From: Candidatus Eiseniibacteriota bacterium | GTDB taxonomy: Bacteria; Eisenbacteria; RBG-16-71-46 | Length of the DNA: 64,000 nt | Assembly: GCA_963717935.1 (NCBI GenBank) | Contig: CAVQXP010000003.1 | Location: 32,001-96,000 of the forward strand | Direction: 5' to 3' | Shown: positions 1-64,000 of the stretch, one piece after another | Numbering within the stretch: position 1 is the first letter of the stretch | Layout of the letters: each line of letters opens with the position of its first letter | The notes under the pieces: generated by a model | What the model saw: the letters and a program-made list of their open reading frames with translations, nothing else | Database searches by the model: none | Told to the model about the DNA's origin: nothing | Made by a program: the position numbers and the translations under genes

Positions 1-562
1 GCTCGACGCGAACGCGCGCGCTCGTTTCGCGCTCGAGCACGGTGCCGACCCCGCGCGGTTCGAGCTCGAGACTCCGGCCCGGCGCGCGGTGCTGGACTCG
101 TCCTGGATGGCCTTCCAGCGCGCGCAGGTCACGGCCATCGTGCGCGGCGTGCGGGACTCGCTCGCGCGCAGCCGTCCGGGTCTGGCGCTCAGCGCCGCCG
201 TGGTGGCGGACACGATCTCGGCCGAGCGGCGGCATGCGCAGGAGTGGCGCGCCTGGGTGCGCGAGGGCCTGGTCGATCGCGTTTTCGTGATGTGCTACGC
301 GCCCGGGGTGCAGACCGTGCTCAGCCAGATGCTGGCCTATTCATCCGAGTCGGGCACGGGGCGCGTGGTGCCCGGGATCGCGGTCTTCAACTCGACCGCC
401 GCGGCGACCGCCGCCAAGATCAAGGGAGCGAACGAGCTCGGCTACCGCACGCTCGCGCTCTATTCCTACGATTCCCTCGACGAGCGCCCCGGCTACTGGG
501 ACGCGCTCGCCGCCTTCCTCGGGGCGCCGCCTGCGGCGGCCCCGCCCATGGGGTCACGATGA
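1..562 (+). CDS. GHL10/DUF187 (YddW/DigH-like) glycoside hydrolase, C-terminal part (5' end outside window)
   Basis: Frame is open from the window start. Motifs 'LSAAV', '[20 protein letters not shown]' and 'LALYSY' fit the GHL10 C-terminal barrel. ATGA overlap with typA. Confidence 0.7.
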
Positions 563-2430
563 CCAATCCAGCGAAGCCGCGCGACGAGCGCGGCAAGACC
601 CCGGACGCCGGCCCGGCCGTGCGCGAGGATCTCCGCAACATCGCCATCATCGCTCACGTGGACCACGGCAAGACCACGCTCGTGGATGCCATGCTCTGGC
701 AGAGCGGCGTGTTCCGCGAGAACCAGGAAGTGGTGGAGCGGGTGATGGACTCGAACGACCTGGAGCGCGAGAAGGGCATCACCATCCTCGCCAAGAACAC
801 CGCCGTGCGTTTCGGATCCACGAAGATCAACATCGTGGACACGCCGGGGCACGCCGACTTCGGCGGCGAGGTGGAACGCACCCTCAAGATGGTGGACGGC
901 GTGCTGCTGCTGGTGGACGCCAGCGAGGGCCCGCTGCCGCAGACGCGCTTCGTGTTGCGCAAGGCCCTGGAACTGGGCCTGCCACCGATCGTGGTCATCA
1001 ACAAGATCGACCGGAAGGACGCGCGCCCGCAGGAGGTGCTGAGCGAGGTGTACGACCTGTTCATCGACCTCGATGCCTCCGACGAGCAACTCGATTTCCC
1101 GGTGCTCTACACCATCGCCCGTGAGGGCATCTGCAGGCTCACGCCGGATGGCGAGGATCTCCCGCTCAAGCCCCTGTTCGACGAGATCCTGCGCACCATC
1201 CCGGCGCCCTGCTACGACCCCGAGATGCCGCTGCAGATGCTGGTCCTGAACCTCGACTACTCCGACTACGTGGGGCGCCTGGCGATCGGGCGCATCGTGA
1301 ACGGACACGTGTCGGCGCGCCAGGACGTGGCGCTCGTGAGGGTCGACGGGCGGGCCGAGCGGGCGCGGGTGACGAACCTCTACGCGTTCGAGGGCCTCGA
1401 GCGGGCCGAGGTCGAGACGGCGGGGCCGGGCGACATCGTGGCGCTGGCAGGTTTCTCCGAGGTCAACATCGGCGAGACCATCACCGACGCCGAGGATCCG
1501 CGGCCCCTGCCGCACGTCGTCATCGACGAGCCCACGGTGAGCATGATGTTCCAGGTCAACACCTCGCCCTTCGCGGGCCAGGAAGGCCGCTACGTCACCT
1601 CGCGCAACCTCAAGGAGCGGCTCGAGCGCGAACTGCTGATCAACGTGAGTCTGCGGATCGAGCCGGGCGATGCACCGGACGTCTTCAAGGTCTCGGGACG
1701 CGGCGAGTTCCAGATGGCCATCCTCATCGAGATGATGCGGCGCGAGGGCTACGAACTGGCGGCCAGCAAGCCCGAGGTCATCACGCGCGAGATCGACGGT
1801 GCGCGGCACGAGCCGGTCGAGAAGCTCGTCATCGACTGTCCGGAGGAATACGTCGGCGTGGTGACGCAGAAGATGGGCACCCGCCGCGGCCGCATGACCA
1901 ACATGGTCAACCACGGCACCGGGCGCGTGCGTCTCGAGTTCCGGATCCCTTCGCGGGGCCTCATCGGCTTCCGCAACCAGTTCCTGACGGACACGCGCGG
2001 CACGGGTCTCCTGAACCACCTGTTCGACGGCTACGAGCCGTGGGCCGGGGAGATCCCGCACCGCGTGACCGGGGCGCTGGTCGCTGACCGCCCCGGCAAG
2101 GTCACGGCCTATGCGCTGGAGCACGTCCAGGACCGCGGTGAGATGTTCGTCGAGCCGGGCGAGCGCGTCTACGAGGGCATGATCGTGGGCGAGAACACGC
2201 GCGAGGAGGACATCGACGTCAACATCGTGAAGGAGAAGAAGCTCACCAACATGCGGTCCTCCACCGCCGATGAGGGCGTGCACCTCTTCCCGGTGCACCG
2301 GAAATCGCTCGAGCAGGCGCTCGAATGGGTCCGCGAGGACGAGTTGCTCGAGGTCACGCCCGACAGCCTCAGGATGCGCAAGCGCGTCCTGCAGGCGGTC
2401 CAGCGCCCCAAGTACTGGCAAAAGGGGTAG
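559..2430 (+). CDS. typA: Translational GTPase TypA/BipA
   Basis: [45 protein letters not shown], and C-terminal KKLTNMR...LLEVTP. Confidence 0.97.
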
Positions 2431-2451
2431 GTCTGTAGAGTGCAGGATGCT

Positions 2452-2497
2452 GGCGACGAGGACCGTGGCTGACGAAGCCGCGGTCCTCGTCGCCTTT
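2452..2497 (+). terminator. Intrinsic terminator-like hairpin after typA
   Basis: 19-bp stem GGCGACGAGGACCGTGGCT / AGCCGCGGTCCTCGTCGCC followed by TTT. Confidence 0.75.
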
Positions 2498-2552
2498 CAG
2501 AACGCCAGCTCGAGCTTGCGGCGCCGGGGGTTGGCGATCCCCCGTGTGTCGA

Positions 2553-2730
2553 TCATCCCGCGGTAGCACTCCCGCCACGACTCCGGTGGCGTGGCTCGCG
2601 CGGGGAAGGGCCGGCCAGCAGCCCGCGCGAGATCTCCTCTCGCTCGGGAGGCGACAGGCGGAGCGCCGACCGTGGCTCCGCCCTGGGCCTCACCCCGCCG
2701 GTCTCCGCCGGCCGCCGCCGCACGGACCTG
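2553..2730 (-). pseudogene. IS30-family transposase N-terminal remnant
   Basis: Minus-strand peptide GGVRPRAEPRSALRLSPPEREEISRGLLAG resembles the IS30 'GG.RP..R.RS.L.L...EREEISRG' HTH start. No DDE domain follows. Confidence 0.6.
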
Positions 2731-3026
2731 GACGGACATCCCCCAGTCGTGGCCGCGGCTTCGCAGGTCTCGCCCACACGCAGGGATGTCGGCCGCTGTG
2801 ACGATTGCTCCGGCTGGAGCGTCCGGGGCGTCGCACCCAATCCGTGCAATCGACTGCCCCGCAGCGGACTCAGGCGATGGCCCTCGCGTGGTGCGGAGCT
2901 TGCGTTTGTCTGGACAGTGAGCGGTTCATCAATGCCCAAAGGGAGGATTCTACGGAAAGGTTCAGCCACTTTGCGGTAGAGGAAGGTCCACCGAAGCCAC
3001 AGACGACACCCAAAGGGAGGTTCCTC

Positions 3027-4001
3027 GTGAAGCGTTCGGCCGCTTTGAAGTGCCTGGCAGTTCTGGCTGCAAGCATGATGCTCTGGGGGTGTTCCAGCAA
3101 GCCAACCAGTATTGTCGGCAGCACGATTGGCAAGTCGGCTGCCTCCGTCACAAAGGGCGCTCCTTCCGCCTACGGCAACTGCCTGTCCATGCCCGTGGTC
3201 TGGGCCGAGGGCCATGGCCTGACCGGCGAGGACTGCGCCCACCTCACCGGACTCCGGGGCACCTATGGCGTCGAATCCTTTATCGCTCCCTACGACGCCA
3301 CGCTCATCGACGGTCTTCCGGTATACCGCAATCCCTCGGTCAACGAGTGGCAGGCCGAATCGGTGGACGGCACCACCCTGGGCGAGATCGGCGTCAAGAT
3401 CGACTGGGCCGACAACCTGACCCGCCAGACCTGGACCGAGAGGTCCAAGATCCGGGTCGAAGTCGTGCTGTTCGAGGATCTGGCCACGCCGCTCAAGGGC
3501 TATAACATGTATTCGCTGGGCGGCACCCAGCTGAACGAGGTCTTCGTCACCAATACCGCCACCTATGCCGCTACCACGGCCACCGTCTATTCGAATGTCG
3601 CCCGGCTGAAGATCGAGAAGCTGGATGACAAGGACGGGAGCCCGGTGCTGCTGGTATATGACAGCCCGGTTTACGAAAGGTACTTCGTGGATGGTCCGGT
3701 TGACGCCTATTCGGCCGAAGTCAACATGGGCGGCAAGTGCATCTACGGCTTCAACTGGGACGTCCGCACCGTGGCCGCCATCGAGAAGTCGGGCTGGTAT
3801 CGCCTGACCTTCAGTCTGGATGCCCTGGCCAGCTACGTGGACGCCGACGGCGTGGCGCAGACCTATAGCCGCAACACGAGGCTGAACAACCTGGATCCCC
3901 TGGACCTGTTCGGCGCCAACGTGCCCGAGGTCGTGCTGTATCAGCCGGCCCTGGCCGCGGACGGCTATGCCAGCACGCTCGATATCTACGTGAAGAAATA
4001 G
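3027..4001 (+). CDS. Hypothetical lipoprotein
   Basis: GTG start after GGGAGG. Signal peptide with lipobox LWG-C. Visibly more T-ending codons than neighbouring genes. Confidence 0.8.
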   Translation: MKRSAALKCLAVLAASMMLWGCSSKPTSIVGSTIGKSAASVTKGAPSAYGNCLSMPVVWAEGHGLTGEDCAHLTGLRGTYGVESFIAPYDATLIDGLPVYRNPSVNEWQAESVDGTTLGEIGVKIDWADNLTRQTWTERSKIRVEVVLFEDLATPLKGYNMYSLGGTQLNEVFVTNTATYAATTATVYSNVARLKIEKLDDKDGSPVLLVYDSPVYERYFVDGPVDAYSAEVNMGGKCIYGFNWDVRTVAAIEKSGWYRLTFSLDALASYVDADGVAQTYSRNTRLNNLDPLDLFGANVPEVVLYQPALAADGYASTLDIYVKK

Positions 4002-4037
4002 CCTTCGCAGGAAGAGCGCATCAGGACAGGAAGTCAT

Positions 4038-4076
4038 GGAGAGGGACGGCGTCGGCTGTCCCTCTCCTTGTTGTTT
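4038..4076 (+). terminator. Intrinsic terminator of the lipoprotein gene
   Basis: Stem GGAGAGGGACGGC-gtcg-GCTGTCCCTCTCC followed by TTGTTGTTT. Confidence 0.85.
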
Positions 4077-4077
4077 G

Positions 4078-4307
4078 GCACGCCCGCCACGGGCGCCGAC
4101 CTGGAGGGGGAAGTCCTCCGAGGACTCGGTCACGGGGACTCGAGGGAACCGCAAGGGCGCGACCGCGAGGGAGCGTCCGCAGGAGGCGGGAAGCGAACCG
4201 ACGGGCCGGCGAACGGAGATCGGGTGCGCGGCGACACCGACGCGGCGAGCGGGCCGACGGCCGCGAAGTTCCTGTGATCAAAGGGCGTCGGCGCGAGTCC
4301 GGAGGAG
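4078..4307 (+). mobile_element. Degenerate 5' fragment (domain I) of a group IIC intron; no RT ORF or domain V seen
   Basis: Ordered matches to class IIC motifs: GCACGCCCGCCACGGGCG (cf. GTGCGCCCGGCATGGG), GGGGAAGTCC, AACCGCAAGGGCG, GAACGGAGATC, GGCGAGCGGGC..CGAAG. It lies immediately after an intrinsic terminator. Confidence 0.65.
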
Positions 4308-4465
4308 TCAGCCAGGGCCCTGGCAGCAGGTGACGGCGAAGGGCCGACCGGAGGGGGTGCGAGCCCGTGGGGAACACCGGCCCACGTCCCCAATTCCGCC
4401 TCAAGCGCGGCGGCCCGGCAGCCGATGATGGTAAGGCGGTTACCAACCCCTTACCCCGGTGAGAC

Positions 4466-7400
4466 ATGGACTCTGAGAATCAGCCCACACGGATGCGGTC
4501 TGACGGACGGGAGGCTTCGGCGTTCCCGGACGCCACGCCTCCCGAGACGGACGCTGCCAGCTTCCTGCTTGGCCGGGGGGCCCGCTTCCACCGTGACTCC
4601 CGGCGCATCGCCGCGGGTCTCGCGGTGCTGGCCGTGCTCGCCGTCGTCTTGATCAACGTTGGCATCTACCAGAACGCCCAGAGTCACCTCGTCCGCCAGC
4701 GCTGGGACCAGCTCGTCAGCAACACCGACGTCCGCCGTGACCAGGTCCGCGACCTGCTCGGGCGATTCACGAGCGAGGCGCGCTCCGTCGTGGAGCAGCC
4801 CCAGACCCGGGCGGCGCTGCTCGCGCTCTCCGGCGGAATCCCGGCACCCGAGCGCGACCAGTTGCGCCGCGAGCTCGACCGCACGGGGACACTGTTCGGC
4901 TTCCACGCCGTCCGCGTGCTCGACGTCCAGGGCCGTCTGCTCCTGGAAGGTCGCTCGGCCGGGCAGCATGACGGTGAACGCTTCACGAACCTCGCGCGAG
5001 AGGCGACGGCCGCGACCGAGAACGAGCCCCTGGTCGTGGACGCCTGGCGGGAGAGGACCGGCCAGGAGGCCATGACCCTCGCCCTCCCCGTGCGGACTCC
5101 GGAGGGGCGCACGGCCGCGGTCGTCGAGTTCGAGATCCACGCGGAAGACATGCTCCTGCCGTTGCTCACCCGCTGGCCGGGTTTCGGACCCTCCGCTGGC
5201 GCCTATCTGGTGCGCAAGCAGGGCACGGAGATCCAGTACCTGACGTCGCCCCCCGCGGGGTCCGGACTGAAGGTGGGCGATCGCGTGCCGGAATCGTCGC
5301 TGGACGCCCGCACCGCGGCCATGGCGGTCGAGGGCGTCGAGTCGCACATCGTGCTGCCGGACCGGGCTGGGAAGCTCCAGGCGGTGGTGACGCGCTACAT
5401 GCCCAGCGTGGGCTGGGGACTCGTCGGGCAGGCCGACTACGCCGAGCTTGCGCAGGGCATGGGTGTCGCGATCTACGGGCTGCTGGCGTTCGACCTTGTC
5501 CTGCTCATGCTGAGCGCGTCGGCCTTCTGGTTCTGGCGCCGTCAGTACAAGTCCGGGCTGGCGCAGCGCGAGATGGAGGTCACCCGGCGCCACGCCGACC
5601 GCGTGCGGGCCGTATTCGACACCGCGTTCGACGCCATCGTCACCTTCGATCGCGATGGTCATGTCCGCTCCGTGAACCGCGCGGCCCAGAGCCTGTTCGG
5701 CCGCCCGTCGACCGAGCTGGACGGGCGGCCCATCCACCGCTTCCTGCGGTGGGGCGTGGACGATCAGCCGACGAAGGAATTGCCCGCCATCGGCACCGTG
5801 ATCCGGGCCGAGGCGCTGCGCGCCGGCGGCAGCACCTGCCCGGTCGAGTTCGCGCTGGGCAGCTCCGGCGAGGACGAGGACCTGCTCTATTCGGCCATCG
5901 TGCACGACATCAGCCGACGGGTCGAGAGCGAGCGGCGCATCGAGGAGTTCGCCGAGGGGCTCGAGGTCAGCAATCGCCGGCTCGAGGAGCTGAATGCCCA
6001 GCTCGAAGAGGCGTCGCGGCTCAAGAGCGAGTTCCTCGCGAACACGTCGCACGAGCTGCGCACGCCGCTCAACGGGATGATCGGGTTCCTTCAGCTCGTC
6101 CTGGACGGCATGTGCGATTCGCCGGAGGAGGAGCGCGACTTCCAGCGCCAGGCGCTGGAGTGCTCGCGGCACCTGCTGGGACTCATCAACGACGTGCTGG
6201 ACATCGCCAAGATCGAGGCCGGCAAGCTCAGCCTCGAGATCACGCCGGTGGACCCGAGCGCGTTGTTCGACGAGGTCTACACCCTGACCCACGTCCAGGC
6301 CGCCCAGAAGGGCATCCGGCTCGCGTTCGAGCCGCCGGAGACGGGCGATCTGCGGCTGCGCGGCGACTTCGGAAAGATCAAGCAGGTCCTCATCAACCTG
6401 GTAGGGAACAGCCTCAAGTTCACCCCCAAGGGCTCGATCACGGTGCGTGCCGTGCCGCACGTGGACCTCGGTCACTGCATGATCGAGGTCGCGGACACCG
6501 GCATCGGCATCCCCGCGGACCGCCAGAAGGTCATCTTCGAGAAGTTCACACAGGCCGATGGCAGCACGACCCGCAAGTACGGCGGCACCGGCCTGGGCCT
6601 GGCGATCACGCGCAGCCTGGTCGAGCTCATGGGTGGCATCATCGGCGTGAAGAGCGAGGGCACCGGCAAGGGCTCGCGCATGTACTTCTCGCTGCCGCTG
6701 TGGAACGAGGAGGAGGAGGAGCGGCCCGCCAGGGAGGAGCACACCGACCGCATCGAGGGCCCCGTGGGCGGCCAGCTCGTGCTGATCGTCGAGGATGACG
6801 CCGTGTTCCGTCGCTTCCTCACCGTCCTGCTCCACGGGCACGGCTACCGCACGGTGGAGGCCCGCAGCGCCGAGAGCGGCTGGGTGCTGGCGCGGCGCCT
6901 GCGGCCTTCCGTGATCATCCTGGACTACGCCCTGGCCTGTGCCGAGAACGCCAACCTGCGCACCGGCTGGGATCTGGCGGAGCGCCTGACCTCGGACTCG
7001 AAGACGCGGCACATCCCGCTGGTCTTCGTGACCGGCTTCGAAGGCGAGCTGCGGGAGAAGCTCAAGGCCACCGCCTTCGCGCGGCAGCCCGTGCACCTCA
7101 TGAAACCGGTCGAGGGCAGCGTGCTGGTCTCGCGGATCCAGGAGCTGGTCGGCTCGACCGAGGGGCGCATCGTGCGCCTGCTGATGGCCGACGACGACCC
7201 GGCCGTGGGCGCCTATATCCGCAAGATCCTGCCCGACGATCGCTTCCACATCGAGCTGGCCACGAACGGAGAGGAGTGCCTGCACGCGCTGCGCACCCAG
7301 CCGCGTGGCTTCGACCTGCTGCTGCTCGACCTGATGATGCCGGAGGTCAGCGGCTTCGACGTGCTGCGCGAGATGACGCTTGCCGGGCTCGCCCCCGACC

Positions 7401-7624
7401 TGCCCGTGCTCGTGCTCACCAACTTCCCCGAGGGGCACAACGAGGACGAGCGCCGCCTGCTGGAACAGGGGCTGGTGCTCGACGTGCTGCCGAAGACCGC
7501 GGTGCACGAGAACCCGCAATTGCTGCCGCACATCATCAACTGGCACCTGCAGGTGTCGGCCGAGGGGCGGGGGCCGGACGGAGAGCCCGGGACGGACGCC
7601 GAGCAGCCGCGGGAGGCCGCATGA
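4466..7624 (+). CDS. Membrane hybrid sensor histidine kinase (Cache-like sensor, PAS, HisKA, HATPase, two receiver domains)
   Basis: Two TM segments, FLANTSHELRTPLN, NLVGNSLKFT, DTGIGI, GGTGLGL, and two REC domains. Confidence 0.93.
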   Translation: MDSENQPTRMRSDGREASAFPDATPPETDAASFLLGRGARFHRDSRRIAAGLAVLAVLAVVLINVGIYQNAQSHLVRQRWDQLVSNTDVRRDQVRDLLGRFTSEARSVVEQPQTRAALLALSGGIPAPERDQLRRELDRTGTLFGFHAVRVLDVQGRLLLEGRSAGQHDGERFTNLAREATAATENEPLVVDAWRERTGQEAMTLALPVRTPEGRTAAVVEFEIHAEDMLLPLLTRWPGFGPSAGAYLVRKQGTEIQYLTSPPAGSGLKVGDRVPESSLDARTAAMAVEGVESHIVLPDRAGKLQAVVTRYMPSVGWGLVGQADYAELAQGMGVAIYGLLAFDLVLLMLSASAFWFWRRQYKSGLAQREMEVTRRHADRVRAVFDTAFDAIVTFDRDGHVRSVNRAAQSLFGRPSTELDGRPIHRFLRWGVDDQPTKELPAIGTVIRAEALRAGGSTCPVEFALGSSGEDEDLLYSAIVHDISRRVESERRIEEFAEGLEVSNRRLEELNAQLEEASRLKSEFLANTSHELRTPLNGMIGFLQLVLDGMCDSPEEERDFQRQALECSRHLLGLINDVLDIAKIEAGKLSLEITPVDPSALFDEVYTLTHVQAAQKGIRLAFEPPETGDLRLRGDFGKIKQVLINLVGNSLKFTPKGSITVRAVPHVDLGHCMIEVADTGIGIPADRQKVIFEKFTQADGSTTRKYGGTGLGLAITRSLVELMGGIIGVKSEGTGKGSRMYFSLPLWNEEEEERPAREEHTDRIEGPVGGQLVLIVEDDAVFRRFLTVLLHGHGYRTVEARSAESGWVLARRLRPSVIILDYALACAENANLRTGWDLAERLTSDSKTRHIPLVFVTGFEGELREKLKATAFARQPVHLMKPVEGSVLVSRIQELVGSTEGRIVRLLMADDDPAVGAYIRKILPDDRFHIELATNGEECLHALRTQPRGFDLLLLDLMMPEVSGFDVLREMTLAGLAPDLPVLVLTNFPEGHNEDERRLLEQGLVLDVLPKTAVHENPQLLPHIINWHLQVSAEGRGPDGEPGTDAEQPREAA

Positions 7625-8022
7625 GGCGCGTCCTGGTGGTCGAGGATGATGCGCACAGCGCGGTGCTCTTCCGGAAGCTGCTCGAGAAGCGCTGTGACTG
7701 CGAGGTCACGGTGACGGAGTCGGTGGAGGAGATCCTGAGGCTCTGCCGCGAGGGCGTCGTCGAGCTGGTCGTCATGGATGTCTCGCTCAACAACTCGCGC
7801 TGGGAGAACCGCGCCGTCAGCGGCGTGGAGATCTGCCGGCTGCTCAAGCGGGACCCGGCGACGGCGCACATCCCGGTGGTGCTGGCGACGGCCCACGCCA
7901 TGCGCGGAGACGCCGAAACGCTGATGACCGAGAGCGGCGCCAACGACTACGTCGCCAAGCCGATCGTCGACCACGGAGAGTTCGTGAGGCGCATCGAGGC
8001 CTGTCTGCCGGAGGCCGCGTGA
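7621..8022 (+). CDS. Single-domain response regulator (DivK/CheY-like)
   Basis: ATGA overlap with the kinase. VLVVEDD, VVMDV, TAHAMRGD, YVAKPI. Confidence 0.9.
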   Translation: MRRVLVVEDDAHSAVLFRKLLEKRCDCEVTVTESVEEILRLCREGVVELVVMDVSLNNSRWENRAVSGVEICRLLKRDPATAHIPVVLATAHAMRGDAETLMTESGANDYVAKPIVDHGEFVRRIEACLPEAA

Positions 8023-8672
8023 AGCCCGTCGCGGAGATCAAGATCCTGGTGGTCGAGGACGACCCGTTCTTCCAGCGCGTCCTGACCAAACGCCTGCTGG
8101 CCGAGGGTTACCAGGTGTTCTCCGCCAGCGATGGCCGGGATGGCATGAAGGCCATCGTGTCGTTCGAGCCCGACCTGGTCATCTCCGACTGGATGATGCC
8201 CGAGGTGGACGGGCTCGAGCTGTGCCAGTCGGTCAAGACCGGCCTCAAGGAGGCCGCGCCCTACTTCATCCTGCTCACGGCCAAGGGCGAGATCAGCAAC
8301 AAGCTGCTGGCACTGGACACCGGTGCGGACGACTACCTGGTGAAGCCCTGCGACCAGGGCGAGCTCATGGCGCGCGTGCGCGCCGGCCTGCGCATCGTGC
8401 TCCTCGCCCAGGAGCTGCGCGCCACCGTCGAGGATCTGCACGTCGCGAACGCCGAGTTGCAGAGCGCGCGAGCCGAGGTCGACCGTCTCACCCACGAACT
8501 GCTGCCGATCTGCGCCTTCTGCCGGAAGGTGCGGGACGCCGAGGGGATGTGGCACTCCCTGGAGGAGTACGTCGCCCAGCGCACCCAGACGGACTTCACC
8601 CACGGGATCTGCCCCGCCTGCCGCGTCGAGCACTACCCCGCCGTCGCCCCGGAGACGCGCAAGAGCGCTTGA
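8019..8672 (+). CDS. Response regulator with C-terminal CxxC...HGICxxC domain
   Basis: REC domain (ISDWMMP, DDYLVKP), a coiled coil, then LPICAFCRKVRD...FTHGICPAC. Confidence 0.88.
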   Translation: MKPVAEIKILVVEDDPFFQRVLTKRLLAEGYQVFSASDGRDGMKAIVSFEPDLVISDWMMPEVDGLELCQSVKTGLKEAAPYFILLTAKGEISNKLLALDTGADDYLVKPCDQGELMARVRAGLRIVLLAQELRATVEDLHVANAELQSARAEVDRLTHELLPICAFCRKVRDAEGMWHSLEEYVAQRTQTDFTHGICPACRVEHYPAVAPETRKSA

Positions 8673-8750
8673 GCCTGAGGGACTCGCCCCGTGCGGGCGA
8701 GGTGAGGGGGGGGCGGCCGGGCCCCCGGCCGCGGCCTCTCAGCGCCCGGC

Positions 8751-8780
8751 TTGACCAGACCCGCCGACGCTCAGTAGACT
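8751..8780 (+). promoter_or_regulatory. Sigma70-type promoter of tRNA-Asn
   Basis: TTGACC-18 bp-TAGACT followed by a GC-rich discriminator. Confidence 0.65.
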
Positions 8781-8835
8781 GCTCCGCCTTGCTCGTCATC
8801 CAGAGGCCGTGTACGGGCCTCTTTTCGCACGTCGT

Positions 8836-8910
8836 TCCTCGGTAGCTCAACGGTAGAGCATCCGGCTGTTAACCGGAGGGTTGTAGGTTCGAATCCTACC
8901 CGAGGAGCCA
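8836..8910 (+). tRNA. tRNA-Asn (GTT)
   Basis: Full cloverleaf: acceptor TCCTCGG/CCGAGGA, anticodon arm TCCGG-CTGTTAA-CCGGA, GGTTCGAATCC, encoded CCA. Confidence 0.98.
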
Positions 8911-8914
8911 GATT

Positions 8915-8960
8915 CGAGAGCCCCCGCACCTTGATGAGGCGCGGGGGCTCTCGTCTTCTC
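8915..8960. terminator. Hairpin terminator between the tRNA and the convergent gene
   Basis: CGAGAGCCCCCGC ... GCGGGGGCTCTCG stem, then TCTTCT. Confidence 0.75.
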
Positions 8961-8993
8961 CCGTCCCGGGTCGTTTCCCGGTCGAGTCGGATC

Positions 8994-9941
8994 CTAGCTC
9001 TCGTCGAGCAGGCGCTTCTGCCCCGTGAGAGAACGGATCCCCGTGACGTCCTGCACGGTCTCGAGGCAGCCCCGATAGCGTCCGCCCCGGTCGCGCACGG
9101 GCCAGTAGCGGATGTGGAGCTTGCGCGGCCCCATGTCGATCCAGAACTCCGCCACTTCGCGCTTCCCGGCCTTGAAGTCGGCCAGGATCTGGTTCACGAC
9201 GTGCACGCTCTTCTGCGGATGGCAGTTCTGGACCTTCGCGCCGATCACGCCGCGCGTCCGCGGGAAGATCTTCTCGGACCGCTCGTGGCTGAAGTAGCGC
9301 ACGGTGTCGTCCTGGTCCACGAAGGACAGCTCGATGGGCAGCGTGTCGAGGATGGCCGCGAGCACGTCACGGTCGAGGCCGTGGGAGAGGTCCTTCAGTT
9401 CGCCGGCCTGGATCAGCTCCTCCGCCAGACGGTAGTAGTCCGCCCGCGTACTCGCGCCGAGACTCGCCTCGACCTGCTCGATGCCCCGGACGACGGCCGC
9501 GCCGTCGGCCTCGCTCATCGCGCGCGCGGCCATGGGGAAGAGGACGTCGCCCTCCTTCCAGTAGTGGTCCTTGCAGAGCGCCACGTACTCGCCGAACGTG
9601 CTGCGCAGCGCGCCCAGCTTCGAGGCGTCGCCGGCCGCGTAGGCCTCGACCAGGGGCTCGAGCTTCGCCAGCAGGCCGCGTGCGGCCTCGTGCTCCAGGA
9701 GCATGAGGCTGAGCGGGCCGCTTCCCCGGGGTATGCCGCGCTGCTCGGCGAGCGGGAAGAGGTGCTGCTCCTCCTTCTGGTTGTGGCAGCGGTCCACGTA
9801 GTTGCGCGCGTAGTCGAAGAGCTTCACGACCAGGCCGGGGGCCGGCCCCGAGGGGGAGGTGAAGGGCTTCTCCATGGCGGCGAAGACCTTCTCGGTCGTC
9901 TCGTGGTCACGCATCAACAGGCTCTGCCAGGTCTCGCCCAT
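8994..9941 (-). CDS. Hemerythrin-like domain plus PAS (PAS_10/DUF438-type) protein
   Basis: DH...HNQKEEQHLFP...EH...HYWKEGDVLFP, then LPIELSFVD...IFPRT..IGAKVQNCHP. Confidence 0.88.
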   Translation of the reverse strand: MGETWQSLLMRDHETTEKVFAAMEKPFTSPSGPAPGLVVKLFDYARNYVDRCHNQKEEQHLFPLAEQRGIPRGSGPLSLMLLEHEAARGLLAKLEPLVEAYAAGDASKLGALRSTFGEYVALCKDHYWKEGDVLFPMAARAMSEADGAAVVRGIEQVEASLGASTRADYYRLAEELIQAGELKDLSHGLDRDVLAAILDTLPIELSFVDQDDTVRYFSHERSEKIFPRTRGVIGAKVQNCHPQKSVHVVNQILADFKAGKREVAEFWIDMGPRKLHIRYWPVRDRGGRYRGCLETVQDVTGIRSLTGQKRLLDES

Positions 9942-10034
9942 CAGGACTTCCCCTTTCGTCGGATCCGGCGCTGCGCGGCCACGGCAGGGAACCGAAGCGG
10001 GGCCGGGCACGCCGCCGGCCCTGCGCTGCGGTCG

Positions 10035-11192
10035 CTAGTACAGGAACATCGGCTTGCCGAGCAGGTGCGCCACCTTCGGGCGGTAGTGCTCGATGTCGTA
10101 GAGCTCGTCCACGTCCACGCGCTTGCGGCCCTCGGCGATGACGTTGGCCGAGACGGTCGTGTACTTGCCGTCGCGCAGCGCCACCATCCGCCCGCTCTGC
10201 TTCTTCAGGAGCAGGTCGGTGGCCAGGTAGCCGTAGGTGGTCGCGACCATGCGGTCGAGCGCGTCGGGCTGGCCGCTGCGCATCAGGTAGGCGACCTGCT
10301 GGTAGAGCGTGCTGACGCCCGAGCGCTTCTCGATCTCGCCCGAGAGGTAGAGCCCGACGCCGCCGAGCTTCTTGTGGCCGTATGCGTCAGCCACGCCGCT
10401 CAGGTGCATCTCCCCGCCGATCGGCTTGGCGCCCTCGGAGATGGTCACGATGGCGTAGGCGCTCGGGTTGTCATTCCGGTCTTCCACCAGGAAGTGCACC
10501 AGCTTGTCCACGTCGAAGTCCACCTCGGAGATCACGGCGCGATCCACGCCGGCGAGGTAGGCCGAGATGAGCGAGGTCTCGCCCGAGTAGCGCCCGAAGA
10601 GCTCGATGACCGCGATGCGCTCGTGCGAGCCCGCGGCGGTGCGCAGCGAGTGGATGAACTCGACGCTGCGCGTGACGGCGGTCGAGAAGCCGATGCAGTA
10701 GTCGGTGCCGTGGACGTCGTTGTCCATGGTCTTCGGCACGCAGATGATGGGCACGCCCTCCCGATGCAGCCGCACGGCGTAGGAGAGGGTGTCGTCCCCG
10801 CCGATGGCGATCAGGCCGTCGAGGCCGAGGTGCTCGATCACCTTCAGGACGTGGGGCGTGCAGTCGAAGAGGCCCTCGGGGCCGGGCTGCGTGTAGTCGC
10901 CCCCGAGGAAACCGGGCAGGTCCTTGGGGCTCACCCTGCCGGGGTTCGTGCGTGACGTGTGCAGGAACGTGCCGCCGCTGCGGTCGATCGTGCGCGTGTT
11001 CGAGCGGTTGAGCGGGACGACGAGCTGCTCCTGCGTCCGCGGGTCGGCGGGGTTCAGGTGGAGCAGGCCCGCCCAGCCACGCCGCAGACCGACGACCTCG
11101 TGCCCCTCGTCGGCGGCCCGGTGGACCGCTGCCTTGATCGTGGAGTTGAGCCCTGGTACGTCGCCGCCACCCGTGAAGATGCCGTATCTCAT
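10035..11192 (-). CDS. pfkA: 6-phosphofructokinase, PfkA family (PPi-type signature)
   Basis: [37 protein letters not shown]. Confidence 0.92.
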
Positions 11193-11437
11193 GGGCCTTC
11201 CTGTCGTGGAGCGCGCCTGCCCGCACCTGCGCGCGAGGCCATCGCTCCGTGGTTTCGGGATGCCGTGCCGGCGGGATCCGGCAGTCAAGAACGGCGGGAA
11301 CGTACCGTGTGCCTCCGCGGCTCACAAGCGGGCGGCAGAGCCCGGCCGGCGCGTGCCTTCGCGTGCCCCCCGGGCCTTGTGGTCTAATGTGCAGGGGCCG
11401 CCCACCCCGGACGGGGTGGGCCGCCCCGCGAGAGGGG

Positions 11438-13768
11438 GTGAAAACCACGCCAGAGCAGCATCCTGCTTCGCCACAGCGCCTGCGGCTCGAGATTCGCGGG
11501 GCGGTCCAGGGTGTGGGGTTCCGCCCCTTCGTCTTCCGCCTCGCCGGGGAACTGGCCCTGCCGGGCTGGGTCCTGAACGACGCCCGCGGGGTCTTCATCG
11601 AGGTCGAAGGCCCGCGCGAGACCCTGGAGCGTTTCCGCGAGCGGATCGTCTCGGAGCGCCCGCCGCGCGCCATCGTGCAGAGCGTCGAGGCCGCGTGGCT
11701 CCCGCCCTCGGGGTTCACGGCCTTCGAGATCCGTCACAGCAACGAGGCCGGCGTGAAGACCGCGCTGGTGTTGCCGGACCTGGCCACCTGCCCCGACTGC
11801 CTCGCCGAGACCCTCGATCCGGCCGAGCGGCGCCATGGCTATCCGTTCACGAACTGCACGAACTGCGGCCCGCGCTTCACCATCCTGTACGCGCTGCCCT
11901 ACGACCGGCCCAACACGACCATGCGCGGCTTCGTGCTCTGCGCGGAGTGCAGGCGGGAATACGAGGACCCGCGCGACCGCCGCTTCCACGCCCAGCCCAT
12001 CGGTTGCCCGGCCTGCGGCCCGGTCGTCGCCCTCTGGGACGCGTCGGGCGCGGGGCTGGTCCGCGGCGACGCGGCCCTCGCGGGCGCGGCGCGGGCGCTG
12101 GGCGAGGGCCGCATCCTGGCCCTCAAGGGTCTCGGCGGGTTCCACCTCGTGTGCGACGCGCGCAACGGGGACGCGGTCCGGCGTCTGCGTGAGAGGAAGC
12201 AGCGCCTCGGCAAGCCGCTCGCCCTGATGGTGCGCGACCTCGACCAGGCCCGCGAGTTGTGCGAGGTCTCGGACCTCGCGGCGCAGCAGCTCGCCTCGGT
12301 CGAAGCGCCGATCCTGCTCCTGCCGCGGCGTGCGGATGCGCCCGTGGCGCCGGAGGTGGCGCCGGGCAACCCGTATCTCGGCGTGATGCTCCCATCCACG
12401 CCGCTCCACCATCTCCTCCTGCACGCCTGCGCCTTCCCCGTCGTGGCGACCAGCGGCAACCTCACCGACGAGCCCATCTGCACGAACGAATACCGGGCCC
12501 TGCAGCGGCTCGGGGCCATCGCCGACGTCTTCCTGGTGCACGACCGCGCCATCGAGCGGCACGTGGACGACAGCGTGGCCTGGATCACGGCAGGCCGGGT
12601 GCGGCTGCTGCGCCGGGCGCGGGGCTGGGCGCCCCTGCCGGTGACGCTCGAGCGCGAGCTGCCGGTCATCCTCGCCGTGGGGGCGCACCTGAAGAACACC
12701 GTGGCCCTGAGCGTGGGCCGGCAGGTGTTCGTCAGCCAGCACATCGGCGACCTCGAGACCGAGGAGGCGATGTGCGCCTTCGAGCGCGTGATCGCCGACT
12801 TCCAGCGGCTCTACGACGTGCGGCCCGTGGCCATCGCCCACGACCTGCACCCCGACTACCTCTCGACCCGGTGGGCGCTGGCCGCCCCCGGCGGGGCGCG
12901 CCTGGTCGGGGTCCAGCACCACCACGCCCACCTCGTCTCCTGCCTGGCCGAGAACGGGGTGGAGGGCCGCGCCCTGGGCGTGTCCTGGGACGGTACGGGC
13001 TACGGGACCGACGGCACGGTCTGGGGCGGGGAGTTCCTGCTGGGGGACGCCTCCGGATTCGAGCGTGTGGCCCACCTCAGGCCCTTCCGGCTGCCAGGGG
13101 GCGAGGCTGCGGTCCGCGAGCCCCGCAGGGCCGCCCTGGGCCTGCTCTGGGAGGCCCGGGGCGAGGCGGCGCTGGCCGCGGAGGGTCCGGGGATCGGACG
13201 GCTGTTCGATGCTGCCGACCTCAAGGTCCTGGCCAGGATGCTGGACCGGGGCCTCAACAGCCCCGTCACCACCAGCATGGGCCGGCTGTTCGACGCGGTC
13301 GCGGCCCTGGTGGGCCTGCATCCGAGCACGACCTTCGAGGGCGAAGCGGCCATGGCCCTCGAATGGCTGGCCGACCCGGCGGAGCGGGGCGCCTATCCTG
13401 TAGACTCGCGGCCCGGCCCGGTCCCCGCGGGGGCGCGGCCGCCTCTCGTCCTGGACTGGGGGCCGCTGCTCGAGGCCGTGCTGGAAGATGTCCGCCGGGG
13501 TGTGCCGAGGGGCGTCATCGCGGCCCGCTTCCACAACGGGCTGGTGCGCGTGGCGGTGGACGTGGCCGCGGTGGTGGGCGAGGAGCGCGTGGCGCTCTCC
13601 GGCGGGTGCTTCCAGAACCGGCTCCTCACCGAGCGGCTGGCGGCGGCGCTGGAGCGGGCGGGCCACACCGTGCTGCTGCACGCGCAGGTGCCGCCGAACG
13701 ATGGCGGCGTGAGCCTGGGACAGATCGTCGTGGCCGCGGCGCAGTTGGGAATCGAAAGGGGAGACTGA
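11438..13768 (+). CDS. hypF: Carbamoyltransferase HypF
   Basis: [10 protein letters not shown], zinc fingers, [29 protein letters not shown]. Confidence 0.97.
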
Positions 13769-13770
13769 AC

Positions 13771-14073
13771 GTGTGTCTCGGCGTGCCGGGCAAGGTGCTC
13801 ACGGTCGAGGAGAACGCCCAGGGCCTGGCCATGGGCACCGTGAGCTTCGGTGGCGTGAACAAGGAGATCTACCTCGCCTGCGTGCCCGAGGCGAAGCCCG
13901 GCGACTACGTGATCGTGCACGCGGGCCTGGCCATCAGCATCATCAACGAGCAGGAGGCCGAGGAGACCTTCGAGATCCTGCGCCGGATGGACGAGCTGGC
14001 GGGGATCGAGGAACGTCCGCAGGACGCCTCCGGCTCCCCGCCGCCGCCGCCCGGGCCCGAACGCCAGGGGTGA
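13771..14073 (+). CDS. hypC: Hydrogenase chaperone HypC
   Basis: GTG start MCLGVPGKV, and GDYVIVHAG. Confidence 0.93.
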
Positions 14074-14075
14074 CC

Positions 14076-15160
<1,085 letters not shown>

Positions 15161-15164
<4 letters not shown>

Positions 15165-16234
15165 GTGACGCCGAGGCCGCGCCCGTCGAGTACCTGGGCC
15201 TGCAGTGCCCGATCCCGCTGAGCGAGTACCCGCAGGTGACGCTCGCCCACGGCGGCGGCGGACGGCTCACGCACGCGCTGATCGAGCGCATGTTCCTCGC
15301 GGCCTTCCGCAACCCCGCGCTCGAGCCGCTCCACGACGGCGCCGTGCTCGAGGTGCCGCAGGGCCGGATCGCGCTCAGCACCGACTCGTACGTGGTGAGC
15401 CCGCTCTTCTTCCCGGGCGGCGACATCGGTTCGCTCGCGGTGCACGGCACCGTGAACGACCTCGCCATGTGCGGCGCGTCGCCCCTGGCGCTCACCGCGG
15501 GCTTCGTGCTCGAGGAGGGCCTGCCCATGGACGACCTGTGGCGGATCGTGCGCTCCATGGCACGGGCGGCGAAGGACGCGGGCGTGAACATCGTGACCGG
15601 CGACACCAAGGTCGTGGACCGCGGCAAGGGCGATGGCGTGTTCATCAACACGACCGGCATCGGCCTGGTGCCCGAGGGCGTGAGCATCTCCCCGGCGCGC
15701 GCGCGGCCCGGGGACCGGCTGCTGCTGAGCGGGCGCATCGCCGACCACGGCATCGCCATCCTGTCGGTGCGCGAGGGCCTCTCGTTCGAGACCACGATCG
15801 AGAGCGACTCGGCCGCCCTGAACGGGCTCGTGGGCTCGCTGCTCGGGGCGCTCGGCGAGCGCGTCCACGTGCTGCGCGACCCCACGCGTGGCGGCGTGGC
15901 GAGCGCGACCAACGAGATCGCCGCGGCCGCGCAGGTGGGGCTGCGCCTCGAGGAGCGCGCGATCCCGCTGGCCGAGCAGGTGCGCGGCGCCTGCGAGATC
16001 CTCGGGCTCGACCCGCTCTACGTCGCGAACGAGGGCAAGTGCCTGGCCATCGTCGCTCCGGAAGCGGCGGAGCAGGCGCTCGCGCTCCTGCGCGCGCACC
16101 CGCTCGGGCGCGAGGCCGCCGTCATCGGCGAGGTGGTCGCGGACCACCCCGGCCGCGTGATGATGCACAGCCGCGTCGGCGGCATGCGCGTCGTGGACAT
16201 GCTCAGCGGGGAGCAGCTGCCGCGCATCTGCTGA
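15161..16234 (+). CDS. hypE: Hydrogenase maturation protein HypE
   Basis: AHGGGG, GTVNDL, GDTKV, RDPTRGG, and C-terminal LPRIC. Confidence 0.97.
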
Positions 16235-16722
16235 TGCGGCCGGGACCGGGCATGACCGTGAAGCAGGCAACGAAGCGGCGCCCGGAGGGCACGCGGGAGC
16301 GGGCCGGGGAGTCCCCCGGGCGCTGGGAGCGCGTGTGGGCCGTGGTGCGCCGCATCCCGCCCGGGCGCGTGGCCACCTACGGCCAGGTCGCGGCCCTCGC
16401 GGGCCTCGGCCACCAGGCGCGCCAGGTCGGCTACGCGCTCCATGCCCTGCCCGCCGAGGGCTTCGCCCCGTGGCACCGGGTGGTCAACGCGCGCGGCGCG
16501 ATCAGCCTGCCGCCGGGCGGTGGAGCCGACGTGACCCAGCGCCTGCGGCTCGAGCGCGAAGGCGTGCGCTTCGACGCGCGCGGGCGGATCGACCTCGAGC
16601 GCTACGGCTGGCGGCCCGGCGGGCGGGTCACCGCCGCCGCGTCGCGTTCGCCGCTGCGGGCCTCGGCATCGCCCAGGTCTGCAACGCCACGGGCAGGTGC
16701 CCGCGGTCGCCCACCGCGGTGA
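16234..16722 (+). CDS. Alkyltransferase-like (ATL/YbaZ, MGMT family) protein
   Basis: IPPGRVATYGQVA, RQVGYAL, and PWHRVVN (Trp in place of the MGMT Cys). Start could be 16252. Confidence 0.85.
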   Translation: MRPGPGMTVKQATKRRPEGTRERAGESPGRWERVWAVVRRIPPGRVATYGQVAALAGLGHQARQVGYALHALPAEGFAPWHRVVNARGAISLPPGGGADVTQRLRLEREGVRFDARGRIDLERYGWRPGGRVTAAASRSPLRASASPRSATPRAGARGRPPR

Positions 16723-17347
16723 TGCGGTAACCTCCGCCGGGCTTCACCTCGATCACGGTGAGGCTGCAGTTGGCGAGGCTCATCGTGAGCCAGAGTCTCG
16801 CGTCCGCGCCCAGCGCGCGGGTCACCAGCCAGCGGATCACGTTCCCGTGGCAGACCAGCACCTCCGTGCTGTCGCGCGCGGGCGAGGGGCGGAAGTAGCG
16901 GGCGAAGGTGCGCTCGAGTTGCACCGCGCACGAGTCGGCCTCGCCCGGCGCGAGACCCGCCATGACGTCCTTGCGGTAGGTGGGCGGCGTGCACTCGCGC
17001 AGGTCGCGGTCGGGCTCGGGGTTCCGGCCGGGCAGCGACCGCGCGATGATCTCCGCGGTCTCTCGCGCCCGCGTCAGGGTGCTCGCGTGCACGACGTCGA
17101 CTCGCGCGGGCCAGGCCGCGAGCCGCGCCCCGGTGAGCCGCGCCTGCTCCCGGCCCTCGGACAGCAGCGCCTTGCCGACCTCGGCATCGCGCGCGTCGTC
17201 CTCGTCGTAGACCCCGTGGCGGACGAGGATGAGCGTGCGCAGGCCCTTGCCCGGAGTCGCCTGGGCGTCGGCCCCGGGCGCGATTGCGCCGGCCAGCGTC
17301 AGCGTGCACAGGATGACCGCGCAGAACGGCCGCAGGCCCGGCCTCAT
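16628..17347 (-). CDS. Exported histidine phosphatase (PGAM5-like)
   Basis: Signal peptide, LVRHG, STLTRARETA, LVCHGNVIR. ATGA overlap with the hypB stop. Confidence 0.85.
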   Translation of the reverse strand: MRPGLRPFCAVILCTLTLAGAIAPGADAQATPGKGLRTLILVRHGVYDEDDARDAEVGKALLSEGREQARLTGARLAAWPARVDVVHASTLTRARETAEIIARSLPGRNPEPDRDLRECTPPTYRKDVMAGLAPGEADSCAVQLERTFARYFRPSPARDSTEVLVCHGNVIRWLVTRALGADARLWLTMSLANCSLTVIEVKPGGGYRITAVGDRGHLPVALQTWAMPRPAAANATRRR

Positions 17348-18012
17348 GACGCGGCCCCGCGCTTCTCCGACAGGCGCTCCTCGAGCAGGGCGCACCACTC
17401 GGCGATGCCCTGGCCGGTGGTGGCCGAGGTCACCAGCAGTGCGCCACCGGGCCGCAGCGCGGCGACCTGCGCGCGCGCCTCGTCGAGCTTGAAGGACACG
17501 TGGGGCAGCAGGTCGGCCTTCGTCACCAACGTCACCGCGGCCTTCGCGAAGATGGACGGGTACTTGAAGGGCTTGTCCTCGCCCTCGGTGACCGAGAGCA
17601 GCGCGACCTTGAAGTCCTCGCCCAGGTCGTAGGAGGTGGGGCAGACGAGGTTGCCCACGTTCTCGATGAAGAGCACGTCCAGCGGCCCCAGGTCGTGCGT
17701 CTCGAGCGCCCCGCGCACCTGCCGGGCGTCGAGGTGGCAGGATCCCCCGGTGAGGATCTGGTGGGCCGGGATGCCGAGCGAGCGCAGGCGGTCGGCGTCG
17801 CGCTCGGTGGCGATGTCGCCCTCGATGGCGCCGAGTCTCAGCTTCCCCCCGAAGGCGCGTACGGTCGCCTCGAGCAGCGTCGTCTTGCCGGAGCCGGGGG
17901 AGGAGATGAGGTTCACCACCAGCGTGCGCGCGGTCGCGAAGCGCTCGCGCAACGTCGCGGCCGCGGCCGCGTTGTCGGCCAGGATCCTCTGCCGTACGTC
18001 CACCTGGGTCAC
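17344..18012 (-). CDS. hypB: Nickel insertion GTPase HypB
   Basis: SSPGSGKTT, CHLDA, ENVGNLVCP, EGEDKPFKYP. Confidence 0.97.
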   Translation of the reverse strand: MTQVDVRQRILADNAAAAATLRERFATARTLVVNLISSPGSGKTTLLEATVRAFGGKLRLGAIEGDIATERDADRLRSLGIPAHQILTGGSCHLDARQVRGALETHDLGPLDVLFIENVGNLVCPTSYDLGEDFKVALLSVTEGEDKPFKYPSIFAKAAVTLVTKADLLPHVSFKLDEARAQVAALRPGGALLVTSATTGQGIAEWCALLEERLSEKRGAAS

Positions 18013-18377
18013 TTCGCCGTCTCCTCTTCATCGGGTGTGTACGAGAGGTCGATCACGTCCAGCTCGTCTCCGCCGGCGACCTGCACGGGCCCGCCGCAGT
18101 CCGGGCAGATCCTGAGCCAGTTGCCGGGCGCGCGCTCCTTCACCTCGCCGCAGGTCGCGCACGTCTGCCGCGCGGGGTGCCACTCGACCTCGAGCCTGGC
18201 CGCGGCGTCACGCCCGCCGGAGACCACGGCCTCCCAGGCGTAGACCAGCAGCTCGGGCTCGACCGCCGCCAGCTCGCCGATCGCGACCCGTGCCGAGTCG
18301 AGCCGCCCGGGCCCGCGGGCGTCGATGGTCGCCCGGCAGGTCCGGTAGATCTCGGTGGCGAGGCTCAGCTCGTGCAA
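18009..18377 (-). CDS. hypA: Nickel metallochaperone HypA
   Basis: TTG start after GGAGG. (M)HELSLA, CATC...CPDC, GGDEL. Confidence 0.92.
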   Translation of the reverse strand: MHELSLATEIYRTCRATIDARGPGRLDSARVAIGELAAVEPELLVYAWEAVVSGGRDAAARLEVEWHPARQTCATCGEVKERAPGNWLRICPDCGGPVQVAGGDELDVIDLSYTPDEEETAK

Positions 18378-18493
18378 GTGTCCTCCGTCGGGATGGTCCG
18401 GGCCGGGTGCGCCCCCGGTGTCCCGCGGCCGCATCTTACCGCGTCCGGCATGGCCACCCGAACCGCCCGCGCGTGCGCGGACCGTGCACCGGT

Positions 18494-20935
18494 TCAGGGT
18501 GGCGAATCGACGCCCGCTGCCGCCGCCGAGTCCGGCGCAGCGGCAAGCGAGTCGCCCTCCGCGCCGAGGCTGTCCGCGGGCGGATGGAACACGCCGCAGA
18601 CGCGGGTCGGCGCCGTACCGGGCAGGAAGGGCACGCGCAGGGCGGGGCAGTCGCCGCGCGCCAGCAGCCCGGTCCAGGGGTCGATCCAGGCCGGCGTGAG
18701 CCCGGCGTCGCCGGGGAAGGGCTCGTCCGGGAAGCCCTCCAGCATGGCTCCCATGATCCCGGCCCAGATCGGGAGCGCGACCTCCGCGGCCGGGCGCCGC
18801 AGGGTCCGCGGCGTGTCGTAGCCCACCCAGGTGCCGGCGACGAGATCCGGCACGAAGCCCACGAACCAGGCGTCGTGGTAGTCGTTGGTCGTGCCGGTCT
18901 TGCCGCCTGCGGGGCGCAGGAAGCCGTACACGGAGCGCAGCGGGTAGGAGACGCCGAAGATGACCACGTCCTCGAGCAGTCCGGTCATGAGGTCGGCGGT
19001 CGCGGCCGGCAGCACCTGCACCGCCGGAGCGGTGCGCGGGAGCAGGTCCCGCCCCGTGGCGTCCAGCACCGCGCGTACCGGCGTTGGGTCGTGCCGCACG
19101 CCGCGTCCCGGGAAGACGCTGTAGGCGCTGGTGAGGGCCAGCAGCGTGGCCTCGTTGGTGCCCAGCCCGATGCTCGCGACGGGTTTGAGTTTCCCGAGGC
19201 CGAAGCGCTCGGCGTAGCGCGCCACCTGCCTCGCACCGATCGCCTCGACCAGGTTCGCGGTCGCCACGTTGAGCGACTTGACGAGCGCCTTCGCGAGCGT
19301 GACCTCCGGGTGATACTCGTCCCTGTCGTTGCGCGGCTTCCACACGGTGTCGCCCGCGGCGAACTCGCGCCTCAGGTCGGGCACGGTGGAGCCGGGGCCG
19401 AATCGCGGCGGTCCGCGCCCGGGATCGAGCGCGGCCGCGTACACGATGGGCTTGATCGCCGAGCCGGTCTGGCGGCGTGCCCGGGTCGCGCGGTTGAAGT
19501 CACCGGTCCCGGCTGCGCGTCCGCCCACCACGGCGCGCACGAAGCCGGTCGCCGGATCGAGCGCGACGAATGCGCCCTGCAGCGGCCGGGGCCCGCGCCC
19601 GCTCCAGCGCTCGAGCGAGTCCACGCCGGCCGCGAGCCCCCGCTCGGCCTCGGCCTGCCAGACCAGGTCGAGCGGGGTGAACACCGAAAGGCCCCAGTGC
19701 TCGGCGGCGCCTTCGGGCAGGCGCTCGGAGAGATGCTGGCGCACGTAGCCCACGTAGCTCGGGAAGAACCCCGGAGGGGGCGGGCCGCGGCGCACGGCCA
19801 GCGGGCGGGCCCGGAGCCGCGCAGCCGTGCCGGCGTCGAGCGTGCCCGTGGCCACCAGGTCGCCGAGCACGGAGTTGCGCTGCACCAGCGCCCGGCGCGG
19901 GTCGTGGAACGGCGAGTAGGCGTTGGGTGCCGGGATGAGACCCGCGAGCAGCGCGGACCGCGCCACGTCGAGCGACTCGACCGGCGCGTCGAAGTACCAG
20001 CGCGCAGCCTCGGCCACGCCCGCCACGCCCCCTGACCCGTTCTGTCCCCAGTAGACCGAGTTCAGGTACATCTCGAGGATCTCGTCCTTCGAGAGCAGGG
20101 CCTCGAGCCCCACGGCGATCATCGCCTCGGAGAGCTTGCGGCTCCAGGTGCGCTCGCGCCCGAGGAAGAGCCCGCGCGCCAGTTGCTGCGTGATGGTGCT
20201 GCCGCCCTGGCGCACACCGCCCGCCTGCACGTTGGTGACGAGGGCGCGGAAGTTGCCGCGCAGGTCCAGCCCCCAGTGATGGCGGAAGCGGCGGTCCTCC
20301 GAGGCCACCACCGCCTCACGCAGGGCGCGCGGGATGCGCGCGAGCGGCACCCAGGTGCGCAGGACACGGTGCTCGTCGGCCAGCAGCGCCACGGCCAGGG
20401 GCTCGAGACGGGCCGGCCGCGAGGTATCGGGGGGCGCCGCCGGGGAGAGACCGCCCAGGCGCCGCACCGCGACGAGCCGGCCGCCCGCGAGCCGCAGGCG
20501 CACGCGCTCGGGTCCGCCCGCGCCGTCGGGGTCGTGCGTGGCCGCGAAGCCGCGCAGGAGGATCTCGAAACCGTCCGGCACGACGCGATACTCGCCCGGC
20601 ACGGCGGGGGCAGCGGCCTCGCGGTAGCCGCGTGCGTCGAGTTGCGCGCGCAGGTAGGTCCCGGGGCACGCGCGGCCCGGTGCGAGAGCCACGCCATCGG
20701 AGTAGACGCGCGAGGGGAATGACCACGACGGCCCGGTGGCGTGCCGCGCGCGCAGGGCCCGCACCTTGATGGCGAGGTGCACGAAGCCGGCGAGCGCGCC
20801 CAGCGCCAGGAGGACGAGCCCGGCGAACGCGGCCGAACGCCACGGCCGGGCGCGCACGAGCGCGCGCAGCGCGGCGAGCGGCGCCCCGCGGGCGCCGGGG
20901 CCGGAGCCACCCGGTGATTCGTGTCGAGTCGTCAT
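18494..20935 (-). CDS. Class A penicillin-binding protein (PBP1B-like)
   Basis: TM anchor, UB2H-like region, EDRRF, GGSTITQQL, SAIK, SLN, KTG. Confidence 0.92.
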   Translation of the reverse strand: MTTRHESPGGSGPGARGAPLAALRALVRARPWRSAAFAGLVLLALGALAGFVHLAIKVRALRARHATGPSWSFPSRVYSDGVALAPGRACPGTYLRAQLDARGYREAAAPAVPGEYRVVPDGFEILLRGFAATHDPDGAGGPERVRLRLAGGRLVAVRRLGGLSPAAPPDTSRPARLEPLAVALLADEHRVLRTWVPLARIPRALREAVVASEDRRFRHHWGLDLRGNFRALVTNVQAGGVRQGGSTITQQLARGLFLGRERTWSRKLSEAMIAVGLEALLSKDEILEMYLNSVYWGQNGSGGVAGVAEAARWYFDAPVESLDVARSALLAGLIPAPNAYSPFHDPRRALVQRNSVLGDLVATGTLDAGTAARLRARPLAVRRGPPPPGFFPSYVGYVRQHLSERLPEGAAEHWGLSVFTPLDLVWQAEAERGLAAGVDSLERWSGRGPRPLQGAFVALDPATGFVRAVVGGRAAGTGDFNRATRARRQTGSAIKPIVYAAALDPGRGPPRFGPGSTVPDLRREFAAGDTVWKPRNDRDEYHPEVTLAKALVKSLNVATANLVEAIGARQVARYAERFGLGKLKPVASIGLGTNEATLLALTSAYSVFPGRGVRHDPTPVRAVLDATGRDLLPRTAPAVQVLPAATADLMTGLLEDVVIFGVSYPLRSVYGFLRPAGGKTGTTNDYHDAWFVGFVPDLVAGTWVGYDTPRTLRRPAAEVALPIWAGIMGAMLEGFPDEPFPGDAGLTPAWIDPWTGLLARGDCPALRVPFLPGTAPTRVCGVFHPPADSLGAEGDSLAAAPDSAAAAGVDSPP

Positions 20936-21260
20936 GAGGATCGTTCCGGAACGCGTCCAGGGTCAGGGAACTGTGAGGAGTTCCCGACAGACTAGCGGCA
21001 AGGGCGGGAAGGCGCACGCCGGCGGGCGGAGCGCGCCGGCGCGCGGGCCCGGGTGGCGCAAGTCGCGACGGCGCAGCCGACAGGGCGCTCCGGCGCCCGG
21101 GCTCGCGGCCGGGCCCGACGGTCCCGTCCGGGTGCCCGGGGAAGCTCGCGCAGGAGCCCGAACGGACCGGGCGCACCGCGCGTCCAGGAATCCCATCCTA
21201 GGAGGACTCATCCATAGTGGGGAGGGCCGCCACTTGACTTGAGCGACAACGGAGGATGCG

Positions 21261-21569
21261 ATGGCAGGGCGTGAGCGGGGTGGCTTCGCGGCGATGAACC
21301 GCGAAAAACAACAGGAGATCGCTCGGCGTGGGGGCCGCGCTGCGCACCAGAAGGGCACTGCGCACGAGTTCACGCCTGATGAAGCGCGCGCCGCGGGCCG
21401 CAAGGGCGGCATGTCCGTGAGCCAGGATCGAGATCACATGTCCCGTATCGGTCGGGCCGGGGGCCTGAGCTCCCGCTTGAACCTTCGCAGCGGTGACCCG
21501 GCACCGTCCACGGATGCGAGCCAGCAGCCTGCCGGTGACCTGGAGGCTGACGACCCACCGGTCGCCTAG
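21261..21569 (+). CDS. KGG-repeat general stress protein
   Basis: GFAAM..EIARRGG..HEFTPDEARAAGRKGG..IGRAGG. SD GGAGG. Confidence 0.88.
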   Translation: MAGRERGGFAAMNREKQQEIARRGGRAAHQKGTAHEFTPDEARAAGRKGGMSVSQDRDHMSRIGRAGGLSSRLNLRSGDPAPSTDASQQPAGDLEADDPPVA

Positions 21570-21852
21570 CAAGGGCGGCCGCCTGACGGGAAGGTCGTGG
21601 CCGCGGAGCCACGACCGACGGGCCGGCAGGGGCAGTCTGGGCTTGTCGGGGCTGCCGACGCCGGTCCACTCGTACGAGATTCAGCTTGGAGAACGCCGTT
21701 GCCGGTAGGAGACTTCCAGCCGGGCGGCCCGCATGGCTGCCGTGTGCGGATTCCCCTTCATCAGCCGCGAGGTCCCTCGGGATGATCGCTCGATCGTCAT
21801 TCGGGACCGGATGCGGTCCCGGCGCCGCCGCAGCGCGCGGGAGCGCTTCTCC

Positions 21853-23811
21853 ATGAGCGTCCCGGTGCGCATCCTGTTCGTCGAGGATTCCCGCGACGAC
21901 GTGGATCTGGTCCTCCACGAGCTGCGCCGCAGCGGCTTCACGCCCGATTACTGGGTCGTGGAGACCGAGGAGGCGATGCGCCGGGCGCTGGCCGACGAGC
22001 GCTGGGACCTGATCATCGCCGACCACGCCATGCCGCACTTCGACGCTCCCGGCGCGCTGGCCGTGCTCCAGCGGAGCGGGCTGGACCTGCCGCTCATCGT
22101 GGTCTCGGGCCACATCGGCGAGGAGCAGGCCGTGGCCTGCATGAGGGCGGGGGCCAGCGACTACCTCACCAAGGACAACCTGGCCCGGCTGGTGCCCGCG
22201 GTCGAGCGCGAGTTGCGCGAGGCCGCCCAGCGGCGCGAGGCGATGGCGGCGCTGAGCACCAGCGAGGAGCGCTACCGGCTGCTGGTGGAGAACTCCGCCG
22301 ACATGATCACGCTCCAGGACGGCCGGGGAGTCATCACCTTCGCGAGCCCCTCCGTCAGCCAGGTGCTCGGGTTCCCGCCCGCGAAGATCCTGGGCCGGAA
22401 GCTGCGTGATCTGGTCCACGAGGACGACGCGAAGATCCTGGAGGCGGCGCTGGACGAGGTGCTCGCCCACGGCTTCACCCCGCTGATCACGGGACTGCGG
22501 TTTCGTCACCGCGACGGTACCTGGCGCATCGTCGAGGGCAGCGCGGTGCGGATGGTCGAGCCCGGCGGCAAGGTTGGCATCGTCACCACGGGGCGGGACA
22601 TCACCGAGCGCATCCAGTTCGAGGCACAGCTGCACCAGGCCCAGAAGATGGAGGCAGTCGGCCGGCTGGCCGGGGGCGTGGCTCACGGCTTCAACAACCT
22701 GCTCACCGTGATCCAGGGGTACAGCAACCTGCTGCTCGACCAGCTCGACGAGAACCACGTCCTCCACCAGGAGGTGGCCGAGATCAAGCGCGCGGCGGAC
22801 CGGGCCGCGACCCTGACGCAGCAACTCCTGACGTTCGGCCGCAAGCCGGTCCTGAGCCTGCGCCCCGTGGACCTCAACCAGATCATCGGAGCGCTGGTCG
22901 CCAGGCTGCGCCAGCTCGCCGGCGAGGGGGTCGAGCTCACGACGAAGCTCGCGGCCGACCTCGCCCCGGTCCGGGTGGATCCCGGCCAGGTCGAGCAGGT
23001 GGTCGTGAACCTGACGACGAACGCGAGCGACGCCATGCCGCAAGGTGGCGTGCTCTCGATCGAGACCGCGAACGTGGAATTGGACGCCGCCAGCGCGCGG
23101 CGCTGCGCCGTGCAGCCCGGGTCCTTCGTCCTGCTCGCCGTGACGGATACGGGAGCGGGCATGGACGCGGCCACGCAGGCCCGTCTCTTCGAGCCCTTCT
23201 TCACGACCAAGGAGCCGGGCAAGGGCCTGGGGCTCGGGCTCTCCAGCGTGTACGCGATCGCGCGCCAGTGCGGGGGCGGCGTCCTTGTCTCCAGCGAGCC
23301 GGGACGCGGGAGCAGTTTCAGGATCTACCTGCCTCGCGTCGAGGGTCAAGCCGAGGCGCGGCCGCCGAAGCTGGCTCCCCACCAGGCCCGTGGCGACGAG
23401 ACCATCGTGTTGGTCGAGGATGATCTGCTCGTGAAGAACCTGGTGCACGACGTATTGCGCAAGAACGGTTACCAGGTGATGGAGTTCGTCAATGGCCGTG
23501 AGGCGCTGGCCCGGGTGAAGAGCCACAGTGGACTCATCCACCTGCTCGTCACCGACGTGGTGATGCCGGGCATGAGCGGCATCGAGCTGGCTCGCCAGCT
23601 CGCGCCGGGCCGCCCGGAGATGCGCGTCCTCTTCTTCTCCGGGTACACCGATGACCTGGTCGAGCGCCAGGGCGCGCTGCAGCCCGGGCGTGACTTCCTG
23701 CAGAAGCCGTTCACCCCGGACACGCTGCTGCGCAGAGTGCGCGCGCTGCTCGATGCGCCGGCTCTCGTCGCGGACGAGGGCGCCGCCCCGCCCGGCTCGC
23801 GCGACGACTGA
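21853..23811 (+). CDS. Cytoplasmic hybrid kinase REC-PAS-HisKA-HATPase-REC (CckA-like)
   Basis: QKMEAVGRLAGGVAHGFNNLL, FEPFFTTK, GLGLGL, LLVTDVVMP. Confidence 0.9.
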   Translation: MSVPVRILFVEDSRDDVDLVLHELRRSGFTPDYWVVETEEAMRRALADERWDLIIADHAMPHFDAPGALAVLQRSGLDLPLIVVSGHIGEEQAVACMRAGASDYLTKDNLARLVPAVERELREAAQRREAMAALSTSEERYRLLVENSADMITLQDGRGVITFASPSVSQVLGFPPAKILGRKLRDLVHEDDAKILEAALDEVLAHGFTPLITGLRFRHRDGTWRIVEGSAVRMVEPGGKVGIVTTGRDITERIQFEAQLHQAQKMEAVGRLAGGVAHGFNNLLTVIQGYSNLLLDQLDENHVLHQEVAEIKRAADRAATLTQQLLTFGRKPVLSLRPVDLNQIIGALVARLRQLAGEGVELTTKLAADLAPVRVDPGQVEQVVVNLTTNASDAMPQGGVLSIETANVELDAASARRCAVQPGSFVLLAVTDTGAGMDAATQARLFEPFFTTKEPGKGLGLGLSSVYAIARQCGGGVLVSSEPGRGSSFRIYLPRVEGQAEARPPKLAPHQARGDETIVLVEDDLLVKNLVHDVLRKNGYQVMEFVNGREALARVKSHSGLIHLLVTDVVMPGMSGIELARQLAPGRPEMRVLFFSGYTDDLVERQGALQPGRDFLQKPFTPDTLLRRVRALLDAPALVADEGAAPPGSRDD

Positions 23812-23907
23812 GCCTCGCGCCCGTCGCCGCCGCCTTCTTCCGGCCGGGGCCCCCACGGCCGGGAGGGGGCGTTCTCTTCCCCCTCATGTTGTGGCAGAGT
23901 GCGCGGC

Positions 23908-25854
23908 ATGACGATGCCCGACCCCCAGCGCGCGCGGACTCTCTTCGTCACGGCCTTCGGGCGGGCTCCCGTGCCGCCCGGCCCGTGGCGCCACCTGGTC
24001 GTGGTGGACGTGCCGCGCCAGCGGCTCGTGCTGCTCGACCGGCAGGGTGAAGGACTCGCCGAGTACCGGGTGTCCACCGCGGCCGCGGGGATCGGCGGCG
24101 AGGCGGGCTCGCTCCGGACACCTCCCGGTCTCCACCGCATCCACGCCCGGATCGGCGCGGGCCAGCCCGCGGGCGCGGTCTTCGCGAGCCGCGAGCCGAC
24201 CGGCGAGATCTGGCGCGGCGAACTGCGCGGCGACGATCTCATCCTCTCGCGCGTGATCACGCTCGACGGCCTCGAGGCGGGTGTGAACCGCGGGCCGGGG
24301 CGCGATTCGCTCGAGCGCTTCATCTACCTGCACGGCACGAATCACGAGGCCGCGCTGGGCGAGCCCGCCTCGCATGGCTGCGTCCGGCTGGGCAACGAGG
24401 ACGTGATCGAGTTGTTCGACCGCGTGGCCGAGGGCGACCTGGTGGCGGTGCTGGGCGAGGTGCCCGTCCCCGACTGGCGGCGCGGGCGCTTCCACTACGC
24501 CGGGCTCGGCGGCAGCGGCATGAGCGCGCTCGCCCAGTTCCAGGTCATGCGCGGCGGTGTTGCGAGCGGCAGCGACCGGGCCTTCGACCGTGGCGAGCGC
24601 TCCGGCGCTCGCGCGCAGCTCGAGCGCCTGGGCATCCGCGTCACGTCCCAGGACGGCAGCGGGCTCGAAGGTGCGGGAGCCCTCGTGGTCTCGACCGCGG
24701 TCGAGCGCGAGGTGCCGGACTATGCGACGGCCCGCCGGCTGGGCGTGCCCGTCGTGCACCGCTCGGAGCTGCTTGCGCGCTTCGTCGCCGACCATCGCGC
24801 CATCGCGGTCACCGGCACCAGCGGCAAGTCCACCGTGGTGGCCATGATCTTCGAGATCCTGCGCGGCGTTGGGCGCGACCCCTCGGTCATCACCGGCGGC
24901 GACCTGGTGATGCTCCAGCGGCAGGGCCTGTGGGGGAACGCCTGGGCCGGGCGCTCGGACCTGCTCGTGGTGGAGGCCGACGAGAGCGACGGTTCGGTCG
25001 TGCGTTACGAACCCGCGGTGGGCGTGGTCCTGAACCTGCAGCGCGACCACCGGGAGATGGACGAGGTGGCCGCGATGTTCCGCGCGTTCCGCGGGCGCGC
25101 CCGCGAAGCGTTCGTGGTGGGGGAGGGCGCGAACCTCGCGGTGCTCGCGGTGGGCGCGGTCGTGTTCGGCGTGGGTCCGGCGGCCGGCGTGCGCGGTGTG
25201 GACGTGGCGCTCGATCCGGGCAGTTCCGCTTTCACCGTCGAGGACGTGCGCTTCACGCTCCCCGTGCCCGGGCGCCACAACGTCGAGAACGCGCTGGCCG
25301 CGATCGCCGCCTGCCGCGCGGTGGGCGTGCCGCTCGCGGGGATGGCGGCGCCGCTCGCGCGCTTCCAGGGCGTGGGCCGGCGCTTCCAGTCGCTGGGCAC
25401 GGCGCGCGGCGTCGAGGTCGTGGACGACTTCGCCCACAACCCGGCCAAGATCGCCGCGGCCCTCGCGACCGCCCAGGCACGGGCCGCATCTGGCGGCGGG
25501 CGCGTGCTCGCCGTCTACCAGCCGCACGGCTACGGCCCCACGCGCTTCCTGCGGCGCGATTTCGTCGAGACGTTCGCGGCCGCGCTGCGTCCCGCGGACC
25601 GGCTCTGGATGCTGGAGGTGTTCTACGCCGGCGGGAGCGCCACGCGCGACTTCTCCGCCGCCGACATCGTGGGCGAGATCGCCGCGCGCGGCGTGGCGGC
25701 GGAGTTCGCGGAGTCGCGCGCATGGCTGACCGAGCGCATCGCCGGGGAGGCGCGGGAGGGCGACCTCGTCATCGTGATGGGAGCGCGCGACCCGTCGCTC
25801 ACGCAGTTGGCGCGCGACACGCTGGCGAGGCTGGGGGGCGGGTCGGGCGCCTGA
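23908..25854 (+). CDS. Fusion of an L,D-transpeptidase (YkuD) domain and a MurC/Mpl-like Mur ligase
   Basis: IYLHGT...ASHGCVRL, then GLGGSGMSALA, GTSGKST, EADESDG, GRHNVEN, DDFAHNP. Confidence 0.85.
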   Translation: MTMPDPQRARTLFVTAFGRAPVPPGPWRHLVVVDVPRQRLVLLDRQGEGLAEYRVSTAAAGIGGEAGSLRTPPGLHRIHARIGAGQPAGAVFASREPTGEIWRGELRGDDLILSRVITLDGLEAGVNRGPGRDSLERFIYLHGTNHEAALGEPASHGCVRLGNEDVIELFDRVAEGDLVAVLGEVPVPDWRRGRFHYAGLGGSGMSALAQFQVMRGGVASGSDRAFDRGERSGARAQLERLGIRVTSQDGSGLEGAGALVVSTAVEREVPDYATARRLGVPVVHRSELLARFVADHRAIAVTGTSGKSTVVAMIFEILRGVGRDPSVITGGDLVMLQRQGLWGNAWAGRSDLLVVEADESDGSVVRYEPAVGVVLNLQRDHREMDEVAAMFRAFRGRAREAFVVGEGANLAVLAVGAVVFGVGPAAGVRGVDVALDPGSSAFTVEDVRFTLPVPGRHNVENALAAIAACRAVGVPLAGMAAPLARFQGVGRRFQSLGTARGVEVVDDFAHNPAKIAAALATAQARAASGGGRVLAVYQPHGYGPTRFLRRDFVETFAAALRPADRLWMLEVFYAGGSATRDFSAADIVGEIAARGVAAEFAESRAWLTERIAGEAREGDLVIVMGARDPSLTQLARDTLARLGGGSGA

Positions 25855-25951
25855 CCGGGGCCCCGCGCCGAAGCCGGGACGTGGGTCCGGGCCGCGGCTT
25901 GTCGGGCAGATCAGGGCCTCTGGCCATGGACCCGCCGCTCGGAGCGGCGGG

Positions 25952-27664
25952 CTATTGCTGGTCGCGCACCAGAGACTCAAATGCGGCCAACCGCTCCGGA
26001 TCCGCCACATTGTTGAAGTAGAAGCATCTGAACATCGCGTAGTCGCGGCGCACGATGGAATCCGGCAGGGAGCCCGCGCGGGCGATGTACCGGTCAAGGG
26101 CGGTGGGAACGTCGGCGAATCGAGCGCCGCGACGGGCCAGCTCGGCCATCAGGGCGGGCTCCCAGCGGAGCACGCAGGCGACCTCGCCGTCGAGGTCGAC
26201 CTCCAGGGGAGAGATGCTGTCCGCCAGGGCGAGCGCCGGCACGACGATCGGATCCAGCCCGAAATTGACCTTCCTCTCGTCGAGCAGGTAGGCGGCCGTG
26301 GGCCTCTTCTCGTGTCCTATCCGCCCGCGCTCCGTCAGGGGTTGCCGGGCGATGGCCCGGTCGGTCAGGCCTGTCGAGCACTCGATCGCCACCGGCACCT
26401 TCGAGTAGTAGATCACCCGGGTGTCGGCCCCCATGAAGACGGCCCTCACCGGCAGCCCGCGCAGGTAGCGAGCCATGACTTCGCCTCTTCTGCGGAGCTC
26501 CCTGCACTTCTCCGGTGCGTAGTAGAGCCTCTCGTTCACGATCCCGTCGACCCAGCCTTCTCCGGAGAACGGATAGGGCGTGCACGCGACTCCCAGCAGC
26601 AAGCCTGCCGCGGCCGCGAACTTCGCGAACGTACCCTTCGGCACCAGACGCAGGACGGCAAGCTCGGTGAGGATGAGATAGAAGGGCGTCACGGGGATCA
26701 GCAGGCGGGCGAACATGAAGTCGCCGCCCACGCGAACGACGTAGAACGTGTAGGGGAGCGCCAGGGACAGGGCCAGCAGCGCCTCCGTCCTCCATCCCAT
26801 CGCAGGTCCCGTGGGCTTGCCCCTTCGTGTCCGAGCCGGCAGGGCCGCGAGGACTGCTGCTGCCACGGTGCCCACTGCCAGCACCCAGTACTTGGAGAAG
26901 AAGAGCCGAGTGTAGGTCCAGCCCTGCGAGTACCAGGCCAGCGCAGCGGACTTGGCGTAGTAGGGATTGGGGAAGAAGTCACCGTAATACCAGAGTCTCC
27001 ACGCGATGAGGGGGAGCGACACTGCAAGGAACCCGGCGCCGAAGGCCACGGCCGGCCAGGGCCTGGCGCGTCCGGTCACGAGCACGAACAGGCCCACGGC
27101 GACCGCCAGGAGCACGCCGTCCGGCCGAGTCAGCGCAGCCACGCCGAAGATGAACCCACCCCATCCGAGCCGTGACGGTCTCGCGGTTCCGCCGGCGACG
27201 ACGACGAAACCGAGTACGGCAAGGAACGTGAAGAGCGAGGTCTCCAGCCCGCTGGTGGCGTAGACGTTCCAGTCGGCGTGCACCGCGGCGAGCAGCGCCG
27301 CGAGCGGGACCACGATGGAGCTTCCCCCCGATGCCCGCGCACGCTGCAGGCTGCGCAGGCCCAGGAGCAGGATGCTGCCCGCGTAGAAGGCGATTCCCCA
27401 CGCGACGGACCAGGCCTCCGGGTCGAATCCCAGCCGGATGCCCAGCGCGGCCCAGAGCGTCCACAGGAGGTTGCTGTAGCCCTCGACCCGTTCGCCGGCA
27501 TTGAACACCAGGCCCAACCCGTGGACGAGGTTCTCGGCGTACCGGAACGAGATGAACGCGTCGTCGCAGATCCACGCCACGTGCCGGGCCGCGATGATTC
27601 CCCAAACGACGGCAAGGGTGGCACCTGCAGTGACGGAAACATCGCGGGCAGTGGATGGCCGCAT
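25952..27664 (-). CDS. GT-C-fold membrane glycosyltransferase (AftB-like)
   Basis: WICDDAFISFRYA, ERVEGYS, SGLET, TRPDG, and many TM helices. Start could be 27700. Confidence 0.75.
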   Translation of the reverse strand: MRPSTARDVSVTAGATLAVVWGIIAARHVAWICDDAFISFRYAENLVHGLGLVFNAGERVEGYSNLLWTLWAALGIRLGFDPEAWSVAWGIAFYAGSILLLGLRSLQRARASGGSSIVVPLAALLAAVHADWNVYATSGLETSLFTFLAVLGFVVVAGGTARPSRLGWGGFIFGVAALTRPDGVLLAVAVGLFVLVTGRARPWPAVAFGAGFLAVSLPLIAWRLWYYGDFFPNPYYAKSAALAWYSQGWTYTRLFFSKYWVLAVGTVAAAVLAALPARTRRGKPTGPAMGWRTEALLALSLALPYTFYVVRVGGDFMFARLLIPVTPFYLILTELAVLRLVPKGTFAKFAAAAGLLLGVACTPYPFSGEGWVDGIVNERLYYAPEKCRELRRRGEVMARYLRGLPVRAVFMGADTRVIYYSKVPVAIECSTGLTDRAIARQPLTERGRIGHEKRPTAAYLLDERKVNFGLDPIVVPALALADSISPLEVDLDGEVACVLRWEPALMAELARRGARFADVPTALDRYIARAGSLPDSIVRRDYAMFRCFYFNNVADPERLAAFESLVRDQQ

Positions 27665-28020
27665 CGCGGCGAGCTTGAGCCAGATGCTCGTCCTGGCCAC
27701 AGCGAAGCCCCCCCAGGGCTGAAGACGCGGGCAGGTGATGCCCCGGAGCCCGCCGGCTCCGGACTCTCGCTTGCGTCGAGCCCTCTGCTATCCTCAACAG
27801 ATGGGGGAAGGGCGCGCGCCCGAAGTTTACCTGCATCGCGCCTGAGTGTCACGAGCTAATCCCTCCGGGGTGCCCTGGAGGTCGGACGGATCCAACCAGA
27901 CCGTCCCGGCAAGGTCGACGTGGCCGGGGCCGACGCGGCCGTTCTACCGCCGGGGACGTGCGTCGGCCCGCCGCCAGCTCACCGGGCCTGGCCTTCGGAA
28001 TCCGTATGTGAAAGGCGTGC

Positions 28021-29751
28021 ATGAAGCGGGTCACGCAGGGGCGATCTTGGAGCGAAACGCTCTCGGGCATCACCGCCGACGCATCGTCCGGAACCCCCGC
28101 ACAGCGCGACCGCGACTGGCCGCTGCGGCTGGCACTCGCCGTCTCGCTGGCGATGGCCGCTCACCTCCTGCTCAGCGCGCTCGGATTCAGTCCCACCGAC
28201 GACGGCTTCATCCTCGCGCAGAGCCGTCGCATCCTGTCCGGGGAGGTCCCCCACCGCGACTTCATCTCGATCCGTCCGGTGGGCTCCGCCATCCTGCACG
28301 TTCCCGAGCTGCTGTGGGGCGGAAGCCACGCATTCCTGCTGTCCCGGTTCATCTACTGGCTCGAGGCCGCGCTCGGCTGCTGGTGCTGGCTCGAGATCGC
28401 GCGCATGCGCCTGCGGCTGAGCACGGGCGCGCTCGCCTCGCTGCCTCTTCTCGTGCTCGCGTTCATGCTCTCGACGCACGCCTTCCCACCCATGGCATGG
28501 CACACGGTGGACGGCGTGTTCCTGGCCTCGCTGGGCTTCCTGCTGGCACAGCGGCCGGGCGCTCGGGGTCGGGCGCTCGGCTATGCCCTGGTGGGCGCCT
28601 CGGCGCTCTGCAAGCAGAGCTTCCTGCCGCTGCTGCCCGCGGCGGTGATCCTGAACGGCGATGCGCGGCGCGCCGCCGCGTGGATCGCGGTCGCGCTTCC
28701 CGCGGCGGCATACGGACTCGTGCTGGTGGCGCTTGGCGCCGGGCACGACCTGCGACTCCAACTGCTGGCACTCACTGACGTCTGGGAGAGCGGCGTGAAG
28801 CCGTTCACGCACCAGCCGTGGGCCCTCGTGGGCATCATCCTCGGGGCGGCGAGCACGATGTGCCTTCGAGCGGGATCCGGGCGCTGGCCGATTCCCCCCG
28901 CACTCGTGCGCGCGCTTCCCTGGCTGGGCGCTCTCCTGATGTGGGGCGTGTTCGTCCATGCGGGGCGGCTCATGAACGCCGAGGGTTATGTGTTCATCGA
29001 TCGCGCCGCGTACATCCTGTTCGGGGCCGGCCTCGGGCTGACGGTGACCACGATGCCCTTCCGCGACGCGCGGCCGCTCGCCGCGATCGCCGCGTTTGCG
29101 CTCGCGGTGGCCTGGAGCAGCTCGGTCTCGCTCGGCTATCGCACGCCGGCGCTGGCGTCGGGGCCGTTGGCGCTCGTCGCGGCGCTCGGCCTGCCGTGGC
29201 TGCTCGGCGGTCCCGTCCGCGCCGGTGCGACGCGCGCTGCGGGGCTGTTGGCAACGGTGGCGGTGCTGGTGATCGCGGGTCACTGGTGGTCGGCGCGACA
29301 CGATCACATCTATCACGAGCAGACGGCACCGGCGCTCACGTTCCGGCTGGACGGCGTGCTGCCAGGCGGCGACGGGATCCGGACCAACCGCAACACGTAC
29401 GCGGCGCTCGCCGACCTGCGCGAGGCCACGCGGCGCACGCATGGCAAACCCTACGCGATCCTCGTGGACGTGCCGGGGTGGTGGGCCTGCGCCGAGCAGC
29501 GGAATCCGCTTCCCACAGACTGGCCGCAGTCCATCGAGCTGTGCACGCCGCCGCTGCAGCAGCGCTTCTCGGAGAGTCTGGTGCGCCAGCGGGGGCGCCT
29601 GGCCGTGCTCGTGCAGAAGGTCGAGCTTGCGAACGTGCAGGACGGCTTCGCGCCGGTTGCCCCGACGAACTTCTACTACTATGCGGGGACGCTCGCGCGG
29701 CAGTTGTACACGAGGACCAGCGAAACGCGCTACTGGACGATCTGCGAGTAG
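28021..29751 (+). CDS. Polytopic membrane protein, probable GT-C glycosyltransferase
   Basis: TDDG..RILSGEVPHRDF after the first TM, a KQ motif, many TM segments, and a soluble C-terminus. Confidence 0.6.
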   Translation: MKRVTQGRSWSETLSGITADASSGTPAQRDRDWPLRLALAVSLAMAAHLLLSALGFSPTDDGFILAQSRRILSGEVPHRDFISIRPVGSAILHVPELLWGGSHAFLLSRFIYWLEAALGCWCWLEIARMRLRLSTGALASLPLLVLAFMLSTHAFPPMAWHTVDGVFLASLGFLLAQRPGARGRALGYALVGASALCKQSFLPLLPAAVILNGDARRAAAWIAVALPAAAYGLVLVALGAGHDLRLQLLALTDVWESGVKPFTHQPWALVGIILGAASTMCLRAGSGRWPIPPALVRALPWLGALLMWGVFVHAGRLMNAEGYVFIDRAAYILFGAGLGLTVTTMPFRDARPLAAIAAFALAVAWSSSVSLGYRTPALASGPLALVAALGLPWLLGGPVRAGATRAAGLLATVAVLVIAGHWWSARHDHIYHEQTAPALTFRLDGVLPGGDGIRTNRNTYAALADLREATRRTHGKPYAILVDVPGWWACAEQRNPLPTDWPQSIELCTPPLQQRFSESLVRQRGRLAVLVQKVELANVQDGFAPVAPTNFYYYAGTLARQLYTRTSETRYWTICE

Positions 29752-29815
29752 CGTGGCCGGCTGGCTGCGATCGATTCGCGCAGACTGGCGTCCCCGGCCG
29801 CGGCCCCCGCCCGTC

Positions 29816-31072
29816 TCACCCGCCCGGGCGCGCCCCCGGGCCGAATCTCCGCTCGACGTACTCGTCGAGCATGCGCACGAAGTCCCCGGCGATCGCGTCG
29901 CCCTTGAGCGTGGCGGCGAGCTTGCCGTCCACGAAGACGGGCGCGCGCGGGTCCTCGCCCGTGCCGGGCAGCGAGATGCCGATGTCGGAGTGGCGGCTCT
30001 CGCCGGGGCCGTTCACCACGCAGCCCATCACCGCCACGCGCAGCGTCTCGACCCCGGGGTAGGCCGCGCGCCAGCGGGGGATGCGCTCCTGGATGTGCGC
30101 GGTGACGCGGGCGGCCAGCTCCTGGAAGAACGTGCTGGTGGTGCGCCCACAGCCCGGGCAGGAGGTGACCTGCGGGGCGAAGCGGCGGATCCCGAGCGAC
30201 TGGAGCACCTGCTGGCAGATCCGCACCTCGTCGGCGCGGTCACCGCCCGGCGTGGGCGTGAGGCTGGTGCGGATGGTGTCGCCGATGCCCTCGGCGAGCA
30301 GGATCGAGAGCGCGGCGGCACTCGCCACGGTGCCCTTCATGCCGGGACCCGCCTCGGTCAGCCCGAGGTGCAGCGGGTAGTCGCAGGCGGTGCCGAGCGC
30401 GCGATAGACCGCGACCAGGTCGCCCACCTCGCTCACCTTGGCCGAGAGCACGATGCGGTCGTGCGGCAGGCCGCAGCGCTCGGCCAGCTCGGCCGAGCGG
30501 AGCGCGCTCTCGCGGATGGCCTCGAGCATGACCTCGTGGTCGGGGCGGGGCTCGGGGCGCCGCGCGTTCGCGTCCATCAGGCCCGTCAACAGCGCGCGGT
30601 CGAGCGAGCCCCAGTTCACGCCGATCCGCAGCGGTTTGTCGTGCTCGACCGCCACCTCGATCATGCGGCGGAAGTTCTCGTCGTGCCTGCCGCCCACGCC
30701 CACGTTGCCGGGATTGATCCGGTACTTGTCGAGCGCGCGGGCGCACTCCGGGTGCTCGGTCAGGAGCAGGTGCCCGTTGTAGTGGAAGTCGCCGACCAGG
30801 GGCACGCGCACGCCCCGCTCGTCGAGATGGCGGCGGATCCCGGGCACGGCGGCCGCGGCCTCGCGCGTGTTGACGGTGATGCGCACCAGCTCGGAGCCGG
30901 CCGCGGCGAGGTGCGCGACCTGCCGGGCCGTGGCGTCAGCGTCAGCGGTGTCCGTGTTGGTCATGGACTGCACGACCACCGGGTGCGCCGAGCCCAGCGG
31001 CACGTCCCCCACGCGGCAGGTGACGGTCGGACGGCGGCCCGAGAGCGCGCCTTCGATGCGGACGAGAGGCAT
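29816..31072 (-). CDS. ispG: HMBPP synthase IspG (GcpE)
   Basis: [46 protein letters not shown]. Confidence 0.97.
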
Positions 31073-31104
31073 GAAGCGAAGAGTAGGGAGGCGCCTGGAG
31101 GGCG

Positions 31105-32787
31105 TCAACCGCGCGCCAGCCTCCGGTACTTGATGCGGTGCGGCTGGTCGGCCTCGCGGCCGAGCCGCTCGTGGCGGACCTTCTCGTAGTCGGCGTAGTT
31201 GCCCTCGAAGAACACGACCTGGCTGTCGCCCTCGAAGGCCAGCATGTGGGTGGCGATGCGGTCCAGGAACCAGCGGTCGTGGGAGATGACCACGACGCAG
31301 CCGGCGAACTCGATCAGCGCCTCCTCGAGCGCACGCAGCGTGTCCACGTCGAGGTCGTTGGTGGGCTCGTCCAGGAGCAGCACGTTGGCCCCGCTCTTGA
31401 GGATGCGCGCCAGGTGGACGCGGTTGCGCTCGCCGCCCGAGAGGTCCTTCACGCGCTTCTGCTGGTCGGCGCCCTTGAAGTTGAACGAGGCCACGTAGGA
31501 GCGCGAGTTCATCGAGCGCTTGCCCAGCTCGATCATGTCCTTCCCGTCGGAGATGGCCTCCCAGACGTTCGCGTCGGGCGGCAGCGCGTCGCGGCTCTGG
31601 TCCACGTAGGCCAGGCTCACGGTCTCGCCGATGCGCAGCGTGCCGGCGTCGGGCTTCTCCTGCCCGGTGATCATGCGGAAGAGCGTGGTCTTGCCGGCGC
31701 CGTTCGGGCCGATCACGCCGATGATGCCGGCGGGGGGGAGCTTGAACGACAGGTCCTCGATGAGCAGGTTGTCGCCGTAGCCCTTGCGCAGGTGCTCGGT
31801 CTCGATGACCACGGTGCCCAGGCGCGGCCCGGGCGGGATGTAGATCTCGATGTTCTCGAGCTTCTCGCGGCCGTCCTCGGCCAGCAGCTTCTCGTAGGCG
31901 GCGAGCCGCGCCTTGCCCTTGGCCTGCCGCGCGCGCGCGGCCATGTGCACCCACTCGAGCTCGCGCTGGAGCGTGCGCTGCCGTGCGCTCTCCTGCTTCT
32001 CCTCGACCGCGAGACGCTTGCGCTTCTGGTCGAGCCAGGAGGTGTAGTTGCCCTCCCAGGGGATGCCCGCGCCGCGGTCGAGCTCCAGGATCCAACCCGC
32101 CACGTTGTCGAGGAAGTAGCGGTCGTGGGTCACGGCGACGACCGTGCCGGCGTACTCCTTGAGGAAGCGCTCGAGCCAGGCGACCGACTCGGCGTCGAGG
32201 TGGTTCGTGGGCTCGTCCAGCAGCAGCAGGTCCGGCTCCTGCAGCAGCAGCCGGCACAGCGCCACGCGCCGCCGCTCGCCGCCCGAGAGCGTCGTCACGT
32301 CCTGCTCGGGCGGCGGGCAGCGCAACGCGTCCATGGCGATCTCGAGGTGGCGCTCCAGCTCCCACAGGTTGCCGGCATCCATCTTGTCCTGGACCTTGGC
32401 CTGCTCCTCGAGCAGCTTCGCCATCTCGTCGTCGTCCAACGGCTCGGCGAAGCGCGCGCTGATCTCGTTCCAGCGGCGCACGACGGCCATCTTCTCGGCC
32501 ACGCCCTCCTGGACGTTCTCGAGCACGGTCTTCGCCGGGTCGAGGGTGGGCTCCTGCGTCAGGAAGCCGACCGTGTAGCCCTTGCCGAGGAAGGCCTCGC
32601 CGATGAAGTCGGGGTCCACGCCCGCCATGATGCGCAGCAGCGAGCTCTTGCCCGCGCCGTTCAGGCCGAGCACGCCGATCTTGGCGCCGTCGAAGAACGA
32701 GAGCCAGATCCCCTTGAGGATCTCGCGCTTGGGGGGGACGACCTTGTGGAGGTCCTTCATGGTGTAGATGAAATCGGGCGACATCAT
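31105..32787 (-). CDS. ettA: Energy-dependent translational throttle EttA (ABC-F)
   Basis: [32 protein letters not shown], and C-terminal PHRIKY. Confidence 0.96.
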
Positions 32788-32907
32788 GCCTCGCAAGGTG
32801 GAGGGACCCGGGAGATCCGTGGGAGAACGCGGCGGGACAGGATGCGGGATGGCGGTGGCGCGCGCAAGGCGGGTATGCTGCGAGCGCCAGGACCGCCAGG
32901 AGGTGCA

Positions 32908-34284
32908 ATGCGGGCGACGCGAGCCATCCCCATCCTGTTCCTCGTCGTCACGGTCCTCTGCGCGGCGCTCGATGCCCCGGACCGCAGGGGAGTCGCGTGG
33001 GGGTTCGTGGGCTTCGCGCTGGCCGGCGCATTGATCCTCGTCCTCTGGCCCCGCGGCAGGCGGGCGCGCGGGGCGGAGGCCCCGCCCACGGCGCTCGACC
33101 TGCTCCGTGCGGGCCTCGTGCTCGGGTTCACCGGCTTCGGCGGAGGGCTCGCGGTGCTCACGCAGGTGGAGCACCGCCTGGTCGGCCGCGAGCGCTGGAT
33201 CACGCCGGAGGTCTTCCTCGAGTCCACGGCCCTCGGGCAGAGCCTCCCCGGGGCGATCTCGACCAACACGCTCGGCTTCGTCGGCTGGCGCCTCGCCCGG
33301 CTGCGCGGCGCGCTCGCGCTCGAGGGCGGCTTCGTGCTGCCCTCGTTCCTCATGATGGTCGCCTTCAGCCTGCTCTACGCACAGCTGCGCCAGTTCGTCG
33401 TGGTCGCGGGGATCTTCCACCTGCTCAACCCGGCCGTGGCGGGGATGGTCGGCGCGATGGCCATGAAGCTGGCCGCCGAGCTCGCGCGCGCGCCCGGGGG
33501 GGCGCCCGCCGGCCTGCGCGGCCTGCTGCGGGACCCCTGGGCGCTGCTTGTCGCGCTGGGGGCCGCGCTCGGGGTCGCCGTGCTGGGGCTCGGCGTTCCC
33601 GAGGTCGTGCTCGCGGCGGGGCTGCTCGGCGTGGTGCGCCACCTGGCGCGGAACTCGGGCGCGCTGGCCGCGCTGCTTCCCTGGTCGCTCGGAGGGCTCG
33701 GCCTGGCGGTCGCCACGCAGGGGCCGGTGCGCCTGGCCGTGCTGGGCGAGATGCACCGCCTGGGCGAGCTGGCGACCGTGTTCCTGCGCGCCGGGGCGCT
33801 CACCTTCGGTGGGGGCTACGTCATCATCCCCGTGCTCGAGGCCGAGTTGGTGCAGGGGCGCCACTGGCTCACCGCGCAGGCGTTCGTGGACGCGATGGCG
33901 CTCGGCCAGGTCACGCCGGGGCCGGTCGTGATCACCGCGACCTTCGTGGGCTACACGCTGGCCGGCCTCGCCGGTGCGCTGGCCTCCACGGTCGCGGTCT
34001 TCCTGCCGGCCTTCGTGCTCGTGGTGCTCGTGAGCCTCTCGCTCGACCGCTTCCGCCGCTCGCCCGGGATCCAGGCGTTCCTGCGCGGTCTGCAGCCGGC
34101 CGTCGTGGGGCTCATGGCGGCGGCGACGGCGACCCTGGTGCGGCATGGCGTCCAGGATGTGCCCGGGGCCGTCGTGGCGGTGGCTGCGTTCCTGCTGCTC
34201 TGGAGGCTGCGCGTCAATCCGATGTGGGTCGTGCTGGGCGCAGGCACGCTCGGCGCCGCCTGGGTGCTGCTGCCGGGCGTCTGA
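32908..34284 (+). CDS. chrA: Chromate transporter (CHR family, long chain)
   Basis: Two CHR repeats: GFGGG..QSLPG and TFGGG..QVTPGP. Confidence 0.88.
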
Positions 34285-34290
34285 GCCCGG

Positions 34291-35406
34291 CTACGATCCG
34301 GGTTCGGGCGGGCCGGGCGGATCGCCCTGCGGTGGGCCGGGCGATGTTTCGTCCCCCGCATCCCCCGCATCCGCCGGCGACGCCGGTCCCGTCGGCGCCC
34401 CGCCTGCGCCCGTGCGCGTCGCGGCACTGCGCCCGCCGAGCTTCTTCGCCGTGGTCCGGATGCGCTCCTCGAGTTCGGTGATGGACTCCTCGGTCCGGCG
34501 CAGCTTCTCGGCGTTCTCCTGCGACCATCCGTGCACCTGCAGCGCGAAGTCCTCGGAGCGCGCGCTCCTCTCCATGCCCTCGAGCTTGGCCGCCTGCTGG
34601 AGCAGGTGCTCGCGCTGTCCCTTCTTCTGCTCGAGCGTCCCGCGCCAGCGCGCGACGTGGCCCTCCATGCGCGTGCGCCACTCGTCGCGGCTCTTCGAAC
34701 GCTCCTGGCGCTGCTCGGTGATGCGCGCCTGCGCGGCCTGCCAGGCCTCCGAGAGGCGCTTGCGCAGATCCTCGAACTGGCCGCGCCGCAGGTAGGCCTG
34801 GCCGAGCCGGGCCTGCAGCTCCTTCACGCGCCGGATGGCTTCGTAGGGGGCTCCGCTGCGCGCGCACTCGTTCACCTCGGCGACCGGCGCAGCGAGGGCC
34901 TGGTAGTCCTGTTCCTGCTGACGGTCGCGCACGCGCTGCAACGCGTCGCGCGCGTGGCGCCAGTGGTCCCAGCACGCGCGGCGGTCGGGACCAACGAGGA
35001 CCCGGCCGGGAGAGCCCGGCCGCTTGCTCCCCAGCAACGTGCGGACCTCGTTCAGCAGGGCCTCCGCCCTGCGGTAGCCGGCGGTGCCCTGCGTGCCCTG
35101 GGCCAGTCCCTCGGCGTCCCGGAGCTTTCCTTCGATGGTCTCGCGGGCCTCGAGGGACTCGTAGCGGCGCGACTCCCACTCGTCATGCCGGGCCTGGCGC
35201 GCCTCGGGCGCATCGGGCGGGGCGGCCGGCCCGGCGGCCGGCGGCGCGCCCGCCCTGGCCTCTTCGTCCAGCGCCGGGTCGGGCGGCGCGCTCGCGCCGG
35301 TCGTCTCTTCGGCCGGCGCCGGAGCGTCGAACCCCGGAGCGGCCTCGCGGCTCGGTGTGTCGGACACCGAAGACGGGTCCGATGGCAGAGGGCCTGACTC
35401 GTCCAT
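34291..35406 (-). CDS. Hypothetical coiled-coil protein (DUF349-like repeats)
   Basis: Helical charged core with low-complexity ends. Coding-like GC3. Confidence 0.65.
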   Translation of the reverse strand: MDESGPLPSDPSSVSDTPSREAAPGFDAPAPAEETTGASAPPDPALDEEARAGAPPAAGPAAPPDAPEARQARHDEWESRRYESLEARETIEGKLRDAEGLAQGTQGTAGYRRAEALLNEVRTLLGSKRPGSPGRVLVGPDRRACWDHWRHARDALQRVRDRQQEQDYQALAAPVAEVNECARSGAPYEAIRRVKELQARLGQAYLRRGQFEDLRKRLSEAWQAAQARITEQRQERSKSRDEWRTRMEGHVARWRGTLEQKKGQREHLLQQAAKLEGMERSARSEDFALQVHGWSQENAEKLRRTEESITELEERIRTTAKKLGGRSAATRTGAGGAPTGPASPADAGDAGDETSPGPPQGDPPGPPEPGS

Positions 35407-35524
35407 GGCCAGAGTCTAGCGCAGCCGGCGCGCTCGCACCGAGCGCCCCCGGAGGGTGGCAGACCCCCCGAAACGAGAGGCGGCACGGGGTGCCGCCTCG
35501 GTGAAGCCCGCTGGCTGCGTGTGC

Positions 35525-35836
35525 CTACCGGACGGGGGCCGCCGGGTGGAAACCGCGCCGGGTGAACCACCAGATGGCCGCGACCAGCAGTGCGATCGGG
35601 AGCGCGGGAAGGAGCGCCATGAACAGGAGCGGGATCCCCACGAGCGCCGCGACCACGATCCCCCCGATGAGCAGGACGGGCAGGAAGAGCAGTGCGCCGA
35701 GGGCCTTGAACGCGAAGCCCAGCAGCCGGAACGGCAGCAGCACGACCCAGAACACCAGCGCGGCGACGCCGAGAAGCGCACTGACAACGGCGAAGATCAC
35801 GAATGCCGCAAACCCCAGCGCCAGCAACTCGAACAC
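35525..35836 (-). CDS. Small hydrophobic membrane protein
   Basis: GTG after GGAGG. Almost entirely hydrophobic (FELLALGFAAFVIFAVV...). Confidence 0.7.
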   Translation of the reverse strand: MFELLALGFAAFVIFAVVSALLGVAALVFWVVLLPFRLLGFAFKALGALLFLPVLLIGGIVVAALVGIPLLFMALLPALPIALLVAAIWWFTRRGFHPAAPVR

Positions 35837-36097
35837 CTTCCTGCCCTCCGCTTGAGTCCCGGGGATCGGCCCGGCTGCCTCCCGGTCATCCGCCTTCTGC
35901 GGGTCCGGGCCCTGGCAGGCCGGGTGCTCGCCTCCGGGGCGCCCCTTCGTGAACACTACTACGGAGCGGGGCCACGCCGGGTTGCACGTTGCCCTGCCGC
36001 TGCTAAAGTGACTGCATCCCAAGCGGGTACGCTCGCCGGGCCGGGCGGATGCGTCCCGGGCCGCGAGGAGACCGGCACGAAGACCTGGAGGTTGGGG

Positions 36098-36337
36098 ATG
36101 GCAGCCACCCGTATCACCGTGAAGAACGATGGCTCCCTGCGAGTCGAGGGCGACTTCGAGATCGTGGACCCGGAAGGCCGCCTTTTCGGCCTCGCGGGCC
36201 GCCCTCACGTGAGCCTGTGCCGCTGCGGCCAGTCGCTGAAGAAGCCGTTCTGCGACGGGGCGCACAAGGCCTCCGGGTTCCGCTCGCAGGTCGTCGCCAT
36301 CGACCTCGAACCGCCTGCCCCGAAACCCGGATCGTGA
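36098..36337 (+). CDS. CDGSH iron-sulfur domain protein
   Basis: LCRCGQSLKKPFCDGAH. Confidence 0.92.
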   Translation: MAATRITVKNDGSLRVEGDFEIVDPEGRLFGLAGRPHVSLCRCGQSLKKPFCDGAHKASGFRSQVVAIDLEPPAPKPGS

Positions 36338-36350
36338 CACGGAGGCCCCG

Positions 36351-37302
36351 ATGAGACGCCCCGTCCTGCTCCTCGTCCTGGTGTGCCTGGCCATGGCCGC
36401 CGCTCCCGCTGCCCGTGCCCAGCGGACCTTCGACGAGGTCGTGATCACGCCCACGAAGCTGACCGATGGCCTCTGGATGATCACCGGGGCCGGCGGGAAC
36501 CTGCTGGTCTGCGCGGGCCCGGACGGCGTGCTGCTGGTGGACGCCCAGTACGGGCCGCTCGCGGCGAAGATCCTCGCCGTGGTGGACTCGCTCTCCGGCG
36601 GCCGTCCACTGCGCTTCGTCCTCAACACCCACTACCACGGCGACCATGTCGGCGGCGACTCGGCCATGGCCGCGGCGGGCGCGACCATCGTGGCGCACGC
36701 GAACGCGCGGCGGCGGATGAGCGCGGACCGGTTCAACAAGACCCTGGGGGCCACCACGAAGGCGGTGCCGGCCGCGGGGCTGCCCGTGCTGACCTTCGGC
36801 GACTCGCTGACCTTCCACCTGAATGGCCTGGAGATCCGCGTCCTGCACCTGCCGCCCGGCCACACCGACGGGGACGCGGTGGTCTGGATCCCGGGCGCGA
36901 ACGTGCTGCACACGGGCGACCTGTTCTTCAACGGCACCTACCCGGTGATCGACGCCTCGGCCGGTGGCTCCATCGAGGGGATGCTCCGCGTCCTCGACCC
37001 ACTGCTGCCCATCGTGACGTTCACGACGAAGGTCGTTCCCGGGCATGGTCCGCTCGCCGACCGCGCCGCGCTGCTGCGCTTCCGGGGCATGCTCCTGGCG
37101 GTGCGCGACCGCGTGACGGCGCTCGTGAAGGACGGCCGCACCCTCGGGCAGGTGATGGCGGCGAAGCCCCTCGCCGACCTGGACCGGGATCTGGGGCACC
37201 GGCTTCATGACGCCCGAAGCCTTCCTGCAGATCGCCTACCAGGACCTCTCTCGGGAGCCGCCGCCCCCGCTGCCCGACCTCCTCCACGACCACCACCACT
37301 GA
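36351..37302 (+). CDS. Exported MBL-fold metallo-hydrolase; one extra base near 37187
   Basis: Signal peptide, THYHGDH, GHTDGD, HTGD, PGHG. The natural C-terminus WGTGFMTPEAFLQIAYQDL...HDHHH* lies in a shifted frame. Confidence 0.85.
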
Positions 37303-37311
37303 GCGTCGCGC

Positions 37312-37683
37312 ATGCGCGCGTTCCTGCTGCTCCTGCCCGCCGGCGTGAGCGCGCTCCTCCTGGGCGCGCACTTCCTGCGCCGGGACGATCCCGGCCTGGT
37401 GGTCATCAGCCTGGTGCTCTTCGGGCTGCTCTTCGTGCGCCGGCTGTGGGCCGCGCGCCTCGTGCAGCTCGGACTGCTCGCGGGCGCGCTCGAGTGGCTG
37501 CGCACGCTGGCGGCACTGCTCCCCGCACGACGTGCCGCGGGCGAGCCCTGGATGCGCCTGGCCGCGATCCTCGGCGGGGTGGCGCTGCTGGCGCTGCTGG
37601 GCGCGGCGCTCCTCGAGACCCGCAGGCTCAGGGAGCGCTACCGCGGCCCCCGGCCCGCCGGGCGGGTCGGAGGAGCCCGCTGA
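37312..37683 (+). CDS. Hypothetical membrane protein
   Basis: About four TM segments, AHFLR motif. Confidence 0.7.
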   Translation: MRAFLLLLPAGVSALLLGAHFLRRDDPGLVVISLVLFGLLFVRRLWAARLVQLGLLAGALEWLRTLAALLPARRAAGEPWMRLAAILGGVALLALLGAALLETRRLRERYRGPRPAGRVGGAR

Positions 37684-37722
37684 GCCGGTAGCCGCTTCCA
37701 CCCGCCCGGGGCGGCTGGAACC

Positions 37723-38010
37723 TCAGGCGTCGAGGCGGACGGAGCAGCGACCGAAGCGGCCGAAGGCGAAGCTCAGCCGGGCGGGATGCGCGCGAGCCGC
37801 CAGCACGTCCCGATGGACGTAGAGGGCGATCCCGCCGGCGTCCAGGCACTCATGCCCGGCGGGGTCTTCCGGGATCTCGAGCGACCCGACCGGGCCGCGC
37901 TCGACCGTTCATCAGCCGTGCATGATCGCCTGGAGCGAGACATACAGTGCCCCGCCCCGGGCGGCGATGTACTCCCGGAGTTCCTCGGACTCGAAGCGGG
38001 CGTGTCGCAT
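37723..38010 (-). CDS. Candidate CC/Se-motif (HesB-like) selenoprotein with tandem UGA-UGA at codons 33-34
   Basis: MRHARFESEELREYIAARGGALYVSLQAIMHG-TGA-TGA-TVERGPVGSLEIPEDPAGHECLDAGGIALYVHRDVLAARAHPARLSFAFGRFGRCSVRLDA*. The frame stays open with coding-like codons, and a SECIS-like hairpin follows directly. Confidence 0.75.
37877..37904 (-). promoter_or_regulatory. Bacterial SECIS-like hairpin
   Basis: UCGAG-CG-CGGCCC-[GGUC]-GGGUCG-CUCGA. The loop starts 17 nt after the second UGA and 20 nt after the first. Confidence 0.7.
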
Positions 38011-38081
38011 GGCGGTCAGCATACCGGAAACCGCGGGGTGGGGCGATTCCCATCCGGGTCGTGCGCTCCTTCGTCTCCGGT

Positions 38082-38981
38082 CTAGGCCCGGCCCTGACGA
38101 CATGGCTGCGCGCGCCTCACGCTTTCCCACTGGATGGTGGGATGCACGATGCCGAAGCGCTCAGAAAGGTCGTGAGCGATGCGCGAGGTGAGATCGTCGT
38201 CGAAGGTCGCGCGGTCCGTGACGAGGTGTGCCGTGAGCGCGGTCTCGGTGGTGCTCATGGCCCAGATGTGGAAGTCGTGCACGTCGACGACGCCCGGCAC
38301 GGCCTCGAGATAGCCCCGGACCGCCACCGGGTCGATCCGGCCGGGTACGGCGTCCATGGCCAGATCGAGCGACTCCCGCAGGATCCTCCAGGCACCGACC
38401 ACGATGAGCGCGCTCACCAGCAGGCTGACGACAGGGTCGAGCCACGGCCAGCGGGTGAAGACCATGGCCACGCCGGCGAGGACGACTCCGAGGGAGACGG
38501 CTGCATCCGCCACGAGATGCGAGGCGGCGGCGCGCACGTTCAGATCGTCGCGACGGCCACGTCCCAGGAGCCAGGCGCTCAGACCGTTCACGAGGATGCC
38601 GAGCGAGGCCACGGCGATGACCGTGGGCGCGGCGACCGGCCCCGGATGACGAAGCCGCTGCACCGCTTCGAGCGCGACGGCGCCCACCGCGATCAGCAGC
38701 ACGACGGCGTTGGCCAGCGCCGCGAGGATGGTGGAGCGCCGCAGACCATAGGTGCGCCGGGTGCTGGGCGCGCGTCGGGCCAGGAGGATCGCGCCCCAGG
38801 CGAGCAGCAGGCCGAGCACGTCGCCGAGGTTGTGACCGGCGTCCGAGAGCAGTGCGAGGGAGCCGGACCGGAACCCGAACACGACCTCGAAGACGACGAA
38901 GGTGACGTTGAGCCCCACCGCCACGAGGAAGGCGGTGCGGACCCCGTCCGCGGCGGGCGGATGTGGATGGTCATGCGTCAT
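38082..38981 (-). CDS. Cation diffusion facilitator (CzcD/ZitB-like)
   Basis: SLALLSDAGHNLGD, HLVAD, VHDFHIW, HPTIQ. Confidence 0.92.
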   Translation of the reverse strand: MTHDHPHPPAADGVRTAFLVAVGLNVTFVVFEVVFGFRSGSLALLSDAGHNLGDVLGLLLAWGAILLARRAPSTRRTYGLRRSTILAALANAVVLLIAVGAVALEAVQRLRHPGPVAAPTVIAVASLGILVNGLSAWLLGRGRRDDLNVRAAASHLVADAAVSLGVVLAGVAMVFTRWPWLDPVVSLLVSALIVVGAWRILRESLDLAMDAVPGRIDPVAVRGYLEAVPGVVDVHDFHIWAMSTTETALTAHLVTDRATFDDDLTSRIAHDLSERFGIVHPTIQWESVRRAQPCRQGRA

Positions 38982-39014
38982 GTCGTCCTCGCGGCCGGCG
39001 CGCCGCCCGCGGAT

Positions 39015-39260
39015 TCACGCGGTCGCTCCGGACAGGATCTCCTTCAACTGTTCCACCGAGGGCACGCGTCCGGCGAACTTGAGCTCGCCATCGACGACGA
39101 GCCCGGGCGTGGACAGGATGCGATAGCCCAGGATGACGTTGAGGTCGGTGATCTTCTCGAGCTCGCAGTCGAGCCCGAGCTCCTTCACGGCGCGCTCGGT
39201 GTTCCGGTAGAGCCGTTCGCAGTTGGCGCATCCGGGGCCCAGGACCTCGATCCGGGTCAT
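39015..39260 (-). CDS. Small redox-active disulfide protein (thioredoxin_3 / MTH895-like)
   Basis: IEVLGPGCANC...STPGLVVDG. SD AAGGAG. Confidence 0.9.
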   Translation of the reverse strand: MTRIEVLGPGCANCERLYRNTERAVKELGLDCELEKITDLNVILGYRILSTPGLVVDGELKFAGRVPSVEQLKEILSGATA

Positions 39261-39307
39261 CTTCGTCTCCTTTCGGAAGAGCCCTCCGGACGGCGGAGGG
39301 CCCCGCG

Positions 39308-40342
39308 TCACATCAGCCAGTTGAACAGGTAGCCCACCAGGACGATCCCGACCGTGACCACCCCGAGGAACACCGCGATCAGCGCGGGTTTGAGCACCTT
39401 CCGCAGGATGATGGTCTCCGGCAGCGACAGCGCGATCACCGCCATCATGAACGCGAGCACCGTCCCCAGCGCGGCGCCCTTCTCGAGCAGGGCATGCACG
39501 ACCGGGATGATCCCGGCCGCGTTCGAGTACATCGGCACGCCGATGAGCACGGCGAGCGGCACCGACCACCAGGCCCCCCGGCCCATGATGGACGCCATGA
39601 AGTTCTCGGGCACCCACCCGTGGATGCCGGCGCCCACGGCGATGCCGATCAGGACGTAGGGCCAGACCTTGCCCACGATGTCGCGCACCGCCTCGAGCCC
39701 GCGGCCCAGGCGCTCCTCCCACGTCGTCCGGTGTTCGGGCAGCCCGGCCTCGCCCGCGTCCATCTGATAGACCCAGGGCTCGACGTGGCGCTCGAGCCGC
39801 AGGCGACCGATGACCCAGCCCGCGACGATGGCCACGGTCAGGCCGGTCCCGAGGTAGAGGGCCGCCACCTTCCAGCCGAACAGCCCGAACAGCAGGGCGA
39901 GCGCGACCTCGTTCACCATGGGGGCCGAGATCAGGAAGGAGAACGTCACGCCCAGCGGGATGCCCGCGGTCAGGAAGCCGATGAACAGCGGCACCGCCGA
40001 GCACGAGCAGAACGGCGTCACGATGCCGAGGGCGGCGGCCAGCACGTTGCCCACCGACTCGGCCTTGCCCGCGAGGATGGCGCGCGTGCGCTCGGGCGTG
40101 AAGAACGAGCGCACCACGCCGACGCCGAACACGACCAGCGTCAGGAGCAGGAGCACCTTGGGTGTCTCGTAGACGAAGAACTCGACCGCGCTGGCGAGGT
40201 GCGTGCCGGCGTCGAGCCCCAGCAGGTCGCGCGTGAACCACGCGGCCGCCTGCTGGAGCGCGCCGTAGAGCGCGACCCAGAGCAACAGGGCGCCCGCCAG
40301 GGAGAGGAGCAGGCGCGGAAGCCGCGCCGGGGGCCTGCTCAT
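39308..40342 (-). CDS. ArsP-family (DUF318) permease
   Basis: TPFCSCS, SAPMVNE, GVPMYSN, ALSLPE. Confidence 0.88.
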   Translation of the reverse strand: MSRPPARLPRLLLSLAGALLLWVALYGALQQAAAWFTRDLLGLDAGTHLASAVEFFVYETPKVLLLLTLVVFGVGVVRSFFTPERTRAILAGKAESVGNVLAAALGIVTPFCSCSAVPLFIGFLTAGIPLGVTFSFLISAPMVNEVALALLFGLFGWKVAALYLGTGLTVAIVAGWVIGRLRLERHVEPWVYQMDAGEAGLPEHRTTWEERLGRGLEAVRDIVGKVWPYVLIGIAVGAGIHGWVPENFMASIMGRGAWWSVPLAVLIGVPMYSNAAGIIPVVHALLEKGAALGTVLAFMMAVIALSLPETIILRKVLKPALIAVFLGVVTVGIVLVGYLFNWLM

Positions 40343-40349
40343 CGGGGTC

Positions 40350-41417
40350 TCACGCCGCCGGCTCGCGGAACCAGCGCCGCCGCAACCACAGCGCCACGTT
40401 CACCAGGCCGATCAGGGCCGGCACCTCGACCAGCGGCCCGATCACCGCCGCGAAGGCGGCGCCGTGGTGGATGCCGAAGGTCGCGACCGCCACGGCGATG
40501 GCCAGCTCGAAGTTGTTCGAGGCGGCGGTGAACGAGAGCGTCGCCGACTGCGGGTAGCTCGCGCCCACCCGCTTGCTCATGAAGAACGAGACCATGAACA
40601 TGACGACGAAGTAGATGAGCAGCGGGATGGCGATGCGCACCACGTCGAAGGGCAGCTGGACGATCTTCTCGCCCTTGAGCGAGAACATCACGACGATGGT
40701 GAAGAGCAGGGCGATCAGCGTGATCGGGCTGATCTTCGGGATGAACCGGCGCTGGTACCAGTCCCTTCCCTTCGCCCGCAGCAGCGCGAAGCGCGTGATG
40801 ATCCCGGCCAGGAACGGAATGCCGAGGTAGATGAAGACGCTCCGGGCGATCTCGGCCATCGTGATGTTCACGGCCACGCCCTTCAATCCGAGCCAGCCCG
40901 GCGCGAGCGTGATGAAGACGTAGGCGTAGAGCGGGAAGAAGAGCACCTGGAAGACCGAGTTGAAGGCGACCAGGCCCGCGCAGTACTCGCTGTCGCCCCG
41001 GGCCAGGTCGTTCCAGACGATGACCATGGCGATGCAGCGCGCCAGGCCGATCAGGATGAGCCCCACCATGTACTCGGGCTGGTCCCGCAGGAAGAGCACG
41101 GCGAGGCCGAACATGAGGATCGGGCCGACCACCCAGTTCTGCACCAGCGAGAGCGCGAGCACCCGCCCATCGCGGAAGACGCGGCCCATCTCCTCGTAGC
41201 GGACCTTCGCCAGCGGCGGGTACATCATGAGGATGAGCCCGATGGCGATGGGGATGGACGTGGTGCCGGCGTTGAAGCGGTTCAGGAAGGGCACCAGGCC
41301 GGGGAACCGCCAGCCACCGCCGACGCCGACGGCCATGGCGAGGAAGATCCAGAGCGTCAGGTAGCGGTCGAGGAAGGAGAGCCGGCCGGTGACTCCGGCA
41401 GGGGAGGGCTCAGGCAT
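40350..41417 (-). CDS. acr3: Arsenite efflux transporter Acr3
   Basis: [47 protein letters not shown]. Confidence 0.96.
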
Positions 41418-41886
41418 GCGAAGGTCCGCTTCGGCGGGAGGGCGCGCGCGCGGGCGATGCGCGCCGGGCCCGGCGGGCGGGGCGGGGTGCCGCGACCTGC
41501 GCGAGACGCGACGGCGCCCGCCGGGCCGGTGGCAGGGCGCACAGCGCCTCGACCGGGACGGCCTTCACGCTGCGCAACCGGCGGCGGTCCTCGAGGATGC
41601 GGGGCTCCCGGTCGAGCGGCCCGCGCAGCAGGGCCAGCACCGCGCGGGCGTAGGGGTTGCGCTTCTCCGTGGCGAGCGCGTAGTGGCTCCAGCGGCCGTC
41701 GCGCCGGTCGGCCACCAGTCCCGCGACCCGGAGCAGCGCCAGGTGCTTCGAGACCGTGGAGGGAGCGAGCCCGAGCACGGCCTGCACCTGGCAGACGCAC
41801 AGCGGGCCGGCCTCGAGCAGCTTGAGGATGCGCGTGCGGGTCGGGTCGCCGGCGGCCTTGAGCGCCGCCTCGAGCTCAAGCAGCAT
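41410..41886 (-). CDS. arsR: ArsR/SmtB metalloregulator
   Basis: [14 protein letters not shown] (alpha-3 Cys site), STVSKHL, GRWSHY. Confidence 0.9.
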
Positions 41887-41897
41887 GGCCGTCCTTC

Positions 41898-41944
41898 CAT
41901 TTCGCCATGTGACGAAATGTAGTATCATGGCGCGTGGCCGTCAA
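41898..41944. promoter_or_regulatory. Putative ArsR operator overlapping divergent promoters
   Basis: Inverted repeat CATTTCG-N8-CGAAATG (41898-41919). Minus-strand TTGACG-17 bp-TACATT. Plus-strand TATCAT at 41923-41928. Confidence 0.7.
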
Positions 41945-42038
41945 GCGGCTCCGGGTTCGCCGGGCCGTCCGTGCCGCCGCGGTGCCCGAGATCGAGAGGC
42001 TGCTCGAGCCCCGAACGCCGAGTCCAAGGAGGATCCCA

Positions 42039-42440
42039 GTGACAGGTCGCACCGGACGCACCGCGCTGCTGCTCGTGAGCCTGGTGCTCATCGCTGCCGT
42101 GCCCGCTCTCGCCCGCAAGGCCCCGAAGCCCGCGCCGCCCGCCGCGCTCCCGCGCCTCCTGGACCTGGGCGCGACGAAGTGCATCCCGTGCAAGCGCATG
42201 GCCCCCATCCTCGAGGCGCTCAAGGTGGATTACGCCGGCGCCGTGGACGTGCAGTTCATCGATGTCTGGCAGAACCCGCAGGCCGGCAGGCCGTACGGCA
42301 TCCGGCTGATCCCCACGCAGATCTTCTTCGACCGGGCGGGCCGCGAGCGGTTCCGGCACGAGGGCTTCTACGCCCGCAAGGAGATCGAGCGGATCTTCAA
42401 GGACAGTCTCGGCGTGGCCCTGCGCCCCGCGGCGAAGTAG
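42039..42440 (+). CDS. Exported thioredoxin-family protein
   Basis: GTG after AAGGAGG, signal peptide, CIPC, IPTQIF. Confidence 0.88.
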   Translation: MTGRTGRTALLLVSLVLIAAVPALARKAPKPAPPAALPRLLDLGATKCIPCKRMAPILEALKVDYAGAVDVQFIDVWQNPQAGRPYGIRLIPTQIFFDRAGRERFRHEGFYARKEIERIFKDSLGVALRPAAK

Positions 42441-42456
42441 CGGGACCGGGGGACGC

Positions 42457-43155
42457 GTGGACGTCCTGGAGGGTCTGAGCGAGCAGCTCGCCTCGGTCAT
42501 CGCCCACAGTCCCGCGCTGGCGCCGCTGGCCGCGTTCCTCGGCGGCGCGCTCACCGCGCTCAACCCGTGCGTGCTGGCGATGGTCCCGCTCATGGTCGGC
42601 TTCTCGGCCGGCCTGGTCGGGCGTGGCGCGACGGGGCGCCCCTGGCGGCGCACCCTGGGTTTCTCCCTGCTCTTCGTCGGGGGCTTCGCGCTCGAGCTGG
42701 CGCTGCTCTTCACCGTCTTCTCCGGCGCGACGGCGGTCCTGAGCGCGCCCTGGTGGCGCTACGTGCTGGTGGCCGTGTGCGCCGTCACCGCGCTGCACCT
42801 GCTCGGCTGGCTGCGCCTGCCGTCGATCCCCCTGCCGCCGGCCGCCGCGCGGGCCGCGGGCGCGCTGGGCGCGCTCACGCTCGGCTTCGTCTTCGGGATC
42901 GTCTCGCTGCCGTGCACGGGGCCGGTGCTGCTGCTGCTGCTGGCCCTGGTCCCGCGGATCGGCGCGGCCGCGGCGGGCGGCCTGCTGTTCGCCTACGGGC
43001 TCGGGCACTCGCTGCTGCTGCTCGTGGCCGGTACCTCGGTCGGCGCGGCCGCGGCGCTCGCCCGCCCGGGCCGTCTCCAGACCGCGACCCGCTGGGTGCG
43101 CGTGGTCGCGGCCCTCCTGATCCTCGCGGGCGGGGCCTGGTTGTTCACGCACTGA
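42457..43155 (+). CDS. CcdA/DsbD-family transmembrane electron transporter
   Basis: LNPCV and LPCTGP motifs, about six TM segments. Confidence 0.87.
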   Translation: MDVLEGLSEQLASVIAHSPALAPLAAFLGGALTALNPCVLAMVPLMVGFSAGLVGRGATGRPWRRTLGFSLLFVGGFALELALLFTVFSGATAVLSAPWWRYVLVAVCAVTALHLLGWLRLPSIPLPPAAARAAGALGALTLGFVFGIVSLPCTGPVLLLLLALVPRIGAAAAGGLLFAYGLGHSLLLLVAGTSVGAAAALARPGRLQTATRWVRVVAALLILAGGAWLFTH

Positions 43156-43344
43156 GGCGCCCGCCGGCCGGACCGTCTCCTGCTCCTTCACGGACTCCGA
43201 CGCCACGGCCGGCAGTCCCGGGCCGCGCAGCCTGATCTTCGTCGCTGGCGCAGCGGGGGTCTCTGCTATCATGCCGCCCGTCCCGCGCTCCGCGGCCGAC
43301 GCCAGGCCGGGTCTCGACGAGCACGGATGAGCCTGGGGAGGTGC

Positions 43345-44298
43345 ATGACCTTGAGTGCCGCACCGGATGACGGCCCGGCGGCGGGCCGGGCCCCTGCGGC
43401 GGCGCGCGCCGCGACCGTCCGGTCCCTGCAGCAGGGCCGCGGATCGGGCACCCGCAGCGCCGCGGTGTTCCGGCTCACGCGCGCCGAGGAGCGCCGCCTG
43501 CTGTCCGCGGCCCGCGGCGGGGACCGCAGGGCGCTCGACCGGCTGCTTCGGCTGCTGAGCGGGCCCGTATACCGCTTCGGCCGCGGCTTCTGCGGCGACC
43601 CGCACGATGCCGAGGACGTGGCGCAGGTCACGCTGGTCGCGCTCGCTCGCTCGCTGCGTGACTTCCGCGGCGAGTCCTCGCTCACGACCTGGGCCTACAC
43701 GGTGGCGCGCAACGCCTGCACCCGGCACCGGCGCCGCGGAGCGCACACGCCCGCGCGACTCGAGTCGCTCGACGCCGGCACGCCCGCCCGCCCGGGCGCG
43801 CTCCAGGTCGCGGACCCGCGCGGGGATCCGCACCGGGCGCTCGAGCGCACGGAACTGCGCGACGCGCTGCGACGGGCCATCGCGGCGCTGCCGCCCTCGC
43901 AGCGCGAGGTGCTCGTGCTGCGCGACGTCGAGGGATTGCCCGCGAAACAGGTGGGGGAGGCCCTGCGGCTCTCGGAGCGCGCGGTCAAGTCACGGCTCCA
44001 CCGCGCCCGTGTCGCCCTGCGCGACATGCTCGCGCCGCACGCGCCGCACGCGGCGGCGGCCCCGCGCTGCCCCGACACGGCGCGGCTCGTGAGCCGCTAC
44101 CTCGAGGGCGAGCTCGACCCCGACGCGTGCGCGAAGCTCGAGACCCACGTGAAGAACTGCCCGGACTGCGGCGCGACCTGCGCGACCCTGAGGGACGTGC
44201 TCGTCACCTGCCGCTCCTGGGGAGGCGAGAAGCTGCCCGAGCAGGTCCGCGCGTCGCTCAAGCAGGCCATCCGGCAGGTGGCCCGGGCGGGATCCTGA
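43345..44298 (+). CDS. ECF sigma factor fused to a C-terminal zf-HC2 (ZAS) anti-sigma-like domain
   Basis: DAEDVAQ, TWAYTVARN, VKSRLHRAR, then YLEGEL...HVKNCPDC. Confidence 0.85.
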   Translation: MTLSAAPDDGPAAGRAPAAARAATVRSLQQGRGSGTRSAAVFRLTRAEERRLLSAARGGDRRALDRLLRLLSGPVYRFGRGFCGDPHDAEDVAQVTLVALARSLRDFRGESSLTTWAYTVARNACTRHRRRGAHTPARLESLDAGTPARPGALQVADPRGDPHRALERTELRDALRRAIAALPPSQREVLVLRDVEGLPAKQVGEALRLSERAVKSRLHRARVALRDMLAPHAPHAAAAPRCPDTARLVSRYLEGELDPDACAKLETHVKNCPDCGATCATLRDVLVTCRSWGGEKLPEQVRASLKQAIRQVARAGS

Positions 44299-44339
44299 GC
44301 GCCCGCGTCACGACCGAGGTCCCGATCCGGGAGGAACGC

Positions 44340-44703
44340 ATGTCCAGTCGCTCGAAGACCGACCGCCGGCGATTCCTGAAGACCGTCGGCCTGGCCGGGG
44401 TCTCGTCGGCGCTCGTCGCGCCGGCGCTCTCCGGCGCCCAGCTGCCCACGACGGCCGCGCCACCCGCTCCGGCGGCGGCTCCCGCGCCCGCCGACCTGGC
44501 GAAGGCCGCAGGCGCCGCCCGAGGTCGGCGAGGACGCACGCGCCCTCGCCGGGATCATCGAGCGGCGCTGCGGCCGGCACCTCTCGAAGGAGCAGCTGGA
44601 ATCCATCGCGCGGGACTTCGACGGCGACCTCAAGGCTCTGAAGCGCATGCGGGAGGTGAAGCTGGGCAACGGCGACGAGCCCGACTTCACCTTCCGGGCG
44701 TAG
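44340..44703 (+). CDS. Small Tat-signal protein, probable amidase partner; one extra base near 44505
   Basis: DRRRFLK Tat motif. The shifted frame gives ...LKRMREVKLGNGDEPDFTFRA*. Confidence 0.7.
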
Positions 44704-44718
44704 GCAGGAGGAACGGCC

Positions 44719-46170
44719 ATGGAAACGCAGGCACGCGCCGTCCCGCAGACGCCGGACGCACTCGACGAGAGCGTCTTCTTCCTGTCGGTCTCCGAGCTCG
44801 CGGAGCGCATCCGCGCGAAGCGGCTGAAGCCCACCGACCTCGTGGCGGGCTGTCTCGACCGGCTCGAGCGGCTGGGCCCGAAGTACAACGCCGTGGCCGC
44901 GCTGATGCGCGGCGCGGCGATGGACGAGGCCCGGGTGGCCGAACGCGAGCTGGCGCGCGGCCGGGATCGCGGGCCGCTCCACGGCATCCCCTATGGCGTG
45001 AAGGACCTGCTCGCCACGAAGGGCGTGCCCACCACCTGGGGCGCCGAGCCGTACCGGGACCAGGTCTTCGACTACGACGCGACCGTGGTGCGCAGGCTGC
45101 GCGAGGCGGGCGCGGTGCTGGTCGCCAAGCTCGCGATGGTCGAGCTGGCGGGCGGCATGGGCTACAACCACGCGAACGCCTCGATCACCGGCCCGGGTCT
45201 CACGCCGTGGAACACGAGGTTCTGGAGCGGCGGCTCCTCGAGCGGTCCCGGCGCCGCCGTGGCGGCGGGCCTCGTGCCCTTCGCCATCGGCTCGGAGACC
45301 TCGGGCTCGATCCTCACGCCCTCGGCCTTCTGCGGCGTGACGGGCCTGCGGCCCACCTACGGGCTCGTCAGCCGGCACGGCGCGATGGCCCTGTGCTGGA
45401 CGCTCGACAAGCTCGGGCCGCTGGGGCGCACCGCCGACGATTGCGCGCTCGTGCTCGCCGCCATGGCGGGGCCCGACCCGCTCGACGAGAGCGCGGTCGC
45501 GCGCGGCTTCGCGCACGTCCGGCCTGCGCCGCTCGGTGGCGCGAGGAAGCCGCGGCTGGCGGTGCCGAAGGGCGTGACCGAGAAGGTGCAGCCCGCGGTG
45601 CGCGCGAACTTCGAGGAGGCGCTGCGCGTCCTCGGCGGCGACGTCGAGCTGACGCGCGACGTCGAGTGGCCCGATTTCCCCTGGGGGCCCGCGGTCGGGA
45701 CCATCGTGGGGGCGGAGGGCGCGGCCGCGTTCCTCGACCTGCTCGAGTCGGGCCGGGTGCAGCAGCTCACCTGTCCGGCCGACCGCGCGGGCGGCTACTC
45801 CTCGCTCCTGCTGCCGGCGGTGGACTACCTGCAGGCGATGCGCCTGCGGCGGCCCATGAAGCTGGCGGTGGCGCGGCTCTTCGAGCGCTTCGACGCGGTG
45901 GTGGCGCCGACGCGCGCGAGCGTGGCCTACCCGGCCGACCGCAACTTCGAGGACGCCTACCCCGGCGTGAGCGGCGGTCCCGCGCTGATCGCGGCCGGCA
46001 ATCTGTGCGGGCAGCCCGCGCTCGCGCTGCCGGACGGCTTCGGCGAGAATGGGCTGCCCACGTCGTTCCAGCTCATGGGGCCGGCGTTCTCGGAAGCGCT
46101 GCTGGTGCGGATCGGACACGCGTACCAGCAGCGGACGGACTGGCACAAGCGGCGCCCGCCGGCCGCGTGA
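44719..46170 (+). CDS. Amidase-signature family enzyme
   Basis: GPLHGIPYGVKD, GGSSSG, IGSETSGSI. Confidence 0.93.
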   Translation: METQARAVPQTPDALDESVFFLSVSELAERIRAKRLKPTDLVAGCLDRLERLGPKYNAVAALMRGAAMDEARVAERELARGRDRGPLHGIPYGVKDLLATKGVPTTWGAEPYRDQVFDYDATVVRRLREAGAVLVAKLAMVELAGGMGYNHANASITGPGLTPWNTRFWSGGSSSGPGAAVAAGLVPFAIGSETSGSILTPSAFCGVTGLRPTYGLVSRHGAMALCWTLDKLGPLGRTADDCALVLAAMAGPDPLDESAVARGFAHVRPAPLGGARKPRLAVPKGVTEKVQPAVRANFEEALRVLGGDVELTRDVEWPDFPWGPAVGTIVGAEGAAAFLDLLESGRVQQLTCPADRAGGYSSLLLPAVDYLQAMRLRRPMKLAVARLFERFDAVVAPTRASVAYPADRNFEDAYPGVSGGPALIAAGNLCGQPALALPDGFGENGLPTSFQLMGPAFSEALLVRIGHAYQQRTDWHKRRPPAA

Positions 46171-46258
46171 GCGGCGCGGGCGCCCCGGAGGCGTCGTACG
46201 CGGTACCCGGCGGCGCGGCATCGGGCTGCGTCGCCCATCCAGGAAGGAGAGCCGAGCC

Positions 46259-46630
46259 ATGCGGAAGACGAAGTGGACGATCGCGCTCGTCGCGGCGGTG
46301 TGCGCGGTGCTGGCGCTGGGCTGTGCGGGGGATGTCGGCAAGCAGGTGATGGCCAGCCCCGAGCTGCAGGCGAAGGTCATGGACATGATCAGCGCGAGCC
46401 CGTCGACGGCCGGCGGCATGGTGGACCGGCTGCTTTCGAGTGACAGCACGCGCGCGCTGGTCATCGAGAAGCTGGTGAGCAGCGCGGGCGGTGCGCAGGC
46501 GGTGATGGAGGTGGTCGCGGGGAACCAGACCCTCATGGACGGCGCGCTCAACATCGCGATGCAGGATCCGGCCATGAAAGAGCACGTCATGACGCTCTTC
46601 CGGGGCATGAGGATGGCGGGCGCGAAGTAG
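46259..46630 (+). CDS. Hypothetical lipoprotein
   Basis: SD AAGGAG, lipobox ALG-C, Met-rich helical body. Confidence 0.75.
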   Translation: MRKTKWTIALVAAVCAVLALGCAGDVGKQVMASPELQAKVMDMISASPSTAGGMVDRLLSSDSTRALVIEKLVSSAGGAQAVMEVVAGNQTLMDGALNIAMQDPAMKEHVMTLFRGMRMAGAK

Positions 46631-46721
46631 CGCCGGTGCGTGTGAGGCGCGTGCGGGCGGGGGAACGCCGGCCCCGCCCGCGTGGCCCGCGGGGTCGTCC
46701 TCGATCAGGCCGTGGCGGGGG

Positions 46722-47489
46722 CTACTTCTTCTGGAAGACGTAGAGCCCGAAGCCGAGCGTGTCGCGGCCCCAGTGCTCGTAGGCCTCGCGGTGGCGGCGG
46801 CTGCGCTTCCACATGGTCTCGGCCTCGGGGTCCTCGGGGTGGCCAGCCGCGTACTCTTCGACCGCGCTGGAGCGGAGCCCCTCGTAGCGGTCCCACTCGT
46901 CCTCGGTGCTGACGGCGGTGCAGATCGGGACCAGGCCAGCCTCCTCGCCCGCGCGCACGTTGCGCGGGTGGTCCAGCAGATCGTCCGGGCCGAGGCCCAG
47001 GGCGGCGAGGTAGTCGGGGTGGGGGCGCCGCCGCCAGAAGTGCTCACCCACCAGGACGCGTCCGTGCGGCCGGACGATGCCGGCCAGCGCGCGCAGCGTG
47101 TCGCGATAGCCCCCGTAGGCCTCGGTCGAGCCCACGCACAGCGCGGCGTCGAAGGAACCCGGCTCGGCCGGGAAGTCGCAGGCGGGCTGCTCGTGGAAGG
47201 CGAGGTCGGCCTGCGGCCCGCGCGACCTGGCCCGGACGCGCGCGTCGGCCACGAACGCGGGGTTCACGTCCACGCCCACGCCGCGTGCGCCCCAGCGGCC
47301 CGCGAGCCGCACCAGCATCTCGCCCTTGCCGCAGCCCACGTCGAGCGCGCGGGCGCCCTGCGGCAGCTCGAGCATGCAGAGCACCTGGTCCACCTTGGGA
47401 CCGCTCAGCGGGCTGAGGAAGACGTGATCCCGGTGGGCGATCGTGGTGAAGCGGAGCTGGTCCGTCAGCGTTGCGGTGGAGGGAGTCAT
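46722..47489 (-). CDS. Class I SAM-dependent methyltransferase (YjhP-like)
   Basis: LDVGCGKG, FDAALCVG, and C-terminal RDTLGFGLYVF. Confidence 0.85.
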   Translation of the reverse strand: MTPSTATLTDQLRFTTIAHRDHVFLSPLSGPKVDQVLCMLELPQGARALDVGCGKGEMLVRLAGRWGARGVGVDVNPAFVADARVRARSRGPQADLAFHEQPACDFPAEPGSFDAALCVGSTEAYGGYRDTLRALAGIVRPHGRVLVGEHFWRRRPHPDYLAALGLGPDDLLDHPRNVRAGEEAGLVPICTAVSTEDEWDRYEGLRSSAVEEYAAGHPEDPEAETMWKRSRRHREAYEHWGRDTLGFGLYVFQKK

Positions 47490-47605
47490 CCGGTGCGTCA
47501 TGTTGGACGAAGCCGGGGGCTCGCGCAAGGGAGAACCTCGAGGCGCCTTCCCCCATGCAAGTGACGCGCCGTTCCCGCGCGACGCAGGACGCACCGGGAG
47601 CAGCG

Positions 47606-47638
47606 CGAAGCCCCCGGCCGGAGGAACCGGGGGCTTCG
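47606..47638. terminator. GC-rich hairpin downstream of the yceI-family gene
   Basis: CGAAGCCCCCGG...CCGGGGGCTTCG. Confidence 0.55.
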
Positions 47639-47663
47639 TGGCCGCGTTTCGTGGGGGAATGGC

Positions 47664-48278
47664 CTACTTCTGAGCCGGCTGCTTCAGGTTCGCCTCGATG
47701 TGCAGGCTGATGGCCACGTCCTCACCGATCATCAGGCCACCCTGGTCGAGCGTCTTGTTCCAGTTGATGCCGAAGTCCTTGCGGTTGAGGGTCGTGGTGG
47801 CGTCGAAGCCGGCCTTGGTGCCCCAGCTCTGTCCGCCCACGCCGACCTCTCCCATGCCGAGGAATTCGACCTCCAGCACGACGGGCTTCGTGACGCCGTG
47901 CATCGTGAGGTCGCCCGTGACCTCGTACTTGTCCTTCCCCGCGGGCGCGACGCTCGTGCTCTTGAAGGTCAGCGTCGGGAACGAGTCGGCAGCGAAGAAA
48001 TCCGTACTCCTCAGGTGCGCGTCGCGCGTCTCGTTGCCGGTGAAGATGCTCGCCGCCGGGATCGTGACCTCGACCGAGGAGGCCGCAGGGGCGCTCGGGT
48101 CCATCACGATGGTGCCGCTGAAGTCCTTGAACTGCCCCGGGACCTTCGAGAAGAGGTGCCGGATGGAGAAGCCCACCTGCGAGTGGGGCTTGTCGATGTC
48201 GAAGGTCAGGGGCGCGGCCGAAGCCGCGGTGGCGAGGCTCACCAGAGCGAGCGCCAGGGCGACGGGGATGGGTCTCAC
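47664..48278 (-). CDS. YceI-family periplasmic protein
   Basis: IDKPHSQVGF, RDAHLRSTDFF, GDLTMHGVTK, RKDFGI. Confidence 0.92.
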   Translation of the reverse strand: MRPIPVALALALVSLATAASAAPLTFDIDKPHSQVGFSIRHLFSKVPGQFKDFSGTIVMDPSAPAASSVEVTIPAASIFTGNETRDAHLRSTDFFAADSFPTLTFKSTSVAPAGKDKYEVTGDLTMHGVTKPVVLEVEFLGMGEVGVGGQSWGTKAGFDATTTLNRKDFGINWNKTLDQGGLMIGEDVAISLHIEANLKQPAQK

Positions 48279-48572
48279 GGGTGGAGCTCCTTTCGTCGGG
48301 AGTGCGGCCGACGCCGGACGGCGGCAGAGGTGGGATTGGCGGGGCGCCGGCCCTGTTGGGTCGGCAGGTCGTTTGGCCGCGGACCGGCGCCTTCGCTGTC
48401 TGCTGCCCACTATGATGAGGGCCGGGGCCGGGCGATTCGGCCCACGAGGGGAGCGACGGTCGGGGGGGGCGCTCTTGACCGGGGCCTGACCCGCGAAGGC
48501 TCCTGCCGGGACGGCGCACGGGGAGCGCGCGGGTTGTGGCGGCCGGGGCGGAGCCGCTAGCATCTTCCCCCC

Positions 48573-49586
48573 ATGACCGACTTCGAGAAGGCCCCGCCCG
48601 AGATCCGCGAACTCCTCGGCAAGCGCATCAGCCAGCTCGGCCTTCGCCTCGAGGGCTCGCCGGTCGAGCGTTTCGTGCACCAGCTCTACCGCGAACTCGA
48701 GCGCAAGGGTCTCAAGCACTTCCGCCCGGTCTGCTACCTCACCGACGAATGGGGCTGTCCCGACGGACAGCCCGTGATCGGCATCCCGTTCTATCTCGCC
48801 GATCCCGGGCTCGCGCGCCTCGAGCGCCAGATGAACGACCTCGAGGACGAGCGCGAGATCATGATGTACCTGCGTCACGAGGCCGGGCACGCCTTCAACT
48901 ACGCCTACCGGCTCTTCATCACGCCCGAGTGGCGCCGGCTCTTCGGTCCGTTCAATCGCCGCTATCGCGACGACTACCGGCCGGTCCCGTTCAGCCGCAA
49001 GTTCGTGCGTCACATCGCGGGCTGGTACGGGCAGAAGCACCCCGACGAGGACTTCGCCGAGACGTTCGCGGTCTGGCTCACGCCCCGCTCGCAGTGGCGG
49101 GTCCGCTATAAATCATGGCCCGCGATACGCAAGTTGAGGTATGTTGACCGCATGGTGCGCCGGGTGCGTGCCCAGGAGCCGGTGGTTTCGACCGGGGACT
49201 TCGCCGTCCCGGTCGAGAACCTCAAGGTGACGGTCGAGCAGTTCTACCGCCGGCTCATGCGTGAGAGCGGGGCGGGGGTGAAGGTGGCGCTGGAGGCGGA
49301 TCTCAGCGACCTGTTCATTCCCCAGGGCCGCCGACGCAAGGGCATCCGCCCGGCGTGGGAGCTCGTCGAGGAGCATCGCAAGGTGCTGACCGACAAGATC
49401 ACGTACTGGACCGGCGTGCGACGCCCGGTCGTGCGTGCCCTGGTCGAGCACATCGTGCGCGCTTCCCGCGATCTCCGGTTGTTCGCAGACACCGCCCGCG
49501 AGGCGGATTACCTCGTGGAGTTGACCGCGTACGGCACCACGCTCGCCATGAACTACCTCACGCGCCGCCGCTTCGAGCAGAAGTAG
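48573..49586 (+). CDS. Putative zinc-binding metallopeptidase
   Basis: LRHEAGHA and QKHPDEDFAETFAVW. Confidence 0.82.
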   Translation: MTDFEKAPPEIRELLGKRISQLGLRLEGSPVERFVHQLYRELERKGLKHFRPVCYLTDEWGCPDGQPVIGIPFYLADPGLARLERQMNDLEDEREIMMYLRHEAGHAFNYAYRLFITPEWRRLFGPFNRRYRDDYRPVPFSRKFVRHIAGWYGQKHPDEDFAETFAVWLTPRSQWRVRYKSWPAIRKLRYVDRMVRRVRAQEPVVSTGDFAVPVENLKVTVEQFYRRLMRESGAGVKVALEADLSDLFIPQGRRRKGIRPAWELVEEHRKVLTDKITYWTGVRRPVVRALVEHIVRASRDLRLFADTAREADYLVELTAYGTTLAMNYLTRRRFEQK

Positions 49587-49637
49587 GCCGGCGCAGGGCC
49601 CCGAGGGACGGGGTCCGCATGCGAAGGCGGGAACGCG

Positions 49638-50660
49638 ATGGCCAAGCTGCGGATCGGCGTGCTGTACGACTACTGGTGGGGCGAGGAGGAGGAGCGCGCC
49701 GAAGGGACCCGCCCCAAGCGCAAGACTCCCGACGAGGACGTGCAGGCCGTCTACGAGGCCCTCAAGGAGGCCGGGCACAGCCCGGTCTTCCTGCGCCTCG
49801 ACGGCACGCGCGAGAGCCTGGTCGAGCTGGCCCACTCCGAGACCGACCTGATCTTCAACCTGGTCGAGTCCTTCGGCGGCGACGACACCCAGGACAGCGA
49901 CGTCGCGGGCTTCCTCGAGATGCTGCACCGCCGTTTCACCGGCACCGGCTCGCAGGGGCTCCACCTGGCACAGGACAAGGCGCTGGCGAAGAAGATCTTC
50001 GCCTTCCACGGCATCCACACGCCCTACTTCGCCACCGTGTTCCGCGGCCGCACCGAGCACGCGCAGGACATCCAGTTCCCGGTGATCGTGAAGCCCGCGG
50101 CCGAGGACGGCTCGATCGGCATCCACTTCGGTGCGGTGTGCATCTCGATCAAGGAGCTGATGGAGCGCATCGACTACATCCACGCCGAGTTCAATTCGCC
50201 GGCGCTCATCGAGGAGTACATCGAGGGCCGCGAGCTCTACGTCGGGGTGCTGGGGAACGAGAAGCCCGAGGCGCTGCCGGCGGTGGAGCTGGACCTCTCG
50301 AAGCTGCCGCAGGGGATGCCGAAGATCGCCGGCACCGAGGTCAAGTGGGAGGAGGGCACCGAGGCCTACGAGAAGACCAAGGCCTTCCTGCCCGCCGATC
50401 TCGACGAGGACCTGCAGAAGAAGCTGAGCGACACGGCGGTGCAGGCCTTCCAGGCGCTCAAGCTGTGCGACTACGGGCGCATCGACTTCCGGCTGGCCGC
50501 CGACGGCGCGCTGCACGTGCTGGAGGTGAACCCCAATCCCTACCTGCACGCCGACGCCGAGTTCGCCATGGCGGCGAAGAAGGCCGGGCGCTCCTACGCC
50601 GAGCTGGTCGGCGAGATCGTGGACCTGGCGCTGGCGCGCTACCCGAACGGCGGCGTGTAG
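49638..50660 (+). CDS. D-Ala-D-Ala-ligase-like ATP-grasp enzyme
   Basis: IFNLVE, DKALAK, VKPAAEDGSIGI, EEYIEGRE, RIDFR, LEVNPNP. Confidence 0.88.
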   Translation: MAKLRIGVLYDYWWGEEEERAEGTRPKRKTPDEDVQAVYEALKEAGHSPVFLRLDGTRESLVELAHSETDLIFNLVESFGGDDTQDSDVAGFLEMLHRRFTGTGSQGLHLAQDKALAKKIFAFHGIHTPYFATVFRGRTEHAQDIQFPVIVKPAAEDGSIGIHFGAVCISIKELMERIDYIHAEFNSPALIEEYIEGRELYVGVLGNEKPEALPAVELDLSKLPQGMPKIAGTEVKWEEGTEAYEKTKAFLPADLDEDLQKKLSDTAVQAFQALKLCDYGRIDFRLAADGALHVLEVNPNPYLHADAEFAMAAKKAGRSYAELVGEIVDLALARYPNGGV

Positions 50661-51040
50661 CGGCACCGGGCGGGTGACGACCGGGCCCCCGCGGGCGGCT
50701 GCGCCGGCGGGGGCCCGGTCCGTCCGGCGGGCGCTGGCGAGCGGGGGGCGTGGCCTCGAAGAGACCTTGTCCCGATCAGGATGCTTCCGTTTCGGGGACG
50801 CCCGACGAGATTTCTCTTGACAGGATTTCGCGTGCGCACGCCGCCGCCCCGGCGGACCGGCTGCAGCAGCCCGCCACGACGCGCCAGGTGCGCGTTGGCG
50901 GCATCCGTTCTTCCACGACGAGACTGAAACTCGCGCTGCTCCTCGTTGTGCGCGCAGCGGGGCTCTCAGAGCGCCGGAAACGGGCGTGGTATCCATAGGA
51001 AGTTCCGCCCCCGTGACCCGCCCCCGCGGAGTCACCCGCC

Positions 51041-52373
51041 GTGAACCACTATTCGCTGACGCACGTTCCCGATCCGGTCCTGCTGCGCGATCTCCGGTCG
51101 CTGCTCGCCAGGGAGCGCGCTACCACAGCCGAGCTCCTGGCCCATCTGGCCGAGGTCGACGCCCGGCGGCTGTACGCGGCGGCGGGGCACCCCTCGATGT
51201 TCGCCTGGTGCGTCGAGGAACTGCACCTGTCCGAGGACGCCGCGTTCAAGCGCATCCGGGCGGCCCGGGCGGCCCGGCAGTTCCCGGCCGTGTTCACCGC
51301 TGCTGGCCGACGGGCGGCTGCACCTGAGCGCCGTGGTGATGTTGGCGGCCTACCTGACCCCGGAGAACGCGGAGGAGCTCCTCGCAGCCGCCTCGCACCA
51401 GAGCAAGGCGGGGATCGAGCACCTCCTGGCCGAGCGGTTCCCGCGGCCGGACGTGCCCGACCGAATCGTGGGTCTCGGCCCTTCGCCGACCGTCGAGCTA
51501 TCCGCCCCGGGACGGATCGGGTCCACGGACGAACAACTGTCCCCGGGGACAGTTGAAGCGAGCGGAGCGCGGCTGGCCCCGGGGCCGGTCGCGCCACCCG
51601 TAAGGCCAGGCATGGCACCGCTTGCGCCGGGACGCTACGGGCTTCAGTTCACCGTCGCGCAGGGCACGTACGAGAAGCTGCGCTACGCCCAGGCCCTGCT
51701 TGGACATTCGGTCCCCTCCGGCGAGCTGGCCCAGGTGCTCGACCGCGCGCTGGATGCCCTGATCGCCCGGCTCGAGCGGCGGAAGGTGGCGGCGACCGGC
51801 CGCCCTCGGGGATGTCGACCCCGGGCGAGTGCCGACGTCCGCCACGTACCCGCCGAGGTCCGGCGCCAGGTCTGGGCAAGAGACGGCGGCCAGTGCACGT
51901 TCGTGAGCGCGGCCGGACACCGCTGCCCGGCCCGCACCCGGCTCGAGTTCGACCATGTCGAGCCGGTGGCCCGGGGCGGCCGGTCGACGGTGAAGGGAGT
52001 GAGGCTGCGGTGCCGGACCCACAATCAGTACGCGGCCGAGTGCGCGTTCGGGGCCGGCTTCATGAGCCGGAAGCGCGAGGCGGCACGGCGCGCGGCGGAA
52101 GAGACGCGTGCGCGCGCGACCAGGGAAGCCGAGGAGGCGCGTGCGCGTGCGGTGGCGGAAGCCGAGGAAGCGCGTGCGCGTGCGGTGGCGGTGGCGGAGG
52201 TCGTGCCCTGGTTGCACGCGCTCGGACTGCGCATGGACGAGGCGCGCCGTGCGGCCGCACGATGCGAGATAGCCTTGGATGCTCCGCTCGAGGAGCGGGT
52301 GCGACACGCGTTGCGGTGCTCTGGCAGGCCCTCGCGGCGGTGCGTCGCGCACACCCCGCAACCGGTGCCGTGA
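51041..52373 (+). CDS. DUF222-like/HNH endonuclease; one extra base near 51301
   Basis: N-terminal LLAHLAEVDARRLY..SMFAWC..LSEDAA..RI and C-terminal RDGGQC..C..LEFDH..GG..CRTHN. The halves join if one base is removed. Confidence 0.8.
52092..52190 (+). repeat. 33-bp tandem repeat, about 3 copies (EAEEARARAVA)
   Basis: GAAGCCGAGGA at 52125 and 52158, plus a degenerate upstream copy. Confidence 0.8.
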
Positions 52374-52391
52374 CCGACTCCGGCGGAGGAC

Positions 52392-53669
52392 CTACCCGTC
52401 CGTCTCCGCCGCCAGTGGCACCGCCGTCTCGCCGCGCGACACGACCACCGCCGCGGCCAGGTCGCCCGTGACGTTGAGCGTGGTGCGGCACATGTCGAGG
52501 AAGCGGTCCACGCCGATGATCATGCCGATGCCCTCGGCGGGCACGTGCACCAGCCCGAGGATCATCACCACGACCGGGATCGAGCCGGCCGGCACGCCGG
52601 CGGTGCCGATGCCGCCCAGGATGCAGATCAGCACCACCATGATCTGCTGGGCGAAGCCGAGGTGGATCCCGTAGAACTGGGCGAGGAACAGCACCGTCAC
52701 GCCCTCGAAGAGCGCGGTGCCGTTCTGGTTCGCGGTGGAGCCGATGGTGAGCACGAAGCGACTCACGTGCGGCGGCAGGTGCAGTTCCTCCTCGGCCGCC
52801 AGCAGTGCGGTCGGGAGCGTGGCGTTGCTCGAGGCGGTCGAGAACGCGGTCAGCATGGGCGCGCGCACGCCGCGGAAGAAGCGCCACGGACTCATGCGGC
52901 CGAGCCAGGCGACCGAGAGCGAGTAGACGCCGAACTGGTGGATGACGAGCCCCAGCAGCACGACCAGCACGTAGGCGCCAAGTTGGTACAGCACGTCGAT
53001 CCCGAGCCGGGCCGTCAGCGTGAAGAGCAGGCAGGCGACGCCGATCGGGGCGGCCTGGATGACGAGGCCGAGCAGCTTCATCGTGACTTCGTAGAGCCCC
53101 TGGAGTGCGCGCTCGAACGCGCGCGCCGCCTCCGTCTTCGTGAGCGTGAGCCCCACGCCCAGGAAGAGCGCGAAGACCATCACGGCGAGCATGTCGCCCT
53201 CGCCCATGGCCTTCACGATGTTCGCGGGCACGAGGCCGACGAAGAAGTCCATGCCGCCGCCGCCGGCGAGCGAGGTCGCGGGCGCCGGCACGGAGGTGGC
53301 CTGCGCGGCGAGCCGCGCCTTGAGCGCGGGGGAGAGGCCCTCGCCGGGGCGCAGCGCGTTCACGAGCCCGATGCCGATGAGCACCGCGATCGCCGAGACC
53401 GACACGGTGTAGACCAGGGTCTTGAGCCCGATGCGCCCGAGGCTCTTCATATCGCCCAGGCCCGCCACGCCCAGCGCCAGCGCCGAGAGGATGAGCGGGA
53501 TGACCAGCATGAAGAGCAGGCGCAGGAAGATGCGGCCGGCGGGCTCGGTGACGTACTGGACGAAGCCGGCGAGCCGCGGCGAGTCGCCGGCGAGCAGGTT
53601 GGCGGCGACGCCGAGCACGATGCCGAAGAGAAGGCCCGCAAGCATGCGGACCGGAAGGCCGCGGCGCAT
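52392..53669 (-). CDS. Dicarboxylate/amino acid:cation symporter (GltP-like)
   Basis: AFSTASSNATLP, ANQNGT, GTAGVP, DRFLDMCRT. Confidence 0.93.
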   Translation of the reverse strand: MRRGLPVRMLAGLLFGIVLGVAANLLAGDSPRLAGFVQYVTEPAGRIFLRLLFMLVIPLILSALALGVAGLGDMKSLGRIGLKTLVYTVSVSAIAVLIGIGLVNALRPGEGLSPALKARLAAQATSVPAPATSLAGGGGMDFFVGLVPANIVKAMGEGDMLAVMVFALFLGVGLTLTKTEAARAFERALQGLYEVTMKLLGLVIQAAPIGVACLLFTLTARLGIDVLYQLGAYVLVVLLGLVIHQFGVYSLSVAWLGRMSPWRFFRGVRAPMLTAFSTASSNATLPTALLAAEEELHLPPHVSRFVLTIGSTANQNGTALFEGVTVLFLAQFYGIHLGFAQQIMVVLICILGGIGTAGVPAGSIPVVVMILGLVHVPAEGIGMIIGVDRFLDMCRTTLNVTGDLAAAVVVSRGETAVPLAAETDG

Positions 53670-53772
53670 GGGGCGGCAGTATGGGAGAGGGGGTGGGGCG
53701 GCGCAAACGGCGAGGCGGCGCGTGTGGGCCGCGGCAAAGCGGGGATCGAGACGCCCGCTCGGGGCGCGCGAC

Positions 53773-53810
53773 GGCCCGTCAGTTCAATCGGTAGAGCACC
53801 TGCCTTTTAA
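53773..53810 (+). pseudogene. 5' half of a tRNA-Lys(TTT), truncated after the anticodon loop
   Basis: GGCCCGTCAGTTCAATCGGTAGAGCACCTGCCTTTTAA gives the D-arm and anticodon loop. No 3' stem, T-arm or CCA follows. Confidence 0.75.
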
Positions 53811-54101
53811 CTCGACCACGCTAACCGCCGCCCGAGCCGAGAATTCGTTGGAACGCAAGCGCCCCCGTGGGTTACCCGCGCGGGGGCGTTCCCGCTCTGA
53901 GGCCCCGAGAGGCCCGGAATTGACCCCAGAGGACATCGAGAGTCACCCGAATCGTCACCCGCGAAGGCTCCCTGCCTGCAGGCCAGGTTGCCCGAGAGGC
54001 ATCGCGTGCCCGCATGGGACAGAGAAGTACCTCACTTGCCGGGTTTCGGTTGGTGCTAGATTCGGATTCGCTCTGACCAGAAGCCCACCCGGAGGCCGCC
54101 C

Positions 54102-54545
54102 ATGAAGCGCTACCTTCCCGCCGCCCTACTGCTGCTCCTGGTTCCATGTTGTTCCCCGTCCGACGACCGCGCAGTCCTCAAGGAGACGTACTACTTCGCA
54201 AGGACCCTTGGATCGGACACGACCTCCTTCGCTGATTTCGAGAAGGAGATGAAGAGTGACACGGCGGCTTGGGCGGGGGCCCGCAGAACCTGGAAGGGCA
54301 CAAGGGTTGCCCTTAGTGCCACTCTCGGTGAACTGGGCTACGGCACCGGCCCATTCCGGTGGCAATACGGCACCAGGGAGAAGGCCGCCCTCTCACAGTT
54401 CCAGCGAGACCTGGGCATTCAAGCAACCGGCCAACTGGACAGCCTCACGGTGGCGAATCTCGCCAGGGCCGGGAACGCCTTGAGAATCAATGACGTCGTA
54501 CTGCCCGACCTACTGGTGAATCAAATCGACTACATGATCTTCGCC
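54102..54545 (+). pseudogene. Exported peptidoglycan-binding-domain protein truncated by IS3
   Basis: Signal/lipoprotein N-terminus, LGELGY...ALSQFQRDLGIQATGQLD (PG_binding_1). The ORF runs into the IS left end. Confidence 0.7.
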
Positions 54546-54607
54546 CGTAAGCTTCCCCTCCAGGTAGACAGCCGCTGCTAGACTCTCCCGGGTCACGGGG
54601 AGGGCGC

Positions 54608-54874
54608 ATGAAGAAGGCGCGGTTCACGGAGTCGCAGATCGTGGCAATTCTGAAGGAGGGCGAGGCCGGCCTGACGGTGGCCGAGATCGCCCGCAAGCAC
54701 GGGATCAGCAAGAACACGTACTTCAACTGGAAGTCACGCTACGGCGGAGCGACGGTGTCGGATCTGAGGCGGCTGAAAGAGCTCGAGGCCGAGAACGCCA
54801 AGCTGAAGCGGATGTACAGCGAGCTGGCGCTCGAGAACGCGGCGATCAAGGACCTGCTTCACCGAAAACCGTAA
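54608..54874 (+). CDS. IS3 transposase OrfA
   Basis: MKKARFTESQI..HGIS..TYFNWKSRYGG..LEAENAKLK. Confidence 0.93.
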   Translation: MKKARFTESQIVAILKEGEAGLTVAEIARKHGISKNTYFNWKSRYGGATVSDLRRLKELEAENAKLKRMYSELALENAAIKDLLHRKP

Positions 54875-55728
54875 CGCCGTCCGCGAAGCGAGAGGCCGCG
54901 ATGTTCCTGGTGGCAGAGCACAAGCTCTCGGTGCTGCGAGCTTGCGCCATCGTGCGGTTCTCGAGGGCGGCGTACTACCGGACGCCACGCGCTCCGCTCG
55001 AAGCCGATGCCGAGGTGATCACGGCACTCCAAGCCATGGTCGAGAAGCATCCGCGTCACGGCTTCTGGAAGTGCTACCGGCGCATGCGGCGTCAGGGGCA
55101 TGCATGGAACCACAAGCGTGTGCACCGCGTGTACTGCGCGCTCAAGCTGAACCTGCCACGCCGCACGAAACGGCGGCTGCCGACCCGGCTGCGCCAGCCG
55201 CTGGATGCGCCGGCGACGCTGAACACGGTGTGGGCGCTCGACTTCATGTCGGATGCGCTGTACGGCGGTCGGAAGTTCCGCACGCTGAACATCATCGACG
55301 AGGGCAACCGCGAGGGGTTGGTGATCGACGTCGCGTTCTCGATCCCGAGCATGCGAGTCATCCGTGTGCTCGACCAACTGGTCGCGACCTACGGCCGGCC
55401 GGGAGCACTTCGAATGGATAACGGCCCGGAACTGATCTCGGAGGCGCTGGCCGAATGGTGCGGGCAGCGCGGCATCACGATGCACCACATCCAGCCGGGC
55501 AAGCCGGACCAGAACGCCTACATCGAGCGGTTCAACCGCAGCTACCGCGAAGACGTGCTCGATGCCTACCTGTTCGGATCGATCGAAGAGGTCCAGTCGA
55601 TCAGCGATGACTGGCTGGAGGACTACAACACCGAGCGGCCCCACGACAGCCTCGGCCAGGTGCCGCCACGGACGTTCTTGCCGAGGCGAAATCCACCCCG
55701 GGAGTCCAGCTTCGAACTGTCTACTTGA
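54865..55728 (+). CDS. IS3 transposase OrfB (DDE), in the -1 frame relative to OrfA
   Basis: WALDF, DNGPE, GKPDQNAYIERFN, YNTERPHDSL. A-AAA-C at the overlap is a possible slip site. Confidence 0.92.
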   Translation, partial: KTVTPSAKREAAMFLVAEHKLSVLRACAIVRFSRAAYYRTPRAPLEADAEVITALQAMVEKHPRHGFWKCYRRMRRQGHAWNHKRVHRVYCALKLNLPRRTKRRLPTRLRQPLDAPATLNTVWALDFMSDALYGGRKFRTLNIIDEGNREGLVIDVAFSIPSMRVIRVLDQLVATYGRPGALRMDNGPELISEALAEWCGQRGITMHHIQPGKPDQNAYIERFNRSYREDVLDAYLFGSIEEVQSISDDWLEDYNTERPHDSLGQVPPRTFLPRRNPPRESSFELST

Positions 55729-55779
55729 CGGGGAAGCTTACGGCTCCACGTAGTCAGGCGGATTCCTAGCCCACACGTG

Positions 55780-55905
55780 ACTCAGGGGCAGCGTGGCTGC
55801 GAGGTGAACCCCGGAGACCTCTCGCCTGGCGCGAACGAGCTCAAGGCAGCAGTGCTTAAGCTTTGCATCGTAGCCGCACCTGCAGGGGTCGTTTCGCCCG
55901 ATTGG
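55780..55905 (-). pseudogene. SEC-C motif remnant
   Basis: IGRNDPCRCGYDAKLKHCC. Confidence 0.6.
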
Positions 55906-56089
55906 TCTTCCGTCTGTGGGCCAGCGCATGGGACGGAGGATGTCATATCGCGCTAGGCTGGTTCAAAATGGGGCCCTTTCCGTACGCCAATGGCCGTGCA
56001 GTGCGACTGCCGCGCCAGAAGGAGTTGCAGAGGCGTCGACGGCCACCCTTTTGGGACGGATGACGGTCCCGGTCTTGTGGCCCGTCGCC

Positions 56090-56345
56090 CCCCGCACCCA
56101 ACCCCGGATCGCTGTCTGGTCGCGTTCGCGTGCCTGGCGCTCAGGTTTCTGGGGCGTGGACCCAAGACCTCGCAGGAGTCGGCCGACATGCGCGGGGTGA
56201 TGGCGCACCTTGAACCGGCGGCGGGCGACCTCCGCGACCCGTGGGCAGGTCCACAGTTCGGTGGACCGAGCGGCGATTGATCCCGAGTTTGCGCGCCACT
56301 TCGACCGGCGCGAATCCCTCACGCAGCAACTTCCACGCTCGCAGC
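56090..56345 (-). pseudogene. IS630-family transposase remnant (HTH region, frameshifted)
   Basis: LREGFAPVEVARKLGINRRSV, and in another frame WTCPRVAEV..HPAHVGRLL..TPQKPERQARERD. Confidence 0.75.
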
Positions 56346-56473
56346 CGAAGCTGTTCCAGAGGCTCCGGGCTTTCGTGCGGACCAGGCGGTCGCTCGGCGC
56401 ATTCGAGGCCTCCGCTACCTCGCGGACTTCGCCTTGAGTTGGCCGATGGAGATGGACTGCGCAGGATCCCGGT

Positions 56474-58210
56474 CTAGTCGAGCCTGCCGGACTTCTGCAG
56501 CGCCAGGTTCAGGTTGCGCTCGGCGGCGGCGTAGTGCGGATCGATCTCGAGAGCGCGGCGCAGTTGTTGGATTGCCTCCTCGAAGCGACCCGTCTGGGCA
56601 AGGACAATGCCGAGATTGTTGTGGGCCTCGACGTAGTCGTGCTTCAGCCGGATCGCCTCGCGATAGTGCGAAATGGCCTCCTCGAGCCCGCCGTGGGCCG
56701 CCAGGGCAACGCCGAGATTGTTGTGGGCCTCGGCGTAGTCGTGCTTGAGCCGGATTGCCTCGCGATAGTGGGAAGTGGCCTCATCGAACTGGCCCTGGGC
56801 CGTCAGGGCAGTGCCGAGATTGTTGTGGGCCTCGGCGTAGTCGTGCTTCAGCCGGATTGCCTCGCGATAGTGAGAAACGGCCTCATCGAGCTTGCCCCGG
56901 GCGGCAAGGACGATGCCGAGATTGTTGTAGGCGACCTCGATCCGGTGCGGGAACTTCTGGATGGTGTCCGTCCACAGCGTCTCGGAGTTCTTCCACACGC
57001 CGCAGCGCGTCCAAGTCTGGTAGAGCGACAAGGGGAGCATCGCGATCAACACCGCGCCGATCACCAGGCGCGCGGGCCTCCCGGCCTGCCCGGGCCGAGG
57101 GCGCTCGTCGAGCCACCAGGTCAGGCCCAGCAGCAGCCCGATGTAGGGCACGTAGGTGTAGCGATCCGCCATCACCGCCTTGCCGACCGTGAAGAACTGG
57201 AGCACCAGCAGGATATTGATGAAGAAGAACGCCCAGCCGAACAGCACCGGGCGCAGGCGCCGGTAGACGAACAGCAGCGCCGGGAGGGCGACCAGCATGA
57301 CCACCAGCGCCCCGTAGAATTCCGGGCCGATGCCGCTGCCCTTGTCGGGGTAGGGATAGACGGCGGACAGGCCGACGGGAACGAACAGCTTGAGCACGTA
57401 CATGAGACTGCCGTACGAGGCGAACAGCAGCTTCTCGAAAAAACTCCAGGTGCCGACCGGGGCGACGGCCCCAACCGCCTGCTGGGCCTTGAGGGTGAGC
57501 CATCCGGCGCCGATGGACAGCGCCAGAAGAGGCAACTTCTCCAGGACCAGCCGGATGCGGTCGGTGCGCCGGAAGAAGTAGTCGAGCGCGAGCAGCGTGA
57601 GCGGGAACACCACCGCGGCCGGCTTGGACGCCAGGGACAAGACGAAGGCCGCGAGGCAGACCGCGAACCAGGCCCAGCGCCGGCGTTCCAGGTAGCGCAG
57701 GTAGGCGATCAGGCCGAGGAGATAGAAGAGCGTGTAGAGCACGTCCTTGCGCTCGGCGATCCAGGCGACAGATTCGACGTGCATCGGGTGGATGCCGAAG
57801 AACAGGCTGGTGGCGGTCGCGGTCCAGAACCGCCGCCGGGAGAGCATCCAGACGAACGCGAAGACGAGCCCGGTGTTCGCGAGGTGGAGCAGCAGGTTGA
57901 GCCAGTGATAGGAGGCTGGCTGGTAGCCCGAGATCCGGTAGTTGAGCGCCAGGGACAGCACGGTGAGCGGATGGTAGTTGCCGCCGAGGGGCGTCATCAG
58001 CACGTCGACAGCGTGGGGACGAGCGACGAGTGGGTTCTCGGTTACGTAGACATCATCGTCCCAGTTGGTGAAACCGTTGCCGAGGCTCGGGAGGTAGACG
58101 ATGAACGTGAGCACCAGGATGCCGATCACCGCGAGACTCGGGATGTGGCGGTTCGCGGGGGGGGCGCCCCGCGGCTTGGCGCGGGCGGGCTCGACTCGCT
58201 TCTTGGTCAT
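56474..58210 (-). CDS. TMTC-like GT-C glycosyltransferase with C-terminal TPRs
   Basis: FTNWDD, YHPL, HPMHVESVAWIAERKD, ADRYTY, W.NSETLW, and TPR repeats. Confidence 0.85.
   Translation of the reverse strand: MTKKRVEPARAKPRGAPPANRHIPSLAVIGILVLTFIVYLPSLGNGFTNWDDDVYVTENPLVARPHAVDVLMTPLGGNYHPLTVLSLALNYRISGYQPASYHWLNLLLHLANTGLVFAFVWMLSRRRFWTATATSLFFGIHPMHVESVAWIAERKDVLYTLFYLLGLIAYLRYLERRRWAWFAVCLAAFVLSLASKPAAVVFPLTLLALDYFFRRTDRIRLVLEKLPLLALSIGAGWLTLKAQQAVGAVAPVGTWSFFEKLLFASYGSLMYVLKLFVPVGLSAVYPYPDKGSGIGPEFYGALVVMLVALPALLFVYRRLRPVLFGWAFFFINILLVLQFFTVGKAVMADRYTYVPYIGLLLGLTWWLDERPRPGQAGRPARLVIGAVLIAMLPLSLYQTWTRCGVWKNSETLWTDTIQKFPHRIEVAYNNLGIVLAARGKLDEAVSHYREAIRLKHDYAEAHNNLGTALTAQGQFDEATSHYREAIRLKHDYAEAHNNLGVALAAHGGLEEAISHYREAIRLKHDYVEAHNNLGIVLAQTGRFEEAIQQLRRALEIDPHYAAAERNLNLALQKSGRLD
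56600..56930 (-). repeat. 102-bp near-identical tandem TPR-coding repeats
   Basis: CCGAGATTGTTGT recurs at 56610, 56712, 56814 and 56916. Confidence 0.88.
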
Positions 58211-58485
58211 CGTGAGGGTCTCGAGTGCGATGGTGCGGGCCGGGCTGGGGCTCGTGCGCGAGTGGAAGACCCGGCCTTGCTCATGTACGGCCTCCTGGCC
58301 CGAGCGGGCGGGCGCTCGGGGCTCCGAGGCGTGCGACTGCCCCCCGCGGGGGCGTGCGACATGACCGACGACATGATCGAATCAGCCCCGGCCGACCTGG
58401 CCGAGCCAGTTGCCAGAGTGTAGTCGCGGAACGTCCACCCACCTAGCGCGCGATGCGCTGTACCTGGTCTTCGGAGTCGGAGAGC

Positions 58486-59716
58486 TCAGTGATCCTCCGC
58501 CTCCTCGATCAGATGCAGCAGCACCTGCCCGCCCTCGGGGATGCTCGCGACGTCGCCGGGGATGAGCGCCAGCGCGTTGGCGCGGGCCATCGAGGAGAGC
58601 ACGCCCGAGCCCTGCGGGCCCGAGAGCCGCGCGTGCAACCCGCCGCCTTCCTCGCGCGCGAAGACCCGCAGGAAGTGCAGCCGGTCGTCCCCGGCCCGCC
58701 GCGTCCACGGCGTCTCGAGCGTGCCGCTGCCGCTCCGGGCGGAACAGGCGCGCGAAGCCCATCATGCGGCGCAGCAGCGGGCGGACGTACTCCTCCATCA
58801 CGAGCATCGCGGCGACGGGATTGCCGGGGACGCCGAACACGGGCTTGCCGCCGAGCCGCCAGAGCCCGAGCGGCCCGGCGGGCTTCTGGGCGACGCGCCA
58901 GAAGACGCGCTCCGCGCCCAGTTCGTCGAGCACGTCCTTCACGCAGTCGTACTCGCCCATCGAGACGCCGCCGGTGGTCACGATCGCGTCCGCGGCGGCG
59001 GTCGCCTCGCGGAGCGCGCGCGCGACCTCTTCGCGGCGGTCGGACACGCGCGGGAAGGTCACGGGCAGCGCGCCGAAGGCCACGGCCTGCGCGCGCACGG
59101 CGTGCAGGTTGGCGTCGCGGATGCGCCCCGGCCCGGGTGGCTCGGCCACGTCCACGAGTTCGTCCCCGGTGGTGATGATCGCGAGCCGCGGCCGCGGATG
59201 GACGGAGACCGTGGCGCAACCGGCCACGGCCAGCAGGCCGATGTCCGCGGGCCGCAGGACGTCGCCCCGCGCGATCACGCGGGCGCCGGTCGCCAGGTCC
59301 TCGCCCGCGAGGCGCACGTTCGCGCCTTCGCGCACGGGCCGGCGGACCTCGACGGCGTCGCCGGCCGACTCCGTGCTCTCGACCGGGACCACGGCGTCCG
59401 CGCCCGCGGGCAGCGGCGCGCCGGTCATGATCCGCAGCGCCGTGCCGGGCTCGACCGCGCGCGCCGCGACGTGGCCCGCGGGCACGTCTTCCAGCACGCG
59501 CAGGCGCGCGGGCGTCTGCGCGGTCGCACCCGCCACGTCCGCGGCGCGCACGGCGAAGCCGTCCATGCCGGAGTTGTCGAACGGTGGCGCGGGGTCGGCG
59601 GCGAGCACGTCCGCGGCCGCGACCAGTCCGAGCGCCTCGTCGAGCGGCACGCGCCGGGCGGGACTCGTCACGGCCGAGTCCAGCACGCGCTGCAGCGCCT
59701 CGCGGTGGGTGAGCAT
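58486..59716 (-). CDS. moeA: Molybdopterin molybdotransferase MoeA; one extra base near 58732
   Basis: PPFDNSGMDGFA, IMTGAP, TGDEL, TGGVSMG, PGNP. The C-terminal QGSGVLSSMARANAL lies in a shifted frame. Confidence 0.92.
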
Positions 59717-59721
59717 CGTGT

Positions 59722-60150
59722 CTACTCGATCACGCGGCGGTGGAGGAAGGACCAGTGCCGCCAGGACTTCGGCATGTGCGAGCCGATCGAGGCGACGGCG
59801 GTGGCGGCGAGGTAGAACTCGAGCCGCGCCGCGGGGAACAGCGCCCCCAGTCCGAGCAACGCCAGTTTCAGCAGGACCGCGACGCCGTTGCCCTGGTACA
59901 GGTACGCGCCGCTCTTCCAGAGGTCCACGCCCAGCAGCAGCAGCCCGCTGGCGATCGTGAGCGCGATGGCGGAGGTCAGCGCCGGCTCCGGGACCGAGTA
60001 GGCCACGCCGCCGAGCACGAGCCCCATCGCCACGACGTGCACCGTGCGCGCGGCCACCTGCACCGCGCGCAACCCGCGGAACGTGCGCGGGGGGCGGGGC
60101 GCGAGACGCTCGCGCAGGCTCCCGCGTTCGGCTGCGGCCCCGGCTGGCAT
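59722..60150 (-). CDS. Hypothetical membrane protein
   Basis: About four TM segments, RTVH and SHMPKSWRH motifs. Sits between pruA and moeA with short gaps. Confidence 0.72.
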   Translation of the reverse strand: MPAGAAAERGSLRERLAPRPPRTFRGLRAVQVAARTVHVVAMGLVLGGVAYSVPEPALTSAIALTIASGLLLLGVDLWKSGAYLYQGNGVAVLLKLALLGLGALFPAARLEFYLAATAVASIGSHMPKSWRHWSFLHRRVIE

Positions 60151-60152
60151 GG

Positions 60153-61736
60153 TCAGACGCCGATGCCCGGCATGCGCGGCATGGTGATGCGCTCGGACGT
60201 GGTCTTGCCCTGCGTGAAGTTCATGAGGTAGTCGGGGCCGCCGGCCTTCGAGTCGGTGCCCGAGAGGTTGAACCCGCCGAAGGGGTGCACGCCCACGAGC
60301 GCGCCGGTGCAGCCGCGGTTCAGATAGAGATTGCCGCAGTGGAACTCGTGCTTCGCGCGGTCGATCCGCTCGATGCTGGTCGAGTAGACCGCGCCGGTCA
60401 ACCCGTAGCGCGTGTCGTTGGCGATGTCCAGCGCCTGGTCGAAGCTCGTGGCCTCGATGACGGCCAGCACCGGCCCGAAGATCTCCTCCTGGCCGAGGAA
60501 CGAGCGCGACGTCACCTGGTCGAAGATCGTGGGCGCGAGGTAGTGGCCCGGGCGGTCGAGCGCGTGCCCGCCCAGCAGCAGCCGGGCCTCCGCCTTGCCC
60601 CGTTCGATGGCCTTGAGGATGCCGGCGTGCGCCCTGGCGTTCGCCACCGGCCCGGTGAAGACGCAGGGGCCGTCCCACGGGAGCCCGGCGGGCAGCGGCT
60701 TCGTCTTCTCGAGGATCGACGCGACCAGGCGGTCCTTCACGGCCGCGTGGACGATGAGGCGCGAGCAGGCCGAGCACTTCTGTCCCTGGAAGCCGAAGGC
60801 CGAGCGCACCACGTCGCTCGCCGCCGCGTCCAGGTCGGCGGTCTCGTCCACGACGATGGCGTCCTTGCCGCCCATCTCCAGGACGAAGCGGGTCATCCAC
60901 CGGCGCCCGGGCTCGGGCTTCGAGGCGATCTCGTTGATGCGCAGGCCCACGTCGGCCGAGCCGGTGAAGGAGACGAAGCGGACCTCGGGGTGCGTGACCA
61001 GGTAGTCGCCGACTTCGCCGCCGGGGCCGGGCAGCAGGTTGATGACGCCGTCGGGCACGCCGGCCTCGCGCGCCAGCGCGACGAAGCGCGCGGCGATCAC
61101 CGGCGTGTCGGAGGAGGGCTTCAGGAGCACGGCGTTGCCGCTCACCACGGCGGCCATGGTCATGCCGGCCAGGATCGCGAGCGGGAAGTTCCACGGCGCG
61201 ATCACCGCGCCGACGCCCAGCGGGATGTAGTAGAAGCAGTTGTCCTCGGTCGGGATCCGGGTGAGCGGCTGGTACTGGAAGTGCTTGAGCGCCAGCCGCG
61301 CGTAGTACTCGCAGAAGTCGATGGCCTCGGCGATCTCGGCGTCGGCCTCGTACCAGTCCTTGCCGATCTCGTACGAGAGCAGCGCCAGGAAGTCGAACCG
61401 GTCGCGGCGGATGAGCGCGGCCAGCTTCATCAGCGTCTCGGCGCGGATCTCCGGGTCGGTGCGCGCCCAGGACGCGAAGGCCTTCCGCGCCTCGGCGATG
61501 GCCTCGTCCACGTGGGCGCGCGTGCAGCTGGCGGCCCGGCCGACCACGCGGTCGGGCAGGGCGGGGCAGAGCGAGACGATGCTCTTCGCGGTCTCGACGC
61601 TGCGGCCGCCGATGAGGGCGGGGTGGTAGCCGTCGAGCCCGCCCTCGAGCGCGGCGATGGCCCGCTCGGCCGCCTTGACGTTCGCGTCCAGCGAGTAGTC
61701 GCAGATGGGCTCGTTCTTGAAGCGCGTGCAGATCAT
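60153..61736 (-). CDS. pruA: 1-pyrroline-5-carboxylate (glutamate-5-semialdehyde) dehydrogenase
   Basis: FKNEP, EAIDFCEYY, PWNFP, EMGGKD, FQGQKCSACSR, GTDSKAGGPDYL. Confidence 0.93.
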   Translation of the reverse strand: MICTRFKNEPICDYSLDANVKAAERAIAALEGGLDGYHPALIGGRSVETAKSIVSLCPALPDRVVGRAASCTRAHVDEAIAEARKAFASWARTDPEIRAETLMKLAALIRRDRFDFLALLSYEIGKDWYEADAEIAEAIDFCEYYARLALKHFQYQPLTRIPTEDNCFYYIPLGVGAVIAPWNFPLAILAGMTMAAVVSGNAVLLKPSSDTPVIAARFVALAREAGVPDGVINLLPGPGGEVGDYLVTHPEVRFVSFTGSADVGLRINEIASKPEPGRRWMTRFVLEMGGKDAIVVDETADLDAAASDVVRSAFGFQGQKCSACSRLIVHAAVKDRLVASILEKTKPLPAGLPWDGPCVFTGPVANARAHAGILKAIERGKAEARLLLGGHALDRPGHYLAPTIFDQVTSRSFLGQEEIFGPVLAVIEATSFDQALDIANDTRYGLTGAVYSTSIERIDRAKHEFHCGNLYLNRGCTGALVGVHPFGGFNLSGTDSKAGGPDYLMNFTQGKTTSERITMPRMPGIGV

Positions 61737-61881
61737 CCTGGGCCTCCCGTGGGAATGACGCGGCCATTCTATCCCACGCCGCATCCGTCTGGCACCCCGC
61801 CGCGCGCCCTGAAAACCCGCGTGGGTTGTGGCATACTCCCCGCCGCGAACATCGGCTCACCCTGGAGTGCGCGGAGACGAC

Positions 61882-62664
61882 ATGGAGCCCATGGAACTCA
61901 AGGAGATGAAGGCGGCCCACCGGGTCCTGGCCGCGCTCGACTACCCGCCGGGCGAGGTCGAGCGCGGCTACGCGAACCGGACGCTGCACGTGGACCTGGG
62001 CGCGAACACGATCGAGGCCCGGCCGGTCACGCAGTACATGAAGGACTTCTTCACCGGCGGCAAGGGGTTCGACCTCTACCTGATGTGGAAGTCCGTCCCC
62101 GGCCCGATCCCCTGGGACGACCCGCGCAACGGGCTCTACTTCTCCGCGGGGCCGCTGGCCGGAACGCCGTATTTCTCGGGCTCGGGCAAGTGCCTGGTCA
62201 CCGGCATCTCGCCGCTCACCAGCTCCGTCATGGACTGCAACGTCGGCGGGCACTTCGGGCCGCTGCTCAAGTTCGCCGGCTTCGACGCCCTCGAGGTGCG
62301 CGGCAAGGCCTCCGAGTTCGTGATGCTGGTCATCGACGGCGACGCGCACCGCGTCACGCTCGAGACCGCGCCGCACGAGGCGCTCGACTCCTACGACGTC
62401 GCCAGCCAGCTGCACCGCATGTACGCCCGCACGCCCGCCGAGCTGCAGGACATCTCGGTCGTGTCGGCGGGCCGGGGGGCGCTCCACACGCTGATCGGCT
62501 GCATCAACATCTCGTTCTACGACTGGAAGCGCCACGAGCCGCGCCTCAAGCAGGCCGGCCGCGGCGGACTGGGCAGCGTGATGATGAACAAGCAGCTCAA
62601 GGCGATCGTGGCCCGGACGGCGAAGAACCGTCCGCGCTGGGCGATGTCGGTGGAGGCGCCATGA
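61882..62664 (+). CDS. Stand-alone N-terminal domain of aldehyde:ferredoxin oxidoreductase (AOR/WOR family)
   Basis: GGKG, GPLAG, ISPLT..DCNVGG.FG..LKFAGFDAL, AGRGGLGSVM..K.LKAIV. Stops at the end of the N-domain with an ATGA overlap. Confidence 0.82.
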   Translation: MEPMELKEMKAAHRVLAALDYPPGEVERGYANRTLHVDLGANTIEARPVTQYMKDFFTGGKGFDLYLMWKSVPGPIPWDDPRNGLYFSAGPLAGTPYFSGSGKCLVTGISPLTSSVMDCNVGGHFGPLLKFAGFDALEVRGKASEFVMLVIDGDAHRVTLETAPHEALDSYDVASQLHRMYARTPAELQDISVVSAGRGALHTLIGCINISFYDWKRHEPRLKQAGRGGLGSVMMNKQLKAIVARTAKNRPRWAMSVEAP

Positions 62665-63212
62665 GCCCCGGAGGGAATGGCTCCATGCCTACGGTGATCG
62701 TTCCGGACGTGCTCGGGGTGGACGCCATCGTGGACCGCTGGGGCGCGGACCCCGAGTTCGCCGTCGAGATGCTGCAGGACGTCCAGAAGCACTACCGGCA
62801 CCTGCCGAAGACCGCGCTCGAGCGCATCGCCGAGCGCACGCACGCCGACCTGGCGCGGCTCTACCACATCGCCACCTTCTTCAAGGCGTTCTCGCTGACG
62901 CCGCGCGGCGAGACCACGATCCAGGTCTGCACCGGCACCGCCTGCCACGTGCAGGGCGCGGCGCGGGTGCTCGACGCCTTCGGCCGCGAGCTGGGCGTGA
63001 AGCCGGGCGAGACCACCGCGGACCAGAAGTACAGCCTCGAGGGCGTGCGCTGCCTGGGCTGCTGCGGGCTGGCGCCGGTGGTGACCTTCGGAGCGGAGCT
63101 GGTCGGCGGGGTGGACTCCTCCAAGGTCGGCAAGCTGATGCGCCGGCACCGCAAGACCGGCTCCGTGGTCGCGCGGCAGGCGAGCGCCGCGGCGGAGGAC
63201 GCCGATGCCTAG
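62661..63212 (+). CDS. NuoE/HydC-like [2Fe-2S] subunit
   Basis: ATFFKAF, VCTGTACH, CLGCC.LAP. Confidence 0.9.
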   Translation: MSPGGNGSMPTVIVPDVLGVDAIVDRWGADPEFAVEMLQDVQKHYRHLPKTALERIAERTHADLARLYHIATFFKAFSLTPRGETTIQVCTGTACHVQGAARVLDAFGRELGVKPGETTADQKYSLEGVRCLGCCGLAPVVTFGAELVGGVDSSKVGKLMRRHRKTGSVVARQASAAAEDADA

Positions 63213-64000
63213 GGTGACCCTCGAGAACCTCGACACCCTGGCGCGCGAGGCCCAGCGGCGCCACGCGGGCTGGAAGTCCATGCTCATGGTCTGCGCCGGC
63301 ACGGGCTGCGTCTCGGCCAAGTCGCTGCCCCTGCGCGATGCCTTCCGCCAGGAGCTCGAGCGCCGCGGCCTGCAGGACGAGATCAAGGTCGTGGCCACGG
63401 GCTGCAACGGCTTCTGCGCCCACGGGCCGATCTGCGTGGTCCAGCCCGAGGGCGTGTTCTACGAGCGCCTCAAGGCCGAGGCCGTGCCCGAGCTGATCGA
63501 GTCGCACTTCGTGAGGAAGCAGCCGCTCGAGGACTTCCTCTACCGCTCGAGCGGCGGCGAGAAGACGGTCCCGCTCGAGAAGGACATCGAGTTCTTCGCC
63601 AAGCAGCAGTGCATCGCGCTGCGCAACCGGGGCCGGATCGACCCCGAGGACATCACGGACGCGATCCGCACCGGCGCGTACCAGGCGCTCGCGAAGATCC
63701 TGCGCGAGGGGCTCGACGGCGACACGCTCGTCCAGCGACTGGTCCGCTCGGGGCTGCGCGGGCGCGGCGGCGGCGGTTTCCCCGCCGGCGTCAAGTGGAA
63801 GTCCTGCCTCGAGGCCGCGCGCGCGCAGGACGTGCGCCCCTTCATCGTCTGCAACGGCGACGAGGGCGACCCGGGCGCCTTCATGGACCGCAGCATCGTC
63901 GAGGCCGACCCGCACGCCGTGATCGAGGGCATGCTGATCGGCGCGCGGGCGCTCGGCGCCACCGAGGGCTTCGTCTACATCCGCCACGAGTACCCGCTGG
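63205..64000 (+). CDS. NuoF/HydB-like NADH/FMN-binding subunit (partial, runs off window)
   Basis: N-terminal CAGTGC..GCNGFC domain, SGLRGRGGGGFP, CNGDEGDPGAFMDR. Confidence 0.92.
   Translation, partial: MPRVTLENLDTLAREAQRRHAGWKSMLMVCAGTGCVSAKSLPLRDAFRQELERRGLQDEIKVVATGCNGFCAHGPICVVQPEGVFYERLKAEAVPELIESHFVRKQPLEDFLYRSSGGEKTVPLEKDIEFFAKQQCIALRNRGRIDPEDITDAIRTGAYQALAKILREGLDGDTLVQRLVRSGLRGRGGGGFPAGVKWKSCLEAARAQDVRPFIVCNGDEGDPGAFMDRSIVEADPHAVIEGMLIGARALGATEGFVYIRHEYPL

Follow-up and report, generated by a model that had tools for sequence, protein, structure and literature searches.

Tandem in-frame UGA codons and a single coding-region hairpin in a bacterial gene: a candidate selenoprotein with adjacent selenocysteines

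Bacterial selenocysteine (Sec) insertion is taught as the decoding of one UGA at a fixed distance from one hairpin. A small gene on the minus strand of the DNA analysed here (the 'window', the whole stretch of 64,000 nt, with a GC content of 71%) raises the question of whether two UGA codons lying side by side in one reading frame might both be decoded as Sec, served by a single such element. The features concerned are these:

37723..38010, minus strand: candidate selenoprotein gene, 95 sense codons plus stop (translation with TGA as U, orthologues, AlphaFold single domain)
37909..37914, minus strand: UGA UGA in tandem and in frame (codons 33-34), proposed Sec-Sec (all six bases invariant in 5/5 loci)
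37881..37898, minus strand: candidate SECIS upper stem-loop, GCGGCCC-GGUC-GGGUCGC, codons R38-L44 (RGPVGSL), centroid structure
37876..37900, minus strand: 25-nt block in which every base is invariant, including nine consecutive third-codon positions (five-locus alignment A5, 5/5 loci)
37744..37746, minus strand: codon of Cys89, in the motif F-x-F-G-x-x-G-x-C (C89 invariant in alignments A6 and A3)
37696..37720, no strand assigned: GC-rich inverted repeat of 12 nt, 92% complementary, 1 nt between arms, just past the stop of the gene

We put the probability that this locus (hereafter the UU gene) encodes a real Sec-Sec selenoprotein served by one SECIS at roughly 80%. A preliminary description of the locus had inferred as much from the letters of the window, and the inference is supported as far as sequence can take it, by the presence of UGA-UGA in five of five loci, by flanks that evolve as coding sequence and by a confident single-domain fold that runs across the pair. 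The same description placed the gene at 38010-37723 on the minus strand, with TGA TGA as codons 33-34 and 61 codons beyond, and every coordinate and count in it is correct: the start ATG lies at 38010, 32 sense codons precede the TGA pair, and 61 sense codons follow it before a terminal TGA at 37725-37723. With TGA translated as U the product reads MRHARFES...AIMHG-U-U-TVERGPVGSL...FGRFGRC...LDA. GC content at codon positions 1, 2 and 3 of this frame is 0.75, 0.52 and 0.86, and no other frame shows a coding signature.

Within the window the TGA pair and the hairpin alone are not beyond chance, and it is the relatives that carry the case. Counting both strands, the window contains 34 copies of TGATGA where about 15 would be expected. 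TGA is the stop codon of 19 of the 27 family-matched genes in the window, none of which has a second in-frame TGA after its stop, and a scan of the window for other frames continuing through a TGA returned two sites, both of them ordinary gene ends with the next gene in frame. The inverted repeat past the UU gene separates it from a convergent ORF for a 123-aa membrane protein (37312-37683); no T run follows the repeat, which may be a terminator-type hairpin lacking that run, and a consensus scan for promoters and terminators found none.

Relatives were sought in one genome per species with a four-sequence alignment as query, and of the 72 pattern matches four encode a relative, with 59-83% protein identity over residues 1-93/95:

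L001, uncultured bacterium: related locus with TGA TGA
L002, Acidobacteriota: related locus with TGA TGA
L003, Candidatus Eisenbacteria chromosome: related locus with TGA TGA, the closest relative
L004, Acidobacteriota: related locus with TGA TGA

The two TGAs stand in frame at codons 33-34 in 4/4 of these loci, and thus in 5/5 when the window is included. The comparison rests on five DNA sequences, the window and L001-L004, which make up alignment A5. Variable sites at codon positions 1, 2 and 3 number 11, 6 and 15 of 31 in codons 2-32, before the pair, and 9, 7 and 14 of 18 in codons 46-63 and 15, 6 and 25 of 32 in codons 64-95, after it, the last count leaving out L003. L003 carries a 1-nt insertion after codon 65 (6190-6200; A5 column ~196) which breaks the frame, the protein of the original frame resuming downstream; the insertion is either an assembly indel or the mark of a decaying copy. 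Substitution of this coding type on both sides of the pair argues that both halves are translated, and in the same frame. A lack of conservation past the UGAs had been named in advance as grounds for giving up the Sec-Sec reading, and the data contradict it, the downstream codons varying as coding sequence does.

Translation of the second half by a fresh start is difficult to accommodate. No in-frame ATG, GTG or TTG occurs from the pair to codon 69 in the window and in L001, so that codons 35-68 are not translatable by a new initiation there; L002 and L004 have in-frame GTG right after the pair, at codons 36 and 37, L003 has an in-frame ATG at codon 46, and no start position past the pair is common to all five loci. 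Public annotation breaks the gene, as had been anticipated of standard gene callers, which were expected to split or miss it: the calls are fragments that stop at the pair or start past it. Some 20 relatives, at 41-60% identity, are represented by fragments only. An exhaustive search of 1.84 billion representatives gave 24 matches, 22 of which are fragments starting past the pair (query residues 36-65) and one of which, P0019, is a 32-residue fragment that ends exactly at it. Among the database fragments, P0003 has half of its sequence called in a neighbouring frame. The remaining match of the exhaustive search, P0006, is a 548-residue repeat protein matched in eight stretches and was discounted as an artefact of low complexity. 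A profile search gave ten matches, all fragments, of which five are N-terminal, and four of these end ...AIMHG. No full-length form with Cys was found by single-sequence word-indexed, exhaustive or profile searches of protein databases, and the profile search repeated at E ≤ 10 returned the same ten proteins and, again, no full-length Cys form.

A small family with a vicinal Cys-Cys or Cys/Sec pair had been proposed for this sequence, with a HesB-like character. A family of this description is found in NCBIfam under NF041239 ('CC/Se motif family (seleno)protein'), and with C standing for U it is the sole library match to the protein (E 1.2e-9), its CC motif being implied solely by the name. 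The match spans the pair, residues 8-75 aligning with profile positions 6-73 of 91, and all four of the orthologues scanned match the same family, the window protein scoring best. The score of 38.1-38.2 bits nevertheless lies under the curated 40-bit cutoff, and on this sequence evidence the UU protein is treated here as an outlying relative of NF041239, a near miss and not a called member. Neither the read-through protein nor its orthologues had a real Pfam match, the only one reported being NinD (E 0.18, one of four), and a search of PDB sequences with the family profile gave a chance match only (E 0.37).

An AlphaFold model of the read-through protein, built from an 18-sequence alignment, has a mean pLDDT of 88.8 and a pTM of 0.78, forms one domain and contains no segment under 50. 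Strands 21-31 and 35-43 pair as a beta-hairpin in the model, with the Sec pair in its turn. The best nine structural matches in Foldseek are all IscA/SufA/HesB-type proteins or DsrR, and include AQ_1857 and HI1723; they are weak, with a best E of 0.03, TM of 0.37-0.51 and none at E ≤ 0.001. Sequence models for HesB/IscA (Pfam Fe-S_biosyn and TIGR01911) gave no match even at E ≤ 10. What remains of the HesB-like proposal is accordingly a weak resemblance of the predicted fold, a lead at the level of fold and not a family assignment. Near the C-terminus F81, F83 and G84 are nearly invariant (alignment A2), and the conserved Cys89 is a possible third ligand beside U33 and U34.

The candidate SECIS lies directly past the pair. 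Its core consists of 7 bp and a 4-nt GGUC loop, with an energy of -12.3 kcal/mol, and the first loop G falls 20 nt past the first UGA and 17 nt past the second. Relative to the U of the first UGA the stem-loop occupies nt 17-34, and relative to that of the second nt 14-31; a hairpin set between two canonical spacings in this way is expected if it has to act on both codons. A review of prokaryotic selenoproteomes gives, in the legend to its Fig. 2, constraints for bacterial SECIS elements: a loop of 3-9 nt, a stem of 4-16 bp, G in the loop's first two positions, a spacing of 16-37 nt and an MFE ≤ -7.5 kcal/mol (PMC13188914). The hairpin falls within these limits for both UGAs, against a background in which 132 of the 1237 TGA sites in the window (10.7%) precede a hairpin of at least 7 bp that does likewise. 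It also fits the description in PMC4605307 of a 6-8 bp stem with a conserved G about 20 nt 3' of the UGA, variation being accommodated by a flexible SelB hinge. The energy of the 61-nt fold is not exceptional (z = 0.49; 129 of 200 shuffles at least as stable). A permissive Rfam scan of 37650-38100 gave no SECIS family and four chance matches to microRNA families (E 2.4-8.4), and at Rfam gathering thresholds only tRNA-Asn was reported. A search of the window for further copies of the hairpin, allowing up to three mismatches, gave four matches, namely the hairpin itself and three with three mismatches, which is chance level.

Conservation of the hairpin provides support that is real and moderate in strength. 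Codons 37-45 have 0, 1 and 0 variable sites of 9 at codon positions 1, 2 and 3, invariant third-codon positions in A5 total 39 of 96, and a run of at least nine invariant third positions arose in 909 of 100000 shuffles. The invariance of the 25-nt block could come partly from conservation of the RGPVGSL residues and a strong GC3 bias. Across 16 relatives, the most distant at 41% identity, GPVG does not vary and S43 hardly does, a conservation that fits a double constraint on protein and RNA. Because the hairpin is invariant in 5/5 loci it shows no covariation. As first described, the hairpin also had a lower stem (UCGAG/CUCGA); the upper stem-loop is indeed present and conserved in all five loci, but substitutions in L002 and L004 break the lower stem. 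Such a loss agrees with the statement in PMC4513850 that the upper SECIS alone stays folded while the UGA sits in the A site.

On the Sec-Sec reading, the gene would yield a single cytoplasmic protein of 95 residues, with codon 33 and codon 34 each decoded as Sec. The single short SECIS, with its 7-bp stem and GGUC loop formed by the codons of the conserved RGPVGSL motif, would bring SelB-GTP-Sec-tRNA(Sec) to the mRNA entrance for the first UGA; once that Sec has been inserted and a single translocation has taken place, the upper stem, still folded, could recruit a second SelB complex for the second. The efficiency of Sec insertion at fdhF is put at 30-40% in PMC4513850; if each step proceeded at that efficiency, arithmetic gives a full-length yield of about 10-15%, the remainder being a released 32-residue peptide, and the full-length yield is probably low. 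The product would have a beta fold like that of IscA/HesB, the Sec-Sec pair being exposed where the hairpin turns, and would carry a conserved Cys close to its C-terminus. Family scans, Rfam and ARAGORN found none of selA, selB, selD and tRNA-Sec in the 64-kb window, and none of selA, selB, selC and selD was found in the ~8-12 kb around L001-L004.

Could the tandem UGAs instead be a reinforced true stop, ending a 32-residue peptide, with the downstream 60 codons belonging to a separate gene or reached by reinitiation? Public gene calls yield exactly two such pieces, the GTG codons at 36 and 37 in L002 and L004 could serve as starts, and UGAUGA holds an AUG able to support stop-start coupling. 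That AUG, however, sits in another frame with a non-coding GC pattern, and codons 35-68 are conserved as protein, yet remain startless until codon 69 in the window and L001 and until codon 46 in L003. The confident AlphaFold model moreover pairs strands 21-31 and 35-43 across the break, and a double TGA closes none of the 27 ordinary genes of the window, so that a reinforced stop appears very improbable. Scarcely credible is a pseudogene, or a pair of sequencing or assembly errors for TGC/TGT: a change from TGC to TGA needs one base, L003 is frameshifted and P0003 is half-called in another frame, but both TGAs recur in five independent assemblies at 59-83% protein identity, and both flanks are under purifying selection.

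The same continuous protein would also result from UGA read-through without Sec, by a near-cognate Trp or Cys tRNA, a suppressor tRNA or partial reassignment of the codon, with the hairpin acting only as a stimulant. Here it counts that Sec machinery is unseen in the window and that nothing in the sequence identifies the inserted residue. On the other hand, TGA ends 19 of the 27 window genes and is therefore not reassigned, two leaky read-through events in a row would be very inefficient, the sole family match is to a curated (seleno)protein family, and in both its G-first loop and its spacing the hairpin is typical of elements that bind SelB. Read-through of this kind seems very improbable to us, and decoding of both UGAs as Sec is the reading that we retain.

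The setting of the gene bears on what such a protein might do. In the window the UU gene is the last of a same-strand row whose upstream genes occupy 38082..41928 on the minus strand, with two further genes diverging from the row (all assignments from the NCBIfam scan):

41410-41928, minus strand: ArsR-type regulator
40350-41417, minus strand: ACR3 arsenite efflux protein
39308-40342, minus strand: SaoE/SO_0444-like permease
39015-39257, minus strand: ArsE/MTH895 thioredoxin-like protein
38082-38981, minus strand: CDF metal efflux transporter
41934-42440, plus strand: thioredoxin-domain protein, divergent from the ars row
42457-43155, plus strand: CcdA/DsbD-like membrane protein, divergent from the ars row

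The UU gene of L001 is divergent from ArsC-ACR3-ArsE-permease and has the same thioredoxin and CcdA-like pair as the window directly downstream on its own strand, and L003 is syntenic with the window (CDF, ArsR, MBL-fold hydrolase and EttA), with CDF and ArsR upstream of the UU gene. Linkage to arsenic or metal resistance thus holds in three of the five loci (window, L001 and L003). The neighbourhood differs in L002 and L004, where molybdopterin synthesis genes and P5C dehydrogenase lie upstream and NuoE/F-type genes downstream.

Other observations on the window may be recorded here. The permease at 39308-40342 has matches to two efflux families, SaoE and SO_0444, and the CcdA/DsbD-like protein at 42457-43155 to the DsbD part of selenoprotein TsoB, in each case below curated cutoffs; SaoE, SO_0444 and TsoB are described in the review as selenoprotein-associated or selenoprotein-containing metal-resistance systems (PMC13188914). 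A protein of 278 aa with an aldehyde:ferredoxin oxidoreductase N-terminal domain is encoded at 61828-62664 on the plus strand, beside P5C dehydrogenase, and is followed by NuoE/NuoF-type genes at 63205-63999 (+); in L002 and L004 the UU gene itself stands between P5C dehydrogenase and NuoE/F-type genes, a different setting, but one that recurs. The AFOR-like ORF was suspected of being interrupted, a view rejected on finding a stand-alone AFOR_N domain and then the NuoE/F-type genes. Within it, TGATGATGA at 62579-62587 (+) contains three overlapping TGA triplets, out of frame with the covering AFOR_N ORF. An IS3-family transposase at 54608-55728 (+) consists of two ORFs (88 aa and 275 aa) in the usual orfA/orfB arrangement. 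The maturation genes hypF, hypD and hypB, at 11249-18012, indicate a [NiFe] hydrogenase in the organism, and no hydrogenase large-subunit gene was seen in the window.

A role in metalloid binding or in a relay is suggested by the position in an ars/metal-efflux operon, the thioredoxin-type neighbours and the fold. The selenol pair, with Cys89, might be a chelator of soft metalloids or metals, As(III) for example, and either pass them to efflux or act in sensing; alternatively, a vicinal diselenide might cycle in a thiol/selenol relay with the thioredoxin-type neighbours. The metalloid-binding role, predicted from fold and neighbours, we would place rather below an even chance. The wider proposal of a UU family defined by adjacent UGAs, one coding-region SECIS and a vicinal Sec-Sec at a beta-hairpin tip for arsenic-type metalloids falls somewhat short of one.

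How unusual such a pair would be can be gauged from published inventories. The review of prokaryotic selenoproteomes cited above, from 2026, lists 119 families and subfamilies in its Table 1; the multi-Sec entries have the forms UxxU, CxU, UxxxxU or separate sites, and no UU motif is listed in the whole of that table (PMC13188914). According to Mariotti et al. 2016, few genes with several Sec were known outside Lokiarchaeota, namely SelP, SelL, MsrB and VhuD (PMC4989117), and Zhang and Gladyshev 2008 reported a ferredoxin-thioredoxin reductase read with two Sec (PMC2398784). In the main texts of the BSepDB paper (PMC13326102) and the deep-Sep paper (PMC12013277), terms for multiple, two, adjacent, tandem or consecutive Sec had no match, and nothing relevant to adjacent or consecutive Sec or UGA in bacteria stood among the top 25-30 literature matches listed. 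ArsM_AhpD_UU (NCBIfam) was first taken as a curated case of adjacent UU; its listed motifs are UxxG and CxxU, with three Sec (PMC13188914), and the name therefore does not imply adjacency. An adjacent Sec-Sec is not listed among the bacterial selenoproteins of these sources, though one may already be annotated elsewhere.

If the conserved UGA-UGA is what it appears to be, spacing tolerance and SelB turnover would permit two insertions one codon apart, and SelB would be able to reload on one SECIS after a single translocation, making the UU gene a compact natural test case for paired Sec insertion. A vicinal Sec-Sec would be chemically unusual, either as a strained eight-membered diselenide ring or as a very soft bidentate ligand, and its place in arsenic/metal resistance operons suggests that selenium has a part in the handling of metalloids. 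Public annotation splits or misses the family, every database relative found being a fragment, and selenoprotein finders should therefore allow adjacent UGAs.

Several known systems resemble the UU gene or its product in part. The arsenic metallochaperone ArsD is a small protein of ars operons that binds As(III) through a vicinal Cys-Cys and a third Cys; for the UU protein it is a functional analogy only, with no relation of sequence or fold found. IscA combines Cys35 with Cys99/101, an arrangement that the UU pair and the C-terminal Cys may resemble, the chalcogen residues of the predicted model lying at a beta-hairpin turn and a Cys near the C-terminus; the sequence model of the HesB-like selenoprotein TIGR01911 (motif UxGP) is not matched by the UU protein. 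At the level of RNA, the loop of the E. coli fdhF SECIS also reads GGUC. Both elements lie directly 3' of the UGA within the coding region and have a short upper stem-loop with apical G and U, that of fdhF running over nt 15-31, counted from the UGA, and having G23 and U24 in its loop (PMC8659212), and these limits are bracketed by the two spans here, 17-34 from the first UGA and 14-31 from the second. They differ in that the 7-bp stem here lacks a bulged U, and in that the element here would have to serve two adjacent UGAs. NF041239 shares with the UU protein a small size of about 90 residues and a match that spans the pair; its motif as listed in Table 1 of the review, however, is CxxU with one Sec (PMC13188914), as against two adjacent conserved Sec here. 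Closest in the number of Sec are SelL, in which, according to PMC4989117, one SECIS supplies two Sec and a diselenide is formed, and the UxxU Prx-like, NF041115 metal-binding, FmdB-family, ferredoxin-thioredoxin reductase CxU and TsoB UxxxxU proteins, which are likewise entered with two Sec per short motif (PMC13188914, Table 1). In SelL and in those multi-Sec proteins 1-4 residues stand between one Sec and the other, whereas the two would be directly adjacent here, and the eukaryotic 3'-UTR SECIS of SelL obeys no tight spacing rule, in contrast to the position-sensitive bacterial SECIS that would have to serve both codons of the UU gene.

Follow-up and report, generated by a model that had tools for sequence, protein, structure and literature searches.

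The window analyzed here, a 64,000-nucleotide stretch of a contig from a Candidatus Eiseniibacteriota bacterium, carries on its minus strand a gene in which two adjacent in-frame UGA codons are very likely both decoded as selenocysteine (Sec). The best explanation, in which we have high confidence, is that the locus encodes a single IscA/HesB-like protein of 95 residues with a Sec-Sec pair, translated with a single SECIS element, its most likely role being the binding or hand-over of As(III). Sequence comparison may be regarded as having established the gene and its genomic context, the invariance of its UGA pair and the SECIS. The coordinates of all features are given in Table 1.

Table 1. 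Features of the UGA-UGA locus and its neighborhood, in window coordinates.
Feature	Position	Strand	Remark
Read-through gene, 95 aa, predicted IscA/HesB-like fold and G32-U33-U34	37723..38010	-	related to NF041239
Tandem in-frame TGA TGA, codons 33–34	37909..37914	-	tip of predicted β-hairpin (strands 21–31, 35–43)
Cys89 in F-G-x-x-G-x-C, candidate third ligand	37744..37746	-	kept in 50/70 complete members
-10-like hexamer, without Shine-Dalgarno sequence	38018..38023	-	7 nt before ATG
Conserved SECIS upper stem-loop GCGGCCC-GGUC-GGGUCGC, 7 bp	37881..37898	-	loop at 37891–37888
Extended hairpin including variable lower stem	37877..37904	-	described in the preliminary description
Cation diffusion facilitator (CDF), PF01545	38082..38981	-	directly upstream of UGA-UGA gene
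MTH895/ArsE-family thioredoxin-like protein, CxxC	39015..39260	-	
ArsP-family permease, PF03773	39308..40342	-	
Acr3 arsenite efflux transporter	40350..41417	-	TIGR00832, 454 bits (cut-off 283)
ArsR-family regulator	41410..41928	-	true start may be further in
Divergent thioredoxin-like gene and CcdA/DsbD-TM gene	41934..43155	+	

Coding potential of the read-through frame

The frame opens with an ATG at 38010 and runs for 32 sense codons to the TGA pair, beyond which it continues for 61 further sense codons to a terminal TGA (37725–37723). This arrangement had been proposed in a preliminary description made from the sequence alone and was recovered exactly, as was the host-like codon usage past the UGAs claimed there. 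Under a host codon model, the frame downstream of the UGAs scores 0.21 and host genes average 0.31, while the other two frames of the same strand score -0.44 and -0.85 and the antisense frames at most 0.04. TGA-TGA terminates only 2 of 924 long host ORFs. The motif at the UGA pair reads M-H-G-U-U, with no conserved Cys upstream of the UGAs.

In 67 loci the start codon lies 31–35 codons upstream of the UGAs. A Shine-Dalgarno sequence precedes it in 39 of these 67 loci and a -10-like box, placed 7–8 nt before the ATG, in 15 (the window and 14 others), with both together in none. The -10-like box in place of the Shine-Dalgarno sequence suggests that near-leaderless mRNAs are produced from the gene's own promoter in these 15 loci, and the window gene possibly follows this mode of expression. 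A scan for sigma-70 promoters and terminators found no site at the window locus, and no Rfam family matched over it.

As would be expected if gene callers stop at the UGAs, protein databases return only halves of the protein, which either end at residue 32 or begin at about residues 36–39; that standard callers would split the gene had been foreseen in the preliminary description. Apart from such halves, protein searches with the read-through protein retrieved one unrelated repeat protein; Cys-Cys or Cys-Sec homologs of full length were absent from the results. The read-through protein has no match in Pfam, where 53 members of the family give weak scattered matches, and none in PHROGs; the PDB sequence search yielded no relative (best E 0.46), and no viral contig or plasmid matched the gene. 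Full-length members were thus invisible to the protein searches performed, and annotation may systematically overlook selenoproteins with tandem UGA codons.

Conservation of the UGA pair

An HMM search reading through stop codons was applied to 206 genomes of the phylum and located the gene in 13 of them. Of its 17 matches, two are 3′ pieces in one genome and 15 span the UGA site, all 15 with TGA-TGA. In addition, metagenomes were scanned with a pattern in which both codons were given as TGN (allowing TGC, TGT or TGG), and which required a fixed GPVGSL and was blind to TAA and TAG at these two positions. This pattern matched 118 stretches, 80 of which were taken into the analysis. Among these 80, 66 are homologs, scoring 16.5–93.7 bits with the motif masked, and TGA-TGA is kept in every one. 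The other 14 are non-homologous pattern matches with mixed codons, and TGA-TGA occurs in none of them. Retention in 66/66 homologs against 0/14 chance matches shows that TGA-TGA is more than a chance occurrence. The combined set contains 77 distinct loci, 70 of them complete. At identity thresholds of 90, 70 and 50%, the number of clusters is 59, 40 and 19, respectively, and the median identity is 37%. Contigs of related strains covered the gene in two of four sequencing runs, and under a 31-letter rule none of those listed bridged the UGA pair, so these contigs do not enter the evidence.

If only the first UGA encoded Sec and the second served as the stop, the product would be a 33-residue peptide ending in Sec, with the downstream half separate or untranslated. 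Such an order, Sec followed by a stop (UGA-UAG), is reported for SaoC (10.1101/2022.07.06.499078), and gene callers do report the two halves separately. However, the second codon is TGA in each of the 15 stop-blind copies, whereas true stops vary, as seen in the terminal stops of the 70 complete members (TGA 43, TAG 23, TAA 4). Furthermore, the half past the UGAs, for which the preliminary description had taken a lack of conservation as adverse, shows in-frame conservation and makes up one domain together with the upstream half. In the window, this half offers no in-frame ATG, GTG or TTG before codon 70, and the ATG contained within TGATGA opens another frame of only 20 codons. We therefore consider termination at the second UGA very improbable and retain read-through of both codons.

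Two genomes hold two UGA-UGA copies each. In G139 (L013, L020, L021), a frameshift follows codon 65 in one copy, and a 3′-half remnant is found some 5 kb away from the intact one; in G027 (L162, L167), one copy shows no similarity past the SECIS region. In a divergent clade (L016, L017, L019, L162, L163, L165), P/L-S-G-R-M replaces P-V-G-S-L while TGA-TGA is kept; the hairpin there differs in sequence and has a CGGU-type tip at an unchanged distance.

A single SECIS hairpin proposed to serve two codons

The GGUC loop of the hairpin in the window is situated 17 nt past the second UGA and 20 nt past the first. Of the longer hairpin in the preliminary description, the upper stem GCGGCCC/GGGUCGC proved to be conserved and covarying, while the lower stem UCGAG/CUCGA is not conserved and represents one of several folds. 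The element fits the bSECIS model as outlined in PMC13188914, with a 4-nt GGUC loop, a 7-bp stem, spacings of 17/20 nt and -20.0 kcal/mol.

Among 65 distinct sequences, pairing in the upper stem reaches 94.7% of cells, compared with 86.8% in shuffled and 30–61% in slid controls, and changes on both sides of a pair occupy 20 cells, compared with 4.0 in shuffles. These compensatory changes cluster in a few clades and therefore represent few events rather than 20. The two covarying pairs (CG 51 / GC 11; CG 54 / AU 3 / GC 3 / GU 3) link third codon positions, where the changes are silent and which the metagenome pattern had left free. The codons forming the loop are almost fixed (CCG in 64/66, GTC in 62/66), and the next Pro codon varies (CCG 28, CCC 19, CCT 14, CCA 4). 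In 55 of 66 sequences, the loop is closed in the minimum free energy fold. An RNAalifold consensus kept only three pairs, and the stability of the single hairpin showed no excess over shuffled sequence (z = 0.02).

To place the two spacings, we compared 20 single-Sec selD genes of the phylum, taking the best hairpin with a G-first loop in each and leaving six of the 20 unclassed. The loop lies 17 nt from the UGA in eight of these genes and 20 nt in five, one of which ties with a 27-nt option; one further gene ties between 18 and 27 nt. Since selD loops occur at 17 or at 20 nt, both spacings of the UGA-UGA gene are used singly in the phylum. Across the phylum (L184–L211), the Sec form of selD with one TGA alternates with forms lacking a stop.

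These distances suggest a route by which one hairpin could serve two codons. SelB bound to the single in-frame SECIS would bring Sec-tRNA to the first UGA, with the loop 20 nt away; one translocation later, SelB would bring a second Sec-tRNA to the second UGA, now with the loop 17 nt away. Both insertions would then precede the arrival of the ribosome at the hairpin and its melting. We regard this two-cycle mechanism as likely, with somewhat less assurance than the double insertion of Sec itself. A bacterial SECIS normally lies at a set distance from one UGA, so a naturally invariant UGA-UGA pair on one hairpin offers a test of SelB cycling and of RF2 competition over consecutive codons. Cycling of SelB on a tandem UGA is also relevant to the making of multi-Sec proteins.

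Selenocysteine machinery of the host

The host genome contains the four genes selA, selB, selC and selD. SelA (457 bits), SelD (339 bits) and SelB (308 bits plus a C-terminal winged helix) were identified, together with a tRNA-Sec with the anticodon UCA (71 bits), which is the sole UCA tRNA above the Rfam cut-off. The host selD adjoins the tRNA-Sec and carries an in-frame UGA in C-S-G-U-A-S-K with a G-first loop 17 nt downstream. A second tRNA-SeC called by ARAGORN (G000:C2:66885-66982) is absent from the Rfam tRNA-Sec matches, resembles coding sequence and is probably spurious.

In this assembly, selB is interrupted by two frameshifts and selD by one (G000:C4:50282-52191, minus strand, and G000:C4:1909240-1910312, plus strand). 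As a background rate, 7 of 58 ORFs, some of them repeat views of one gene, are frameshifted relative to their orthologs in a genome of the same genus. The lesions in selB and selD are probably assembly errors, with strain-level decay as the less likely alternative. In eight other carrier genomes, selA is present in all (cut by a contig end in one), and selB is present in all in an open frame of at least 515 aa. Because nearly all genomes of the phylum have a tRNA-Sec (145 of 151, in a tally including the unpublished genome G073, on which no other claim depends), co-occurrence with the Sec machinery is necessary but non-discriminating here. When the whole genome was scanned for further Sec genes, seven candidates emerged, of which only the UGA-UGA gene was convincing; the scan missed selD and is thus insensitive. 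No FdhA above the cut-off was detected in the genome.

These data also bear on the proposal that UGA-UGA is read as Cys, Trp or Gly, by recoding or by a near-cognate tRNA, or that the gene is a pseudogene or an assembly artifact. The assembly does show indel errors or lesions, including those in selB and selD, but an artifact cannot be common to 77 distinct loci. Recoding is opposed by the use of TGA as the commonest host stop (581 of 924 long ORFs) and by the identity of the only UCA tRNA above the Rfam cut-off as tRNA-Sec; moreover, Trp and Gly score below Cys at these positions on the NF041239 model. The chance that any of these readings is correct appears minimal, and Sec at both codons is preferred.

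Predicted fold and family relationships

With Cys modeled at both sites, AlphaFold2 predicts a single domain spanning the UGAs (pLDDT 95.6), in which residues 32–34 occupy the exposed tip of a β-hairpin. The top seven of 12 VIA matches and the top nine Foldseek matches are IscA/SufA/HesB-like, at weak scores throughout (Z at most 5.4, E at least 0.04), the best being 1r94 (Z 5.4, rmsd 3.2, 76 residues).

At the sequence level, residues 8–75 of the window protein align with positions 6–73 of NF041239, the CC/Se motif family (E 1.2e-9), with 38.2 bits, which is below the curated cut-off of 40. NF041239 is matched by 51 of 53 members at E ≤ 0.1, the best at E 1.5e-11. The relation to small HesB-like CC/Se-motif proteins suggested in the preliminary description is supported by the homology and by the predicted fold, which resembles IscA/HesB proteins at weak structural scores. 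We would describe the UGA-UGA genes as a branch related to NF041239 rather than file them as members.

Reading TGA as Cys improves the score on NF041239 by 7.7–10 bits over X in all four members tried. For the window protein this gain exceeds that of Gly (+2.4), Ser (+0.7) and Trp (-1.3). In addition, when compared by eye, the first UGA coincides with the Sec of the three published Sec-type NF041239 representatives, which carry CxxU followed by Ala or Gly (PMC12013277). This lends indirect support to the earlier suggestion that both residues correspond to cysteines replaced by Sec, although no Cys-Cys homolog was retrieved; the assignment of Cys to the second UGA position derives from the HMM score and the family name.

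Compared with NF041239, which it resembles in size and with which homology is detectable, the UGA-UGA branch lacks the upstream Cys and has two adjacent Sec codons in place of the CxxU motif with one Sec catalogued in Table 1 of PMC13188914, and it adds the GPVGSL/SECIS block and Cys89. The HesB-like/IscA_HesB_Se proteins (TIGR01911, NF038090) and IscA/SufA resemble it in the predicted fold, at weak structural scores, with Sec located in the loop that follows the second strand; known HesB-like/IscA_HesB_Se proteins, as described in PMC13188914, carry one Sec in UxGP. NF038090 was matched weakly by 3 of 53 members (best E 0.035).

The same Sec-Sec protein might alternatively act as an A-type-like Fe or Fe-S carrier, or serve to store or sense selenium, its synthesis responding steeply to the selenium supply. 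The predicted IscA/SufA-like fold agrees with a carrier role, as do the weak match of one of 53 members to PF01521 (E 0.004) and the aldehyde:ferredoxin oxidoreductase genes adjoining three loci. IscA, however, has a C-terminal CxC pair, which is absent from the UGA-UGA family, where Cys89 is the only other frequent Cys, and this makes an Fe-S carrier less likely. No isc or suf genes were found among the identified flanking genes, and the genome holds two separate PF01521 genes. We consider this group of roles improbable.

Relation to known selenoproteins

The Sec-Sec form would appear to be a variant of a known selenoprotein lineage that poses an unusual problem of decoding, and it is well supported by the comparisons above. 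SaoL, SaoC, HgcA, KCU-star, MbdU and the UxxU Prx-like proteins resemble it in having a vicinal chalcogen pair or two Sec residues and in their metal or metalloid context, but their vicinal pairs are given as Cys-Sec (CU or UC) in Table 1 of PMC13188914. That table of a 2026 review covers 119 bacterial selenoprotein families, some rows of which are without a motif; among the motifs listed, none is UU, and no motif given for a multi-Sec family has Sec residues side by side. Phrase searches of the literature, as well as term searches covering parts of deep-Sep and BSepDB, yielded no report of tandem Sec in bacteria.

In animals, some selenoprotein P genes may have adjacent Sec codons; there, the SECIS is located in the 3′ UTR and works by a different mechanism. 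A vicinal Sec-Sec pair represents unusual chemistry, and we infer that the product could form a vicinal diselenide.

Arsenic context and proposed function

In the window, the UGA-UGA gene follows arsR, acr3, arsP, the MTH895/ArsE-like gene and the CDF gene on the same strand. This arsenic-operon context is new relative to the preliminary description. An 86-codon ORF at 38971–39231 was rejected as a shadow frame of the ArsE-like gene.

Neighboring genes were counted in flanks of at most 2.5 kb, many of them short, and three of 14 chance loci were left out. Under these conditions, acr3, arsC, arsM, arsP or arsR lies beside 33 of the 77 distinct loci and beside none of the 11 chance loci. ArsR and ArsP are not arsenic-specific; counting only acr3, arsC or arsM gives 21 of 77 loci. 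No ars genes were seen in the flanks, often short, of the remaining 44 loci. The ars context occurs in 10 of the 19 clusters formed at 50% identity, scattered over the tree.

We propose that the product would expose Gly-Sec-Sec at the tip of its β-hairpin, where the vicinal selenolates, perhaps together with Cys89, would bind a soft metalloid, chiefly As(III), and that the bound As(III) could be passed among ArsC, ArsM and Acr3. By analogy, binding or hand-over of As(III) by vicinal selenolates is a plausible role, to which we would give slightly less than an even chance. The analogy is with ArsD, a small As(III) metallochaperone of ars operons that binds through two vicinal Cys residues and a third one. 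The likeness is a functional analogy only; the fold differs and Sec replaces Cys.

The main rival on function is that the same Sec-Sec protein works as a redox shuttle, in which a vicinal diselenide/diselenol cycle would draw on thioredoxin and CcdA to recycle ArsC, ArsM or other thiol enzymes. Genes for Trx, MTH895/ArsE-like, CcdA or AhpC-like proteins indeed stand beside 18 of the 77 loci and beside none of the 11 chance loci, and several loci place the UGA-UGA gene between arsM or acr3 and arsC. On the other hand, diselenides resist reduction and vicinal rings are strained, and no thioredoxin fold appears among the structural matches. We regard a shuttle as unlikely and favor the binding of As(III). 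More broadly, and tentatively, these genes may define a bacterial family with an obligate vicinal Sec-Sec pair, made by two SelB cycles on one SECIS, that serves ars operons as a selenium-based chelator or chaperone of As(III), thereby coupling arsenic handling directly to selenium supply. With the gene so often found in ars operons, a direct biochemical link between selenium and the detoxification of arsenic can be put to the test.

Other neighbors at individual loci (L061, L062, L051, L070, L072) include genes for ArsG organoarsenical efflux, aldehyde:ferredoxin oxidoreductase and ThiF-like proteins. Elsewhere in the window (32784–34146; plus strand 32997–34284), we presume from motifs that a membrane ORF resembling chromate transporters is oriented divergently to a region with ABC-F (EttA-like) and ispG.
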